Shown: positions 1 to 64,000, numbered from the stretch's first letter. The stretch is DNA of 64,000 nt from Alphaproteobacteria bacterium (GCA_965205265.1 CBDBGH010000003.1:3200001-3264000); one strand, 5' to 3'. Program-made: numbers and translations. Notes: generated by a model from the letters alone, not told the origin.

Positions 1-25
1 ATGCCGGGATCAGATGTCAATGTTT

Positions 26-1468
26 TCAGATAGTTGAAGAGGGGGTGCAGAATGACTCCATCGTCGCAATACCGCGCAGACAGCGCTCGGCGGCATTGTT
101 CGAGAGGCAGATGCGCCCGTCGTCGAGGAAGCGGGCGAAGCGGTCCCATCGTCTGAGCATGTAGTCCATGGCCTTGGCGACGGGGGCATGGCGGGAGAGC
201 CTGGCGCGTTCGGTCTTCATCCAGGTCTTGAGATCGGCGACGAGCGGCGCGCTCAGCTCCTGGCGGACGGCATGGCGCCGCGCGACGGTCTTGCCGTTGA
301 TGTCGCGCTTGATGTCGAACAGCAGGTCGATCCGCTTCACGGCTTCCATCGCCAGCGGCGAGATCGGCGGCGCGTTCCTGCGCCCCTTGCCGGCGGCAAT
401 GTCGGCGCGTTCGAAGAATTTGCGTCGACCATGCGCCCAACAGGGAACTTCGGTGACAGGCCCGGGCAGCCGCGTGGCCGCGTAGAGGCGGTTGTAGCCG
501 GCGAAACTGTCGGCCTGGAGGATGCCGGCGAAGCTCTCCAGGTGCTCGACCGGATGATCGCCGGACCGGTTCCGCGAGTAGCGGAACAGGGCCGCCGGCG
601 GGTCCGGACCGCCGAACGGCCGGTCGTCGCGGACATAGACCCAGGCCCGGCCCTTGTCGGTCTTGCCCCTGGCCAGCACCGGCACCGGCGTGTCGTCGCC
701 ATGCAGGCGTTCGGCCGCCATGACATGCGATGCGATCAGGTCGTGCAGCGGCCTCAGCGCCACCGTGCAGGCGCCGACCTGGTCGGCCAGGGTCGACAGG
801 CTGAGGTCGACGCCTTCGCGCGCGAAGCGGTCGCGCTGGCGGTTCAGCGGCTGGTGCTGCCCATACTTCTCGAAGACGATCGTCGCGAGCAGGTTGGGGC
901 CCGCCCAGCCGCGCGGCGTCGGGTGGAACGGCGCCGGCGGCTGGCTGATCTTCTCGCAATCGCGGCATGTGAACTTCTCGCGCACCGTCTGGATCACCTT
1001 CCACTGGCGCGGAATGACCTCCAGCGTCTCGGTGACGTCCTCGCCGATCTTGGAGAGCTTCTGCGAGCCGCAGCATGCGCAGGCGTCCGGCGGCGTCACC
1101 ACCACGCGCTCGCGCGGCAGATGCGCGGGGAACGGCTTGCGCCCGAACCGGCGGCGGCGGGTGAAGCCCTTGACCCGGGTCGCGCCGGCCGCCGCCTGTT
1201 CGGCCGCCAACTCGTCCTCGGTCGCGCTCGCCTCGAGCTCGTCTAGCTGGAGTTCCATCTGGTCGAGAAGCCGCTGCTTGCGCTCCGAACGCTGGCCGAA
1301 AAGCGCGCGGCGGAGCTTCTCGATCATCAGCTTCAGGGCGGCGATCTGCGCTTCGGCGTCGGATACCTGCGCCGCCGCGTTCGCGGCCCGCGCCTCGGCC
1401 TCGCTGGCCTTGGCTTCCGACGCCGCCAGCGCCGCCTTCAGCGCGTCGATCTCCGATCCGTCCGGCAT
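26..1468 (-). pseudogene. tnpC: IS66 family transposase TnpC, 3'-truncated
   Basis: N-terminal coiled coil, CxCCG zinc ribbon, LHGDDTPV, CWAHGRRKF and NNAAER motifs. Homology stops at ...LRGIA (~nt 63), where the usual GRKxWLF tail is replaced by unrelated sequence. Confidence 0.9.
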
Positions 1469-1539
1469 GAACGGAAGCGAATCACAACAGCCGCTGCGCC
1501 GCCATGCCAATCCTGTCCGGTGAGTCCATTTGCCGCCCG

Positions 1540-1887
1540 TCAGCCGGCCCGCGACGGACGCCAGGTCCGCACCGGGTTGCGCCAGTCGATCCCCTCAAGC
1601 AGGTAGCCGAGCTGCGCCGCGCTGATCGACACCGCCTCGCCCGAAGCCGAAGGCCAGGGGAACCGGCCGCGCTCCAGGCGCTTGGCGTAGAGCGACGTGC
1701 CGATCCCGTCGGTCCAGAGAATCTTCACGAGGTCGCCCTTGCGTCCGCGGAATATGAAGAGATCGCCCGCATGCGGGTCCCGCCCGAGACCCTGCTGGAC
1801 CTGCAGCGCCAGCGTGTTCATCCCGCGCCGCATGTCCGTCACGCCGGTCGCCAGCCACACCCGCGCTCCGCTCGGAACCGGGATCAT
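1540..1887 (-). CDS. tnpB: IS66 accessory protein TnpB
   Basis: VWLATGVTDMRRG...LFIFRGR...KRLERGRF signature; lies between tnpA and tnpC. Confidence 0.93.
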   Translation of the reverse strand: MIPVPSGARVWLATGVTDMRRGMNTLALQVQQGLGRDPHAGDLFIFRGRKGDLVKILWTDGIGTSLYAKRLERGRFPWPSASGEAVSISAAQLGYLLEGIDWRNPVRTWRPSRAG

Positions 1888-2327
1888 CGCCGCTCCAGAA
1901 CCCCGAGAACCCGCGACAGAGCCGCCGCGTCCACATCCCGGTCGACCGTCACACGCGAGCCGTCCGCCAGGGCAATCTCCATACGCCCGGAGGAAGACGC
2001 CTCGATAGCCGGCGGCGCCGGCAGCAGCTTCGCCGGGTCCGCCCCCTCCATCGAAGAGACGACTACCGGGACGAAGCCGCCCGCCATACGCGCCAGCTCC
2101 CGATACTGGCGGCGCCAGCTGAAGACCAGGTTCGCGTTCACGTCATGACGCCGCGCCACCACCGAAACCGAAATCCCCGGCTGGTAGCTCTCCGTCACGA
2201 CCTGCCGCTTGCGCGCCTCGCTCCAGCGACGGCGGCGGCGGCGAACCCGAACCTCGCCCCCGGCCCCCGAATGCTCCGCGTCGTCCGACATACGCATAGT
2301 GTCCACTTGTCCTTGATGGACACCCAA
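1884..2327 (-). CDS. tnpA: IS66 accessory protein TnpA (HTH)
   Basis: RRRWSEARKRQVV...SVVARRHDVNANLVFSWRRQY HTH; overlaps the tnpB start. Start codon uncertain. Confidence 0.88.
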   Translation of the reverse strand: MGVHQGQVDTMRMSDDAEHSGAGGEVRVRRRRRRWSEARKRQVVTESYQPGISVSVVARRHDVNANLVFSWRRQYRELARMAGGFVPVVVSSMEGADPAKLLPAPPAIEASSSGRMEIALADGSRVTVDRDVDAAALSRVLGVLERR

Positions 2328-2401
2328 GCGCGCCCATCCCCGAGCGCGAACCCTCGCCGATCCACGACAAAGCCGACAGGCGGTCTACGACGTAGGCTTA
2401 C

Positions 2402-3557
2402 GGTAACGCGCCCGGCGCGGGTTCGTTCGACGGCGCCGAGCCACTGGAACTTCTCGCGGTTTCTGGGGCGTGTTGTGCAGCTTGAGGACGAGCAGGGGCT
2501 GGTGTCCGCCATGATCGAGAGCCTGCGGGCGGCGCTGTTCGCCGCGTTGCCGGACTTCGGGCGTCACCTCGGCTACGACGGCAAGGCGCTCGCGAGCCAC
2601 TCGACGGGCCGGGTCGGCAAGGACAAGGGCAAGACCTCGGACCCCGACGCCGACTGGGGCAAGCACGAGACGGGCGGGGTGGACGCCAGGACCGGCGCGG
2701 TGTGGAAGAAGGTGAAGTCGTGGTTCGGCTACGGGCTGCACCTGATCGCCGACACCGATTACGAGGTTCCGGTGGCCTTCGAGGTGACGCGCGCTTCGGC
2801 CTCGGAACCCAGGGTGCTGTCCGGGATGCTGGAGGAGCTGTTCGCAAGGGCGCCGGAGATCGCCGGGCGCTGCGCCGACTTCAGCGCCGACCGCGGTCTC
2901 GACGATGCCCGCCTGAAGGCGCGGCTGTGGGACCGGTGGACCGCCCGCCCGCAGATCGATACACGGCTGATGTGGCGGGTGGAGAAGCAGGAGCCGAGAT
3001 ACGATCCGGCGCAGCCGATCACGCGGCCGCTGTTCCCCGACCGCGCCGATGTCATCGTTCACGACGAGCGCGGCCGGGTGTCCTGCGTCTGTCCCGGGAC
3101 CGGCGAGGTCCGCGCCATGGCGTTTCAGGGGTTCGAGGCTGATCGAGGCCGCTGCGGCACGCTCAAATACCGCTGCCCGGCAGCCGCCTTCGGCTTCGCC
3201 TGCGCCGGCAGCCGGGCCTGCCACCGGGCCGGCGGGGTCAAGCCCGGAGACCATGGCCGCATCCTGCGCATCGACCTCGACAGCCACGACCGGCGCATCT
3301 TCACCCCCACGCCTTGGGGCAGTCCGTCATGGCGGCGCGGCTATAACCGCCGCTCGGCCATGGAGCGGATCAACAGCCGCCTCGACAACAGCTTCAACTT
3401 CGAGACCCACTACATCCGAGGCCGCGCCAGGATGAAGACCCGCCTCGCCCTCGCCCTGGCGGTGATGATGGCGATGGCTCTCGCCCAGGCCCGCGCCGGC
3501 CGCCCCGAGCGCATGCGTTCCCTGGTCGGCGCCGTGCCGTATCTCGACACCGGATGA
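2402..3557 (+). pseudogene. DDE transposase (IS5/IS1182-like), 5' part cut off by IS66
   Basis: YDG..SDPDADWG..WFGYGLHL..SADRG..YNRRSAMERINSRL DDE motifs. Upstream of 2402 the frame runs into IS66 sequence. Confidence 0.8.
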
Positions 3558-3793
3558 CCGCTCATCCGCCTCCCGACAATCCTGCCCGACCCCGCCGCCC
3601 GACGGCAGAGGGGAAGACACGCCCGCACGCCAGACAATCTTCCGGTAATCGTACTTGTCAGGCCCCGGAAGCCCGTATCCTGCCCGGTGGGGAAGCGGGC
3701 CGGACGATATTCGACCGCCAAAATCGAACCGGCGACAGCCAAAAATCACCACAGCGCACATTTCTCGGTGGGTGCACGTCGCATTTGTGAGAT

Positions 3794-5176
3794 TCATGGT
3801 ATTGCGCCGGCTCGTCGTTCCCAGAAGTCGTCGAAGCGATTGCTCTCGACGGCGCAGCGCAGGGCGATGATGGCGTTGGCGCCGTTGACGGTCCAGCGCA
3901 TGCCTCCCTGCTTGAGGCGGGCGCCGACGATGTTCTTGCAGCCGCCCTCGACCACGCCGCTGGCCACGCACAAGCCCATCGCGCGGAACTTCGGGTAGTT
4001 CATGCGCTCGCGGTTGTTGGTGAAATACTCGGCGTTCTTGCGGGCGTTCTCGCAAGTTTCGGCATGGCCCTTGAGGGCGGCGATCACCTCGTCGACGCGG
4101 CCCTCGTCGAGTTCCTCGCGCCGCTTCCCGGCCCATCGCTCACCGATCTCGCTGCCGGTCCCGTAGATCGCCTTGGCTGCGTCGAACAGGTGGCCCTTGG
4201 CATGGAAGATGTCGACGATCTGGATGGCGTCGGGGAAGTGCTCATCGGCGAAGTTCCAGATCCACGGCGCGCCGTCGCCGAGGATGACCCGGCGCTCGGC
4301 CGTGTCGAAGCCGCGGCGTTCGGCCTCGCGGATGACACGCCGGGCGAAGGGCGCGGGCTCGGGGTCGAACTCGCGGGTGGCGATGGATTCGATGGCGGCG
4401 TTGTAGGTGGCGGAGCCGGGGTCGCGCACCGGACGCCCCTCCCTGTCGACGGTCTCCGCCGACCACACGACGGCGAGCTTGGCCTCGCGGGTGCTGGCGG
4501 AGCCGTCGGGCTGCTTGCCCGCGCGGCCCTCGACCTCGGTCTTGCGCGCCGGCACGCCGGTGCCGTCGAGGCCGAGATAGAGGGTGGGGGCGTCGGACGG
4601 CTCGGGTTCGATCACGCGGCATTCGTCGCCTGCGATCTCTCGCCCGAGCGCCTCGGCATGGCGTTCGACCGTCTTCGGCGCGACAGCCAGGCCTGCCAGT
4701 TCGCGCAACAGGGCGCTGGAGCCCTCGAAGCTGGTACGGGCAGCAGCAACGCCGATCATGCGCAGCGCCGCCGGTGAGAGGAAAGTATCTTGCATGCCGA
4801 GGGTTCGATCACGCGGGCTGAAGCCGCGGTGGCAACGGTCGCAGTGATACCAGGCGCGCTCCAGCGTCAGAGGGCCGAGAGCGGTGGTGAAGGTCTTGGG
4901 CCGGCGGCCGGCGAAGCGCGCCTCGCCGCCGCACGCACACGACAGCCACGGTCCCCGGTTGTCGGAACGGTCGGCATTGAGCCTGTGGGCGACGGCCTGC
5001 CCCATGATCTGCAACGCAACCCGCCGCGCTTCGATCTCGATCGCCTGGAAGTCATCGACGACGCCCGCGCCGATCAGCCACTCGACCTCGGCCTCGACCT
5101 CCTCCGCGATCGCTGCGTCGAGACCCCCCTTTTTCCCGGCGCGGCCGGCTTGTCCGCGTCCAGCCTGGCATCGCAT
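3794..5176 (-). CDS. ISKra4 family transposase, probably expressed by -1 frameshift from the upstream ORF
   Basis: LDGTG, GDGAPWIW, VDIFHA and SGVVEGGCK..RLKQGGMRW motifs; slippery AAAAAGGGGGG at 5124-5134. Confidence 0.85.
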   Translation of the reverse strand: MRCQAGRGQAGRAGKKGGLDAAIAEEVEAEVEWLIGAGVVDDFQAIEIEARRVALQIMGQAVAHRLNADRSDNRGPWLSCACGGEARFAGRRPKTFTTALGPLTLERAWYHCDRCHRGFSPRDRTLGMQDTFLSPAALRMIGVAAARTSFEGSSALLRELAGLAVAPKTVERHAEALGREIAGDECRVIEPEPSDAPTLYLGLDGTGVPARKTEVEGRAGKQPDGSASTREAKLAVVWSAETVDREGRPVRDPGSATYNAAIESIATREFDPEPAPFARRVIREAERRGFDTAERRVILGDGAPWIWNFADEHFPDAIQIVDIFHAKGHLFDAAKAIYGTGSEIGERWAGKRREELDEGRVDEVIAALKGHAETCENARKNAEYFTNNRERMNYPKFRAMGLCVASGVVEGGCKNIVGARLKQGGMRWTVNGANAIIALRCAVESNRFDDFWERRAGAIP

Positions 5177-5505
5177 ATCCGGCCGCTGACCTCGACAAGC
5201 GCGCGCACCAGACCGCGAAGCCGCTGGTATTCCGCGATCTGCGCCCGCGTTCCCTCAATGGCGTCGGCGGGAACGGTGCGGCCGCGGGACTTCCCTGTCT
5301 CCCTGTCCGGCCAAGTCAACAACCAGTAGGGGCCATGCCCCTGCGCCCCCTCGACCGCGCAATGGCAGTTCGGTTTGCCGCACTTGCGGTACTGTGCCCT
5401 GAGCGAACCCTGACGGAGGTCGCCGATGCCCGCAATCTCCCGCAGCAGCTCGCCACGCTGTTCGACGAGGCCGTCGTGATCGGTCCTGGCCATGTCCGCC
5501 TCCAT
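5074..5505 (-). CDS. DUF6788-like zinc-finger ORF of ISKra4
   Basis: GSLRAQYRKCGKPNCHC...HGPYW motif; lies inside the ISKra4 inverted repeats. Confidence 0.75.
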   Translation of the reverse strand: MEADMARTDHDGLVEQRGELLREIAGIGDLRQGSLRAQYRKCGKPNCHCAVEGAQGHGPYWLLTWPDRETGKSRGRTVPADAIEGTRAQIAEYQRLRGLVRALVEVSGRICDARLDADKPAAPGKRGVSTQRSRRRSRPRSSG

Positions 5506-5599
5506 CTGTCCCCAAATATAAGAAACAGATATCGTGGCGAAACCATGGCATTTCTCAACCTCGCAAAATCAGGACGTGCACCCTTTCTCGGTTTGGAAG

Positions 5600-5628
5600 T
5601 TGACTTGCATTCGGCTTCCGGTTATACT
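5600..5628 (+). promoter_or_regulatory. Sigma70-type promoter candidate upstream of the RTX gene
   Basis: TTGACT (5600-5605), 17-bp spacer, TATACT (5623-5628). Confidence 0.55.
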
Positions 5629-6142
5629 ATGCAACAAGTCTGGACTGTTCGCTGGCCGTTGTGCGGTCGCAAACCGGTCCAGAATTGCGGAGGCCGAGGT
5701 CATGACGAATACTGCAAGCGTCATTGCGATGCGCGACCTTCGTACCCCCCCCCCCCCCCGCAAGGGAAGCACCTGCGCCTCTGTCCCTGAGCGGCGCCCA
5801 GCCGGACGCAAGCGTCCCGACGCCTTCCTGCCCGCTTCGCAGTGCCGACGGCGGGACGGTCGTGGCCGGCAAGGAGACATCGGCTGCGCGCGCCGTTTCG
5901 GAAGGCCCGCGGCGAGGAAATCGGCGGCAAGCCCGGTCCTGGCCGTCCACTCCGGCCTGGCTGTGGGTTGGCAGGTGTGCCGGGAGCGCAGGAAGCTGGC
6001 GAGACCCGCCATCTGCGAACCCGGCGGCGCCCTGCAGGAGGGCGAATTGATGCCAGCCGCCGGTCGCGCACGGCCACCATGCAGGACGCACGTTCCTGCA
6101 ACGGTCCCCAATCCTGAAAACTGACAAGGAGTCCATGACATC

Positions 6143-8440
6143 ATGAGCGCACGACAGGAATTCAAGGTCTCCGGCGAGGTCGTCGACCATTCGGGCCAGG
6201 GTGGAGACCGCAGCTACACGGTTGCGGAAGGTTACTCCGGACTGGCGAAAGTCATCGGCGGCGCCGGCAACAACTGGTTCACCGGGGGCCACAGGCCCGA
6301 CTGGTACCAGGGCGGCGCCAACCGCGACGGCGCCGACACGGCCAAGGGCGGCGCCGGCGACGACTTCCTCGCCGGCGGCAAGGGCGCGAACCTCCTCCGG
6401 GGCGAAGGGTGGGGCGACATCCTCGTCGGCAATCGCGACGATGCGTTCTTCGACCGGATGTACGGCGACAACGGCGACGACATGCTGGTCGCGGGCCGCG
6501 TGAAGGCGGCGAGCCGCACCGAAGAGGGGCCCAATGGCAACAGCGTGCGGGTCGGCCCGCAGCCCGACAACCCCGAGTGGTGGTCCCCGTCGCTGACGCG
6601 GGGCAACTTCATGACGGGCGGCGACGGCTTCGACCAGTTCGTGCTGGACCGCGAGAGCTACGTCCACATCACCGACTTCAGCCCCGACGAGGACATGATC
6701 GTCGTCTCGGGCCTGGGCGACCACACCCTGACGGAGTCCGTCCGGGTGGTGCACCACCCCGAGGGCTACTTCGGGAACACCCACTTCCGGATCGTCCTCG
6801 ACGGCAACATCGTGCTCGCGGAGATCGACGGCTACCGCTCCCTCGGGCGCTCCGCCGCCGACTTCGACCCCGATGACGCCAATCACGTCGCCCAGGCGAT
6901 CACCCGGATCTGGAGCGGGATCGAAGGCATGGACGGCGCGTTCCGGTTCGGGGGCACGGGGGCCGACGAGATGACGGGCACCGCCTTCGACGACCAGATG
7001 TGGGGCTGGGGCGGCGACGACGTCATCGACGCCGGCGCGGGCGACGACGAGGTCTGGGGTGGACACGGCAACGACACGATCCGCGGCGGCGCCGGCGAAG
7101 ACGAGATCTTCGGCGAGCACGGCAACGACACGCTCTGGGGCGGCGCCGGCCGGGACATCGTCGGCGGCGGGCAGGGCAACGACGTGCTCTACGGCGGCGG
7201 CGGCCAGGACCAACTCTCGGGCAACGGCGGCAACGACCGGCTCGATGGCGGCAAGGGCCGCGACTGGCTCCACGGCGGCGACGGTCGTGACATCTTCGTC
7301 ATCGACCCGAGCGGCGCGACGCCCGACGTCATCGTCGACTTCAACGTCGCCGAGGACTACGTGCGCCTTCCTCTCGGTCTCGCCCAGGCCGACGTGCAGT
7401 TCGAGCAGGTGGAGGGGGGGTTCACGAGAGATCGGGGCGACCGCTTCGGCTTCGACAATCCGGTGGCGGCGTACAGGCTCGTCACCGGAGAAGGGGACAG
7501 CAAGAAGACGCTCGCCATCTTCCTCAGCAAGGACGGACAGGACTTCTCGAACGTGGAGTTCATCTGGGACTTCGACCCGAACAAGGAGTATCCGCCGCCG
7601 CCCACGGGCAAGACCATCGACGGGACGGCAAAGAAGGACTTGCTGCTCGGCACCCGGGGTGACGACACCCTCAACGGCAAGGCCGGCAAGGACGACCTCT
7701 ACGGACGTGATGGCGACGACACGCTCAACGGCGATGAAGGCCATGACCGCCTCTACGGCGAGAACGGCAATGACACGCTCAACGGCGGCGACGGCAACGA
7801 CATCCTGGAGGGCGGCAAGGGCGACGACGAGCTCTACGGCAATGACGGCGATGACGTTCTCAGGGGCGGTTCCGGCAACGACACTCTCGAAGGCAACGAG
7901 GGGGACGACCGCCTCTTCGGCGGAGCCGGCAACGACACCATGTCCGGCGGCGACGGCAATGACCGGCTCTATGGCGGCAGCGGCGCCGACACGCTCGACG
8001 GGGATGACGGCGCCGACCGGCTCGAGGGCGGCGAGGGCAACGACATCCTCTCCGGCGGCAGGCACGACGACCGGCTCATCGGCGACGGCGGCAACGACCG
8101 GCTGGAAGGCGGCAAGGACGCCGACTACCTCACCGGAGGCGAGGGAGCCGACGAGTTCCTGTTCAGGAAGGGCGACGGCGTCGACGTCATCACCGACTTC
8201 GAGGACGGGACCGACACCATCGTGTTCCTCGCCGAGAAGGAGAAAAAGCTGGGGTCGAAGTTCATCGGGTTCGGTGACCTGGTCATCGAGGAAACCGACT
8301 ACGGCGTTCGCATCACGTCGAAGAAGTTCGCCGAAGGGCAGGAGATCCTCCTGCAGGGCGTGACCGCCGACCAGATCGACGAGGACGACTTCAACTTCGT
8401 CACCATTCAGGAGTACGAGGACCTGCTCATCAACGCCTGA
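6143..8440 (+). CDS. RTX / hemolysin-type calcium-binding repeat protein (T1SS substrate)
   Basis: Many GGxGxDxLx nonapeptides in several blocks, D-x-I-T-D-F motifs, acidic C-terminus, no signal peptide; AAGGAG RBS. Confidence 0.92.
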   Translation: MSARQEFKVSGEVVDHSGQGGDRSYTVAEGYSGLAKVIGGAGNNWFTGGHRPDWYQGGANRDGADTAKGGAGDDFLAGGKGANLLRGEGWGDILVGNRDDAFFDRMYGDNGDDMLVAGRVKAASRTEEGPNGNSVRVGPQPDNPEWWSPSLTRGNFMTGGDGFDQFVLDRESYVHITDFSPDEDMIVVSGLGDHTLTESVRVVHHPEGYFGNTHFRIVLDGNIVLAEIDGYRSLGRSAADFDPDDANHVAQAITRIWSGIEGMDGAFRFGGTGADEMTGTAFDDQMWGWGGDDVIDAGAGDDEVWGGHGNDTIRGGAGEDEIFGEHGNDTLWGGAGRDIVGGGQGNDVLYGGGGQDQLSGNGGNDRLDGGKGRDWLHGGDGRDIFVIDPSGATPDVIVDFNVAEDYVRLPLGLAQADVQFEQVEGGFTRDRGDRFGFDNPVAAYRLVTGEGDSKKTLAIFLSKDGQDFSNVEFIWDFDPNKEYPPPPTGKTIDGTAKKDLLLGTRGDDTLNGKAGKDDLYGRDGDDTLNGDEGHDRLYGENGNDTLNGGDGNDILEGGKGDDELYGNDGDDVLRGGSGNDTLEGNEGDDRLFGGAGNDTMSGGDGNDRLYGGSGADTLDGDDGADRLEGGEGNDILSGGRHDDRLIGDGGNDRLEGGKDADYLTGGEGADEFLFRKGDGVDVITDFEDGTDTIVFLAEKEKKLGSKFIGFGDLVIEETDYGVRITSKKFAEGQEILLQGVTADQIDEDDFNFVTIQEYEDLLINA

Positions 8441-8603
8441 GCGCGACGCAACGGCAGAAGACACGAGGCAGGCGGCCGGGCGACCGGCCGCCTTGCCGTT
8501 TCCGGCGGCGGCTTGCAGGGCCGATCCGGCAGGGTGTTGCGTCCGGGACGGGGAGACGGGGTCATGACGACGGCCACGGGCAAGGCCGGGCTGCGGGACC
8601 GCC

Positions 8604-10382
8604 TTGCTGGCTGAGTCCTCTTCCTCCGGTGATCTGCACCCGCGCGCGGTCCTGGCCCGGCATCGCGGCGCGCTGATCGTGGTCGGCGCGCTGAGCGCGG
8701 CGGTGAACCTGCTGATGCTCGCCGGGCCGCTGTTCATGCTGCAGATCTACGACCGGGTGCTGACCAGCCGCTCGGAGGCGACGCTGGTCATGTTGTTAGC
8801 CATCGTGGTCTATCTCTACGGGCTGATGGGGCTGCTGGACGGCCTGCGCGGACGCATCCTGTCGCGGGTGGGCGCGGGGTTCCAGGACGCGCTGGACGAG
8901 CGGGTGTTCGACGCCGCCCACCGCGCCGGGCGGGATCCGTCGCGGCGCGGCAACCCGGGCCAGGCGTTGCAGAACCTGGAGTCGGTGCGCGGGTTTCTGG
9001 CCTCGCCGGCGCCGGGGGCGCTGCTGGACCTGCCCTGGACGCCGTTCTTCGTGGCGGTGATCTTCATCTTCCATCCGCTGCTGGGGTGGCTGGCGGTTGC
9101 GGGCGCCACGGTGCTGGTGGCGCTGGCGCTCGTCAACCGGTGGGCGACGCGCCGACCGCGGGAAGGGGCGGCGCGCCTGTCGGCCGAAGCCGCGATCCGG
9201 GCGGAAGATGTGCGCCGCGAGGCGGAGACGGTGACCGGCCTCGGCATGACGGGACCGCTGCGGGCGCGCTGGAAGTCGGTGCGCGAGGCGGCGCTGGAGC
9301 GGTCGATGCAGGCAGCGGACGCGGGCGGCGGCTATGCGTCGGCGAGCAAGGCGTTCCGTCTTCTTTTGCAGTCGGCGATGCTGGCGCTCGGGGCGTGGCT
9401 GGTGCTGGGGGGCGAACTGACGGCAGGGGCTATGATCGCGGCGTCGATCCTGCTGGGCCGGGCGTTGCAGCCGCTGGAGCAGACGGTCGCGCAGTCGGCG
9501 GCGATCCAGCGGGCGCGGTCGGGCTGGCTGGCGGTGTCGCGGCTGCTGGCGGAGATTCCTCCGGAGGTCCTGCCGATGGCGCTACCGCGTCCGGCGGCGC
9601 ATCTTCGGGTGCGCGACCTGACGGTGCTGTCGCCGGATCGCCGGGAGGTTCTGCTGCGGGGCGTGACGTTCGATGTTGCGCCGGGCGAGGCGGTTGCGGT
9701 GGTCGGTCCGAGCGGGGCCGGCAAGTCGACGCTGGCGAAGGCGCTGGCCGGGCTGTGGCTGGCGGCGCAGGGCGACATTCGCCTGGGCGGGGCGGAGCTG
9801 CCGGCCTGGGGCGAGGCGCTGTGGCGGGAGCATCTGGGCTACCTGCCGCAGGAGGTGGCGCTGCTGACGGGCAGCGTGGCGGAGAACATCGCCCGCTTTG
9901 ACGCGCAGGCGGACGAGGAGGCGGTGGTACGGGCGGCGACGGCTGCGGGTGCGCACGAGATGATCCTGTCGCTGCCGGCCGCCTACGACACGATGCTGGC
10001 GGGCGGCGGCGGGGTGTCGGGCGGGCAGCGCCAGCGCATCGGCCTGGCGCGGGCGCTCTACGGCGACCCGGCGCTGCTGGTTCTGGACGAGCCGGATGCG
10101 AGCCTCGACGATGCCGGGGTGGCGGCGCTGAACCGGGCGGTCGCGGGGGCGAAGGCGGCGGGCCGGGCGGTGGTGCTGATGGCGCACCGGCGGGCGATGC
10201 TGGCCGAATGCGCGCGGATCGCGGTGCTGGAGGGCGGGCGGCTGAAGATGTTCGGACCGGCCGGGGAGGTGCTGGCGCGGCTGCCGGGACCGCGCCCGCG
10301 GCTGACAACGGTGCGCCGGGACGGGGAACGCCGGGCGGCAGCGGACGCCGCCGGCCGTCAAGAGGCGGACGGCGATGGCTGA
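8604..10382 (+). CDS. prtD: Type I secretion ABC permease/ATPase (PrtD/AprD family)
   Basis: FMLQIYDRVLTSRS N-terminus, Walker A GPSGAGKST, signature SGGQRQR, Walker B LVLDEP. Start approximate. Confidence 0.92.
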   Translation: MLAESSSSGDLHPRAVLARHRGALIVVGALSAAVNLLMLAGPLFMLQIYDRVLTSRSEATLVMLLAIVVYLYGLMGLLDGLRGRILSRVGAGFQDALDERVFDAAHRAGRDPSRRGNPGQALQNLESVRGFLASPAPGALLDLPWTPFFVAVIFIFHPLLGWLAVAGATVLVALALVNRWATRRPREGAARLSAEAAIRAEDVRREAETVTGLGMTGPLRARWKSVREAALERSMQAADAGGGYASASKAFRLLLQSAMLALGAWLVLGGELTAGAMIAASILLGRALQPLEQTVAQSAAIQRARSGWLAVSRLLAEIPPEVLPMALPRPAAHLRVRDLTVLSPDRREVLLRGVTFDVAPGEAVAVVGPSGAGKSTLAKALAGLWLAAQGDIRLGGAELPAWGEALWREHLGYLPQEVALLTGSVAENIARFDAQADEEAVVRAATAAGAHEMILSLPAAYDTMLAGGGGVSGGQRQRIGLARALYGDPALLVLDEPDASLDDAGVAALNRAVAGAKAAGRAVVLMAHRRAMLAECARIAVLEGGRLKMFGPAGEVLARLPGPRPRLTTVRRDGERRAAADAAGRQEADGDG

Positions 10383-11676
10383 GCCGGCGCGCGGACGCTG
10401 GCCAACGGGCGGTCCGGTCCAGTTCGGACTGCTGGCGCTCGGCGTCGGGTTTGCCGGCGCGCTGGCCTGGGCCGCGACGGCGGAGATCCACGGCGCGGTG
10501 ATCGCGCCGGGCAGCGTGGAACTGGAGTCGCGGCGCCAGGCGATCCAGCATCCCGACGGCGGCGTCGTGGCGGCGCTGCCGGTGCGCGACGGGGCGCGGG
10601 TCGAGGCCGGCGCGGCGATCCTGGAGCTGGACGCCACCGAGCTTTCCGCCGAGAGGGCGCTGCTGGCGCGGCAGTTGCAGGAGGCGCGGGCGCGCATCGA
10701 CCGTCTGGCCGCCGAGGCCCGGTCCGGGGACAGTGTCGCGTTCCGCGATGCCGGCGCGGCGGCGGCCGACCCGGTGCTGGCGGCGCTGCTGGCGGCCGAA
10801 CGGGTTTTGTTCGAGACCGGGCGCGAGTTGCTGATGCAGACGGTGGCGCAGATCGGGGAGCGCAAGACGCAGACCGCGGCCTTCATCGAGGGGCTGCGGC
10901 TGCAGGGGAAGGCGATCGGCGACCAGCTGGCCCTGATCGGGGCGGAGGCCCGCGACAAGAAGGAACTGCTGGAGAAGGACCTGATCCCGAAGCCGCAGGT
11001 CGCGCGGCTGCTGCGGGAGGAGGCGCGGCTCACGGGCGAGCTCGGCCGGCTGGAGGCGGAGGCCGCGCGGGGCCGGAGCACGCTGGCGTCCTACGAGATC
11101 GAGCGGCTGCGCCTGCTGGCGGAACGGCGCGAGACGGCGCAGGCCGAAATGCGCACGCTGCAGCCGCGCGAGGCGGAACTCGCCGAGCGCCTGCGGGTGG
11201 TGGAGACCCGTCTCGCGCGGCGCGTGCTGCGCGCGCCGATGGCCGGCGTGGTCCACGGGCTGCAGGTGTTCACCGTCGGCGGGGTGATCCCGGCCGGCGC
11301 CGAGGTGGCGACCATCGTGCCCGAGGGCGTGCCGCTGGCGCCCCGGGTCCGGGTCGAGGCGGGCCAGATCGACGAGGTCCGGCCCGGCCAGGAGGTGACG
11401 GTCATGTTCCCCGCCTTCAACCTGCGCAGCGCGCCGGAGTTCACCGGCCGGGTGCGCACCGTCTCGGCCGATGCGCTGGTCGACGAAGCCACCGGCGCGC
11501 GCTACTACACCGCCGAGATCGCTTTGAGCGCGGAGTCCGAGACGCAGGCCCTGGCGCGCGGCATCGTCCCCGGCATGCCGGTCGAGGCCTTCATCCAGAC
11601 CCGCGCCCGCACCCCAATCGCCTTCCTGCTCGACCCCTTCACCGACTACATCCGCCACGCCTTCCGAGAGGAGTGA
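10375..11676 (+). CDS. prtE: Type I secretion membrane fusion protein (HlyD/PrtE family)
   Basis: GAVIAPG..IQHPDGGVV, LRAPMAGVV, PGMPVEAFIQT...AFREE C-terminus; overlaps the prtD stop. Confidence 0.92.
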   Translation: MAEPARGRWPTGGPVQFGLLALGVGFAGALAWAATAEIHGAVIAPGSVELESRRQAIQHPDGGVVAALPVRDGARVEAGAAILELDATELSAERALLARQLQEARARIDRLAAEARSGDSVAFRDAGAAAADPVLAALLAAERVLFETGRELLMQTVAQIGERKTQTAAFIEGLRLQGKAIGDQLALIGAEARDKKELLEKDLIPKPQVARLLREEARLTGELGRLEAEAARGRSTLASYEIERLRLLAERRETAQAEMRTLQPREAELAERLRVVETRLARRVLRAPMAGVVHGLQVFTVGGVIPAGAEVATIVPEGVPLAPRVRVEAGQIDEVRPGQEVTVMFPAFNLRSAPEFTGRVRTVSADALVDEATGARYYTAEIALSAESETQALARGIVPGMPVEAFIQTRARTPIAFLLDPFTDYIRHAFREE

Positions 11677-11925
11677 CGCCATCGGTCGGGTCCAGTCAGA
11701 GCGGAGAGACCGGAATAGGCCCGGACGGTCTTCTGCAAGGCGGTGCGGCGCGACAATCAGCTTGAGACGCTGGCGACAATCAGGATGAGACGGGGGAAGG
11801 CGGCGGCCCGGAACGGAGGGAGGGCGTAGCCCGACCGGAGTTCCGGGCCGCCGCCTCAAAAAATTTTTCCTGGACCTTCTGGCGGGGTCGGTCGGCTGGG
11901 CGAACGGTGACGTTTTTCCGAGTAG

Positions 11926-14273
<2,348 letters not shown>

Positions 14274-14619
14274 ACCGCTGCCGCCAGATCGGCCCAGCGG
14301 CCACAACACTCACGGCCCGCGGGAATCGCCTCCGCGGGCCGTCTCTTCTCCGACCCGACGGCCCCCCCGCGACAATCAAAACGCTCTCCGAAAACCCTGT
14401 TTGTCGCGCCGCGACAATCAAAATCCGAAACCGCTTGCAATCCGCGCCCCGCGCGACAATCATCAACTCGCCGATGCCGCCGGGGAATCTCATCCTGATT
14501 GACGCGCGGCTCTCACCCAGATTGTCGCGCTATAAGGCGGCCCGAACGCGCCGGATCGAAATGCGGTGCATGCCGGGTGCCGGGCTCAGATATCGACAAC
14601 AAGCAAGTGTCGGTCTCGG

Positions 14620-14915
14620 TGGTAGCGTGCCCTGGGTCCGGATCCCGAACCTCGGCTCGCACATCCTCGCCATCGTGCGCCGACGCCTGCCAGAGGACTG
14701 GACCGCGCGCTACAACATCACCCCCGTGCTCATCGAGACCTTCGTCGAGACCCCGCGCTACACCGGCACCGTCCACAAGGCGTCGGGCTGGACCCGCGTC
14801 GGCGCCACCCAGGGGGCGCGGGCGATACGACCGGCATACCAAACGAGCCCAGCCGAAAAAGGACATCTGGCTCCGATCCCTCCGAAAAGATTGGCGGCGC
14901 ACCCTCAATCGGTCG
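14620..14915 (+). pseudogene. DUF4338 (DruA-like) domain remnant, frameshifted
   Basis: PWVRIPNLGSHIL..PVLIETFV..YTGT..GWTRVG.TQG in one frame continues as RGRYDR..KDIWL in another; no start codon. Confidence 0.7.
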
Positions 14916-15175
14916 AAACGAGTCCGGGCGCGGTCGGACGGGTGTGCACATGCCAAGGGGCGGATAACTGTCTTCTCATCCCCCAGGATACGAAGGGTTA
15001 CCCGCTGTTTCTGCCGACAGCGCCGCGCCGGACTGCGCAGACATTCAATCCAATCCGCTTCCGGATCGCTTACGGATAAGGCAGTGAAAATAAAATTATG
15101 TTTCAATACAACAGGTTACATCGGTAGGATTCAACAAAATACGTTTGTGTCGAGCACGAACATCCGGTGTGCGGC

Positions 15176-15421
15176 CTACGCGAAGTCTGGAGGCTCGCGC
15201 ATGGGGCCGCGCGGCGGCAGTTCGAGTTCGACCCCGCCAAGGGGCGCAAAGCACTCGCGGGTGAACGCCGCCAGGTTCCGGGGGCCGGCCTCTCTCCGGT
15301 TCACAGCGTCGCGCAGGATGGTCCGCGCCTCCTCTTCCATGGAACGGCCACGCCCGGCGGCGCGCACGCGAAGGCGCGTCTTCACATCGTCATCGAGGTT
15401 GCGGATCGTGATGCTCGCCAT
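15176..15421 (-). CDS. FitA/StbC-like ribbon-helix-helix antitoxin
   Basis: MASITIRNLDDDVKTRLRVRAA.GRSMEEEAR is the typical FitA-like RHH N-terminus. Confidence 0.85.
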   Translation of the reverse strand: MASITIRNLDDDVKTRLRVRAAGRGRSMEEEARTILRDAVNRREAGPRNLAAFTRECFAPLGGVELELPPRGPMREPPDFA

Positions 15422-15502
15422 GCCCGTCCCGGACCGTCTTCATGGAAGCGCCAGACTGCCGCACAATTGCGATGCCGGCAAGATTACCCCGCCCGGCCGC
15501 CG

Positions 15503-15907
15503 TCAACCGGGGGCGGCGGCCTTCCGGGCGGGCTTGCGGCGCCTGCGCCAGAGGCCGTAGCGCTTCAGGAAGCGGTACAGCGAGGTTGTGGTGACGACCG
15601 GGCCCTCGGCGGCGAGCGCCCGTTGCAGCGCGCCGACGGTGAGGTCCGGCCGTTGCTCCACAAGGCGGAAAATCCGCTCCCGCTCCGGCTCGGTGCTCGA
15701 CGGGCGGCCGCTCTTCGGGTCGTCGCGCATGTGGCCGCGCTCCAGGTAGCGCGCGATCCACCGCCGGACGCTCCTTTCGCTCACCTCGAACTGCCGGGCG
15801 GCGGCATTGCCGCTCATCCCCCTCTCCAGCACCGCAGCGACTACCCGGCGCCTGAGCTCCTCGCCGACGGGCCGGCCCCGTTTCCGCTCTGTCAATTCAT
15901 TCGTCAT
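15503..15907 (-). CDS. IS630 OrfA-like HTH protein (no DDE part seen)
   Basis: ELRRRVVAAV..AAARQFEVSERSVRRW..RPDLTV..LYRFLKR resembles the IS630 N-terminal half. Confidence 0.6.
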   Translation of the reverse strand: MTNELTERKRGRPVGEELRRRVVAAVLERGMSGNAAARQFEVSERSVRRWIARYLERGHMRDDPKSGRPSSTEPERERIFRLVEQRPDLTVGALQRALAAEGPVVTTTSLYRFLKRYGLWRRRRKPARKAAAPG

Positions 15908-16229
15908 CCGCGCCCCCCGGCCGTCCCGGCCTTGCGTCCTGTTTTGCGTCTTCTCTAACGGAGGATTGCGTGCCGGCGCGCGCAGCTCCCCCGTCTGCCG
16001 CCCCCGGCGCTTTCAGCTCCCCACATCCCGTCGCATGGCCGCAATGCGGCGCGGTTCGTCAGGTCATTGTTCGCTCTTCATACCTGTATGGGCAGGGATT
16101 TAGGGCTTATTTTCCCGAATTGCAACCCATGGGGAGAAAAATATCCACAGGCGCGGAACGAAACCGCAGGACAGCGCCGCGCCGCCGACGCGCAACGACC
16201 GCCCCTCTCCGCCATTGCCCGAACTCTCC

Positions 16230-16600
16230 GTCATGCCCGCCCCCCATATCGTCATGCCCGGACTTGTTCCGGGCATGACGGAAGAGCCTGTCGAAGGGGC
16301 GTTCAAGCATGATGGAAAGGGAGCGGACGGAGGGGCCGTGGGCACCGTTCGGCTTCGCCCGATGGCCAGGTTGCACGGGCCTTTGCCCCCTTCTCGTCGT
16401 CCCCGCGTCCCCGCCTGTCCCCGCGAAAGCGGAGGTCACCCCGGACTCGATCCGGGGTCCAGCCTCGGTTCTCGCGGCAGCCCCGGATCGCGGTCCGGGG
16501 CAGGCCCCGGCGGTCGATCCTGTTCTTCACCGGCTGCGGCGGCATCGGGAGTCATGGATGGACCCCGGCTTCCCCGCTCGGGGGCGGGGACAGGCGGTTG
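16230..16600. repeat. Cluster of REP-like palindromes
   Basis: GTCATGCCCGGACTTGTTCCGGGCATGAC (16251-16279) plus GAGCCTGTCGAAGGG, CCCGCGAAAGCGG and CCGGACTCGATCCGG hairpins; motifs are shared with 18.5-19.2 kb and 41.5 kb. Confidence 0.75.
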
Positions 16601-16640
16601 GGGTAATGCAACGCCGCGCCCGCCGCGCCGGGTCTTCCCT

Positions 16641-17096
16641 CTACACCGTGCCCGTCGAGCCGAAGCCGCCTTCGCCGCGCTCGGTCGCGTCCAGTTCCGC
16701 GCATTCGCGCCAGGCGACGCGGGGAACGGGGTGGAGGACGAGCTGGGCGATCTTCATGCCGCGTTCTATGCGGATGGGCTCCGAGCCGGCGTTCAGCACG
16801 ATGATCTGGAGTTCGCCGCGATAGTCGGAATCGATGGTGCCGGGGCTGTTGGGCAGCATCAGCCCGCGGCGCAGCGCCAGGCCGGAGCGGGGCCGTATCT
16901 GCGCCTCCCAGCCCTCCGGCACGGCGAGGCGGAGCCCCGTCGGCACCAGCGCGCGCGCGCCGGGGGCAAGCTCCAGCGGCTCGTCCTCCGCCACCGCCGC
17001 CGCGATGTCGAGGCCGGCGCTGCCGGGCGTGGCGTATGCCGGCAGGCCCGGCGCATGGGGCAGGCGCTGGATGCGGACCTCGACCGGCTCCGTCAT
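16641..17096 (-). CDS. dut: dUTP diphosphatase
   Basis: SAGLD, QIRPRSGLA, GTIDSDYRGE and RGEGGFGSTG motifs. Confidence 0.97.
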   Translation of the reverse strand: MTEPVEVRIQRLPHAPGLPAYATPGSAGLDIAAAVAEDEPLELAPGARALVPTGLRLAVPEGWEAQIRPRSGLALRRGLMLPNSPGTIDSDYRGELQIIVLNAGSEPIRIERGMKIAQLVLHPVPRVAWRECAELDATERGEGGFGSTGTV

Positions 17097-18352
17097 GCGC
17101 CGGCGGCGCCAACGCCGCCAATCGTAACGTCCGCCGCGTCCGGCGCGGCGGCGAACCGGTCGGCAATGCGGAGCGCCAGGCGTTCGGCCACTTCGGTCTT
17201 GCTCGCCGGCGGCCAGTCCTCCACGCGATCCTCCTCGTCGATGAGGTGGATCGTGTTGCGCTCGCCGCCGAAAACGCCCGTGCCCGGCGACACGTCATTA
17301 GCGAGGATCCAGTCGCAGCCCTTGCGCCGGCGCTTGGCGCGGGCGTGCGCGACCGCATTCCCGGTCTCGGCGGCGAAGCCGACCACGAGCGGCGGGCGGC
17401 GGTTCTCCAGACGGGCGAGCCGGTGGAGGATGTCCGGATTCTCGGCGAGCGCCAGCGCGGGCAGGCCGCCGTTTTCCTTCTTGAGCTTCTCGCCGGCGGC
17501 CTCGCGCACCCGCCAGTCGGCGACCGCCGCCGCGCAGACCGCGATGTCCGCCGGCAGCGCCGCCATGCAGGCGTCCAGCATCTCCCGCGCCGTCTCGATC
17601 CGGCGGATTTGCACATGCGCGGGGTCGGGCTCGTGCGTCGGGCCGGTGACGAGCACCACTTCCGCGCCGTGGCGGGCGAGCGCGCCGGCGATCGCATGGC
17701 CCTGCTTGCCGGAGGAGCGGTTGGCGATGTAGCGCACCGGGTCTATCGGCTCCCAGGTGGGGCCGCTGGTGACCACCGCGCGCCTGCCCGCGAGCACGCC
17801 CGAGGCGCGGCCGGCCAGCGCGTTCTCTATGGCGGCGACGATCTCCTCGGGCTCCGCCATGCGTCCCGCGCCCGTCTCGCCGCAGGCGAGGTCGCCCGCC
17901 CCCGGCCCGACCCGCAGCACGCCGCGCCGCTCCAGCAGCGCCATGTTCGCCTGCGTCGCGGCATGGCTCCACATCTCGACATTCATCGCGGGCGCGACCA
18001 GCACCGGCTTGTCGGTGGCGAGCAGGGCGGTCGAGGCGAGGTCGTCGGCGAGCCCGGCCGCCATCTTCGCCATGAGGTCGGCGGTGGCCGGGGCGACCGC
18101 GACAAGGTCCGCCTCGCGCGAGAGCCGGATATGGCCCATCTCGCTCTCGTCGGTGAGCGAGAACAGGTCCCGGTACACCTTGTCCTCGGTGAGCGCGGCG
18201 AGCGAAAGGGGGGTGACGAACTCGGCCCCGCCGGCGGTCAGCACCGCGCGCACCGCCGCGCCCCGCTCGCGCAGCCGGCGCACGAGGATCAGGCTCTTGT
18301 AAGCGGCGACGCCGCCCGAGACGATCAGCAGAATGCGTTTGCCGTCCAGCAT
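17093..18352 (-). CDS. coaBC: Phosphopantothenoylcysteine decarboxylase/ligase
   Basis: GGVAAYK, PAMN, DPVRYIANRSSGKQG, VGFAAET; next to dut. Confidence 0.97.
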   Translation of the reverse strand: MLDGKRILLIVSGGVAAYKSLILVRRLRERGAAVRAVLTAGGAEFVTPLSLAALTEDKVYRDLFSLTDESEMGHIRLSREADLVAVAPATADLMAKMAAGLADDLASTALLATDKPVLVAPAMNVEMWSHAATQANMALLERRGVLRVGPGAGDLACGETGAGRMAEPEEIVAAIENALAGRASGVLAGRRAVVTSGPTWEPIDPVRYIANRSSGKQGHAIAGALARHGAEVVLVTGPTHEPDPAHVQIRRIETAREMLDACMAALPADIAVCAAAVADWRVREAAGEKLKKENGGLPALALAENPDILHRLARLENRRPPLVVGFAAETGNAVAHARAKRRRKGCDWILANDVSPGTGVFGGERNTIHLIDEEDRVEDWPPASKTEVAERLALRIADRFAAAPDAADVTIGGVGAAGA

Positions 18353-18486
18353 GGAACCCGGTTTTAGTCCTCTTGGGCGCGGGGGGGAAGCATTCGCGTC
18401 CCGGCCTGCATTCCGGTCGAAGCCGGAATTCGTCGCCCCGGACACCGCCCGGCCTCCATGTCGTCATGCCCGGACGCCCCCCGCCC

Positions 18487-19220
18487 GTCATGGCCGGACT
18501 TGTTCCGGGCATCCATTTCCGCCACCGCAACAGTCCCGAACGAGATGCCCGGAACAAGTCCACTGCTGTCCCGTTCAGCCATTGGGCGAGGCTGAACGGG
18601 AGTCCGCCGGGGGTTTCGGGGGTGCGCGGCGTCTGCGATCCGCCCCTTGCCCGTGAGGCCCGAACGCCCCCCTTCGACAGGCTCAGGGCAGGCTCTTTCG
18701 TCATACCCGGACTTGTTCCACGGCTGTCCGGTTTAGCCATCGGGGGGAGCCGAACGGGGTGTCGGGAGGCACCGCGTCTGCGATCCGCCCCTTGCCCGTG
18801 AGGCCCCAACGCCCTCCTTCGACAAGCTCAGGACAGGCTTCTCCGTCATACCCGGACTTGTTCCGGGTATCCACACGGCCGCCCGGCTGAGCCGCTTGAG
18901 AGAGATACCCGGAACAAGTCCGGGTATGACGATATGGGGCGGGTATGACGATATGGGGCGGGTATGACGATATGGGGCGGGTATGACGATGTGAGGGTCG
19001 GGCATGACGATATGGGGGCCGGGCATGACGACTTGGGGGCCGGGCCGCCGGGCGTCGATCCGGGTCCCGATCCCGCCGAACCCCTCGAAACCCGGTTGAA
19101 TCCAAGCCATGCGCCCTGCCCGCAAATCCTGAACCGGACAGCAATGGACTTGTTCCGGCCATCCATTTCCACCACCGCAACAGTCCCGAACGAGATGCCC
19201 GGAACAAGTCCGGCCATGAC
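18487..19220. repeat. Composite REP/REPIN locus with a nested inverted-repeat-bounded insert
   Basis: REP doublets, a 64-bp direct repeat (18497-18560, 19147-19210), two ~150-bp tandem units and a 19-bp tandem array (18921-19044). Confidence 0.85.
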
Positions 19221-19252
19221 GGTGTGAGGTCATTACGAGAGAGGACGCCGGG

Positions 19253-20761
19253 TCAGTCGAACAGGATCGCCGCCAGCAGGATCAGCAGGGCGAGGCCGCC
19301 GAGAAGGCCCTGGATCTGGACCGGAATGCCCCGCCGGCGCGTGCTCTCGCTCTCCGCGATGCGCTCCAGCGCCCGGTCGATCCGGTCCATGGTGACGAAG
19401 AAGCGGTCCATGCGCCCGCGCAGCTCGGACGCCGCATGCCGGGCGCGGGTGACCGGGTGGAGCCGGTCCAGCATCCAGTCCTCGATCAGCGGGCGCGCCA
19501 TCTCCCATATGTTCACATCCGGGTTGAGCCGCCGGCCCATGCCTTCCGCCATCAGCATGGTCTTCTGGAGCAGCAGCAATTGCGGTTGGGTCTCCATGCG
19601 GAACTGCGCCGTCACGCGGAACAACTGACGAAGCAGGCGGGCGACGGAAATCTCGTTCAGCGGCCGTTCGAGGATCGGCTCGCCGATGGACCGCGCCGCC
19701 TGGGCGAACAGCGCCTCAGACTGGTCGGCGGGGACGTAGCCGGCGCGGAAATGCACCGCCGCCACGCGGTCGTAGTCGCGCGAGAGGAAGCCCAGCAGCA
19801 TTTCCGCCAGATATTCCCGCGTCGGGCGGTCGAGCCGGCCCATAATGCCGAAATCCACCGGCACGATGGCGCCGTCGGGAGCCACGAAGATATTGCCCGC
19901 ATGCATGTCGGCGTGGAAGAAGCCGTCCCGGAACACCTGCTTGAAGAAGACCTCGGCCGCGGTCGCCATGATGGCGTCCGGGTCGTGCCCGGCGGCCCTG
20001 AGCGCGTCCACTTCGTCCACCGGCAGGCCCTCCACCCGCTCCAGGGTCAGCACCCGCCGCGAGGTGCGCCGCCAGTCCACCGACGGGACCCGGAAATGCT
20101 CCTCCTCGCTGAAATTCGCTGCGAGCTCGGTGGCGGCGGCGGCCTCCAGGCGCAGGTCCATCTCGATGCGAACGCTCTCCGCGAAGGTCTGCACGACATC
20201 GACCGGGTGCAGCCGCCTCGAAAACGGCGCCAGGCGCTCCAGCCAGCGCGCCACCCAGAGGAACAGGCGGAGGTCGTTCCCTATGGCCTGCTCTATGCCC
20301 GGCCGCAATATCTTGACCGCCACCGCGGCGCCCTCCGGCGTCCTCGCCAGATGGACCTGCGCGATGGAGGCGGCCGCCACGGCTTCGGTCTCGAACTCCG
20401 GAAACAGCTTTTCCAGCTTCTGCTCGAACTCCGCCTCGATGCGCTTGCGCATGGTCTCGAAGGGCAGGGCCGGCAGATGGTCCTGCAGGTCGGCGAGGTC
20501 GTCCGCCACGTCCTCGCCCAGGAGGTCGGCGCGGGTCGAAAGCGCCTGTCCGAACTTGACGAAGGTCGGCCCCAGGTCCCGCAGGGCGGCGGCAAGCCGC
20601 TCCCCCCGGCGGCGGCCCGGGCGCTTGCGGCTGACCAGGCGCGCCAGCATGGCCGGGGTCTCCAGCCCCTGGGCGAGCTCCAGCGGCCAGAGCGCATCGT
20701 GCCGGGCGAGCGTCCAGCCGATGCGTCCGAGACGCAGGACGTGGCGCGCGAAATCCAGCAC
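19253..20761 (-). CDS. ubiB: Ubiquinone biosynthesis kinase-like protein UbiB
   Basis: LGPTFVKFGQALSTR, AAASIAQVH, VAVKILRP, FFHADMHAGN, DFGIMG. Confidence 0.96.
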   Translation of the reverse strand: MLDFARHVLRLGRIGWTLARHDALWPLELAQGLETPAMLARLVSRKRPGRRRGERLAAALRDLGPTFVKFGQALSTRADLLGEDVADDLADLQDHLPALPFETMRKRIEAEFEQKLEKLFPEFETEAVAAASIAQVHLARTPEGAAVAVKILRPGIEQAIGNDLRLFLWVARWLERLAPFSRRLHPVDVVQTFAESVRIEMDLRLEAAAATELAANFSEEEHFRVPSVDWRRTSRRVLTLERVEGLPVDEVDALRAAGHDPDAIMATAAEVFFKQVFRDGFFHADMHAGNIFVAPDGAIVPVDFGIMGRLDRPTREYLAEMLLGFLSRDYDRVAAVHFRAGYVPADQSEALFAQAARSIGEPILERPLNEISVARLLRQLFRVTAQFRMETQPQLLLLQKTMLMAEGMGRRLNPDVNIWEMARPLIEDWMLDRLHPVTRARHAASELRGRMDRFFVTMDRIDRALERIAESESTRRRGIPVQIQGLLGGLALLILLAAILFD

Positions 20762-20762
20762 G

Positions 20763-21506
20763 TCAGAGGCGCCAGCCGCGATGCAGGGCGACAATCCCGC
20801 CCGAGAGGATGCTCCAGCGCACCCGGCCGAAGCCGGCCGCGCGCATGGACGCCGCCAGCGCTTCGCGGTCGGGGAAGCGCGCGATGCTCTCGGCGAGGTA
20901 GCGGTAGGCGTCCGCGTCGCCGGCCACCAGCGCGCCGAGCCTGGGCAGCACGCCGAAGGCGTAGCGCTCGTAGAGGGCCCGGAGCGCCGGCGCCTCGACA
21001 TGCGAGAACTCCAGGCAGAAGAAGCGCCCGCCCGGCTTCAGCACCCGGCGCATCTCGGCAAGCGCCCTTTCGCGGCCGGTGACGTTGCGCAGGCCGAAGG
21101 CGACGGTCACCGCGTCCTGGCTCATGTCGGCGAAGGGCAGGGCCTCGGCGTCGGCCACGGCCCAGCCGACATCGAGGCAGCCCCGGTCGAGCGCCCGGTC
21201 GCGCCCGGCCACGGCCATGTCCTCGTTGATATCGACGACGACGGCCTGCGCGCCCTCCGCGGCGGCGGCGGCGGCAATGTCCCCGGTGCCGCCGGCGACG
21301 TCCAGGAGCGCCATGCCGGGGCGCGGCCGCAGCGCGCGGACCAGCGCCGCCTTCCAGAGCCGGTGGACGCCGAGACTCATCAGGTCGTTCATCAGGTCGT
21401 AGCGGGGCGCCACGCTGTCGAACACCCCGCGCACAAGCCGGGCCTTGTCCCCCCTCGGCACGTCCCGAAAGCCGAAATCCACCGAATCGTCCGCTGGCCC
21501 GCTCAT
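20763..21506 (-). CDS. ubiE: Ubiquinone/menaquinone C-methyltransferase
   Basis: VFDSVAPRYDLMNDLMSLG, LDVAGGTGD, AFGLRNVT, YRYLAESI. Confidence 0.97.
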   Translation of the reverse strand: MSGPADDSVDFGFRDVPRGDKARLVRGVFDSVAPRYDLMNDLMSLGVHRLWKAALVRALRPRPGMALLDVAGGTGDIAAAAAAEGAQAVVVDINEDMAVAGRDRALDRGCLDVGWAVADAEALPFADMSQDAVTVAFGLRNVTGRERALAEMRRVLKPGGRFFCLEFSHVEAPALRALYERYAFGVLPRLGALVAGDADAYRYLAESIARFPDREALAASMRAAGFGRVRWSILSGGIVALHRGWRL

Positions 21507-21596
21507 GCCCGGAAAGATAATCCACCCCCGCCGCCGCCGATAGGCTGCGCTCCCCTGCCGTTCCTCCCGCAGCCGAAACGCATTAGCCTCGCCCTC

Positions 21597-22427
21597 ATGC
21601 CCGAACTTCCGGAAGTCGAGACGGTGATGCGGGGGCTGGCGGGGGCGCTGGCGGGCCGGCGGCTCCGGCGCGTCGAGCAGCGCCGGGCGGAGCTGCGCTT
21701 TCCGCTGCCGGAGCGCTTCGCGGCGCGGTTGGAGGGCCGGCGCATCGAGGGCTTCGACCGGCGCGCGAAATATATCCTGGCGGCGCTCGACGACGGCGCG
21801 ACATGGCTCTCCCATCTCGGCATGTCCGGGCGGATGATGCTGGGCGAAGGCCCCGCGCCCGAGCCGGACCGCCACGACCACCTGATCTTCGAGACCGATG
21901 ACGGGCAGCACCTGATCTACCGCGACGCGCGGCGCTTCGGCTTCATGGACCTGATCGCGCCCGGCGCGCTCGAAGACCATCCCCGCCTTGCCGGCCTCGG
22001 CATCGAGCCGCTCGGGCCGGAGCTGACCGGCCGGCGGCTGCGCGCCCTGTTCGCCGGCCGGCGCGCGCCGCTCAAGGCGGCCCTGCTCGACCAGCGGCGC
22101 ATCGCCGGGCTCGGCAACATCTATGTCTGCGAGGCGCTGAACCGCGCCCGGCTCCACCCCGACCGGCCTTCCGGCGAGCTGTCCGCGGCTGAGGCGCGCG
22201 CGCTGGCCGGGGCCGTCCGGGGGACGCTGGAAGAGGCGGTCGCGGCCGGCGGCTCCTCGCTGCGCGACTATGTGCAGGCCTCGGGCGAGCTCGGCTATTT
22301 CCAGCACAGCTGGCGGGTTTACGGGCGCGAGGGCAGCCCGTGCCCCTGCGGGCGCAAGGGTGCCGTCGTGCAGCGCAGCGCCCGGTCGGGCCGGTCCACC
22401 TTCTTCTGCCCGGTCTGCCAGAAATAG
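21597..22427 (+). CDS. mutM: Formamidopyrimidine-DNA glycosylase
   Basis: MPELPEVE N-terminus, HLGMSG, GLGNIY, C-terminal zinc finger CPVCQ. Confidence 0.98.
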   Translation: MPELPEVETVMRGLAGALAGRRLRRVEQRRAELRFPLPERFAARLEGRRIEGFDRRAKYILAALDDGATWLSHLGMSGRMMLGEGPAPEPDRHDHLIFETDDGQHLIYRDARRFGFMDLIAPGALEDHPRLAGLGIEPLGPELTGRRLRALFAGRRAPLKAALLDQRRIAGLGNIYVCEALNRARLHPDRPSGELSAAEARALAGAVRGTLEEAVAAGGSSLRDYVQASGELGYFQHSWRVYGREGSPCPCGRKGAVVQRSARSGRSTFFCPVCQK

Positions 22428-22439
22428 CCCGGCGGGCCC

Positions 22440-24833
22440 GTGACCGATCTTCCTTCCCACGCCTCCGTCGTCGTCATCGGCGGCGGCATCATGGGCTGCT
22501 CTACCCTCTACCATCTCGCGGAGATGGGCGTCGGCGACGCGATCCTGCTGGAGCGGGACAAGATCGCCTCCGGCACGACCTGGCACTCGGCGGCGCAGGT
22601 CCGGGCGCTGCGCCATTCGCGCAACCTCACCCGCATGATCCGCTACTCCATCGACCTCTATTCGCGGCTCGAGCATGAGACCGGCCAGAGCGCCGGCTGG
22701 ATCGGGACGGGCTCGCTGTCCATCGCCACCACGCCGGACCGGCTGGTCCATATCCGCCGCCAGGAGGCGATCGCCCGCGCCTTCGGCGTGGAGGCGACGT
22801 CGATAAGCCCCGGCGAGGCGAAGGAGCGCTGGCCGCCGATGAACGCCGGGGACGTGCTGGGCGCGGTCTGGTCGCCGGGCGACGGGCGCGTCGGGCCGTC
22901 GGATGTCTCGGCGGCGCTCGTCAGGGCGGCGCGGGGGCGGGGCGCCCGGCTGTTCGAGGATGTGCGGGTGACGGGCATCCTCACCGGAAACGGGCGGGTG
23001 CGCGGCGTCGAGACGGGCGCGGGCACGGTGATGTGCGATGCGGTGGCGGTCTGCGCGGGGCTCTGGTCGCGCGAGGTCGCGGCCATGGCCGGCGCGCGGG
23101 CGCCGCTGCTCGCCTGCGAGCATTTCTACCTGCTGACCGGGCCGGTGGAGGGGATTGTCGGCAATGTGCCCACGCTCTCCGACCATGACGGCCGCCTCTA
23201 TATCCGCGACGACAGCGGCGGCCTGCTGATCGGCTGCTTCGAGCCGATGGGAAAGCCGATACCGCCCGGCGCGCTCGGGGAGGACTTCGCCTTTAGCCTC
23301 CTGCCCGAGGACTGGGACCATTTCGAGCCCATGATGGCGAATGCGCTGCACCGCCTGCCGGTTCTGGAAACCGCCGAGGCGCGGATGCTGCTCAACGGGC
23401 CGGAGAGCTTCACCCCGGACGGCATGTTCATGCTGGGCGAGACGGCGGAGACGCGCGGCCTCTTCCTTGGCTGCGGCATGAATTCGGTCGGCGTCGCGTC
23501 GGCCGGCGGCGCGGGCATGAACCTCGCCCATTGCATCCTCCACGGCCGCACTGCCTACGACCTCTCGGAAGCCGACGCCATGCGCTTCGCGCCGGCATTC
23601 GATTCGGTCGAGCAGCTGATAGCCCGTGCGCCGGAAATCCTCGGCACCCACTACGAGATCGCTTATCCCGGCCGGCAGCCCGCCACCGCGCGGGACCTGC
23701 GCCGTCTGGCGCTCGACGCCGAACACCGCGCCGCCGGGGCGCATATGGGCCAGTTCTACGGCTGGGAACGTCCGCTTTATTTCGGCAAGGCCGCCGAACC
23801 TGTGCTCCGCTTCGACCGGCCGGACTGGTTCGAGGCGGTGGGGCGCGAGGTCGCGGCCGCCCATGAGCGCGCCGCGGTCTTCGACCTCAGCCCCTTCGGC
23901 AAGATCGAGGTCGAGGGACCCGGAGCGGAGGCCTTCCTGCAGCATGTCTCGGCCTCGAACATGGCGCGGGAACCCGGCGCGGCGATCTACACGGCGGTCC
24001 TGAACGAGCGCGGCACCTATGAGAGCGACCTCACCGCGCTGCGCCTGGCCGCCGACCGCTACCGGCTCTATACCGGCGCTGCGGCCATCGCGCGGGACCT
24101 CGCCCGGTTCCGCCGCCATGCCGGCGGTTTCGACATCGCGCTCCGGGATGTGACGGAAGACTTTGCGGTGCTCGGCCTGATGGGCCCCGACAGCGCCCGG
24201 ATCGCGGAGGCGCTGGGTGCGCCGGAGTTGAACGCGCTCGGCTATTTCAGGCACATGGGCGCGGCGCTCGCCGGGCGGCGGGTGCGGGCCGCGCGCCTCT
24301 CCTATGTCGGCGAGGCGGGCTGGGAGCTGACCTGCCGGGCCGAAGAGGCGCCCGCCATCCATGCCGCGCTCATGGAGGCGGGCGCCGTTCCGGCGGGCCT
24401 CCATGCGCAGGCCTCAATGCGGATCGAGAAGGGCTTCGCGGCGATGGGCCACGAGCTCGACGGCGATATCGGCCCGGTGGAGGCGGGACTGGACCGGCTG
24501 TGCTCCCGGGAAAAGAGCTTCATCGGCTCCGCCGCGCTCGCCGAGCGGCGCAGGACGGGCCGGCGCAGCCTCGCAACCATCGTGCTGGACGACCAGGACG
24601 CCCAGCCGCTCGGCCATGAGCCGGTCCTGCTGGACGGCCGCATTGCGGGCCTCACGACCTCGGCGGCCTTCGGCTACCGCATCGGCCGGCCGGTGGTGCT
24701 GGCCCATGTCGCGGACGTGCCGGAAGGCGCGGCCGTCGAGGTCGATATTGCCGGGGAACGCCATTCCGGCCGCCTCGGCTTCGCGCCCGCCTTCGACCCC
24801 GGGGGCCGCCGCATGCGCAGCGCCGGGGCATGA
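22440..24833 (+). CDS. GcvT-family FAD oxidoreductase (dimethylglycine/sarcosine dehydrogenase-like)
   Basis: VIGGGIMG FAD motif, GTTWHSAA, GPESFTPDG, GWERP, C-terminal aminomethyltransferase domain. Confidence 0.9.
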   Translation: MTDLPSHASVVVIGGGIMGCSTLYHLAEMGVGDAILLERDKIASGTTWHSAAQVRALRHSRNLTRMIRYSIDLYSRLEHETGQSAGWIGTGSLSIATTPDRLVHIRRQEAIARAFGVEATSISPGEAKERWPPMNAGDVLGAVWSPGDGRVGPSDVSAALVRAARGRGARLFEDVRVTGILTGNGRVRGVETGAGTVMCDAVAVCAGLWSREVAAMAGARAPLLACEHFYLLTGPVEGIVGNVPTLSDHDGRLYIRDDSGGLLIGCFEPMGKPIPPGALGEDFAFSLLPEDWDHFEPMMANALHRLPVLETAEARMLLNGPESFTPDGMFMLGETAETRGLFLGCGMNSVGVASAGGAGMNLAHCILHGRTAYDLSEADAMRFAPAFDSVEQLIARAPEILGTHYEIAYPGRQPATARDLRRLALDAEHRAAGAHMGQFYGWERPLYFGKAAEPVLRFDRPDWFEAVGREVAAAHERAAVFDLSPFGKIEVEGPGAEAFLQHVSASNMAREPGAAIYTAVLNERGTYESDLTALRLAADRYRLYTGAAAIARDLARFRRHAGGFDIALRDVTEDFAVLGLMGPDSARIAEALGAPELNALGYFRHMGAALAGRRVRAARLSYVGEAGWELTCRAEEAPAIHAALMEAGAVPAGLHAQASMRIEKGFAAMGHELDGDIGPVEAGLDRLCSREKSFIGSAALAERRRTGRRSLATIVLDDQDAQPLGHEPVLLDGRIAGLTTSAAFGYRIGRPVVLAHVADVPEGAAVEVDIAGERHSGRLGFAPAFDPGGRRMRSAGA

Positions 24834-24969
24834 TCCTGCGAGGCTTGCGCCGGGGGCCGGGCGGGCATACCGTTTCGCTTCGGCGGTCCGCTCCAGCGGC
24901 TGTTCGCGGTGAGGAGGCGGCTATCGGAGCCATGATCTTGTCGAAGACCGGAGTCGGGGAGCGTCGGCG

Positions 24970-25314
24970 TTGAGGGCGGCGCTCGCGCTCGTCCTTTGCC
25001 TGCTGGCTTCGGGCGTCCAGGCCGGCGAGCGCTTCGTGCCGGGATTCGAGGCTCTGCCGTTGATGAAGGGACTGGAGGTCGAGCCGGGTTCGGCGGTGGC
25101 GTTCGACAAGCCCGGCGGGCGCATTGTCGAGGCGGCGGCCACCGGGACTGTGCCGGCGGCGCGCATCCGCAACTGGTACCGCGAGGCCCTGCCGCAGCTC
25201 GGCTGGCAGCCGGCGGGAGAGGGCCTGTTCCGCCGCGAGGGCGAGACGCTGTCGCTCACCGTCAGCCGGGAAGGGACCGGCGCGCGCGTCGCCTTCCGCC
25301 TCTATCCGCAGTAA
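24970..25314 (+). CDS. Small exported hypothetical protein
   Basis: Signal-peptide-like N-terminus; host-like codon usage. Confidence 0.7.
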   Translation: MRAALALVLCLLASGVQAGERFVPGFEALPLMKGLEVEPGSAVAFDKPGGRIVEAAATGTVPAARIRNWYREALPQLGWQPAGEGLFRREGETLSLTVSREGTGARVAFRLYPQ

Positions 25315-25326
25315 CGCCTGCCCCGC

Positions 25327-26118
25327 TTATCGCGGCCAGTCGCGGATGGCGAGGAGGCCGGCATCCACGGGCAGCAGCACGCCGGTGATCCAGCGCGCCT
25401 CGTCGCTGGTGAGATAGACGGCGGCCCAGCCGATGTCCCAGCCCGTGCCCTCCGTGGCGAGCGGCACCATCGCCGCCCGCCGCGCCCGCGCTTCCGGGCC
25501 CTGATGCGCGACCATCGGCGTGAAGATCGTGCCGACGATAATGCAATTGCAGCGGATGGCGTCCTTCGCATAGTCGGTGGCAAGCGACAGGGTGAGGCCG
25601 TGCAGGCCCGCCTTGGCGGAGGCGTAGGCGACGGAGCCGGTCTGGCTCAGCAGGCCGCGCGCGCCGACCACGGAGGAGATGTTGAGGATCGACCCGCCGC
25701 CGGCGCGCTGCATGGCGGGAATGCAGGCCCGCGCGCAGAGCATGGCGGAGGTGAGGTTGACGGCGATGGTCGCGTCCCACCCCTCGCGGCCGATTTCCAT
25801 GACCGCGCCCTGCTGGCGCGAGCCGCCGACATTGTTGACCAGCGCGTCTATGCGCCCGAAATGCGCCTCTGCCGCCGCCGCCATGGCGTTTGCGTCGGCT
25901 TCCTCGGTCACGTCGCCCGCAAAGACGAACGCCTCGCCGCCCCCGGCGCGGATTTCCTCGGCCAGGCCTTCCGCGCGTTCGGCGGAGCGGTTGACCAGAA
26001 CGACCTTCGCCCCCTCGCGCGCCGAGAGCAGCGCAATCGCCTTGCCGGTGCCTACGCCCTCGCCGCGCGAGGCCGCTCCGGTCACCACAACGGTCTTGCC
26101 GTCCAGCCGTCCGCCCAT
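25327..26118 (-). CDS. SDR family oxidoreductase
   Basis: TGA...G.G, LVNNVG, YxxxK (YASAK). Confidence 0.93.
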   Translation of the reverse strand: MGGRLDGKTVVVTGAASRGEGVGTGKAIALLSAREGAKVVLVNRSAERAEGLAEEIRAGGGEAFVFAGDVTEEADANAMAAAAEAHFGRIDALVNNVGGSRQQGAVMEIGREGWDATIAVNLTSAMLCARACIPAMQRAGGGSILNISSVVGARGLLSQTGSVAYASAKAGLHGLTLSLATDYAKDAIRCNCIIVGTIFTPMVAHQGPEARARRAAMVPLATEGTGWDIGWAAVYLTSDEARWITGVLLPVDAGLLAIRDWPR

Positions 26119-26135
26119 GCAAGTCCCCTCCCGGT

Positions 26136-27722
26136 TCAGTATCCGAGCGCGAGGCCATCTTTGCGCGGGTCGGAGCCCGCCACCAGCGTGCCCGAGTCGC
26201 GGTCGATCCAGATCGCCTGGCCGCCTCCGTGCGGGCGGTCCGCCGGCGCGAGATCGTGGCCCCGGCGGCGGAGTTCGGCGCAGGCCGCTTCCGGGATGCC
26301 GCGCTCGACCTCCACCCGGCCGTCATAGGCAAACAGGCGCGGCAGGTCGAGCGCCGCCTGCGGGTCCAGGCCGTGGTCCAGCATGGAGGACAGCGCCCAG
26401 GACTGCCCGACCGGCTGGTAATGCCCGCCCATGACGCCGAACGGCATGACCGCGCGCCCCGCCTTCGCCAGCATCGCCGGGATGATGGTGTGCATCGGGC
26501 GCCGGTTCGGGCGGACGGCGTTCGGGTGGCCGGGTTCGAGCGAGAAGCCGAGCCCGCGATTGTGCAGCATCACGCCCGATGCCGGCGTCAGGATCGCGCT
26601 GCCGAAGGACTTGAAGAGCGAGTTGATGAAAGAGCAGGCATTGCCGTCCCGGTCCACGACCGAGAGATAGACCGTGTCCTCATGCCGGGGCCAGCCGGCA
26701 GGCGGCAGCGCGGGCAAAGCCCGGTCTTTGCAGATCGTCCCGCCGAGCGCGGCCGCATAGTCCTTCGAGAGCAGCATATCCAGCGGCATGTCGGCATCGG
26801 CCGGGTCGGCGACGAAGGCGTTGCGGTCGCGGTAGGCGAGCCGCGTCGTCTCGACGAGCCGGTGCATGCGGTCCGCCGAAAGCGGGTCGTCGGCCGGTTC
26901 GAAGCCCTCCAGCATGTTGAGCATCAGCAGGGCTATGACGCCGACGCCGTTGGGCGGGCATTCGAAGACCGTGTAGCCGCGATAGTCCGTCGAGATCGGC
27001 TCGACATATTCCGCCTTGCGCGCCGCGAAGTCCTCTTCCGTGTGCAGCCCGCCGAGCGCGCGCAGCTTGCCCACCATGTCGGCGGCGACTTCGCCCTCGT
27101 AGAACGCCGAGCGGCCTTCGCGCGCAATGCGCTTCAGCGTCTTCGCAAGCTCGGGCTGGCGGAACGTGCGGCCTTCCCCGACAGCCTCGCCGCCCGGCAG
27201 GAACCGCGCCGCCGTGTCGGCGTCGCCGGCAAGGCGGCCCGCAGAATCGCTCCAGTCCGCAGCCGTGCGGGCATGGACGACGAAACCGTCCTCGGCATAG
27301 CGGATTGCCGGCTGCAACAGCTCGTCGAGGCCCATGCTGCCGTGATCCTCCAGAAGCCGCTCCCAGGCATCGACGGCGCCCGGCACGGTCACTGCATGGG
27401 GGCTGGAATCGTCGAGCGCATTGACGCCGCGTTCCGCCAGCCACTCCGCCGAGAGCGCGGCCGGCGCATGGCCCGACCCGTTGAGCGCAATCGGTGCTTC
27501 CGCGCCCGCCGGCGCATAGAGGCAGAAGCAGTCCCCTCCGATTCCGGTCGATTGCGGTTCGGTCACGCACATCACCGCGCAGGCGGCGACCGCGGCATCG
27601 ACGGCGTTGCCGCCCGCCCGCAGCACCTCCACTCCGGCAAGCGTCGCGGAAGGCTGGCTGGTGGCGACCATCGCGTTGGCGGCGCGGGCGGGAGACCGGC
27701 CCGGAAGGTGGAAATCGCGCAT
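26136..27722 (-). CDS. ggt: Gamma-glutamyltransferase
   Basis: GGNAVDAA, GIGGDCF, TVPGA, nucleophile DTVY, RPMHTI, SDPRKDG. Confidence 0.93.
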   Translation of the reverse strand: MRDFHLPGRSPARAANAMVATSQPSATLAGVEVLRAGGNAVDAAVAACAVMCVTEPQSTGIGGDCFCLYAPAGAEAPIALNGSGHAPAALSAEWLAERGVNALDDSSPHAVTVPGAVDAWERLLEDHGSMGLDELLQPAIRYAEDGFVVHARTAADWSDSAGRLAGDADTAARFLPGGEAVGEGRTFRQPELAKTLKRIAREGRSAFYEGEVAADMVGKLRALGGLHTEEDFAARKAEYVEPISTDYRGYTVFECPPNGVGVIALLMLNMLEGFEPADDPLSADRMHRLVETTRLAYRDRNAFVADPADADMPLDMLLSKDYAAALGGTICKDRALPALPPAGWPRHEDTVYLSVVDRDGNACSFINSLFKSFGSAILTPASGVMLHNRGLGFSLEPGHPNAVRPNRRPMHTIIPAMLAKAGRAVMPFGVMGGHYQPVGQSWALSSMLDHGLDPQAALDLPRLFAYDGRVEVERGIPEAACAELRRRGHDLAPADRPHGGGQAIWIDRDSGTLVAGSDPRKDGLALGY

Positions 27723-27776
27723 TGCAGGGGTGACCTCGCATCGAATCGTCATATATTTCATGCACTTTAGGGCCGC

Positions 27777-28811
27777 ATGAACAATCTAGCCACAGACATT
27801 CTCGATTCCCTGCCCGATCCGGTGCTGCTGCTGGATGCCGGGCGGGTGGTCACGCGGATCAATCCCGCGGCGCGGGCGGTGCTCGGCGAACGCGCGCTCG
27901 GCCGGGATCTCAGCCACAGCCTGCGCCACCCGGACGCCCTTGGCGCCGTGGACGCTGTGCTGACGGGCGGCGGTTACCGGGGCGTCGAGGTCGCGCTGCC
28001 GGTGCCGACCGCGCGCGCCTACGACCTCCAGGCCGTTGCGGCCCCCGGCGAGGAGCCCGGAGCGCTCCTCATCATGCGGGATGTCACCGCGGTCCGGCAG
28101 AACGAGCGTATGCGCGCCGACTTCGTCTCCAATGTGAGCCACGAACTCCGCTCGCCGCTGGCGACCCTGATCGGCTTCATCGAAACCCTGCGCGGTCCGG
28201 CGGCCGACGATCCCGATGCGCGGACCCGATTCCTCAAGATCATGGACGCCGAGGCCGCGCGCATGTCGCGGCTCGTGGACGACCTGCTGTCGCTGGCGCG
28301 CGTCGAGGCGCGCGAGCACATCCGGCCGGAGACCGCGCTCGAGCTCGGACCGCTGTTGAAGGGCGTAGCGGACGCGCTGGCGGCGCGCTCGGACGTTCCG
28401 GTGACGCTCAACATCGCGGACGGGCTGCCGCCCGTGCTCGGCGACCGGGACGAACTCACGCAGGTGTTCGAGAACCTGCTGGACAACGCCATCAAGTATG
28501 GCGGCGAGAATGTCCGGCTGGAGGCGGCGGCCGTCTTGCGGATTCCCGACATCGGACTTCCCGGCGCATGCATTGCGGTAACCGACTCCGGCCCCGGCAT
28601 CGACCGGGCCGACCTGCCCCGTCTGACAGAGCGTTTCTACCGCACCGACAAGGCTCGCTCCCGGAGCCTTGGCGGCACGGGGCTCGGCCTCGCCATCGTG
28701 AAGCATATCGTGAACCGGCACCGCGGGCGGCTGGGAGCGACCAGCACAGTCGGACAGGGCAGCCGTTTCACCGTGCACCTGCCCTCGGCAGGCGGCCCGC
28801 CCGCAGCTTAG
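27777..28811 (+). CDS. phoR: Phosphate regulon sensor kinase (PAS + HisKA + HATPase)
   Basis: DFVSNVSHELRSPL, NLLDNAIKY, ERFYR..GGTGLGLAIVKH; directly upstream of pstS. Confidence 0.9.
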   Translation: MNNLATDILDSLPDPVLLLDAGRVVTRINPAARAVLGERALGRDLSHSLRHPDALGAVDAVLTGGGYRGVEVALPVPTARAYDLQAVAAPGEEPGALLIMRDVTAVRQNERMRADFVSNVSHELRSPLATLIGFIETLRGPAADDPDARTRFLKIMDAEAARMSRLVDDLLSLARVEAREHIRPETALELGPLLKGVADALAARSDVPVTLNIADGLPPVLGDRDELTQVFENLLDNAIKYGGENVRLEAAAVLRIPDIGLPGACIAVTDSGPGIDRADLPRLTERFYRTDKARSRSLGGTGLGLAIVKHIVNRHRGRLGATSTVGQGSRFTVHLPSAGGPPAA

Positions 28812-28815
28812 GCCG

Positions 28816-28844
28816 CTGTCATATATCCGTAACGAAACTGCAAT
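28816..28844 (+). promoter_or_regulatory. Pho box upstream of pstS
   Basis: CTGTCAT-ATAT-CCGTAAC-GAAA-CTGCAAT: 7-bp units with 11-bp period matching the PhoB consensus. Confidence 0.8.
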
Positions 28845-28936
28845 AGACGGATAACCGCCGCGCGCGAAGGTCAGATCGTGCGGCGAGGCATGGCGTGCCC
28901 GGCGCCATGACAAGGTCAACAAGGGATGGTCCCCGA

Positions 28937-29983
28937 ATGAGAAACGCGCTTATCGCCGCGCTGCTCGCCGGCGTCGCCGTTGCGGGTACAGCGGAGGCCC
29001 GCGACCGGATCCGTATTGTCGGGTCCTCCACCGTTTTCCCGTTCTCGACAACGGTGGCCGAACGGTTCGGCAAGACGACTTCCTTCAAGACCCCGATCGT
29101 CGAGGCGACGGGCTCCGGCGGCGGGCTCAAGCTGTTCTGCGCCGGGGCCGGCGAAGGCCATCCCGATATCGCCAACGCCTCGCGCCGCATCAAGGCGAAG
29201 GAGGTGGAGACCTGCGCGAAGAACGGCGTCGCCGGCGTGATCGAGGTCAAGATCGGCTATGACGGCATCGTGTTCGCCAATTCCCGCGACACGGCGCCGA
29301 TGTCGCTGACCCTCAGGGACGTCTTCCTGGCACTCGCGCATCACGTGCCGGCCGGGGCCTGCGAGAAGGCGGACGCCTGCGAGCTGAAGGCGAACCCCTA
29401 CGAGACCTGGAAGGAGGTCAATCCGGAGCTGCCGGATGTGCGCATCGAAGTGCTCGGCCCGCCCGCGACCTCCGGCACGCGCGACGCCTTCGTCGAACTC
29501 GCCATGGAAGGCGGCTGCAAGACATTTCCGGGCATCGAGGCCATGAAGAAGGCCGACAAGGGGGCCTACAAGAAGCTCTGCCACACGATCCGCGAGGACG
29601 GCGCCTATATCGAGGCGGGCGAGAACGACAATCTGATCGTCCAGAAGCTCACGACCAATCCGCGCGCGCTCGGCATCTTCGGCTTCAGCTTCCTCGACCA
29701 GAACGACGACAAGCTGCAAGGCAGCGCGGTCGATGGCGTGGCGCCGGAATTCGAGGAGATCGCCGACGGCAACTACCCGGTCTCGCGCGCGCTCTTCTTC
29801 TATGCGAAGAAGGCGCATATCGGCGAGGTGCCCGGCATCGCCGAGTTCATCGCCGAGTTCACGAACGAGGCGACCTGGGGCCCCGACGGCTATCTGGCCG
29901 ACAAGGGCCTGATCCCGATGTCCGACGCCGAGCGCAAGGAGTGGAGCGCGTCGGCCAACGGCCTTCAGAACCTGTCGATGTAA
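28937..29983 (+). CDS. pstS: Phosphate ABC transporter substrate-binding protein
   Basis: Signal peptide, IVGSSTV, TGSGGG, SGTRDAF. Confidence 0.95.
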   Translation: MRNALIAALLAGVAVAGTAEARDRIRIVGSSTVFPFSTTVAERFGKTTSFKTPIVEATGSGGGLKLFCAGAGEGHPDIANASRRIKAKEVETCAKNGVAGVIEVKIGYDGIVFANSRDTAPMSLTLRDVFLALAHHVPAGACEKADACELKANPYETWKEVNPELPDVRIEVLGPPATSGTRDAFVELAMEGGCKTFPGIEAMKKADKGAYKKLCHTIREDGAYIEAGENDNLIVQKLTTNPRALGIFGFSFLDQNDDKLQGSAVDGVAPEFEEIADGNYPVSRALFFYAKKAHIGEVPGIAEFIAEFTNEATWGPDGYLADKGLIPMSDAERKEWSASANGLQNLSM

Positions 29984-29995
29984 GCAAGGCAGGCG

Positions 29996-30986
<991 letters not shown>

Positions 30987-30994
<8 letters not shown>

Positions 30995-32267
30995 CCTGCG
31001 GCAGAGCCCGTCCGCGGCGATCCTGGCGTCGCTGCCGCGGCGGCGGCGGGCGGAGGCGCGCTTCCGCCTTTACGGCATCGCTGCCATCGGCATTGCGCTC
31101 GCCTTCCTGGTCCTGCTGATCGGTGCGATCGGGGCCCAGGGCATCGGCGCGTTCACCCAGGCCGAGATCGCGCTCGATGCGACCTTCGAAGAGAGCGTCC
31201 TCGATCCCTCCGGCGGGCGCGACCCCGAAACCCTTTCGACCGCGAACTACCGGGCCGTCGTCCGCGCGGCGCTCGGCGACATCTTTCCGGAAGCGTCGCG
31301 CAAGCGCCGGGACCGGCGCAGGCTGATGGAGCTGGTGAGCGTCGGGGCCGCCTTCGAGTTGCGCAAGCTCGTCCTCGAGGACCCCGGTCTGATCGGCAAG
31401 ACGATGCGCGTCTGGGTGCCGGCAGACGACGAAGTGGACATGCTGCTCAAGGGCGCGACCGCCCACGACTCCGGACGCTTCACCGACAAGCAGCTCTCCT
31501 GGCTCGACCGGCTGGAGGCGGAAGGCCGTATCCGCAGCACATTCAACTGGCGCTTCTTCTCGAACGGCGACAGCCGGGAGCCGGAGCTTGCCGGCATATT
31601 GGGGGCGATCTCCGGCTCGTTCTTCGCGCTCATGACCTGCCTCGTGCTGAGCTTTCCGCTCGGGGTGATGGCGGCGATCTATCTGGAGGAATTCGCACCC
31701 CGCAACCGGTGGACGGACCTCATCGAGATCAATATCAACAACCTTGCGGCGGTTCCCTCCATTGTCTTCGGGTTGCTGGGCCTTGCGGTCTTTCTGGGCC
31801 TCATGGGCCTGGCGCGCTCCGCGCCGCTGGTCGGCGGCATGGTGCTCGCCCTCATGACCCTGCCGACGATCATCATCGTCACGCGGGCCTCGCTCGGCGC
31901 CGTGCCACCCTCGATCCGCGAGGCCGCCATCGGCCTGGGCGCGAGCCGGATGCAGGCCATGCTGCACCACACATTGCCGCTCGCCATGCCCGGCATCATG
32001 ACCGGCACGATCATCGGTATGGCCCGGGCGCTCGGCGAACTCGCGCCGCTTATCATGATCGGCATGGTCGCCTTCATCGTGGACGTGCCCCAGGGCCCGC
32101 TCGATCCCGCCTCCGCCCTGCCGGTGCAGGTCTATATCTGGGCGGACAGCCCGGAACGCGCCTTCGCCGAGAAGACCGCCGCAGCTATCATCGTCCTCTT
32201 GGCGTTCCTGATCGCCATGAACCTGACGGCCGTCATTCTGCGCCGGCGCTTCGAACGCCGCTGGTAG
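30987..32267 (+). CDS. pstA: Phosphate ABC permease
   Basis: [24 protein letters not shown]. Confidence 0.95.
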
Positions 32268-32281
32268 GAGGCCCGACCCTG

Positions 32282-33061
32282 TTGAACACGACCTCCGGCA
32301 ACCTTGTGCCCAAGCTGACGGCGCGCGGCGTCAACGTCTTCTACGACGATGCGCATGCCCTGAAGCAGGTCGATCTCGACATCCGCGCCCATGAGGTCAC
32401 GGCGCTGATCGGCCCGTCCGGTTGCGGCAAGTCCACCTTCCTGCGTTGCCTCAACCGGATGAACGACCTGATCGGGATCTGCCGGGTGGAGGGCGACATC
32501 CGCCTGGACGGCGAGGACATCTACGACCCGGCTGTGGACCTCGTCTATCTCCGCGCCCGCATCGGCATGGTGTTCCAGAAGCCCAACCCGTTCCCGAAGT
32601 CGATCTACGACAATGTCGCCTACGGGCCGAAAATCCACGGGCTGGCGCGCTCGCGCGGCGACATGGACGAGACCGTCGCGTCGAGCCTGGAGCGCGCCGG
32701 CCTTTGGGAAGAGGTGAAGGACCGGCTGGAGGCGCCGGCGACAGGGCTCTCGGGCGGGCAGCAGCAGCGCCTCTGCATCGCGCGGGCCATTGCGGTGAGG
32801 CCGGAAGTCATCCTGATGGACGAGCCTTGCTCCTCCCTCGACCCCATCGCCACCGCGCGCATCGAGGCGCTGATCGACGAGCTCAAGCAGAACTTCACCA
32901 TCGTGGTCGTGACCCACTCCATGCAGCAGGCGGCGCGCGTCTCTCAGCGCACGGCCTTCTTCCATCTGGGCGACCTGGTCGAGGTCGGCGACACCGACAC
33001 CGTGTTCACCCAACCTGTCGATCCGCGCACGGAAGCCTATATTTCAGGCCGTATCGGCTGA
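32282..33061 (+). CDS. pstB: Phosphate ABC ATPase
   Basis: [34 protein letters not shown]; TTG start after AGGAGG. Confidence 0.96.
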
Positions 33062-33084
33062 CGGAGGACGGGAGGGAGCGTCCC

Positions 33085-33804
33085 ATGAACGACCGCGCCG
33101 AGCATATCTCCAAGGCCTTCGACGAAGAATTGCGCCAGCTCGACAACCGGCTGGCCGAAATGGGCGGCATGGTGGAGGCGCAGCTGGCCGGCGCCGTGGA
33201 AGCCCTCAGGCGCGGCAATACCGAACTCGCCGAGCAGGTCGTCGCCCGCGACAGGGATATCGACGCCCTCGACATCGAAATCGACCTGTTCAGCGTGCGC
33301 CTCGTGGCGTTGCGCCAGCCGGTCGCCGCGGACCTCAGGACGATCTTCGCCGCCATCCGGATCTCTTCCGATCTGGAGCGGATCGGCGACATGGCCAAAA
33401 ACATCGCCAAGCGGACGCATGCGGTAAGCCGTTTTCCGCCGCTCGCGACGACGGCCTCCATCGCCTCCATGGCGCGCGTGGTGCAGACGATGATCAAGCA
33501 GGTCCTGGATGCCTGGACCGCCCGCGACACCGAGGCCGCAGCGGATGTGTTCGCCCGCGATACCGAGGTGGACCAGCACTATGCGAGCCTGTTCCGCGAA
33601 CTCCTGACCTACATGATGGAAGACCCGCGCAATATCGGGCCCTGCACCCATCTGCTGTTCGTCGCCAAGAACCTGGAGCGCGTCGGCGACCACACGACCA
33701 ATATCGCCGAGCAGATCGGCTATGCCGTGCTCGGCACACGGCCGTCGGACCGCGAAACGCACGATCCGACCAACACCCTCGTCCCGGAGGCGGAGGGCCG
33801 ATGA
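33085..33804 (+). CDS. phoU: Phosphate signalling protein PhoU
   Basis: RQPVAADLR, DLERIGD, NLERVGDH. Confidence 0.96.
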   Translation: MNDRAEHISKAFDEELRQLDNRLAEMGGMVEAQLAGAVEALRRGNTELAEQVVARDRDIDALDIEIDLFSVRLVALRQPVAADLRTIFAAIRISSDLERIGDMAKNIAKRTHAVSRFPPLATTASIASMARVVQTMIKQVLDAWTARDTEAAADVFARDTEVDQHYASLFRELLTYMMEDPRNIGPCTHLLFVAKNLERVGDHTTNIAEQIGYAVLGTRPSDRETHDPTNTLVPEAEGR

Positions 33805-34499
33805 GCGCGGAGCGTCCGCATATCCTTGTCGTTGAGGACGAGGCGCCCATCGTCGAACTGCTGCGCTACAACCTCGAGGCGTCCGGCTATTCGGTGTCGG
33901 TGGCGACGGACGGCGACGAAGCCCTGGAGCGGGTGGCCGAAGACCGGCCGGACGCCGTGTTGCTGGACTGGATGCTGCCCCGCAAGTCGGGACTCGAGGT
34001 CTGCCGGCAGCTGCGCGCGAAGGCGGGAACGCGGATGCTGCCGATCATCCTGCTGACGGCGCGCGGCGAGGAGGCCGACCGGGTGCATGGCCTCGACACC
34101 GGCGCCGACGACTATATCGTCAAGCCGTTCTCGCCGAAGGAGCTGGAGGCGCGCCTCAAGGCGGTGCTGCGCCGGGCGCATCCCGCACTGGTGGAGGAGA
34201 GGCTCGAATATCGGGGCATCGTCATCGACCTCATGCGCCATCGCGTGTCCCGCAACGGGCGCAAGGTGCATCTCGGACCCAGGGAATACCGCCTGCTGCG
34301 CACCTTCATGGAACGGCCGACGCGGGTGCTGACGCGCGGCCAACTGCTCGACATGGTGTGGGGCCGGGACGTCTATGTCGAGGAGCGCACGGTGGATGTC
34401 CACATCCGTCGGCTGCGCAAGGCGCTGAACGGCGAAGGCGAGCCCGACGCGATCCGCACCGTGCGCTCCGGCGGCTACGCGCTCGACCTCGACCGCTGA
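33801..34499 (+). CDS. phoB: Phosphate regulon response regulator
   Basis: LDWMLP, GADDYIVKPFS, RTVDVHIRRLRK. Confidence 0.96.
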   Translation: MSAERPHILVVEDEAPIVELLRYNLEASGYSVSVATDGDEALERVAEDRPDAVLLDWMLPRKSGLEVCRQLRAKAGTRMLPIILLTARGEEADRVHGLDTGADDYIVKPFSPKELEARLKAVLRRAHPALVEERLEYRGIVIDLMRHRVSRNGRKVHLGPREYRLLRTFMERPTRVLTRGQLLDMVWGRDVYVEERTVDVHIRRLRKALNGEGEPDAIRTVRSGGYALDLDR

Positions 34500-34574
34500 T
34501 CCGGTTCGCCGCCATCATGGCGGGGCGCCGGAGCCCCGCGCTATAGTGGCGGACCGCCGGAGGAGCGCCTTCGT

Positions 34575-35276
34575 ATGATCGACGCCTATTACTGGCCGAC
34601 CCCGAACGGCTGGAAGATTTCCATCGCGCTTGAGGAGATGGAGCTGGACTACCGCATCGTGCCGGTGAATATCGGCCGCGGCGGCCAGTTCGAACCGGAT
34701 TTCCTGAAGATCAGCCCCAACAACCGCATGCCCGCCATCGTGGACCACGACCCGCCGGGCGGCGGCGCGCCGGTCTCCGTGTTCGAGAGCGGGGCGATCC
34801 TGCTCTACCTGGCGGAGAAGACGGGCCGGTTCCTGCCGACCGGCCTGCGCGGCCGCATGGAGGTGATCGAGTGGGTGATGTGGCAGATGGGCGGCCTCGG
34901 GCCGATGCTGGGGCAGTCCGGCCATTTCCGCTTCTACGCGCCCGAGACCATCCCCTATGCGGTCGAGCGCTACACCAACGAGATGCTGCGGCTCTACGGC
35001 GTGCTGGACCGGCGGCTGGAGGGGCGGGAGTTCATCGCCGGCGACTATTCCATCGCCGACATGGCCTGCTGGCCCTGGGTCATCACCTACAAGCGCCAGG
35101 AGGTCGATCTCGACAGCTTCCCGAATGTTAAGCGCTGGTACAAGGGCCTCCAGCAGCGCCCGGCGCTCCGGCGCGGCTATGAGGTCGGGCGCGAGTTCGG
35201 CAGGCCGACCGGCCAGTGGGACGAAGAGGCCCGCAAGCATCTCTACGCCCATCCCAATCCCGGAGCGGCGCAATGA
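34575..35276 (+). CDS. Glutathione S-transferase (YfcG-like)
   Basis: TPNG motif, PNNRMPAI, FESGAIL, YSIADMA. Confidence 0.9.
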   Translation: MIDAYYWPTPNGWKISIALEEMELDYRIVPVNIGRGGQFEPDFLKISPNNRMPAIVDHDPPGGGAPVSVFESGAILLYLAEKTGRFLPTGLRGRMEVIEWVMWQMGGLGPMLGQSGHFRFYAPETIPYAVERYTNEMLRLYGVLDRRLEGREFIAGDYSIADMACWPWVITYKRQEVDLDSFPNVKRWYKGLQQRPALRRGYEVGREFGRPTGQWDEEARKHLYAHPNPGAAQ

Positions 35277-35740
35277 TCGAGATCAACGGCATGGCGCATG
35301 TCATCCTGACCGTGAGCCGGTTCGAGGAGGCGCGCGAATTCTACTGCGGGCTCCTGCCCTTCCTCGGCCTGCAGAAGGTCTATGACGGCAACAACTTCGT
35401 CTATCACGTAGGCGGGCGCACCGCGCTCGGCATCCAGCGCCCGGCGCCGGAATATGAGGGCGAACGCTTCGAGCAGAACCGGGTCGGGCTCCACCATCTC
35501 TGCTTCCGGGCGCGCTCGCGCGAGGATGTGGACGAGGCGGCGGCGAGGGTCCGCGAGCTCGGCGGGAAGATCGACCGCGGCCCTCTGGAGGGCGATTTCG
35601 CGCCCGGCTATTACTATTTCGTCTTCGAGGACCCGGACGGTATCCGGCTGGAAATCAACTATGTCCCCGGCAAGGGCCTGCTCGCCACGGAGACGCCCAT
35701 GTCCCCGAGCGACGACCCCGACTGGGACCAGAACCCGTAA
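35273..35740 (+). CDS. VOC/glyoxalase family protein
   Basis: HVILTV, GLHHLCF, FEDPDGIRLE. Confidence 0.9.
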   Translation: MIEINGMAHVILTVSRFEEAREFYCGLLPFLGLQKVYDGNNFVYHVGGRTALGIQRPAPEYEGERFEQNRVGLHHLCFRARSREDVDEAAARVRELGGKIDRGPLEGDFAPGYYYFVFEDPDGIRLEINYVPGKGLLATETPMSPSDDPDWDQNP

Positions 35741-35782
35741 GGCGAAACCGCCTTGCCGGCAACCGGACAGGGATATCGAACC

Positions 35783-36547
35783 ATGCGTTTCTGGATCGTT
35801 TCGGCCTTTGCGCTCCTGTTTGCCACCGGGGCGGCGGCGGCTCCGCCGGTCGAGTGGACCTCGGAGGAAAGCGCGGCGCGCTTCGCAAGTTCGTCGCACA
35901 AGGCGGACTTCTTCCCCCTCAGCAACCACTTCGTCAGCCAGGACAACAGGATCTATTGCGGCCCGGCCTCGTCGGCGATCGTGCTGAACGCGCTCCGGCT
36001 GGGCAAGCGCGAGGGGCTGCCGCAGGACCGCCGCCCCATTGCCGCCGAGGACATGGCATGGCTGCCCGACGGCTTCGACCCGTTCCTCGGCAAATACACG
36101 CCGAACAACGTGCTGATCGCGGGCACGAAGAGCGTGGTCGAGGTTCTCGGCAAGCCCATCGAAATCGAGGGGGAGTGGAAGAAGGATTTCGGCCTGCAAC
36201 TGCATCAGCTCGCGCAGGTGCTCCGCGCGCACGGGCTCACCGTGACGATACGGGTCGTGGACGACGGCGCGGCGGCGGCGCCGCTCGTCGAAGAACTTGC
36301 CCGGAACCTCGCAACCCGCGACGACTATGTGCTCGTCAACTACGCCCGCAAGGCGCTCGGCCAGACGGGCGGCGGGCACATCTCGCCGCTCGCCGCCTAT
36401 GACCGCGCCAGCGATTCCTTCCTCATCATGGATGTGAACCCGAACCGGGCGCCCTGGGTCTGGGTCGGCGCGGCCGACCTTATCGCCGCCATGCGCACCT
36501 TCGACACCGTCGAGAACCGGGGCTACCTGCTCATATCCGATCCCTGA
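35783..36547 (+). CDS. Phytochelatin synthase family protein, exported
   Basis: Signal peptide; Q...YCG (Cys), GGHISPL (His), IMDV (Asp) papain-like triad. Confidence 0.88.
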   Translation: MRFWIVSAFALLFATGAAAAPPVEWTSEESAARFASSSHKADFFPLSNHFVSQDNRIYCGPASSAIVLNALRLGKREGLPQDRRPIAAEDMAWLPDGFDPFLGKYTPNNVLIAGTKSVVEVLGKPIEIEGEWKKDFGLQLHQLAQVLRAHGLTVTIRVVDDGAAAAPLVEELARNLATRDDYVLVNYARKALGQTGGGHISPLAAYDRASDSFLIMDVNPNRAPWVWVGAADLIAAMRTFDTVENRGYLLISDP

Positions 36548-36560
36548 CGCGCGCAGTCCC

Positions 36561-37013
36561 TTACCCGGGCAGCGAGTCGAGGAAGCCCTGGAGGATATAG
36601 ACTGCCGCCAGCGTGTCCTTGGCGGCGCGGCGGCGGCGGCGGGTTGCGTCGTCGGCCAGCATGGCGCGCTCGACCGCGTTGGTGGAGAAGCGCTCGTCCC
36701 ACATCAGCGCCGGCAGGTCGCGGTGCGCCATCAGGTTCACCGCGAACTGGCGCACCTGCCGGGCGCGCCTGCCTTCGCGGCCGTCGAGGTCGAGCGGCAA
36801 CCCGACCACCAGCGCCGCGGCGCCGCGCTCGTCGAGCGCCGCCAGCAGCATCGCCGCCGTGTCCGCAAACCGCTTCGCGCGGCGCACGGTCCCCGCCGGG
36901 GAGGCCACGCGCCGGTCCGGGTCCGAGACCGCAAGCCCGACCGTCCGGTCCCCCACATCCAGCGCCAGCAGCCGCCCGGCAGCCGGCAGGTCCTCAGCTT
37001 CGACGAAGGGCAT
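36561..37013 (-). CDS. ruvX: RuvX/YqgF pre-16S rRNA nuclease
   Basis: LALDVG..VGLAVSD, VVGLP, WDERFST, AAVYILQ. Confidence 0.93.
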   Translation of the reverse strand: MPFVEAEDLPAAGRLLALDVGDRTVGLAVSDPDRRVASPAGTVRRAKRFADTAAMLLAALDERGAAALVVGLPLDLDGREGRRARQVRQFAVNLMAHRDLPALMWDERFSTNAVERAMLADDATRRRRRAAKDTLAAVYILQGFLDSLPG

Positions 37014-37088
37014 GGGCCGTGCCGTTCCCCTTCCCTTACTTCCGGCCGTCGTGGCGACGCCGGTTTCCGACGGGGCTTGCCAGACCGG

Positions 37089-37352
37089 TCAGGGGATCAG
37101 TTTGACGGCGGCGAGCAGGACGGCATTGGCGGCGATCACAATGCCGACGAGCCGCCAGCCGAGAGAGGACATGCGCTCCATCAGGTCCGTCTTGAGAACG
37201 GCGAGCGCGGCTTCCAGTTCCGGGCGCGTAACCGGATCGCCGGCGTCGGAGGCGATCCTGAGCTGGGCGGCGAGAACCTTGGCGGCTTTGCGGTCGATGC
37301 CGGCGTTCTCGATCGCCTCTGCGGCGGCGAGCGTGTCGAACTGTGCGGCCAT
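37089..37352 (-). CDS. DUF1640-like small coiled-coil membrane protein
   Basis: FDTL..A..I..AG...A N-terminus, VT+.EL coiled coil, C-terminal hydrophobic helix. Confidence 0.65.
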   Translation of the reverse strand: MAAQFDTLAAAEAIENAGIDRKAAKVLAAQLRIASDAGDPVTRPELEAALAVLKTDLMERMSSLGWRLVGIVIAANAVLLAAVKLIP

Positions 37353-37427
37353 GAAGGTATCCTGTCCTGTGGGATGAGTCGGTGTCAAGCTGCCGGCAGG
37401 TCCTCAGCTTCGACGAAGGGCATCGCT

Positions 37428-37724
37428 TCAGTTCGCAACGCCCTTGCTGGCATGGAGCCGGTCTCGCAACTCATGGCAGTCAACGATGACGCGCTTGCAG
37501 CGATAAAGGAGACGATGCTCTTGTTGATCGGAGTAACCCGTCGGTCTTCCGTCTTTCTTTCTCACTACCCAAGATGCTTGCGGTCGAATGTTTCCTAGAT
37601 ACTTACCAACGCTCTGTGCTGGGACGCCGATCACACCACCGACTGCACCATATGTTGCCCGAATGCAGTTGGCGTTCAGGTAGCAAAGAACTTCGTCGGC
37701 CGTGCACTGTTTATCGGAAGACAT
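37428..37724 (-). CDS. Low-GC hypothetical protein, weak MGMT/ATL DNA-binding resemblance
   Basis: ATYGAVGGVIG.PAQSVG...WVV.K.DG; its ATG overlaps the TGA of the duplicated monooxygenase end. Confidence 0.55.
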   Translation of the reverse strand: MSSDKQCTADEVLCYLNANCIRATYGAVGGVIGVPAQSVGKYLGNIRPQASWVVRKKDGRPTGYSDQQEHRLLYRCKRVIVDCHELRDRLHASKGVAN

Positions 37725-37725
37725 C

Positions 37726-38179
37726 AATCCTCCTGTGCCAGCAATTCGCGCTGCGTCCTGCCTTTGTATTCGGTGCGGAAGCGGCCGCGGCGCTGGAGGA
37801 TGGGCACCACCCGGTCCACGAACTCCTCAATGGCGCCCGGGCTGTAGATCGAGGAGAGCATGAAGCCGTCGCCGCCGGCCCGGTCGAAAAACGCCTCCAT
37901 CTGGTCCGCGACGCTCTCCGGCGTGCCGACGAATTGCGGCAGGCTCACGCTCTGCCCGTGGCGGCGCGCGACCTCCGCCAGGGTCATCGGCGTGCCGTCC
38001 TTCTTGCGGAAGCGCGTGCGCATGCGCACCAGCTCCGGCTCCGGGCGCTCCAGCATGATGTCGTCGTCGCCGATCCCGGCGAGGTCCATGTTGAGATGGG
38101 CGGAGAGGATGGCCTTCCCCCCCTCGACCGGCACCAGCTCGTTGTGTTCCTCCTGCTTCTCGCGCGCATGCGCCTCGCT
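37726..38179. repeat. 454-bp target-site duplication of IS1634 (copy of 40096-40549)
   Basis: The same sequence occurs at an offset of 2370 bp on the other side of the IS; it carries the 3' third of the monooxygenase gene. Confidence 0.93.
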
Positions 38180-40095
38180 CCTGACTTCGACGGTTGGGCT
38201 GACTTCTGACCGATCTCGCGTCTGGAGTTTTCAGTAAAGCCAATGAGTTGGCAGTTGCGGTGCGGTCAAGCTGCGTTGTAGTGCCTAGTAAATCTTTGAG
38301 ACTGTCAATGCCTCCGCCACGCGCTACACTCCCCCCATGTTCGTGCGCATCAAGACCTCCCCCAACAGCCCGCGACGCTCGGTCCAGATCGTCGAGGCCG
38401 TGCGCGACGGCGGCAAGGTCCGACAGCGCATCGTCCGCCATGTCGGCGTGGCCATGGACGAGGACGAGCTCGAGCGCCTGAGGCAGCTCGGCGAGTACGT
38501 CAAGGCGAAGCTGGAGGACGAGCGTCAGCCGGCATTGTTTGCGCCCGAGAAGATCGCTGAGCAGGCGATCCGTGTCGGCCGCCGGGGGGACGGCAAGGAG
38601 GAACTCCCGGTCGACCTCAAGCAGCTTGAAGAGGAGCAGCGCCTGATCACAGGCATCCACGAGGTCTATGGCGAGATCTACCGGCTGCTGGGCCTCGACG
38701 CGCTGCTGCCGCGCTCGCGCTACCGGGCCTCCCATGACGCGCTGTTCCATGTGGTGATGGCGCGGGTAGCCAACCCCGACAGCAAGCGGGGCAGCGTGCG
38801 CCGGCTCGAGGAGGACTTCGGCGTGAGTCTTCCGCTCGAGAAGGTCTACCGGATGATGGATCAGCTCGACGCGACGGTGATCGAGCGACTGCGCACGCGC
38901 GTCGGCGAGGCGAGCCGGTCGCTGCTGCCGGAGCCGGTCGCGATCCTCTTCTTCGATTGCACCACGCTCTACTTCGAGACGGCCGCCGAGGACGAGCTTC
39001 GCCAGCACGGCTTCAGCAAGGACGGCAAACACAAGGACTCGCAGGTTCTGCTGGCGCTGATGGTGACGCGCGAAGGGCTGCCGATCAGCTACGAGGTCTT
39101 CCCCGGCGCCACCTACGAGGGACACAGCATGGTCCCGGTCCTGCAGGACATGCAGCGCCGCCACCAGGTGGAGCGCACGGTATGCGTGGCCGACCGGGGC
39201 ATGCTGAGCGCCGACAACCTCGACGCCATGGACGCCATCGGCGGCGAGTATGTCGTCGGCGCGCGGCTGCGCAAGCTGCCGCTCGCGCTGCTGGGGCAGG
39301 TTCTCGACCCCGGGACCTATGCCCCGCTGGAGGGCTCACAGGACCGCCGGGTCGGCGAGTGGGAGTACAAGGGCCGTCGCCTGATCGTCGTCTTCTGCCC
39401 CCAGCGCGCACGCAAGGACGCGCACGAGCGCCGCCATCAGGTGGAACGCCTGCTCGACAGGCTGGCCCGCAGCGACAATCCCAGGGAACTGCTCTCCAAT
39501 CACGGGGCGAAGCGCTTCATCGCCGTCGAGGGCGACGCACGGCTCACGGTGAACCCGGAGAAGATCGCCGAGGCCGCACGATGGGACGGGCTCACCGGCG
39601 TCATCACCAATCTGCGCGACGCGCGCGTCACCGAAGTGATGGCTCACTACCAGGGGCTCTGGCAGGTCGAGGAGAGCTTCCGGATCACCAAACACGACCT
39701 GAAGATACGTCCCATCTGGCACTGGAACCCGGACCGGATCCGCGCTCACATCGCCATCGCCTTCCTGGCCTTCGCCTGCGTTCGACACCTTGCGTACCGC
39801 GTCGCCATCCAGAAGCGGCGGATGTCCCCGGAGGTCATCCGCTCCGCCCTCGTCCACCGCCAGTGCTCCCTGCTGCGCTGTCGGCAATCGGGCAACCGCT
39901 ACGTCATCCCCTCGAAGCCGACACCGGCGGCGGAGCAGATTTACGCAACCATGGGGCTGCCCCTGACGATCACCCCGTATCAACTCGCCTGACCGTCGAC
40001 GAAGCACGGCTCGAAGAAATGCCGGATGTAGTGCCTAGCCGAAATGAGAACCAGGCAATATCAACTACTTATGCGAATCAACCGTCGAAGTCAGG
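38180..40095 (+). mobile_element. IS1634 family element, copy 1 (1916 bp)
   Basis: Inverted repeats CCTGACTTCGACGGTT / AACCGTCGAAGTCAGG. Confidence 0.93.
38337..39992 (+). CDS. IS1634 family transposase
   Basis: FFDCTTLYFE, GFSKDGK, VADRG, WQVEESFR..K..L.IRPIWH..RIRAH. Confidence 0.93.
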   Translation: MFVRIKTSPNSPRRSVQIVEAVRDGGKVRQRIVRHVGVAMDEDELERLRQLGEYVKAKLEDERQPALFAPEKIAEQAIRVGRRGDGKEELPVDLKQLEEEQRLITGIHEVYGEIYRLLGLDALLPRSRYRASHDALFHVVMARVANPDSKRGSVRRLEEDFGVSLPLEKVYRMMDQLDATVIERLRTRVGEASRSLLPEPVAILFFDCTTLYFETAAEDELRQHGFSKDGKHKDSQVLLALMVTREGLPISYEVFPGATYEGHSMVPVLQDMQRRHQVERTVCVADRGMLSADNLDAMDAIGGEYVVGARLRKLPLALLGQVLDPGTYAPLEGSQDRRVGEWEYKGRRLIVVFCPQRARKDAHERRHQVERLLDRLARSDNPRELLSNHGAKRFIAVEGDARLTVNPEKIAEAARWDGLTGVITNLRDARVTEVMAHYQGLWQVEESFRITKHDLKIRPIWHWNPDRIRAHIAIAFLAFACVRHLAYRVAIQKRRMSPEVIRSALVHRQCSLLRCRQSGNRYVIPSKPTPAAEQIYATMGLPLTITPYQLA

Positions 40096-41413
40096 AATCC
40101 TCCTGTGCCAGCAATTCGCGCTGCGTCCTGCCTTTGTATTCGGTGCGGAAGCGGCCGCGGCGCTGGAGGATGGGCACCACCCGGTCCACGAACTCCTCAA
40201 TGGCGCCCGGGCTGTAGATCGAGGAGAGCATGAAGCCGTCGCCGCCGGCCCGGTCGAAAAACGCCTCCATCTGGTCCGCGACGCTCTCCGGCGTGCCGAC
40301 GAATTGCGGCAGGCTCACGCTCTGCCCGTGGCGGCGCGCGACCTCCGCCAGGGTCATCGGCGTGCCGTCCTTCTTGCGGAAGCGCGTGCGCATGCGCACC
40401 AGCTCCGGCTCCGGGCGCTCCAGCATGATGTCGTCGTCGCCGATCCCGGCGAGGTCCATGTTGAGATGGGCGGAGAGGATGGCCTTCCCCCCCTCGACCG
40501 GCACCAGCTCGTTGTGTTCCTCCTGCTTCTCGCGCGCATGCGCCTCGCTCTCGCCCAGGATGGGCTGCATGCCGAACAGGATGCGGCAGGCCTCCGGCGG
40601 GCGGCCGAAGGACGCCATGCGCTCCTTGATGTCGGAAAGATAGGCGCCTGCGTCCTCGGCCCGCGGCTGGATGGCGAACACGGCGTCGGCGTAGCGCGCG
40701 GCGAAGTCGCGCCCGCCGGGCGAGGTGCCGGCCTGGAGGATCGCCGGGCCGTTCTGCGGCGAGCGCACCACGTTGAGCGGCCCGCGCGAGCGGAAGAACT
40801 CGCCCTCATGCTCGATCCGGCGCACCTTCGAGGCATCGGCGAAGCGCGCGCCCTCGCGGTCCAGCAGCACGGCGTCCTCGTCCCAGCTGTTCCAGAGCTT
40901 GCGGCAGACCTGCATGTATTCGTGCGCGCGCTCGTAGCGGCGCTCCGTCGCCTCGCGCTCGACGCCGTAATTGGCGGCCTGGTTGCTGTTGATGGAGGTC
41001 ACCACATTCCAGCCGGCGCGGCCGGAGGTCATGTGGTCGAGCGTCGCCCAGAGGCGCGCGGCGTAGAAGGGATGCTGGTTCGAGACCGAGAAAGTCGCCG
41101 CGAGCCCGATGCGCTCCGTCACCGCGCCGAGCCAGCCGAGCAGCGGCACCGGGTCGTGCTCGGGCGCCTGCACGGCGTAGCGCAGCGAGGGCTCCAGCGA
41201 GCCCTGGTAGGTGTCCGAGATGTAGTTGAGGTCGGCGAAGAACACCATGTCGAACAGGCCGCGCTCGCAGGTGCGCGCGATATGCTCGTAGAGGCCCGGC
41301 CGGGCCCAGTCCCAGGAGGGGTCGGTCTTCGGGTGCCGCCACATGGCGAGGCTGTGATAGGTCGGCCCGTGCGTCAGGAACTGGGCCAGGTGCATTTTCC
41401 CGCCGCGCGCCAC
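40091..41413 (-). CDS. NtaA/DmoA-family FMN-dependent monooxygenase (LLM class)
   Basis: WRHP, FDMVFFAD, TLDHMTSGRAGWNVVTS, QAGTS; the stop codon is supplied by the IS inverted repeat. Confidence 0.92.
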   Translation of the reverse strand: MARGGKMHLAQFLTHGPTYHSLAMWRHPKTDPSWDWARPGLYEHIARTCERGLFDMVFFADLNYISDTYQGSLEPSLRYAVQAPEHDPVPLLGWLGAVTERIGLAATFSVSNQHPFYAARLWATLDHMTSGRAGWNVVTSINSNQAANYGVEREATERRYERAHEYMQVCRKLWNSWDEDAVLLDREGARFADASKVRRIEHEGEFFRSRGPLNVVRSPQNGPAILQAGTSPGGRDFAARYADAVFAIQPRAEDAGAYLSDIKERMASFGRPPEACRILFGMQPILGESEAHAREKQEEHNELVPVEGGKAILSAHLNMDLAGIGDDDIMLERPEPELVRMRTRFRKKDGTPMTLAEVARRHGQSVSLPQFVGTPESVADQMEAFFDRAGGDGFMLSSIYSPGAIEEFVDRVVPILQRRGRFRTEYKGRTQRELLAQEDS

Positions 41414-41474
41414 CGGGCCCCCCTAGCCGTCCGCCAGCGGCGCAACCGCCGTCCGGCGTTCCGGCCCTCTTCCC

Positions 41475-41559
41475 GTCATGCCCGGACTTGTTCCGGGCAT
41501 CCACTTCCACCGCTGCGATGGCCCCCGAGGGAGATGCCCGGAACAAGTCCGGGCGTGAC
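41475..41559. repeat. REP doublet (REPIN-like), uninterrupted copy
   Basis: GTCATGCCCGGACTTGTTCCGGGCATCC ... GATGCCCGGAACAAGTCCGGGCGTGAC. Confidence 0.85.
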
Positions 41560-41606
41560 GGAGAAGGGAACGCGGCAACAACACACAAACCTCCCGTTCG
41601 GGGCTT

Positions 41607-42275
41607 CTAGCCGTCCGTCAGCGCGTCGCCGCCGAAGCGCTCGCGGGTCGCGATCTCGGCGACGCTCAGGCGGCGGAGCTTCGTCAACTGGCGCACCGGC
41701 CTGCCGAGCGGCACGACGGCCGCCACGGCGAATTCCTCCGGGATGCCGAGCAGGCGCTTCACCTCCGGCTCCTCCGCGACCGCAAGCGTGGTGATGGTGC
41801 CGCCGAGCCCCGCCTGCCGCGCCGCCAGCAGCGTGTTCCAGACGAAGGGGTAGATCGACGCGCCGGAAATGACGCCGACGCGGTCCAGATAGCGGTCCAT
41901 CGAGGCGACGGCGCCGAGATCGACGATGAACACCAGCACCACCGGCGCTTCCCGGAACGGCTCGGTGAGCCGCGAAGGCGGCCGGGTGGCGGCGGCCTCC
42001 TCGTCCGTCACTGCGGAGGGATGCACCGTGTTCCAGGGGCTCTCGCCGCGCTTGACCTGAGCCGCATAGCGTTTCGCGGCGGGGACGGCCAGTTCCGCCA
42101 GCCGGCCCTTCGTCTCCGGGTCGCGCACCACGATCACCCGGTTGCCCTGCCGGTTGCCGCCGCTCGGCGCGAAGCGGGCCGCTTCCAGCAGCCCGTATAT
42201 CGTCTCGTCCGACACCGGGTCTTCCGTGAAGTCCCGGCAGGCGAAGGTGGTCCGCATCGCCTCGTCGAGTTCCAT
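41607..42275 (-). CDS. Nitroreductase family protein
   Basis: R..FACRDF..PV, ARFAPSGGNRQ, NTLLAAR..GLGG. Confidence 0.88.
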   Translation of the reverse strand: MELDEAMRTTFACRDFTEDPVSDETIYGLLEAARFAPSGGNRQGNRVIVVRDPETKGRLAELAVPAAKRYAAQVKRGESPWNTVHPSAVTDEEAAATRPPSRLTEPFREAPVVLVFIVDLGAVASMDRYLDRVGVISGASIYPFVWNTLLAARQAGLGGTITTLAVAEEPEVKRLLGIPEEFAVAAVVPLGRPVRQLTKLRRLSVAEIATRERFGGDALTDG

Positions 42276-42496
42276 GGCCCTCCGTCTCCCCCGATTGCCT
42301 GACCCGAGCGGGACTCTCGCAGCATCCGCGCCCACCGGCAAGGGAGCGCCGGCCTCTCCGGGGGAGGACTTTCTTTCCGCGCGACCGTTTCCGTCTCCCC
42401 TCGCTCCCCAGCTGCCGCCCCCTTTTTCGTCGCCCCGGACGCCCGCGGGACGAACCGGGGCCTGTCCCCGCCGCTTCGACCCCGACGGACCGTGTT

Positions 42497-43501
42497 CTAG
42501 CCGCGGCTGCGCCCGCGCATTCTTTGCCTTGCGTCGCTGAGCAGCGCGCCGGCGCCCCAACCCGCCGGGCCGCTGCGCTCCAGCGCTTCCAGAATCCCGA
42601 TCAGGTTGTCGTCGCGGACCCGCTCCAGCTCGCGGATCGACAATCCGGCGGCCTGGCGGTCCGACTGCTCGGCGATGGCGTCGGTCAGGGCGCCGTCAAG
42701 CTCGGGAACGTCGGTCAGCTTCGTCCAGGGCAGGGCGAGGCACGGCCCGAACTGCTCCATGAAGTGGCGCATGCCGGCCTCGCCCCCGGCCAGCCGGTAG
42801 GTCTGGAACACGCCCATCTGCGCCCAGCGCAGGCCGAAGGAATAGCGCATGGCGTCGTCGATTTCCCCGACCGTCGCAACGCCGTCATGCGCCAGCCAGA
42901 GCGCCTCGCGCCAGAGTGCTTCCTGCAGGCGGTCGGCGATGAAGGCGTCGATCTCCTTGCGCAGCACGAGCGGCTTCATGCCAAGGCCCGCATAGACGGC
43001 GCATGCGCGTTCGACCGCTTCCGGCGCGGTCCGGCGCCCGGCGACGACCTCCACCAGCGGCAGCAGATAAACGGGGTTGAACGGATGGCCGACCAGCATC
43101 CGTTCCGGGTGCCGCATATCCTCCTGCATGGCGCTCGGCAGCAAGCCGGAGGTCGATGACGCGACGACGGCTCCGGCCGGGGCGGCCGCGTCGATTTCCG
43201 CAAGGACCCGGCGCTTCAAGTCGAGCCGCTCGGGTACGCTCTCCTGCACGAAGCCCGCGCCGTCAACGGCTTCCGCGACGCTCCGGGCGACCCGCAGCAG
43301 GCCGGGTTCCGGGCGCATGTCCCCGAACAGGCGGCTATAGGCGCGCTCGGCATTGGCCAGAACCGCCTTTGCGCGCAGGCCGGCCTCCGGGTCCGGGTCG
43401 CAGAGCGAAACGTCGATGCCGTTCAGCACGAAGCGGGCCGCCCAGCCGCTGCCGATGACGCCGCCGCCGACGCAGGCCGCGCGCTGGACGCCGTCCGTCA
43501 T
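42497..43501 (-). CDS. L-carnitine dehydrogenase-like 3-hydroxyacyl dehydrogenase
   Basis: GGGVIGSGW, QESVPE, SSTSG, GHPFNPVYLLPLVE, LAGGEAGMRHF..QFGP; adjacent to a BKACE gene. Confidence 0.85.
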   Translation of the reverse strand: MTDGVQRAACVGGGVIGSGWAARFVLNGIDVSLCDPDPEAGLRAKAVLANAERAYSRLFGDMRPEPGLLRVARSVAEAVDGAGFVQESVPERLDLKRRVLAEIDAAAPAGAVVASSTSGLLPSAMQEDMRHPERMLVGHPFNPVYLLPLVEVVAGRRTAPEAVERACAVYAGLGMKPLVLRKEIDAFIADRLQEALWREALWLAHDGVATVGEIDDAMRYSFGLRWAQMGVFQTYRLAGGEAGMRHFMEQFGPCLALPWTKLTDVPELDGALTDAIAEQSDRQAAGLSIRELERVRDDNLIGILEALERSGPAGWGAGALLSDARQRMRGRSRG

Positions 43502-43525
43502 GCTGCGCGCCCGGCTGCGCCTTGC

Positions 43526-44428
43526 TCAGCGCCTGCGCAATGCCAGCCTGTCGCGCACCGCTTCCGGACCCAGCACCCGCACGCCCATGTTCCCCATTAT
43601 GGCGACCGCCCGGCGGACAAGGTCGGCATTGGTCGCGAGCACGCCCCGGTCGAGCCAGATATTGTCCTCCAGCCCGACCCTGACATTGCCGCCGGCAAGC
43701 ACGGCGAGCGCGGCGTAGGGAAGCTGGTTGCGGCCGAGCGAAAAGGCCGAGAAGGTCCAGCCGGCCGGCAGGTTGTTCACGAGCGACATGAGCGTGCCGA
43801 TATCGTCCGGGGCGCCCCAGGGAACGCCCATGCAGAACTGCACCATGACCGGGTCGTCGATCAGGCCCTGTCCGGCCAGCCGCTTGGCGAACGCCAGATG
43901 GCCGGTGTCGAAGACCTCGATCTCGGGCCTGACGCCGAGCGCCTGCACGCGCTTCGCCATGTCCGCCAGCATGGCCGGCGTGTTGGTCATGATGTAGTCG
44001 CCTTCGCCGAAATTCATCGTGCCGCAATCGAGCGTGCAGATTTCCGGCAGCAACTCCGCGACATGGGCGAGCCGCTCCCCGGCGCCCGCCATGTCGGTGC
44101 CCGCCTGCAAAGGCGGCAGCGGCCGGTCGGTCGGCCCGAGCGTGAGGTCGCCGCCCATGCCGGCGGTCAGATTGAGCACGACATCGGTGCCCGATTCCCG
44201 CACCCGTTCCACAACCTCGCGGTAGAGTGCCGGGTCGCGTGCCGGCCGGCCGGTTTCCGGGTCGCGCACATGGACATGGATAACCGCCGCCCCGGCGCGC
44301 GCAGCCTCGATTCCGGCCTCGGCGATTTCCGCCGGTGTCACCGGCACCCTGTCGGAGCGGCCGGTCGTGTCGCCGGCGCCGGTCAGCGCACAGGTGATGA
44401 AGGCTTCGCGGCTGGGATTGAGCGCCAT
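43526..44428 (-). CDS. Beta-keto acid cleavage enzyme (BKACE/DUF849; dehydrocarnitine cleavage-like)
   Basis: [28 protein letters not shown]. Confidence 0.9.
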
Positions 44429-44500
44429 GATCCGGTCCTCCCTGTCCGTCTTGCGCGCGCTCCTTCGGTGATGCGGCGCGGCAGGGAGTCCGTAGCCCTT

Positions 44501-44636
44501 TCAGGACGCGCCGAAACGCCCGGCTGCGTCATCGAGGCGCACGAATTCCGCACCGAGGCGGCGAAGGCCCTGGATCAGCCTTTCGAGGAACAGCATCCGG
44601 TGGCCCCGGCCGATCACGAGCGGGTGGAAGGTGTGA
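44501..44636 (-). pseudogene. 3' remnant of a polysaccharide deacetylase-like gene
   Basis: TFHPLVIGRGHRMLFLERLI..GAEFVRL resembles a NodB/PuuE-type C-terminus; upstream DNA changes abruptly to the lower-GC cas3 region. Confidence 0.65.
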
Positions 44637-44674
44637 CGATTTGGAATAGAGTCTCCCCAATCTACGGAGAGAAT

Positions 44675-46930
44675 TTGCCCCACTACGCACATAGCAGCGA
44701 TCGGGACGAGTCGGAGTGGCATTCGCTGCGCGAGCATCTGATCGAAACCGGCGCACGAGCGTCCGGATTTCTCGAACCTGTGGGCTGTGGAGAGCTGGCG
44801 CAAACAGCCGGGCTCTTGCACGACCTCGGGAAATACAGCCGAGAATTTCAAGCACGACTGCGCGGCGGCCCTCCTTGCGACCATTCGACCGCGGGCGCCA
44901 GGGTTGCAATCGAAAGATACGGAAATAGCGACGCGCGCAGAGCATCGCCCGGAAAGATGCTCGCCTTTGCAATTGCGGGTCACCATGCAGGCTTAGCCGA
45001 TGGCGTAAACGGAACGGAGCCTCGGGCGCTGGCCGACCGACTGCAAGCCGTCATTCCGGAAATAGCCCCGGTATGGCAGCAGGACCTGAGCCTTCCCCAG
45101 CTTGCGCCGCCTCCGTTGAAACCGCGCGACAGGGAAATGGCCGGTTTCTGTGCGGCTTTCGCGACCCGCATGCTCTTCTCGGCGCTCGTGGACGCCGACT
45201 TTCTCGACACCGAAGCCTGGTATGCCGGTTGCGAAGGCCATCCGGCTTTACGTGGACATCATCCTCCGCTTGCCGGGCTTCTGGATCGTCTGGATGCCTA
45301 TCTCAATGCGTTGATGGCGAGTGCTGACGATACCGAAGTTAACCGGGTGCGCTGTAGGGTTCTGGAGCGGGCCCGTGCGAAGGCGGCCGAAGCGCCGGGA
45401 CTGTTCACCTTCACTGTGCCCACGGGCGGAGGAAAGACGCTTTCGTCGCTGGCCTTCGCCCTTGAGCATGCTGTGCGCCATGATCTGGCGCGTGTGATCT
45501 ACGTCATTCCCTATACGAGCATCATCGACCAGACAACCCGCGTGTTCCGAGAAGCACTCGGAGCGGGAGACGGGGACCTGGCCGATTTTGTCGTCGAACA
45601 TCACAGTGCTTTCGACGAAGAACGGGCCCGGAACCGGGAGGCCCGGGACAAGCTGCGGCTCGCCATGGAAAATTGGGATGCGCCGATAGTTGTCACCACC
45701 GCAGTCCAGTTCTTCGAGAGCCTGTTCTCCAACAGACCTTCCCGCTGCCGCAAGCTGCACAACATTGCGAACAGCATCGTCATCCTCGACGAAGCGCAGA
45801 CTCTGCCCTTGGCATTGCTGCGGCCTTGCGTTGCCGCGCTCGATGAGCTTGTCCGGAACTGGAAGGCGAGCATCGTGCTGTGTACGGCCACCCAGCCGGC
45901 GCTCGCGGCGACGGACGGTTTCGTTGGTGGATTGACGGGATTGAGGGAGATTGCACCTGAACCGGCCGATCTGCATCGGCGTCTGCAACGCACCCGGATA
46001 CGCCAGGAGGGAATGGTAACGGACGTGGAACTGGGCGAAAGGTTGTGCGCCGTGCCGCAATCGCTTTGCATCCTGAACACGCGCCGGCATGCGCGCGAAC
46101 TCTTCGAAATGATCCGTCAGGCAACCGGAAGTGTTCATCTGAGCACCTTGATGTGCGCGGCGCACCGGGGCGAGGTGCTGCAAACAGTCCGCCACCGCCT
46201 TGCCGAAGGCGAAGCGGTGCGCCTGGTCGCCACGTCCCTGATCGAGGCGGGCGTCGATGTGGATTTTCCGGTTGTCTGGCGTGCAGAAGCCGGCCTCGAA
46301 TCGATCGTGCAGGCTGCGGGTCGATGCAATCGGGAAGGCAAGGCGGCGCTGGGCGATGTCTTCGTGTTCGAGCCTGCAGAATCCGAGGGGCGGCGGCCTC
46401 CCGGCGACGTGTCCAAGCGAGCCGATGCCGCACGCCGTGTCATGCGGCATCGCGACGACCCGGCGATGCCGGAGGCGGTCCGCTCGTATTTTCAGGACGT
46501 GTACTGGATCGAAGGCGGTGGACTGGATCGGAAAGACATTCTCCGCGCTTTTCGTGAGCGCGCGAGGAGTTTCGATTTTCCCTTCGCAACCGTGGCCAGG
46601 GACTTCCGCATGATCGAAACGGGTATGGTCCCGATCATCGTTCCTTGGCAAGGTACGGATGGCAGCGACGATATGGCTGACCGGTGTCTTCGGGAGCTGG
46701 ATTTCGTCGAGCGTCCCGGCCGCGTCGCCCGCAGTCTTCAGCCATACACAGTCCAGGTGCCGCCGCAGGTGCGTCGCAGACTGCTTGACGCGCGCGCTGT
46801 ACGATTTGTCCGCGAAGATGCTTTCGGCGAGCAGTTTGCCTTGCTGGAGAATCTGGACCTGTATCGGCCGGATATCGGGTTGACATGGGACGATCCGGCC
46901 TTCCGGATAGCGGAAGGACTTGTATTCTGA
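44675..46930 (+). CDS. cas3: CRISPR-associated helicase/nuclease Cas3
   Basis: YAHS, HDLGK, GHHAGL, LVDAD HD domain; PTGGGKT, DEAQ, TATQP, QAAGRCNR; TTG start after GGAGAG. Confidence 0.96.
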   Translation: MPHYAHSSDRDESEWHSLREHLIETGARASGFLEPVGCGELAQTAGLLHDLGKYSREFQARLRGGPPCDHSTAGARVAIERYGNSDARRASPGKMLAFAIAGHHAGLADGVNGTEPRALADRLQAVIPEIAPVWQQDLSLPQLAPPPLKPRDREMAGFCAAFATRMLFSALVDADFLDTEAWYAGCEGHPALRGHHPPLAGLLDRLDAYLNALMASADDTEVNRVRCRVLERARAKAAEAPGLFTFTVPTGGGKTLSSLAFALEHAVRHDLARVIYVIPYTSIIDQTTRVFREALGAGDGDLADFVVEHHSAFDEERARNREARDKLRLAMENWDAPIVVTTAVQFFESLFSNRPSRCRKLHNIANSIVILDEAQTLPLALLRPCVAALDELVRNWKASIVLCTATQPALAATDGFVGGLTGLREIAPEPADLHRRLQRTRIRQEGMVTDVELGERLCAVPQSLCILNTRRHARELFEMIRQATGSVHLSTLMCAAHRGEVLQTVRHRLAEGEAVRLVATSLIEAGVDVDFPVVWRAEAGLESIVQAAGRCNREGKAALGDVFVFEPAESEGRRPPGDVSKRADAARRVMRHRDDPAMPEAVRSYFQDVYWIEGGGLDRKDILRAFRERARSFDFPFATVARDFRMIETGMVPIIVPWQGTDGSDDMADRCLRELDFVERPGRVARSLQPYTVQVPPQVRRRLLDARAVRFVREDAFGEQFALLENLDLYRPDIGLTWDDPAFRIAEGLVF

Positions 46931-47004
46931 CGGATGCCGCGACGACAAAGAGCTATATTTGGTTCGATTTTCGCGACGATCCGGGTTTCGGGAGAGCTTG
47001 GGCG

Positions 47005-47676
47005 ATGCCGTACGGGATAAGGCTGCACGTCTGGGGCGAGTATGCGTGCTTCACGCGGCCCGAGATGAAGGTCGAGCGCGTGAGCTACGACGCCATGACG
47101 CCGTCAGCCGCTCGCGGCATCCTGGAGGCGATCCACTGGAAGCCTGCGATTCGCTGGGAAGTCGACCGCATTCACGTCCTGAGGCCGATCCGGTTCGAGA
47201 CGCTGCGGAGGAACGAACTGGGCAACAAGATTCCGGCAGGCAACGTTACGAAGGCGATGCGGGCCGGATCGACCGAGGGCTTGCGGACCGTTGTCGAAGA
47301 CGACCGCCAACAGCGGGCCGCCACATTGCTGCGAGACGTGGGATATGTGATCGAGGCGCATTTCGTGTTGACTGCGGCGGCGGGTCCCGACGATTCGGAG
47401 GTGAAGCACCTGGCCATGTTCAACCGGCGCGCCGCGAGAGGGCAATGTTTCCATCGGCCCTATCTCGGAACCCGCGAGTTCGCGGCGGACTTTGAGCTGG
47501 TTGACGATACGATGCCCATGTCGTCCCTGCCCGAAACCGATCGGGACCGGGATCTGGGCTGGATGTTGTTCGACATTGACTATGCCGACGGTTCCTCGCC
47601 CCGTTTCTTCCGCGCCCGGCTCAGCGGTGGCGTGATCGAAGTGCCGGCATGGAATTCGCCGGAGGTCCGAGCATGA
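47005..47676 (+). CDS. cas5: Type I-C Cas5 (Cas5c/Cas5d)
   Basis: WGEYACFTRPEMKVERVSY..TPSAARGILEAIHWKP, PYLGTREF. Confidence 0.96.
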   Translation: MPYGIRLHVWGEYACFTRPEMKVERVSYDAMTPSAARGILEAIHWKPAIRWEVDRIHVLRPIRFETLRRNELGNKIPAGNVTKAMRAGSTEGLRTVVEDDRQQRAATLLRDVGYVIEAHFVLTAAAGPDDSEVKHLAMFNRRAARGQCFHRPYLGTREFAADFELVDDTMPMSSLPETDRDRDLGWMLFDIDYADGSSPRFFRARLSGGVIEVPAWNSPEVRA

Positions 47677-49124
47677 CGATTCTTCAGGCCCTCGCCGGTC
47701 ACTATGACCGTATCGCGTCCAGAGGCGCGGCGCCGCCCTACGGTTTTTCTAATGAGAAGATTTCGTATGCCATTCTGTTGTCGCAGGACGGACGGGCGGT
47801 AGATGTCCAATCCCTTCAGGACATGTCGGGAAAGAAACCGCGGCCGGGCATCCAGGCTGTTCCCCGGCCTGTGAAACGGACTTCCGGGATCGCATCCAAC
47901 TTCCTCTGGGACAAGACCGCCTACGCTCTTGGCGTGAAGGCCGGTGCCGACGCCGGAGACTTTGTGCTTGCTGAACGTGAGTTCGCGGCCTTCAAGAATC
48001 TGCATGAGGATCTGCTGGCCGGTTCCGAAGACGAAGGATTGTCGGCGTTTTTGGCTTTCTTGAGATCATGGGAACCGGCGTCGTATGGGATTCTGCGGCA
48101 TGCCAAGGACATGCTCGGCACAAACGTGGTTTTCTGCTTGGACGACGGAGAACGCCGGTTTCTGCATGAACGGCCAGCGGCGCGGGCCGTATGGGCGAAC
48201 CATCTCGATCGGGGCGGCTCCGAAGGCTTGTGTCTGGTTACCGGCGACCGAGGGCCGGTCGCACGCCTGCATCCGGCAGTGAAGGGTGTGCGAGGTGCTC
48301 AATCCGGGGGCGCCTCGATCGTATCCTTCAATCTTGACGCGTCCGAATCCTTCGACAAACGCCAGGGAGCCAATGCGCCGGTCTCTGAACGGGCCGCATT
48401 TGCCTATACAACAGCGTTGAACGCCTTGCTTGCACCCGACAGCGGTCAGCGCATCCAGATCGGCGATACGACGACGGTCTTCTGGGCAGAGGCAGCGGAT
48501 CCGAAACAGTCGGAGGCTGCGGAAGGCCTGTTTTCAATGTTGGCTGAACCGCCAACGAACGAGCAGGCGGCTGCAAGGGTTCGGGACAAGCTCCAGGCGA
48601 TTGCCGAAGGGCGCCCCCTTGCCGAAGCCGCACCCGATGTCCGGGAGGACACTCGGTTCTACGTGCTCGGTCTGGCGCCGAATGCCGCGCGGCTGTCCAT
48701 CAGGTTCTGGTATGCGGAGACTATCGGCGCATTTGCCGAGCGGATCGTCCAGCATTGGCGTGATCTGCAGCTGGAGCCGGTACCGTGGACATCGCCGCCG
48801 CCTGTCTGGCGTTTGCTTTACGAGACCGCACCGCAGCGCAAGGCTGACAATATCCCGCCGACGCTCGGTGGGGCCTTGATGCGCGCCATACTGACCGATA
48901 TGCCTTATCCGCGCTCGCTGCTGGCGGCCGTGGTGACGCGCATGCGCGCCGACAAGGATATCAATGGAACGCGCGCAGCTATCTGCAAGGCCGTTATGGC
49001 GCGCAATCACCGCCTAGGCTTCGAAGAGGAGACTGCCCCAGTGAGCCTGAATCCCGAGGAGAGAAACCCGGCCTACCGGCTCGGGCGCTTGTTTGCCGTT
49101 TACGAAGGGCTGCAGCGCTCAGCC
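47673..49124 (+). pseudogene. cas8c: Type I-C Cas8c/Csd1, 3'-truncated by IS1634
   Basis: NFLWDKTAY, CLVTG, SIVSFN, LAPNAARLS, AYRLGRLFAVYE..Q, then runs into the IS end. Confidence 0.93.
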
Positions 49125-51040
49125 CCTGACTTCGACGGTTGATTCGCATAAGTAGTTGATATTGCCTGGTTCTCATTTCGGCTAGGCACTACATCCGGCA
49201 TTTCTTCGAGCCGTGCTTCGTCGACGGTCAGGCGAGTTGATACGGGGTGATCGTCAGGGGCAGCCCCATGGTTGCGTAAATCTGCTCCGCCGCCGGTGTC
49301 GGCTTCGAGGGGATGACGTAGCGGTTGCCCGATTGCCGACAGCGCAGCAGGGAGCACTGGCGGTGGACGAGGGCGGAGCGGATGACCTCCGGGGACATCC
49401 GCCGCTTCTGGATGGCGACGCGGTACGCAAGGTGTCGAACGCAGGCGAAGGCCAGGAAGGCGATGGCGATGTGAGCGCGGATCCGGTCCGGGTTCCAGTG
49501 CCAGATGGGACGTATCTTCAGGTCGTGTTTGGTGATCCGGAAGCTCTCCTCGACCTGCCAGAGCCCCTGGTAGTGAGCCATCACTTCGGTGACGCGCGCG
49601 TCGCGCAGATTGGTGATGACGCCGGTGAGCCCGTCCCATCGTGCGGCCTCGGCGATCTTCTCCGGGTTCACCGTGAGCCGTGCGTCGCCCTCGACGGCGA
49701 TGAAGCGCTTCGCCCCGTGATTGGAGAGCAGTTCCCTGGGATTGTCGCTGCGGGCCAGCCTGTCGAGCAGGCGTTCCACCTGATGGCGGCGCTCGTGCGC
49801 GTCCTTGCGTGCGCGCTGGGGGCAGAAGACGACGATCAGGCGACGGCCCTTGTACTCCCACTCGCCGACCCGGCGGTCCTGTGAGCCCTCCAGCGGGGCA
49901 TAGGTCCCGGGGTCGAGAACCTGCCCCAGCAGCGCGAGCGGCAGCTTGCGCAGCCGCGCGCCGACGACATACTCGCCGCCGATGGCGTCCATGGCGTCGA
50001 GGTTGTCGGCGCTCAGCATGCCCCGGTCGGCCACGCATACCGTGCGCTCCACCTGGTGGCGGCGCTGCATGTCCTGCAGGACCGGGACCATGCTGTGTCC
50101 CTCGTAGGTGGCGCCGGGGAAGACCTCGTAGCTGATCGGCAGCCCTTCGCGCGTCACCATCAGCGCCAGCAGAACCTGCGAGTCCTTGTGTTTGCCGTCC
50201 TTGCTGAAGCCGTGCTGGCGAAGCTCGTCCTCGGCGGCCGTCTCGAAGTAGAGCGTGGTGCAATCGAAGAAGAGGATCGCGACCGGCTCCGGCAGCAGCG
50301 ACCGGCTCGCCTCGCCGACGCGCGTGCGCAGTCGCTCGATCACCGTCGCGTCGAGCTGATCCATCATCCGGTAGACCTTCTCGAGCGGAAGACTCACGCC
50401 GAAGTCCTCCTCGAGCCGGCGCACGCTGCCCCGCTTGCTGTCGGGGTTGGCTACCCGCGCCATCACCACATGGAACAGCGCGTCATGGGAGGCCCGGTAG
50501 CGCGAGCGCGGCAGCAGCGCGTCGAGGCCCAGCAGCCGGTAGATCTCGCCATAGACCTCGTGGATGCCTGTGATCAGGCGCTGCTCCTCTTCAAGCTGCT
50601 TGAGGTCGACCGGGAGTTCCTCCTTGCCGTCCCCCCGGCGGCCGACACGGATCGCCTGCTCAGCGATCTTCTCGGGCGCAAACAATGCCGGCTGACGCTC
50701 GTCCTCCAGCTTCGCCTTGACGTACTCGCCGAGCTGCCTCAGGCGCTCGAGCTCGTCCTCGTCCATGGCCACGCCGACATGGCGGACGATGCGCTGTCGG
50801 ACCTTGCCGCCGTCGCGCACGGCCTCGACGATCTGGACCGAGCGTCGCGGGCTGTTGGGGGAGGTCTTGATGCGCACGAACATGGGGGGAGTGTAGCGCG
50901 TGGCGGAGGCATTGACAGTCTCAAAGATTTACTAGGCACTACAACGCAGCTTGACCGCACCGCAACTGCCAACTCATTGGCTTTACTGAAAACTCCAGAC
51001 GCGAGATCGGTCAGAAGTCAGCCCAACCGTCGAAGTCAGG
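49125..51040 (-). mobile_element. IS1634 family element, copy 2 (inverted, no target duplication seen)
   Basis: Same inverted repeats and length (1916 bp) as copy 1; identical translated transposase. Confidence 0.93.
49228..50883 (-). CDS. IS1634 family transposase
   Basis: Identical 551-aa translation to 38337-39992. Confidence 0.93.
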   Translation of the reverse strand: MFVRIKTSPNSPRRSVQIVEAVRDGGKVRQRIVRHVGVAMDEDELERLRQLGEYVKAKLEDERQPALFAPEKIAEQAIRVGRRGDGKEELPVDLKQLEEEQRLITGIHEVYGEIYRLLGLDALLPRSRYRASHDALFHVVMARVANPDSKRGSVRRLEEDFGVSLPLEKVYRMMDQLDATVIERLRTRVGEASRSLLPEPVAILFFDCTTLYFETAAEDELRQHGFSKDGKHKDSQVLLALMVTREGLPISYEVFPGATYEGHSMVPVLQDMQRRHQVERTVCVADRGMLSADNLDAMDAIGGEYVVGARLRKLPLALLGQVLDPGTYAPLEGSQDRRVGEWEYKGRRLIVVFCPQRARKDAHERRHQVERLLDRLARSDNPRELLSNHGAKRFIAVEGDARLTVNPEKIAEAARWDGLTGVITNLRDARVTEVMAHYQGLWQVEESFRITKHDLKIRPIWHWNPDRIRAHIAIAFLAFACVRHLAYRVAIQKRRMSPEVIRSALVHRQCSLLRCRQSGNRYVIPSKPTPAAEQIYATMGLPLTITPYQLA

Positions 51041-52559
51041 AGCAGGGTCGCCCCCCGCGCGGGGGGCGCGGATTGAAACTGGCGCGGCACGGCGGTCTTC
51101 GGCGCGCTCGACAGTCGCCCCCCGCGCGGGGGGCGCGGATTGAAACCGCACCGACTGCGCGCGCGTGAGGCGGATGTGGCGTCGCCCCCCGCGCGGGGGG
51201 CGCGGATTGAAACGCAATCATTCGACCGAGGCCGTCGAGCGGGCGCAAGTCGCCCCCCGCGCGGGGGGCGCGGATTGAAACATTGTCATCGGTCACAGGC
51301 CAGTAATCCAGCGCGAGTCGCCCCCCGCGCGGGGGGCGCGGATTGAAACAACGATCAAGAATGCCAGATCCTTCTGCACGCCCGTCGCCCCCCGCGCGGG
51401 GGGCGCGGATTGAAACATTGTCGTCGGTCACGGGCCAGTAATCCAGCGCGAGTCGCCCCCCGCGCGGGGGGCGCGGATTGAAACCGAGCTCGCCTGGGAC
51501 ACGGGCTTCGTGCCGGGCGTCGCCCCCCGCGCGGGGGGCGCGGATTGAAACAACTTTTTCCCGCGCGGCTTCCGGATCGGCGCGAGTCGCCCCCCGCGCG
51601 GGGGGCGCGGATTGAAACCCCCACTGATTTTGCTGATGATCCTGCTGATCTGGTCGCCCCCCGCGCGGGGGGCGCGGATTGAAACCCCATGGCCAAGCGG
51701 CAGGAAACCCTCCTCATGAGGTCGCCCCCCGCGCGGGGGGCGCGGATTGAAACATTTATACGCGCGATGGCGGGCGGTCGTGGAACCGGTCGCCCCCCGC
51801 GCGGGGGGCGCGGATTGAAACTGGTGCTGGAAACCGGCATCGATCCTGAGGCGCGTCGCCCCCCGCGCGGGGGGCGCGGATTGAAACGAGCGGATCGTCG
51901 AGAAGCTTGTCCGCGTGCGTCGTCGCCCCCCGCGCGGGGGGCGCGGATTGAAACCTTCACGGCCTCGTTGACAGAAAATCTTCCGGAAGGTCGCCCCCCG
52001 CGCGGGGGGCGCGGATTGAAACGCTTTGCGTCCGGCGACGAATGCGGCGAATGGGAAAGTCGCCCCCCGCGCGGGGGGCGCGGATTGAAACGACACGACC
52101 ATCTACGCCCGCCATCCGCTGTTTGGTCGCCCCCCGCGCGGGGGGCGCGGATTGAAACAGCCTCGATCAGCGCCGGGTGCTGGCGCAGGGGGTCGCCCCC
52201 CGCGCGGGGGGCGCGGATTGAAACATTGCCCAGCAGTGATCGGTGTGCGGAAAACACCGGTCGCCCCCCGCGCGGGGGGCGCGGATTGAAACCTCCTTCC
52301 ACGGGATATCCTCCCTGGAAGCTTTCGTCGCCCCCCGCGCGGGGGGCGCGGATTGAAACATTGCCCAGCAGTGATCGGTGTGCGGAAAACACCGGTCGCC
52401 CCCCGCGCGGGGGGCGCGGATTGAAACCTCCTTCCACGGGATATCCTCCCTGGAAGCTTTCGTCGCCCCCCGCGCGGGGGGCGCGGATTGAAACCTCCTT
52501 CCACGGGATATCCTCCCTGGAAGCTTTCGTCGCCCCCCGCGCGGGGGGCGCGGATTGAA

Positions 52560-54254
52560 CCTAAATCCGGCGGTTGGAGGGCGTGATCGCCCTCTCGGCG
52601 CGGTTGGAATGGTCGATTTCGGGTTCGATTTCAGCACGCTGGCGCGGCCCGAGGGGGCGGCAGCCAGGGCTGACGGCCCGGCTCGCGGCCGTGGAGGTAT
52701 TTTTTGAGCGCTTCGGCGAGGATCCGGCGCCAGCGATCCTCGGCGCTCAACTGCTCCGCACTTTGCCTCACGGTCCGGAAGAAGCCGGCGATCCGCCGCA
52801 GGGCAGCAGCCACCGCCTCGCGCCGCCCGTGGTGGGAGGTCACCGTCAGCCGGGGCTGGCCGGCGTGCCAGGTCTGGCGGGCGACGCCGTGCAGCAGCAG
52901 CGGCCGGCTGGTGATCGCCTCGCGGTGGCGCTCGGGACCGGCGAGGCGGACGAAGAGGCTCCACCAGTCGTAGATGAGCGCGATCAGCCGGGCCATGTGG
53001 CGGCAGCGCGTCAGGTCGTGCGTGGTGAAGCCTCCCCAGCCCCACTGGTTCTTCAACTCGTCGAAGCCGTTCTCCGCGTCGGCCCGGTCGCGGTAGAGCT
53101 GGGCCACAGAGCGCACCTCCAGATCGAGCGAGGTGGCCAGCACCGCGAACTCCCATACCCCGGTGCCGGGCTGCGCCTCGGTCCAGAACAGCTCGCCCTG
53201 GGCGGTGTCGCCGCGCGTCAGCGCCAGTGTCGCCGGAAGCCGGCGGCGCAGAACCACGGCCCGGCGCAACCGGCTCCAGCCCTGCAAGCGCAGATCGGCC
53301 CCGATCCCCTGCCAGCCCTGGCCCGCATCCTCCCAGCCGTCCCGCGCCATCTGCCGCTCGGCAAGCCGGCGCGCGCCCCTGGTCAGGCGCAGCTTGAACA
53401 GATAGTCCAGACCCGCCGCCTCGCACGACGCCATGTTGCCCTCGCTGCCCCAGTCCTTGTCCCCCCGCACCAGGCGCGGCCAGCGGTCCCGGCCGAGACG
53501 GTCCAGCAAAGCCCACAAGGACGGCGCCGCCCGGTTCGAGCGGTGATGATTGCCCGGCGCAACCTCGACATCCAGAACCAGCCGCGTGCCCGCCATCAGG
53601 AACGCATGGCAGGCGTGCGAGGGACGGCCCGGCTTCTTCGGGTTGTAGCTCACCACCGCCCCCTCCTGGCGGCCGTAGAGCGGCTTGATCGTCGTGTCGC
53701 AGTCCAGAACCCAAGGCTCGCTCAGCAGCGGGCGGACCGTGTCGTCGAGATGGCCCTGAAGCCACGTTGTGCCCTCATCCGCCCCGGTCCGCTCCAGACC
53801 GCGCCGGACCGAATCCTCGCTCGCGACCTTGCCCATCCCCAACAGCGCCGGGTTCACCCCGTCCCCGCGCAGCGCCGTGATGTGCGCATGGCGAGACTGG
53901 CCCGCCAGAACCGAAAGCAGCACCGTCCCCAGAACGTCCCGCTTCGAAGGCGCGTTCGGGCTCGTGTAGACGAGCGGGCAGTCCGCCACCAGCGCCTCGA
54001 AGCGACCGCTCACCTTCAGATATTCCGCGAAGAACGCCAGATGGCCAAGCGGCGTCACCGCCGCATCCGGGTCCCATTCGACGTGAACCGTGCCGCCGAA
54101 GGTGTCCACCTTCACAGCCTCGCAGGCGAGGTCCCGCACAGCGCCAGAACCCTCACCCGCAGGGTGACCCTCTCGGCCCCATCCAAATCCGCTCATACCC
54201 GCAGTCTACAAGGGCCACGGCGAATCCAGACCCCGATCAACTGCCGGATTTAGG
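52560..54254 (-). mobile_element. IS1380 family element inside CRISPR repeat 23
   Basis: Inverted repeats CCTAAATCCGGC(G/A)GTTG; 5-bp duplication TTGAA (52555-52559, 54255-54259). Confidence 0.92.
52631..54196 (-). CDS. IS1380-like DDE transposase
   Basis: LDCDTT..YGRQEG..YNP, VRGD, YRDRADAEN.FDELK. Confidence 0.88.
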   Translation of the reverse strand: MSGFGWGREGHPAGEGSGAVRDLACEAVKVDTFGGTVHVEWDPDAAVTPLGHLAFFAEYLKVSGRFEALVADCPLVYTSPNAPSKRDVLGTVLLSVLAGQSRHAHITALRGDGVNPALLGMGKVASEDSVRRGLERTGADEGTTWLQGHLDDTVRPLLSEPWVLDCDTTIKPLYGRQEGAVVSYNPKKPGRPSHACHAFLMAGTRLVLDVEVAPGNHHRSNRAAPSLWALLDRLGRDRWPRLVRGDKDWGSEGNMASCEAAGLDYLFKLRLTRGARRLAERQMARDGWEDAGQGWQGIGADLRLQGWSRLRRAVVLRRRLPATLALTRGDTAQGELFWTEAQPGTGVWEFAVLATSLDLEVRSVAQLYRDRADAENGFDELKNQWGWGGFTTHDLTRCRHMARLIALIYDWWSLFVRLAGPERHREAITSRPLLLHGVARQTWHAGQPRLTVTSHHGRREAVAAALRRIAGFFRTVRQSAEQLSAEDRWRRILAEALKKYLHGREPGRQPWLPPPRAAPAC

Positions 54255-55212
54255 TTGAAACGACCTACCGGCAGGCGGTTTCGCCTGCGCGCTGGGGTCG
54301 CCCCCCGCGCGGGGGGCGCGGATTGAAACAGGACCTCCGTCGTCACGTCCTCCCAGAGGTCGAGTCGCCCCCCGCGCGGGGGGCGCGGATTGAAACTTGC
54401 GACGAGAATGCACTTGACGCGCCAGGCCGGGTCGCCCCCCGCGCGGGGGGCGCGGATTGAAACTACCTGATCCAGCATGCCGCTGCCGCCGACATCACGT
54501 CGCCCCCCGCGCGGGGGGCGCGGATTGAAACCGGCGCGGGCTGGCGCGGTGGGCGGTCGATAGCCAGGTCGCCCCCCGCGCGGGGGGCGCGGATTGAAAC
54601 AGCTTCCAGCGCGACGCCGTCGATCAGGTCATGGGTCGCCCCCCGCGCGGGGGGCGCGGATTGAAACGTTCCTCTCGATACCGAGAGCCACTTCGCGATC
54701 GTCGCCCCCCGCGCGGGGGGCGCGGATTGAAACACCTGCACACGCCGAAAGCCCGGAACGGCGCCGAGTCGCCCCCCGCGCGGGGGGCGCGGATTGAAAC
54801 TACGACCTCTGCGTGGCAGCGGTAGCGGGCTGCCGTCGCCCCCCGCGCGGGGGGCGCGGATTGAAACCGTCACCCAGAGCCATTTGCGATGCAGCTTCGC
54901 CGTCGCCCCCCGCGCGGGGGGCGCGGATTGAAACACCCTGCCCTCCGCCGCATTCTCGCCGCAATCCTGTCGCCCCCGCACGATGGCTTGGCGGCGCCGA
55001 ACGCGAGTTCCGCACGCGCATCGAAGGCCGTGACGACAACCGAAGCCGGAACTCCCGCAGGACTCTCTGACAGGCATGCGTCATTCACCGCTTCGGCGAC
55101 TGCGGTTCGCGGCGCCCCCGCGAGCCGGAGATTTCGTGCAGGACCGCCCCCCCGATATCTCCTGGCGCGAAAGGCGGCGGCGCCATGCGGCAGACTCTCC
55201 CTTCCGGGTTGC

Positions 55213-55680
55213 TCAGTCCCGCACGAGCGCCGCCTGTATGCGGAAGAACTCCTCGATCTCGCTGGAGACGTGGATCCGTTCGGACAGGAGGGTGCCGTGG
55301 GCGATCCGGTTGCGGACGTTGTAGAACTGCATCGCCCGCCTCCATTCGCCGCTGCCCCGTTCGAGAACCAGCGTCAGGCGGTTCTCGAAGCCGAGGCCCG
55401 AGAGTCGGCGGTCGTCCGGGTTGTACAGCGACCAGGCCCGGCGCTCCCGCCAGCCGCCATGCGCCTGTCCATGCCGGATGGCGTCCCGGCAGGCCTCGTC
55501 GATGTCCGCCTCCAGCTGGCCCCAGGCCAGCACGAAATACGCCTGGTCGTTGATCTCCTGCTCGCGCGCGACGCGGTCGCGCTCCCCGGTCTCGCCGGCC
55601 GCGTCGTGCCGCATGCGCAGATCCTTGAGAAAACCGTCGATCCGTTCGTACGACCCCGCGATGGCAAGAAGGCCGCTCAC
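55213..55680 (-). CDS. Hypothetical protein with HEPN-like RxxxxH motif
   Basis: Helical-looking 155-aa protein with YFVLAWGQLE and RNRIAHG near the C-terminus. Confidence 0.65.
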   Translation of the reverse strand: MSGLLAIAGSYERIDGFLKDLRMRHDAAGETGERDRVAREQEINDQAYFVLAWGQLEADIDEACRDAIRHGQAHGGWRERRAWSLYNPDDRRLSGLGFENRLTLVLERGSGEWRRAMQFYNVRNRIAHGTLLSERIHVSSEIEEFFRIQAALVRD

Positions 55681-56114
55681 TGGAGGATTCGTCTCAGCCA
55701 GTCCGGAGTCACCGTCTCGCGATCACGCCAACTTCCGGCAGGCGCCGCCTGCCAGTCTGGCGCCTCGAAATTCTCGGCGGCATCGACGATGAGATACGGC
55801 CGGCCGCCGCGCTCCACATCGACCCGGCCATTGTTGCCGATGATCCACAGTGCATCCGGCTTGAGCCTGACCACCTCGCCGGTCCGCCCGTGGAGTTCGA
55901 GCGTGGGCATCCGCCTCGCCGCGATGCCGAATTCACGCATCATCTTCTCGTGCATGAGCACGGGGGCGCCCCGGCGGGCCTCCCAGCCGTCCGGCAGCCA
56001 TTCGCCGATCATTCCATAGAGGCCGTTCAGACGCGCCTCCCAGTCCTCGACCCGCCGCGTCACATGCCTCGCGTCGATGGCGTCGCTGGTGACTTCGTCG
56101 AGAACCGTGTTCAT
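55677..56114 (-). CDS. Hypothetical protein
   Basis: 145-aa ORF after a purine-rich RBS; its stop overlaps the start of the next gene by 4 bp. Confidence 0.7.
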   Translation of the reverse strand: MNTVLDEVTSDAIDARHVTRRVEDWEARLNGLYGMIGEWLPDGWEARRGAPVLMHEKMMREFGIAARRMPTLELHGRTGEVVRLKPDALWIIGNNGRVDVERGGRPYLIVDAAENFEAPDWQAAPAGSWRDRETVTPDWLRRILQ

Positions 56115-56447
56115 CGAACCCTTCCCTGTCGCCATCCGCCTGCCGGTCGAGCCATCGGCCATTGGCGCGGCAACACGCCCGAACTCACCATACGGACAGC
56201 CGCAGAGCGTTTCAACGATGCCGAACCGATGGCGGTTCCAGGCGCTGGCATGACCGTTGTCGGCGACGATGGCCCGGGGCGCGACGTCGGGCGCCTGAAC
56301 CGATCCGTCCGCACGGCTCGCCAACTCATCGCTTCCCGGTCCGGACCGCCGGGCGTGGACAGCGTTCCCCGGGCGGGCCTTCGCCGACAGTTTCTGCCAC
56401 AGGACAAGCCCTGGAACGCCCCTCCGCACGCTTCTGGCAGCAACCGC

Positions 56448-59366
56448 TCACAGTCCCATCTCGCGATCGACGACCTTCGGCGCGCGGGACGGCTCCCTTG
56501 CGGGTTCCGGCGTCAGCTCCCGCGCCGGCTCCCGCGCGGCTTCGGGGACCGCCGGCCCGCGTCCGCCGCGCGCCTTCTCCGCCTCGCCCCCGAGCGCTTC
56601 GAGGGCGGCGATGCGCTCGCCGGTGGCGGCCTCGATCCGTTCCTTCAGCGCCGCCCTGTCGTCGGTGACCAGTTCGGCGCTGTCGCGCGCGCGGGAGATT
56701 TCCACGTAGAAGCTCTTGAGCGTGGTCAGGTGCGGGTGCCCTGCTTCCATGGCGGCGATGACGCGGTCGACGGTGCGGCCCTGGAAGGCATGCACGGTGG
56801 CGGCCCAGGCGCGGTCGATGTGGCGCAGCTGCGGGTCGCCCTGGCGCAGGTCGAGCCGGCGCCCGTCCTCGAGGCGGAAGGCGACCCTGCCGCCGCGCAC
56901 TGACGCGACCTCGGCGGTGCCGCTGTTGAGCAGGCCGAGGCCCGTGTCGTTGCGGGTCCAGCGGATGCGGTCGCCGGCGCGCAGTTCGATCCCTTCGCTG
57001 CGGTAGACCTCGACGCCCCCGGCGCGGGCGGCGAGCCGGTTCGGGTCCCAGGCGACCGGCCTGCCGCCGGCGCCCTCCAGGTTCACGGTCGCGGATGCGT
57101 GATCGACCCCGAGCACGCGCAGTTCGTCGCCCTTCTCCACCCCGAGGCGTCTGTAGGGGCGGTGGAACGCGACGATGTCGCCGGGGCTGTAGTTCGCGGC
57201 GAGGGTCTTCTCCGCATTGGTCCAGCCGCGCGAGACCAGCCGTTCCTCCGTCATCGCGGGACCGTGCACGGCCCCCTCGCGCACCAGGCGCTCGCGGACG
57301 ATGCCGTTGATCGCCTCGCGCAGGTCGTGGCTGGGCGCCATCAGCCCCGTCCTGTCGCGCTCTTCCGGCGACAGCACGAGCCAGCGCGCGGCCGCCGCGC
57401 CCGCGAGATTGTCCGGCTTCGCCTCGGCCACGTTCTCCCCGAGCTTCGAGAACGCCCGCGCGACATCGCCGGCGATGCTGGCCTCGACGGCCTCCTTCAG
57501 CGCCGGGTCGCGCTGGCGCAGGATCTCGTCCATGACCGCGGTCTTCATGCCCGCCTGCTGCAACTGGGCGAAGGGCCTGCCGGCGTCAACCGCGTCGAGC
57601 TGCTTCGCATCGCCCACCAGCACCACCCGGGGAATGCGCAGGCTGTGGGCGATCCGGAGCAGGTCGCGGGTCTGGACGGTGGAGGCGAAGGAGCCTTCGT
57701 CCACGACCAGCACGGTCCTCCGCCAGGCGGCGCGCATGGCCCGCTCGCCCCTGCGGGTCATGCGGCCTTCGGCGACGCCGACGTTGCGGGCAAGGAACCT
57801 CTGGAGGGTCTCGGACCCGATTCCGGCCTCGGCTTCGAGGGTGCGGGCGGCCGAGGCCGAGGGGGCGAGGCCCTTCACCGCGTAGCCCCTCTTCTTCAGG
57901 AGCGCGCGGACGCGGCTCAGCATGGCAGTCTTGCCGGACCCGGCGTAGCCCTGGACGCCGACGGTGCGGTCCCTCTCCGACAGGATGAGCTTCACCGCCG
58001 CCTTCTGGCCGGCGGTGAGCGGTCCGTTGCGCAGGGCCTTGTCGACGGCGCGGGCGCGCATCGGCGCGGCGCCGCGTCCCGCGCCGGCGCGCATGAGGGC
58101 GATCGTCTCCCGCTCGTCGGCGACGGCGCGGTCGGTGGTGAGCAGCCCGTCCATGCCCGGCATGCGGGCGGGAAGCAGGGTTCCGGCCGCCTCGCGGGCG
58201 GCGATGTCGCGTTCGATGGCGCCGATCGCCGCGGCGCCCGGGTTCCATGCGAGGGCGGCGGCGAGCAGATCGGTGCGGGCGAACACCGCCTCGCGCTCCG
58301 AGAGATGCGCGACCGCCCAGGAGACCGCCTCCGCCGCAGGGGCAGCGTTTTCCATCGCCGGAGAGGCATCGCGTCCGGCCAGCGCGGCCCCGCCGCCGTT
58401 CTCCCGCCCGGTCTCGCGGCCGGTCTCCCTCCCGGCCGCCCTGGACGCCGCTTCGGCCACGAGTGCCGGCGCATCGAAGCCGAGTTCCGCCGCCTGCCCG
58501 AGCCAGCTCGCCCTCAGCGCGGTGCGGTCGACATCGCGCTTGGCGGCGCGGGTGAACAGCGCCGCGCGCTGGGCCATGCGCGGGTTCTCCGCCGTTCCGT
58601 TCAGCCCGCGCCCGGCCAGCGCGGCCTCGATCTCGGCGCGCCGGGTCGAGAAGGCATCGATCACGTCGCGGGAGACGCCGGCGATCTCGAAGCGCCCGTC
58701 GGCATGGGTCTTCCCGATGCCGTATCCGAGCTTCGCGAGCGCCGCCGCGAGTTCGTTGCGGTAGAGGGCGCCGAGCAGCATCTTGGAAGCGTAGAGCTTC
58801 TCGTTGGCCATGGTCCGCCATTTGCCGTCGGGACCCTGCAGCATGTTGGCGATCACCGCATGGGTGTGGAGCGCCGGATCGAGGTTCCGCGAGGCGTCGT
58901 GCCTGAAGGTGGCGATCACCGCCTTCTGGCCGCCGGCGCGGACCATGCGGCCGGTGGCGGGATCGCGCATGCGGGTCTCCGCCGCATGGCGCTCGAACCG
59001 GTCGAGGGCGCGCCCGACGGCGCGGTCGTGGGCCTCGACGACGCGCGCGTCGCCGCCCACGAGGGCGGCGAGCGAGACCGACTTCGGCGCGCTGAAGGTG
59101 AGGTCGCGGCCGGGACGGTGCTGGAACGCGCCGTCCTTGCCCACCCGGCCCAGCCGCTTGCCGGAGCCGTCCGGGATGCGGCCTTCGAGAACCGCGCGGA
59201 ACGCCTCCGGATCGACCGGGCCTTCGAGGCCGAGCGCCTCCGCGCCCCGGCCCGCCCAGGCACTGGCCTGCCGGTGGTCGGGCGAATCCTTCGCGTAATA
59301 GCCGTCCCTTTCGTAGTAGCTCGCCCCCTGGGCGGGCGCGGCGACGGCGCCGATCGAGGCGACCAC
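56448..59366 (-). CDS. traI: MOBF conjugative relaxase-helicase (TrwC/TraI)
   Basis: SYY..DGYY, DLTFSAPKSVS, HDASR..DPALHTH HUH motif, FSTRR, QGYAGSGKT, ATVHAFQG. Confidence 0.95.
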   Translation of the reverse strand: MVASIGAVAAPAQGASYYERDGYYAKDSPDHRQASAWAGRGAEALGLEGPVDPEAFRAVLEGRIPDGSGKRLGRVGKDGAFQHRPGRDLTFSAPKSVSLAALVGGDARVVEAHDRAVGRALDRFERHAAETRMRDPATGRMVRAGGQKAVIATFRHDASRNLDPALHTHAVIANMLQGPDGKWRTMANEKLYASKMLLGALYRNELAAALAKLGYGIGKTHADGRFEIAGVSRDVIDAFSTRRAEIEAALAGRGLNGTAENPRMAQRAALFTRAAKRDVDRTALRASWLGQAAELGFDAPALVAEAASRAAGRETGRETGRENGGGAALAGRDASPAMENAAPAAEAVSWAVAHLSEREAVFARTDLLAAALAWNPGAAAIGAIERDIAAREAAGTLLPARMPGMDGLLTTDRAVADERETIALMRAGAGRGAAPMRARAVDKALRNGPLTAGQKAAVKLILSERDRTVGVQGYAGSGKTAMLSRVRALLKKRGYAVKGLAPSASAARTLEAEAGIGSETLQRFLARNVGVAEGRMTRRGERAMRAAWRRTVLVVDEGSFASTVQTRDLLRIAHSLRIPRVVLVGDAKQLDAVDAGRPFAQLQQAGMKTAVMDEILRQRDPALKEAVEASIAGDVARAFSKLGENVAEAKPDNLAGAAAARWLVLSPEERDRTGLMAPSHDLREAINGIVRERLVREGAVHGPAMTEERLVSRGWTNAEKTLAANYSPGDIVAFHRPYRRLGVEKGDELRVLGVDHASATVNLEGAGGRPVAWDPNRLAARAGGVEVYRSEGIELRAGDRIRWTRNDTGLGLLNSGTAEVASVRGGRVAFRLEDGRRLDLRQGDPQLRHIDRAWAATVHAFQGRTVDRVIAAMEAGHPHLTTLKSFYVEISRARDSAELVTDDRAALKERIEAATGERIAALEALGGEAEKARGGRGPAVPEAAREPARELTPEPAREPSRAPKVVDREMGL

Positions 59367-59367
59367 G

Positions 59368-61455
59368 TCAGAGGCGCCGCATCGGGCGGAAGTTTCCGGC
59401 TCCGGTGCTGCCTTCGCCGGTCGCCGCCTCCCCTGCTTCGGCGCTCTTCGCGGACGAGGAGTCGGCGTCCATGCTCGCGCCGGCCCTCCCGACCCCTTCC
59501 TTCCCGCGCTGTCCGCCGTCCGCGCCGGCCTTGGCTCCGCCGTCCCGTTCCGCGGCCTGCGGGCCGTCGGAGTCCGGCTTTCCGGCGTCCTTTTCCGCCG
59601 TCGTCCGTTCCGGCGGCATGAGCGCGAGCTTGCCCTGCGGGCCGCCGTCCCCGGTTTCCGGCCCTGCCGCTTCCGGCTGCGGCCGGGCGGCCTCCGCCGG
59701 GGCCGTCTCCCTCGGCACGAACCGCTCGGCCGCCTTGGCCCGGTCGACGTATTTCAGGCGGATGGGCGCGACCGGCAGCGGTCCGGGGAAGCGGAGCCAG
59801 CCCGAGAGGCTTTCGAGCTGCATGATCTCGGAGGCGAGCGCCAGCGGGCGCAGTTCGCGCTTCGGGGTGAGCGAGACGCCGTCGCGGATGGTGTTGGCGC
59901 CGTAGGAGAAGCCTTCCGCGACCTCCTCGACCTCGCTGCGCCCGAGGCTGTCGGCCGACCACTGGGCGGTGTCGCGGTCGGGCGCGGCGAGCACCGCGCG
60001 GGTGCCGCAGAGGCCGGAGATGGTCTCGGCGCCGTTGCGCCCGTAGAGGTCGCGCAGGGCGGAGACGACCTGGATGCCGAGCACGAAGCAGCCGCCGAAC
60101 TGGCGGCTCTCGGCGAGGCCGGGCTGCAGGCTCGGCACCTGGTGCAGGGTGGGGAGTTCGTCGAGCACGACCCAGATGCGCCGGTCGTCCCGCTGCTCCA
60201 GCGAGAGCATGGCGTTGACCGCGATCTCCAGCCAGGTCGAGATGAGGCCGCGCAGGGACGCGTGCTGGTCGCCGCGCGAGGTCAGGAACAGGAACCCGCC
60301 GCCCCCGCCGCCGGCCTCGTCCGAGACCCAGTCGCGGATCGAGAACGGGGGTCCGGTATCGGGGAGGTATTCCAGGGCGCCGATGTTGGCGGTGAGCATG
60401 GCGCGGACCGAGAGCGCGGTCTTCGGATTGTCGGGATCGACGATGGATTGCGCCACCGTGCCCTCCATGGCCTGCGCCAGGGCCGTGAGGTCGGTCTTGA
60501 GCAGGTGGTCGACCAGCACCCGGTTCTCGGTGACGCCCCTCTCGCGGAGCACGCCGGCGCCGTTGGCGAACAGCTGCCGTGCGGCGGTGACCCAGAAGGG
60601 ATCGACCGTGTCCTTCTGCTGGGGGATGAGGGCGGCGGCCATGGTGTCGAAGTCGCGGGGACTGCGGGCCTCGTGGAAGGGCGACCAGCGCGGCGCCCTT
60701 GCGTCGAGGGGATTGAGCAGGATGTCGCGGGCGGGATCGAAGAAGGCGCGGGTGTAGCTTCCCATCTTGTCGTAGATGACGCAGCGCTCGCCGCGGGCGC
60801 GGATCTGGGCGACGAGATCGGAGATCAGCACGGTCTTGCCCGACCCGGTGGTGCCGGAGACGATGGTGTGGCGGGTCTCGGCGCGTTCGGGCCAGGGGAT
60901 GCCGGCGATGCGGCAGGGCGGCGGGGCCGCCCTGGCCGAGACGAGCGCGAATGCGCGGCGATGAAGCGGGCGGATGCGCCATCGCAGCTGGCGCGCGGTC
61001 GCGAGTTCCGCGCCCCGGATGCGGCGCCGGGCTTCCAGTTGCCGGCCGCGGATCCGGAAGAGGACGAGGAAGAGCGCCATCGCGGCCGCCGCCGCCTTGG
61101 CGCCGAGGATGGCGCCGGCGAACACCACCTCCTTGAGCTTCGCGCGCATGGCGCGGGCCCGGGGCGCGGCGGCGATGTCGGGGAGGGCGGAGACCACGGT
61201 GCTGCCGTCGGGCTGGCGCACCTCCTGGCGGGAGGTGCGCTTGTAGCCGATGCCGAGCTTGGCCTCGGCGACGGTGACCATGGCGGCGGCGTACCATTCG
61301 TAGCCGGTGGTGCGCTCCCACACGAACCAGGCGGGAACGGCGACGACGGAGAAGGCGGCCAGGAAGGCGCCCGCGCGCAGCAGCTGGCCCCACATGCGCA
61401 GGCCGTGGAAGACGGTCTGGCCGCCCCGCAGCGTGCTCGATCCGACGGCTCTCAT
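59368..61455 (-). CDS. traD: Type IV coupling protein TraD
   Basis: RGGQ N-terminus, GTTGSGKT, IYDKMG, LNPLDAR, LDELPTL, RQFGGC. Confidence 0.95.
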   Translation of the reverse strand: MRAVGSSTLRGGQTVFHGLRMWGQLLRAGAFLAAFSVVAVPAWFVWERTTGYEWYAAAMVTVAEAKLGIGYKRTSRQEVRQPDGSTVVSALPDIAAAPRARAMRAKLKEVVFAGAILGAKAAAAAMALFLVLFRIRGRQLEARRRIRGAELATARQLRWRIRPLHRRAFALVSARAAPPPCRIAGIPWPERAETRHTIVSGTTGSGKTVLISDLVAQIRARGERCVIYDKMGSYTRAFFDPARDILLNPLDARAPRWSPFHEARSPRDFDTMAAALIPQQKDTVDPFWVTAARQLFANGAGVLRERGVTENRVLVDHLLKTDLTALAQAMEGTVAQSIVDPDNPKTALSVRAMLTANIGALEYLPDTGPPFSIRDWVSDEAGGGGGGFLFLTSRGDQHASLRGLISTWLEIAVNAMLSLEQRDDRRIWVVLDELPTLHQVPSLQPGLAESRQFGGCFVLGIQVVSALRDLYGRNGAETISGLCGTRAVLAAPDRDTAQWSADSLGRSEVEEVAEGFSYGANTIRDGVSLTPKRELRPLALASEIMQLESLSGWLRFPGPLPVAPIRLKYVDRAKAAERFVPRETAPAEAARPQPEAAGPETGDGGPQGKLALMPPERTTAEKDAGKPDSDGPQAAERDGGAKAGADGGQRGKEGVGRAGASMDADSSSAKSAEAGEAATGEGSTGAGNFRPMRRL

Positions 61456-61604
61456 GGCCGGGGGTTCCCTTCGGTTGCAGGGGCAGGGGCGGTCCGCGCC
61501 GCGCGGAGGCGGAGCCGGGCGGCGGTCCGGAAGGGGCGGGCGCGGCCGGAGTGGGTCGCCGGCGACGCGTCCCGTCCCCCGCCCCTGCCCGGAAGGAAAC
61601 CGTC

Positions 61605-61967
61605 ATGCCGCGCCGTTCGATACCGTCCCCGAGCCAGCCGCCGCGGCCCCGCCGCGCCACCTGGCGTGAGCGCCTCGTCGTGCTCGGGCCCCTGGGCGTT
61701 GCGGCCCTCTGCACGGCGGTTACGGCCATCCTCGGGACCGGCATGGAGATCGCCGCGCCGCTCTGGCTGGCTGCCCTCACGTGGACCGTGCCGTCCTCGC
61801 TCGCCCTGGCGCTCCGGCGCGGCGTCGTCCTCAGCGACTGGAGCGCGTTCCGATACCGCGGCTGCGACCGCGCCCGCGACGATCTCCTCAGCTGGAGCAC
61901 GAAGACAGGGGCGTATGCGTATCTCCGCGTCGCCGAGGAACACGAACGCCTGATGCGCGGCGACTGA
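61605..61967 (+). CDS. Small membrane protein convergent on traG (entry-exclusion candidate)
   Basis: 120 aa with two hydrophobic segments; GGAAGGA RBS; ends 24 bp from the traG stop. Confidence 0.6.
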   Translation: MPRRSIPSPSQPPRPRRATWRERLVVLGPLGVAALCTAVTAILGTGMEIAAPLWLAALTWTVPSSLALALRRGVVLSDWSAFRYRGCDRARDDLLSWSTKTGAYAYLRVAEEHERLMRGD

Positions 61968-61990
61968 GGCCGGCCTCTCCGTCCCCGGCG

Positions 61991-64000
61991 TCACGGCGAG
62001 GAGGCTCCCCAGCCCGCCTGGCCCCCCGGCTCGCGGACCGGGGCAGGCGGACCCCGATCCGGGCTCCCGTCGGACGGCGGCCGCCTTCCGTCGTCGCCCG
62101 GCATGGCGTCGGGGGCGGCGTTCCGCGCGCTGCCGTAGAGCTTGCCGGCGAGCCAGTCGCCGACCACGGGCAGGTTCTCCGTGGCATGGCGCTCGAAGGA
62201 CTTCTCCGTCTCGACCGCCACCCCGGCGACGCCCCGTGAGACGTCGTCTCCCGTCACGGTCTGGCGCGCTTCGCGGGCGGCGCCCTTCATGATCAATTCG
62301 ATCTTCGTCTCGACCCGTTCGGCGCGAGCCGCGGCCTCCGCCTCGCCCGACGCCGGCGCGCCGGCTTGCCCCGCCCGGTCGCGCACGCCTTGCGCCCAGC
62401 CGCCATGGGCGGCGGCGGTCTCGCCGGCATGGGCGTCGCGCAGCCTGCCCGCCGCACCCTCGTAGTCGGCCGCGCCGCCGACAGTGGCGGGGTCCGGCCC
62501 GGCGGGCGCGGGATAGTGTTCGGCGATGAAGGCGGCGGCGTGCCCGCGCAGCGCCTCGGCGTCCTCCGGGGTCTGCGGCGAGGCGAGGCGCATGGCTTCG
62601 GCGGCGCCGACCGGGCGGCCGTCGAGGCCCGGGCGCTCCGCGAGCCAGGCGAAGAAGGGCTGGCCGAGTTCGCGTTCGATCGCCTGCGCGTCGCTGCGCA
62701 CCTGCGCCGCCTGTTCCGACCAGCTCTCGGATTCCTGGCGCGCCAGCGAGGCCCGCTCCTGGAACGACTGCATCCGCGTCAGGTTGGCCGACAGGCTCTC
62801 GTCGAGGCTGGCGAGTTCCGAGTCCCCCGTCTGCGTCGAATACCGCCTCGACGCCTCGGCCACGCGGCCCCAGGTCTCCGTCACCCCGTGCTGGCGGTCG
62901 TACTCCTTCACCCGGTTCCAGGCTTCGGCCTCGATGGTCTGGCCGCGCCACATCACCGAGCCGTCCGCCCGCGCCCTGACGATGAAATCCCAGCCGCCGC
63001 CGACGCTCGCCTGGCCGGTCAGCACCGCCGCCTGGTCGCGCGTGATGCCGGCCGCCTCCGACATCCTCTCGACATGCGACTCCAGCGCCTGCGCCTGGCT
63101 GCTCTCGCTCTCGGTGACTCCGCGGGCGAAGGCCTCGCCGGTGCTGACGTCATGGCTGTAGCGCTCGATCATGGCGGTGGCGTCGGTGACGGCGGCGTTG
63201 CGCGCCTGGCCCGCCTCGGCCGACCAGTGGCGCGACAGGCCGCGGGCCTGCGCGGCGCGGGTCTCGTGGCTCGTCGCAAGGGATTCCGACAACCGCACGC
63301 TCGCCGCCGGGATGCGGCTGGTGGCGGCCCCGGCATCGGCGACCACCGACCCGTCGCCGGTCACGGTCATCGCCGCCCCGGCGGGCGCATAGCCGGTGTA
63401 GCGGCCGGTATCGACATGGGGCGAGGTGCGGATCTGGCGCCCCTCCAGGGTGGCGAACCGGTGGGTGTCGTAGCCCGTGTTGGCGAGCGAGAGATTGCCG
63501 GTCGTGCCTTCGTGCGCGGCCGAGGACGCCGCGTCCTGGCCCACCGCCAGCACCGAGGTCGCGAGCACCGTCGCCTTGGAGAGGCCGTAGGCCAGGGCGG
63601 CCGCCAGGAACGGCACCGACATGGAGAGATAGCCCGACATCACCGCCACGTCGGCGGCGACCGCCCGGATGCCGGCCTGGGCGACCAGCGAGATGCCGAT
63701 GTCGCCGTCGGGCATGAGCGCGGTCACCGCCATGCGCTCGGCCGCCTCGCCCATGGCGATGCGGTGCAGCACCGCATAGAGCGGCCCCCAGGACTGGAGC
63801 CACACCAGCCCGGTCACATACGAGCGGAAGATCGCCGTCCCCGCCGGGGTCAGCATCAGCAGCACCGCCATCGGGAAGGCCCCGACATAGAGGCACTCGA
63901 AGACGATGCGGAGCAGCGGCACCCAGGTCTCGGCCTGGCGCCCGATGGCGCGGTAGGCCGAGACGGTCTGGGCCTCCGCCCTGGCCTCGGTATAGGCTCG
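61991..64000 (-). CDS. traG: F-type TraG mating-pair stabilisation protein, 5' end outside window
   Basis: WLQSWGPLYAVL and GYLSMSVPFLA TraG_N motifs followed by a Ser/Ala-rich C-terminal region. Confidence 0.88.
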   Translation of the reverse strand, partial: RAYTEARAEAQTVSAYRAIGRQAETWVPLLRIVFECLYVGAFPMAVLLMLTPAGTAIFRSYVTGLVWLQSWGPLYAVLHRIAMGEAAERMAVTALMPDGDIGISLVAQAGIRAVAADVAVMSGYLSMSVPFLAAALAYGLSKATVLATSVLAVGQDAASSAAHEGTTGNLSLANTGYDTHRFATLEGRQIRTSPHVDTGRYTGYAPAGAAMTVTGDGSVVADAGAATSRIPAASVRLSESLATSHETRAAQARGLSRHWSAEAGQARNAAVTDATAMIERYSHDVSTGEAFARGVTESESSQAQALESHVERMSEAAGITRDQAAVLTGQASVGGGWDFIVRARADGSVMWRGQTIEAEAWNRVKEYDRQHGVTETWGRVAEASRRYSTQTGDSELASLDESLSANLTRMQSFQERASLARQESESWSEQAAQVRSDAQAIERELGQPFFAWLAERPGLDGRPVGAAEAMRLASPQTPEDAEALRGHAAAFIAEHYPAPAGPDPATVGGAADYEGAAGRLRDAHAGETAAAHGGWAQGVRDRAGQAGAPASGEAEAAARAERVETKIELIMKGAAREARQTVTGDDVSRGVAGVAVETEKSFERHATENLPVVGDWLAGKLYGSARNAAPDAMPGDDGRRPPSDGSPDRGPPAPVREPGGQAGWGASSP

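Follow-up and report, generated by a model that had tools for sequence, protein, structure and literature searches.

The non-coding insert of 586 bp located at positions 18561-19146 (+ strand) of the window, i.e., the whole stretch of 64,000 nucleotides analyzed here, was demonstrated to be a compound copy of a MITE of about 363 bp, whose ancestor is an IS4-family insertion sequence of 1.26 kb that is IS4Sa-like, similar to ISRm22. The footprint of this MITE is a fixed 9 bp, with a very strong preference for the loops of REP palindromes and with cuts that are symmetric about the dyad. The copy in the window is bracketed by a duplication that spans a REP doublet.

The REP doublet between ubiB and coaBC

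The insert lies between two genes of the minus strand. The downstream one is coaBC (17093-18352; TIGR00521 coaBC_dfp, 396.9 bits for a cut-off of 219.7), whose start is directed towards the repeat mosaic, and the upstream one is ubiB (19253-21001; TIGR01982 UbiB, 556.9 bits for a cut-off of 487.55), whose stop codon is directed towards it. The insert starts with CACTGCTGTCCCGTTCAG and ends with CTGAACCGGACAGCAATG, and it is flanked by a direct repeat of 64 nt whose copies, at 18497-18560 and 19147-19210, are identical at 62 of 64 positions. The repeat stretches to 66 nt (18496-18561 and 19146-19211, 97%) if one ambiguous base per side is counted. Each copy spans from GACTTGTTC in the left REP to GAACAAGTC in the inverted right REP and comprises, in this order, the first 9-mer, an inner arm, a 30-nt spacer, the other inner arm and the second 9-mer. 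GACTTGTTC is made up of the loop in the left REP and of the 2 bp of stem that border it at either end, and GAACAAGTC is the equivalent 9-mer of the inverted right REP. Unduplicated outer arms of the target doublet remain at 18487-18496 (CGTCATGGCC G) on the left and at 19211-19222 (CGGCCATGACGG) on the right; the 29-nt segments 18485-18513 and 19194-19222, which contain them, are 100% complementary. The pair of arms at the insert itself, counting the adjoining REP core, measures 35 nt and is 91% complementary. When the insert and one copy of the repeat are deleted, an 84-bp REP doublet comparable to that found at 41475-41559 is restored. Both the repeat with its two mismatches and this reconstruction had been advanced in the original prediction and were reproduced here.

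The spacer between the REP arms is present only at these two sites of the 5.70-Mb genome, the next best match being 15 nt long, and spacers vary among the 115 doublets of the genome. A spacer unique to the locus indicates a genuine local duplication, and two REP doublets that had arrived separately were consequently ruled out as the source of the repeat, so that the independent REP insertions considered in the original prediction are rejected. The two mismatches in 64 positions indicate that the duplication event is old, later change being possible. The assembly is backed in part by sequencing reads, namely at the left junction and at single-copy depth: a 71-nt unitig of run X19 spans 18532-18602 with zero differences, and its depth is 180, compared with 171-176 in the flanks.

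The ubiB-coaBC spacer is here a REP/MITE mosaic of 900 bp, compared with about 45-90 bp in 8 of the 11 congener loci that were read from a search of 41 genomes; the remaining spacers hold unrelated inserts of about 260 bp (2/11) or about 1 kb (1/11). The REP doublet and the MITE are absent from all 11 spacers, and the empty REP doublet sought at this site in relatives was therefore not found among them. A metagenome scan for the unique 30-nt spacer gave 0 matches. In addition, the Logan contigs of four runs contained no empty doublet, their 31-mer unitigs breaking in repeats and their uncovered parts being uninformative; one of these runs (X24) skips 18395-19253, as the congeners do. Altogether, neither an empty doublet nor a single-REP insertion allele of the locus was found in the 11 congener loci, the metagenome scan and the short Logan unitigs.

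A MITE family that inserts into REP loops

The genome contains 75 termini of the strict form. Sixty-nine of them adjoin one of the 9-mers GACTTGTTC and GAACAAGTC, a single mismatch being allowed, and two adjoin REP-like hairpins with another loop, which gives 71/75 at REP or REP-like sites. The other four are at non-REP sites and include a complete copy, C3:636222-636584, with a 9-bp duplication (CGCCGGCCG). Whether the termini always abut these two 9-mers had been raised as a check, and this held for 69 of the 75 but not for the four non-REP termini; termini of the kind named beforehand as evidence against the proposal do occur, as a minority. The canonical copy (C3:2805020-2805382) has 363 bp and consists of a terminal inverted repeat (TIR) of 18 bp, a left part, a REP doublet, two 19-bp repeats, a right part and again the TIR. 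The TIR at both ends is CAYKGCTGTCCGGTTYAG; the imperfect inverted termini first described were hence correctly recognized, but their length is 18 bp instead of 17. The length of the copies is about 307-386 bp, and 507-731 bp in compound ones, and they vary in indels and in repeat number. None of the copies in this genome was found to contain a gene, and no transposase homology was found inside them.

Pairing of the termini gave 28 independent two-ended copies in this genome, a 29th, which belongs to a 24.5-kb segmental duplication, being left out. A 9-bp direct duplication (at least 8/9 matching) flanks 21 of the 28, and in all of these except C3:636222-636584 the duplicated 9 bp comprise the 5-nt REP loop and the 2 bp of stem next to it at either end. 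Six further copies have no direct duplication, and the remaining one is the 18561-19146 copy with its 64 bp. Among 16 two-ended copies of congeners, 11 showed 9 bp, 5 lacked a duplication and none had a longer one. When all scanned pairs are considered (28 from this genome, 16 from congeners and 33 from other alphaproteobacteria), the 64 bp at 18561-19146 constitute the only long duplication. The cuts of an ordinary insertion fall on the two edges of the 9-mer, on the left one in the top strand and on the right one in the bottom strand, which bears out the symmetric cutting of REP palindromes that had been proposed. As a side observation that goes further than the published REP targeting, flanks with an inverted 9-mer recur in about one in five copies, in this genome, in congeners and elsewhere.

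The original prediction also stated that the spacing of the REPs sets the length of the duplication, that is, that the transposase always cuts the two REPs of a doublet and the duplication equals the distance between their arms. The locus at 18497-19210 agrees with such a rule and is the sole case that does. Against it, the 9-bp duplications lie within one REP in 21/28 copies of this genome and 11/16 of the congeners, many of them in doublets, and both the autonomous copies described below and the copy at a non-REP site also have 9 bp. As a general rule it is thus refuted.

The sequence CGTCAT...ATGACG flanks 10 of the 28 two-ended copies versus 6 of 238 intact empty REPs. This suggests that long CGTCAT arms may be preferred as targets, or else that a secondary change has occurred. 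Moreover, the copies are mosaics of subfamilies, that at 18561-19146 having a B-type middle between canonical left and right parts, and C3:520844-521207 shows a doublet-MITE-doublet arrangement in which the two doublets have different spacers. This last copy and the six copies without a direct duplication show that recombination between copies clearly takes place in this MITE family.

Regarding the REP doublets, 83 of the 115 present in the genome have an arm distance of 66 bp, and 38 of the 115 are inside MITE copies (within 330 bp inside a terminus). Since the MITE carries a REP doublet, each jump added one, and the 64-bp event at 18561-19146 added one further doublet core. The proposal that the element multiplies REPs is in this way sustained. 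As single-stranded DNA, a doublet of the genome folds into one hairpin with a 29-bp stem (-41.8 kcal/mol, z = -10). No match to RAYT or Y1_Tnp (PF01797) was obtained in this genome, which is 98.98% complete; the same search was positive in 6 of 14 control genomes.

The autonomous parent element and its transposase

The 18-nt terminus was scanned in one genome per species and gave at least 108 loci. Among the matches listed, pairs of termini separated by 1259-1276 bp were present in several alphaproteobacterial assemblies. Autonomous copies with the same TIR and a transposase of 380 amino acids were found at the loci L048, L076, L094, L099, L110 and L039, as well as at L139 of the congener G010. 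The element of L048 (3501-4759) has 1259 bp, the same TIRs and an ORF of 380 codons whose product matched NF033592, the NCBIfam IS4 family, with 243.5 bits for a cut-off of 115, and also PF01609 (Pfam DDE_Tnp_1, 105 bits) and DUF4372. Four intact copies exist in the congener G010, with a transposase that shares 49% identity with that of L048; the copy L139 among them (1270 bp) is inside a REP with a 9-bp duplication. The ends of the autonomous elements are CATTGCTGT and CACGGCTGT. In other hosts these copies sit in the REP hairpins of those hosts; the stems differ and the 9 bp centered on the loop are kept.

Positions 305-363 of the MITE align with the end of the insertion sequence at 78-81%, and homology to an end of the autonomous element extends over the right 59-88 bp of the MITE, at 73-81%. 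At the right end of the insert in the window this homology covers about 60-88 bp. Such an extended homology indicates that the MITE is a deletion derivative and more than a TIR look-alike. The family census, together with the TIR and the approximately 60-88 bp of one end common to the autonomous relatives, identifies the compound element at 18561-19146 as a non-autonomous derivative of an IS4-family (IS4Sa-like) insertion sequence that targets REPs. The family also presents the features by which a MITE is recognized, i.e., TIRs, a duplication of fixed length in most copies, a small size and multiple copies devoid of transposase, and an autonomous element with the same ends.

In the genome under study, none of 68 IS4_1 matches was above the family cut-off, the best one (101.9 bits) corresponding to an unrelated plasmid element, and the cognate transposase is reduced to a remnant of 46 amino acids beside the terminus at C3:1981754. 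No pair of termini enclosing 600-5000 bp with a duplication matching at least at 8/9 positions was present, even when 6 mismatches were allowed per 18-nt terminus, and none of its resident multi-copy IS families, which were judged by their ends (IS66-, IS21- and IS1634-like and others), has the TIR of the MITE. The search for a copy enclosing a transposase was in consequence successful in L048, in L139 of G010 and in other alphaproteobacteria, but not in this genome. Since the cognate transposase is absent here, any mobilization of the MITE was in trans, as had been anticipated from the insert, and its copies are probably immobile fossils of past trans-mobilization. The two longer pairs of termini seen in another genome (G009) were discarded as transposase carriers, since they enclose ordinary genes (an ORF of 355 amino acids at L027 and a GST-like ORF at L030).

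Internal structure of the insert

The insert is built from parts of more than one MITE copy, all of them in the + orientation. The left TIR (CACTGCTGTCCCGTTCAG, 18561-18578) opens unit A (18561-18718), which corresponds to positions 1-159 of the canonical 363-bp MITE with 95.6% identity (BLAST, 18561-18719) and ends in the 9-mer GACTTGTTC of the internal left REP. Unit B (18719-18958) is the left part of a copy of a diverged second subfamily and aligns with MITE positions 5-255 at 77% (BLAST, 18723-18958). It has a terminus of its own (CACGGCTGTCCGGTTTAG, 18719-18736) which faces inward and has GACTTGTTC directly before it. The REP doublet inside the MITE (18844-18931) has arms of 28 nt that are 100% complementary and 32 nt apart, and it is followed by an array of 19-bp tandem repeats (18921-19031; unit CGGGTATGACGATATGGGG) with 5.6 copies versus about 2 in the canonical MITE. 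Finally, a right part of the canonical type (18999-19146) matches MITE positions 216-363 at 95.9% (BLAST) and closes with the right TIR CTGAACCGGACAGCAATG at 19129-19146. The second, inward terminus, the internal doublet and the 19-bp array are features that went beyond the original prediction. A search of Rfam over 18200-19500 gave no family at the gathering score; its sub-threshold matches were microRNA hairpins and concerned the internal REP doublet only.

An intact nested MITE, located in the internal left REP of another MITE and flanked by a 9-bp duplication, exists at C3:1631703-1632433. In the same way, we read unit B as the remnant of a nested insertion into the internal REP of unit A. 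The simplest history of the copy would be a nested insertion followed by an internal deletion. A canonical copy would have landed first, and a B-type copy would later have nested into its internal REP. Recombination between the homologous internal doublet regions may then have removed the right end of B together with part of the host copy, leaving the A-B order, and the 19-bp array would have expanded. Both outer termini come from the first copy on this reading, so that the 64-bp duplication would also belong to that first copy.

Origin of the 64-bp duplication

The ends of the 64-bp repeat coincide exactly, without a base of offset, with the outer edges of the two 9-mers, i.e., the left edge in the left REP and the right edge in the right REP. 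Their polarity and positions are those of ordinary insertions, and the polarity fits a duplication by fill-in. A single aberrant transposition which used the two REPs of one doublet has, in our opinion, an even chance of having produced the duplication. One strand transfer would have taken place where the top strand of the left REP is normally cut (CCG^GACTTGTTC) and the other where the bottom strand of the right REP is normally cut (GAACAAGTC^CGG in top-strand letters), both half-sites used being those with the long CGTCAT arm. The fill-in of the resulting 5' overhangs of 64 nt would duplicate all the sequence between the cuts. Long duplications have a precedent in related DDE enzymes, namely those of IS1634 and IS1549 and that of the resident IS1634-family element discussed below. 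As counterpoints, the long duplication is a single case without recurrence (1 among 28 + 16 + 33 pairs), and the enzyme of this family is otherwise a transposase with a fixed 9-bp stagger.

It is conceivable that the doublet extrudes transiently as the long hairpin seen in its single-stranded form, whose outer arms would meet and mimic a single REP with a long stem; that such an extrusion would let an enzyme of fixed 9-bp geometry span the doublet is pure inference. A different event, the insertion into the stem of the fully extruded doublet hairpin, was rejected, as it predicts two inverted copies of the element around the core, unlike what is found at the locus. It is also quite possible, although somewhat short of an even chance, that each protomer of the transpososome picks its own REP half-site, favoring the long CGTCAT arm, and that the best half-sites, being 64-66 bp apart on opposite strands, led to a duplication of doublet length.

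A derivation from the sequence indicates that the same product is yielded in two steps as in one. Two ordinary 9-bp insertions of like orientation could have arisen in different chromosomes or strains, each REP of the doublet receiving one of them, and a crossover inside the MITE would then have given a sequence indistinguishable from that of the one-step product. The REP loops are hot targets, with 71/75 termini adjoining one; recombinant copies such as C3:520844-521207, with its doublet-MITE-doublet organization and two spacers, do exist; 6/28 copies are without direct duplications; and the MITE copies, including that at 18561-19146, are subfamily mosaics. Moreover, Tobes and Pareja give the same account of the imperfect direct repeats of ISRm22 in the available portion of their report (PMC1525189). 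However, this route requires two independent insertions in one doublet with the same orientation as well as an exchange between chromosomes, and two-ended copies occupy only about 15 of the 222 REPs that belong to doublets. The copies examined in this genome and in congeners included no doublet in which both REPs carried an insertion, and neither parental allele was found. We regard the two-step route as rather unlikely, while giving it real weight.

The matching of the end points with the cut positions of the transposase also bears on a third type of explanation, in which the transposase would not be responsible for the duplication. Slippage or repair at the palindrome might have duplicated the doublet core in tandem before the MITE entered the junction, or an aberrant gap repair might have followed a 9-bp insertion. 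Palindromic doublets are prone to slippage, and the inverted 9-mer flanks of about one in five copies could plausibly stem from a template switch between the REP arms and the TIRs. Nevertheless, the exact coincidence of the end points would be unexplained without a transposase. The tandem junction, GAACAAGTC followed directly by GACTTGTTC, is no REP hairpin, and an insertion there would lack the duplication, a condition never observed as the primary one in this MITE family. In addition, switching templates across the palindrome would leave the spacer inverted and the second copy is direct, and a tandem doublet core without a MITE was not present in this genome. This origin is accordingly considered improbable. 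The single aberrant transposition across the two REPs is the reading that we favor, at even odds.

Comparison with known systems

REP targeting by IS4-type elements of this group is already published (PMC1525189) and, in itself, the targeting is ordinary. All the copies of ISRm22, an IS4-family element of Sinorhizobium meliloti reported as REP-specific in 2006, are inserted in REPs with the insertion point on the axis of the palindrome (PMC1525189). De Palmenaer et al. placed ISRm22 in the subgroup IS4Sa and described conserved left and right target arms, and the Table 1 of that work describes IS4Sa elements as 1150-1750 bp long, with ends of the type CA------T and with direct repeats that measure 8-10 bp (PMC2266710). 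The autonomous relatives found here agree with these three descriptors by their CA------T ends, their 1259-1276 bp and their 9-bp duplication, and the closest named relatives of the L048 transposase in the plasmid collection are annotated as ISRel1-family (47% identity) or, in S. meliloti, as ISRm16-family (40%). By these descriptors and pairwise identities, the autonomous element appears to be IS4Sa-like. It shares with the published REP-targeting insertion sequences the presence of insertions overwhelmingly in REP palindromes at a fixed position (71/75 termini).

A relative in pSymB of S. meliloti has 1299 bp and the TIR CAGGGCTGTCCGGGGAAA, whose core GGCTGTCCGG is common to the TIR of the MITE family, and it is inserted on the axis of a palindromic REP, of which 9 bp (CCGCCTGCG) are duplicated. 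We take this copy as a putative ISRm22, and the 9 bp measured in it differ from the direct repeats of 6 bp indicated for ISRm22 in the available portion of PMC1525189. With respect to ISRm22, the element described here is a non-autonomous derivative of 363 bp that carries a REP doublet, it is found in a host with another REP sequence, and one of its copies has a 64-bp duplication. Neither a doublet-carrying MITE nor a doublet-spanning duplication is described for ISRm22 or IS4Sa in the available portions of PMC1525189 and PMC2266710.

Insertion specific for REP palindromes is likewise listed for IS1397 and ISKpn1 (IS3 family) and for ISPpu9, ISPpu10, ISPa11 and IS621 (IS110 family) (PMC1525189, available portion). 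These IS3- and IS110-family REP-targeting elements have transposases of other families and a chemistry different from that of the MITE family. The duplications of REP-targeting elements of other families are short or absent, e.g., 3 bp in ISPsy8, and no MITE derivative with a REP doublet is described among the REP-targeting insertion sequences in the same available portion (PMC1525189). The elements of IS200/IS605 type, with no TIRs, no target duplication, subterminal hairpins and a Y1 transposase, also differ from the MITE, which has TIRs and 9-bp duplications and resides in a genome without Y1.

REPINs, the subject of PMC3116915, PMC3333891 and PMC2817692, are REP doublets mobilized by RAYT tyrosine transposases. 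Like them, both the target and the cargo of the MITE consist of a pair of REPs in inverted orientation, separated by about 30 nt, and one such pair folds into a single long hairpin. In contrast with the REPIN/RAYT system, no RAYT was found in the genome and 38/115 of its doublets are inside a MITE of DDE type.

Long duplications are known in IS1634 and IS1549, whose direct repeats range from 8 to 514 bp and for which no mechanistic model is proposed in the available portion of PMC2266710. The genome studied here has a resident IS1634-family element of 1916 bp with duplications of 6-573 bp. The 64-bp case resembles these elements, whose DDE enzymes, related to those of IS4, give long target duplications. 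However, the resident TIR (CCTGACTTCGACGGTTG) is unrelated to that of the MITE, the MITE duplications are of 9 bp but for one copy, and both ends of the long duplication at 18497-19210 are on defined symmetric recognition sites. Mobilization of the MITE by the resident IS1634-family element was rejected, given the lack of relationship between the TIRs and the constant 9 bp duplicated by the MITE. What seem to be new are a MITE that carries about a third of the REP doublets of its genome and, in one copy, a duplication that spans a doublet.

Implications for REP doublets and IS4-related elements

Mosaics of REPs and MITEs have expanded the ubiB-coaBC spacer of this bacterium from 45-90 bp to 900 bp. 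The presence of a REP doublet as MITE cargo suggests a second route, besides RAYT, by which doublets spread. If the duplication arose in one step, the target half-sites would have been captured independently, which offers a testable model for long duplications in IS4-related elements. If the half-sites are indeed chosen independently by each protomer, the locus would represent a natural case in which both ends of a long duplication are on defined recognition sites, and it would give a handle on the unexplained long and variable duplications of the related IS1634 and IS1549. It would also reveal a self-reinforcing loop, in which a REP-seeking MITE both carries and duplicates doublets in a genome without RAYT.

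REP elements and their insertions in the source genome

The whole source genome contains 238 intact REP hairpins with canonical loops. Of these, 111 form the left half of a doublet, in which two inverted REPs are separated by a spacer, and another 111 form the right half; single long-stem REPs number only 6. A total of 115 doublets were identified, the distance between arms being 66 bp in 83 of them. A search for a RAYT/Y1 transposase gene (PF01797) across the whole genome found none. The cognate IS4-type element survives as a remnant at positions 1981754-1981960 of contig C3, on which the window also lies. Its terminus, CACGGCTGTCCGGTTTAG, is placed in a REP and is followed by about 200 bp matching the end of the intact IS of a congener, a stretch that retains 46 codons from the C-terminal end of the transposase.

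A REP loop is also the insertion site of a 2.57-kb element whose ends are IS66-like (GTAAGCG...). It lies at C3:2143285-2145857 and is flanked by the 8-bp duplication CTTGTTCC. The remaining copies examined of this element were outside REPs.

Inverted flanks and segmental duplications

In about one-fifth of the two-ended copies of the MITE and its related IS, the 9 bp of the right flank are not a direct copy of those at the left but their reverse complement. Such copies were found in the source genome at C3:520844-521207, 1728067-1728412, 2362314-2362994, 2816197-2816558, 3610719-3611406 and 3620503-3620863, as well as at eight loci read in other genomes (L015, L016, L029, L033, L035, L041, L044 and L081), and some of them apparently lie within a single REP. 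The REP stem, the 9-mer and the TIR together constitute a long inverted repeat, and conversion between its two arms could possibly give rise to this arrangement; inversion between copies is another possible cause.

Two large segmental duplications were detected, one of 24.5 kb on C3 (36590-61081 and 5407582-5432139) and one of 14.9 kb, found at each end of contig C2. They may represent either genuine repeats or contig ends that overlap in the assembly and, as a consequence of them, one MITE copy was counted twice.

The coaBC-ubiB spacer

Further short repeat modules are present to the left of the REP doublet (window 18395-18486). One module, CGTCATGCCCGGACGCCCCCC, recurs in degenerate form within the MITE, at 18652 and 18797. 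As repeat modules thus also occur at the left of the doublet, the entire 900-bp coaBC-ubiB spacer is a mosaic of repeat modules. The same spacer carries, in one congener (L011), an unrelated, approximately 1-kb insert terminating in four tandem copies of a unit of about 31 bp (GACCGCGTCGCGCATCGACGCATC...) and, in two other congeners (L004 and L009), another kind of insert, approximately 260 bp long.

The resident IS1634-family element

A 1916-bp IS with the TIR CCTGACTTCGACGGTTG is present in the window at 38180-40095 and 49125-51040, with other copies across C3. The 551-aa transposase that it encodes belongs to the IS1634 family (NF033559, 341 bits vs. a cut-off of 100). Among the 54 full-length copies found along C3, 8 have no direct duplication; the direct duplications flanking copies of this IS range from 6 to 573 bp. 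The copy at window 38180-40095 is flanked by a duplication of 454 bp, and that at C3:2360200-2362115 by one of 326 bp which includes part of a MITE. Long and variable duplications are known for IS1634/IS1549, and the element described here shows this same feature together with a high copy number.
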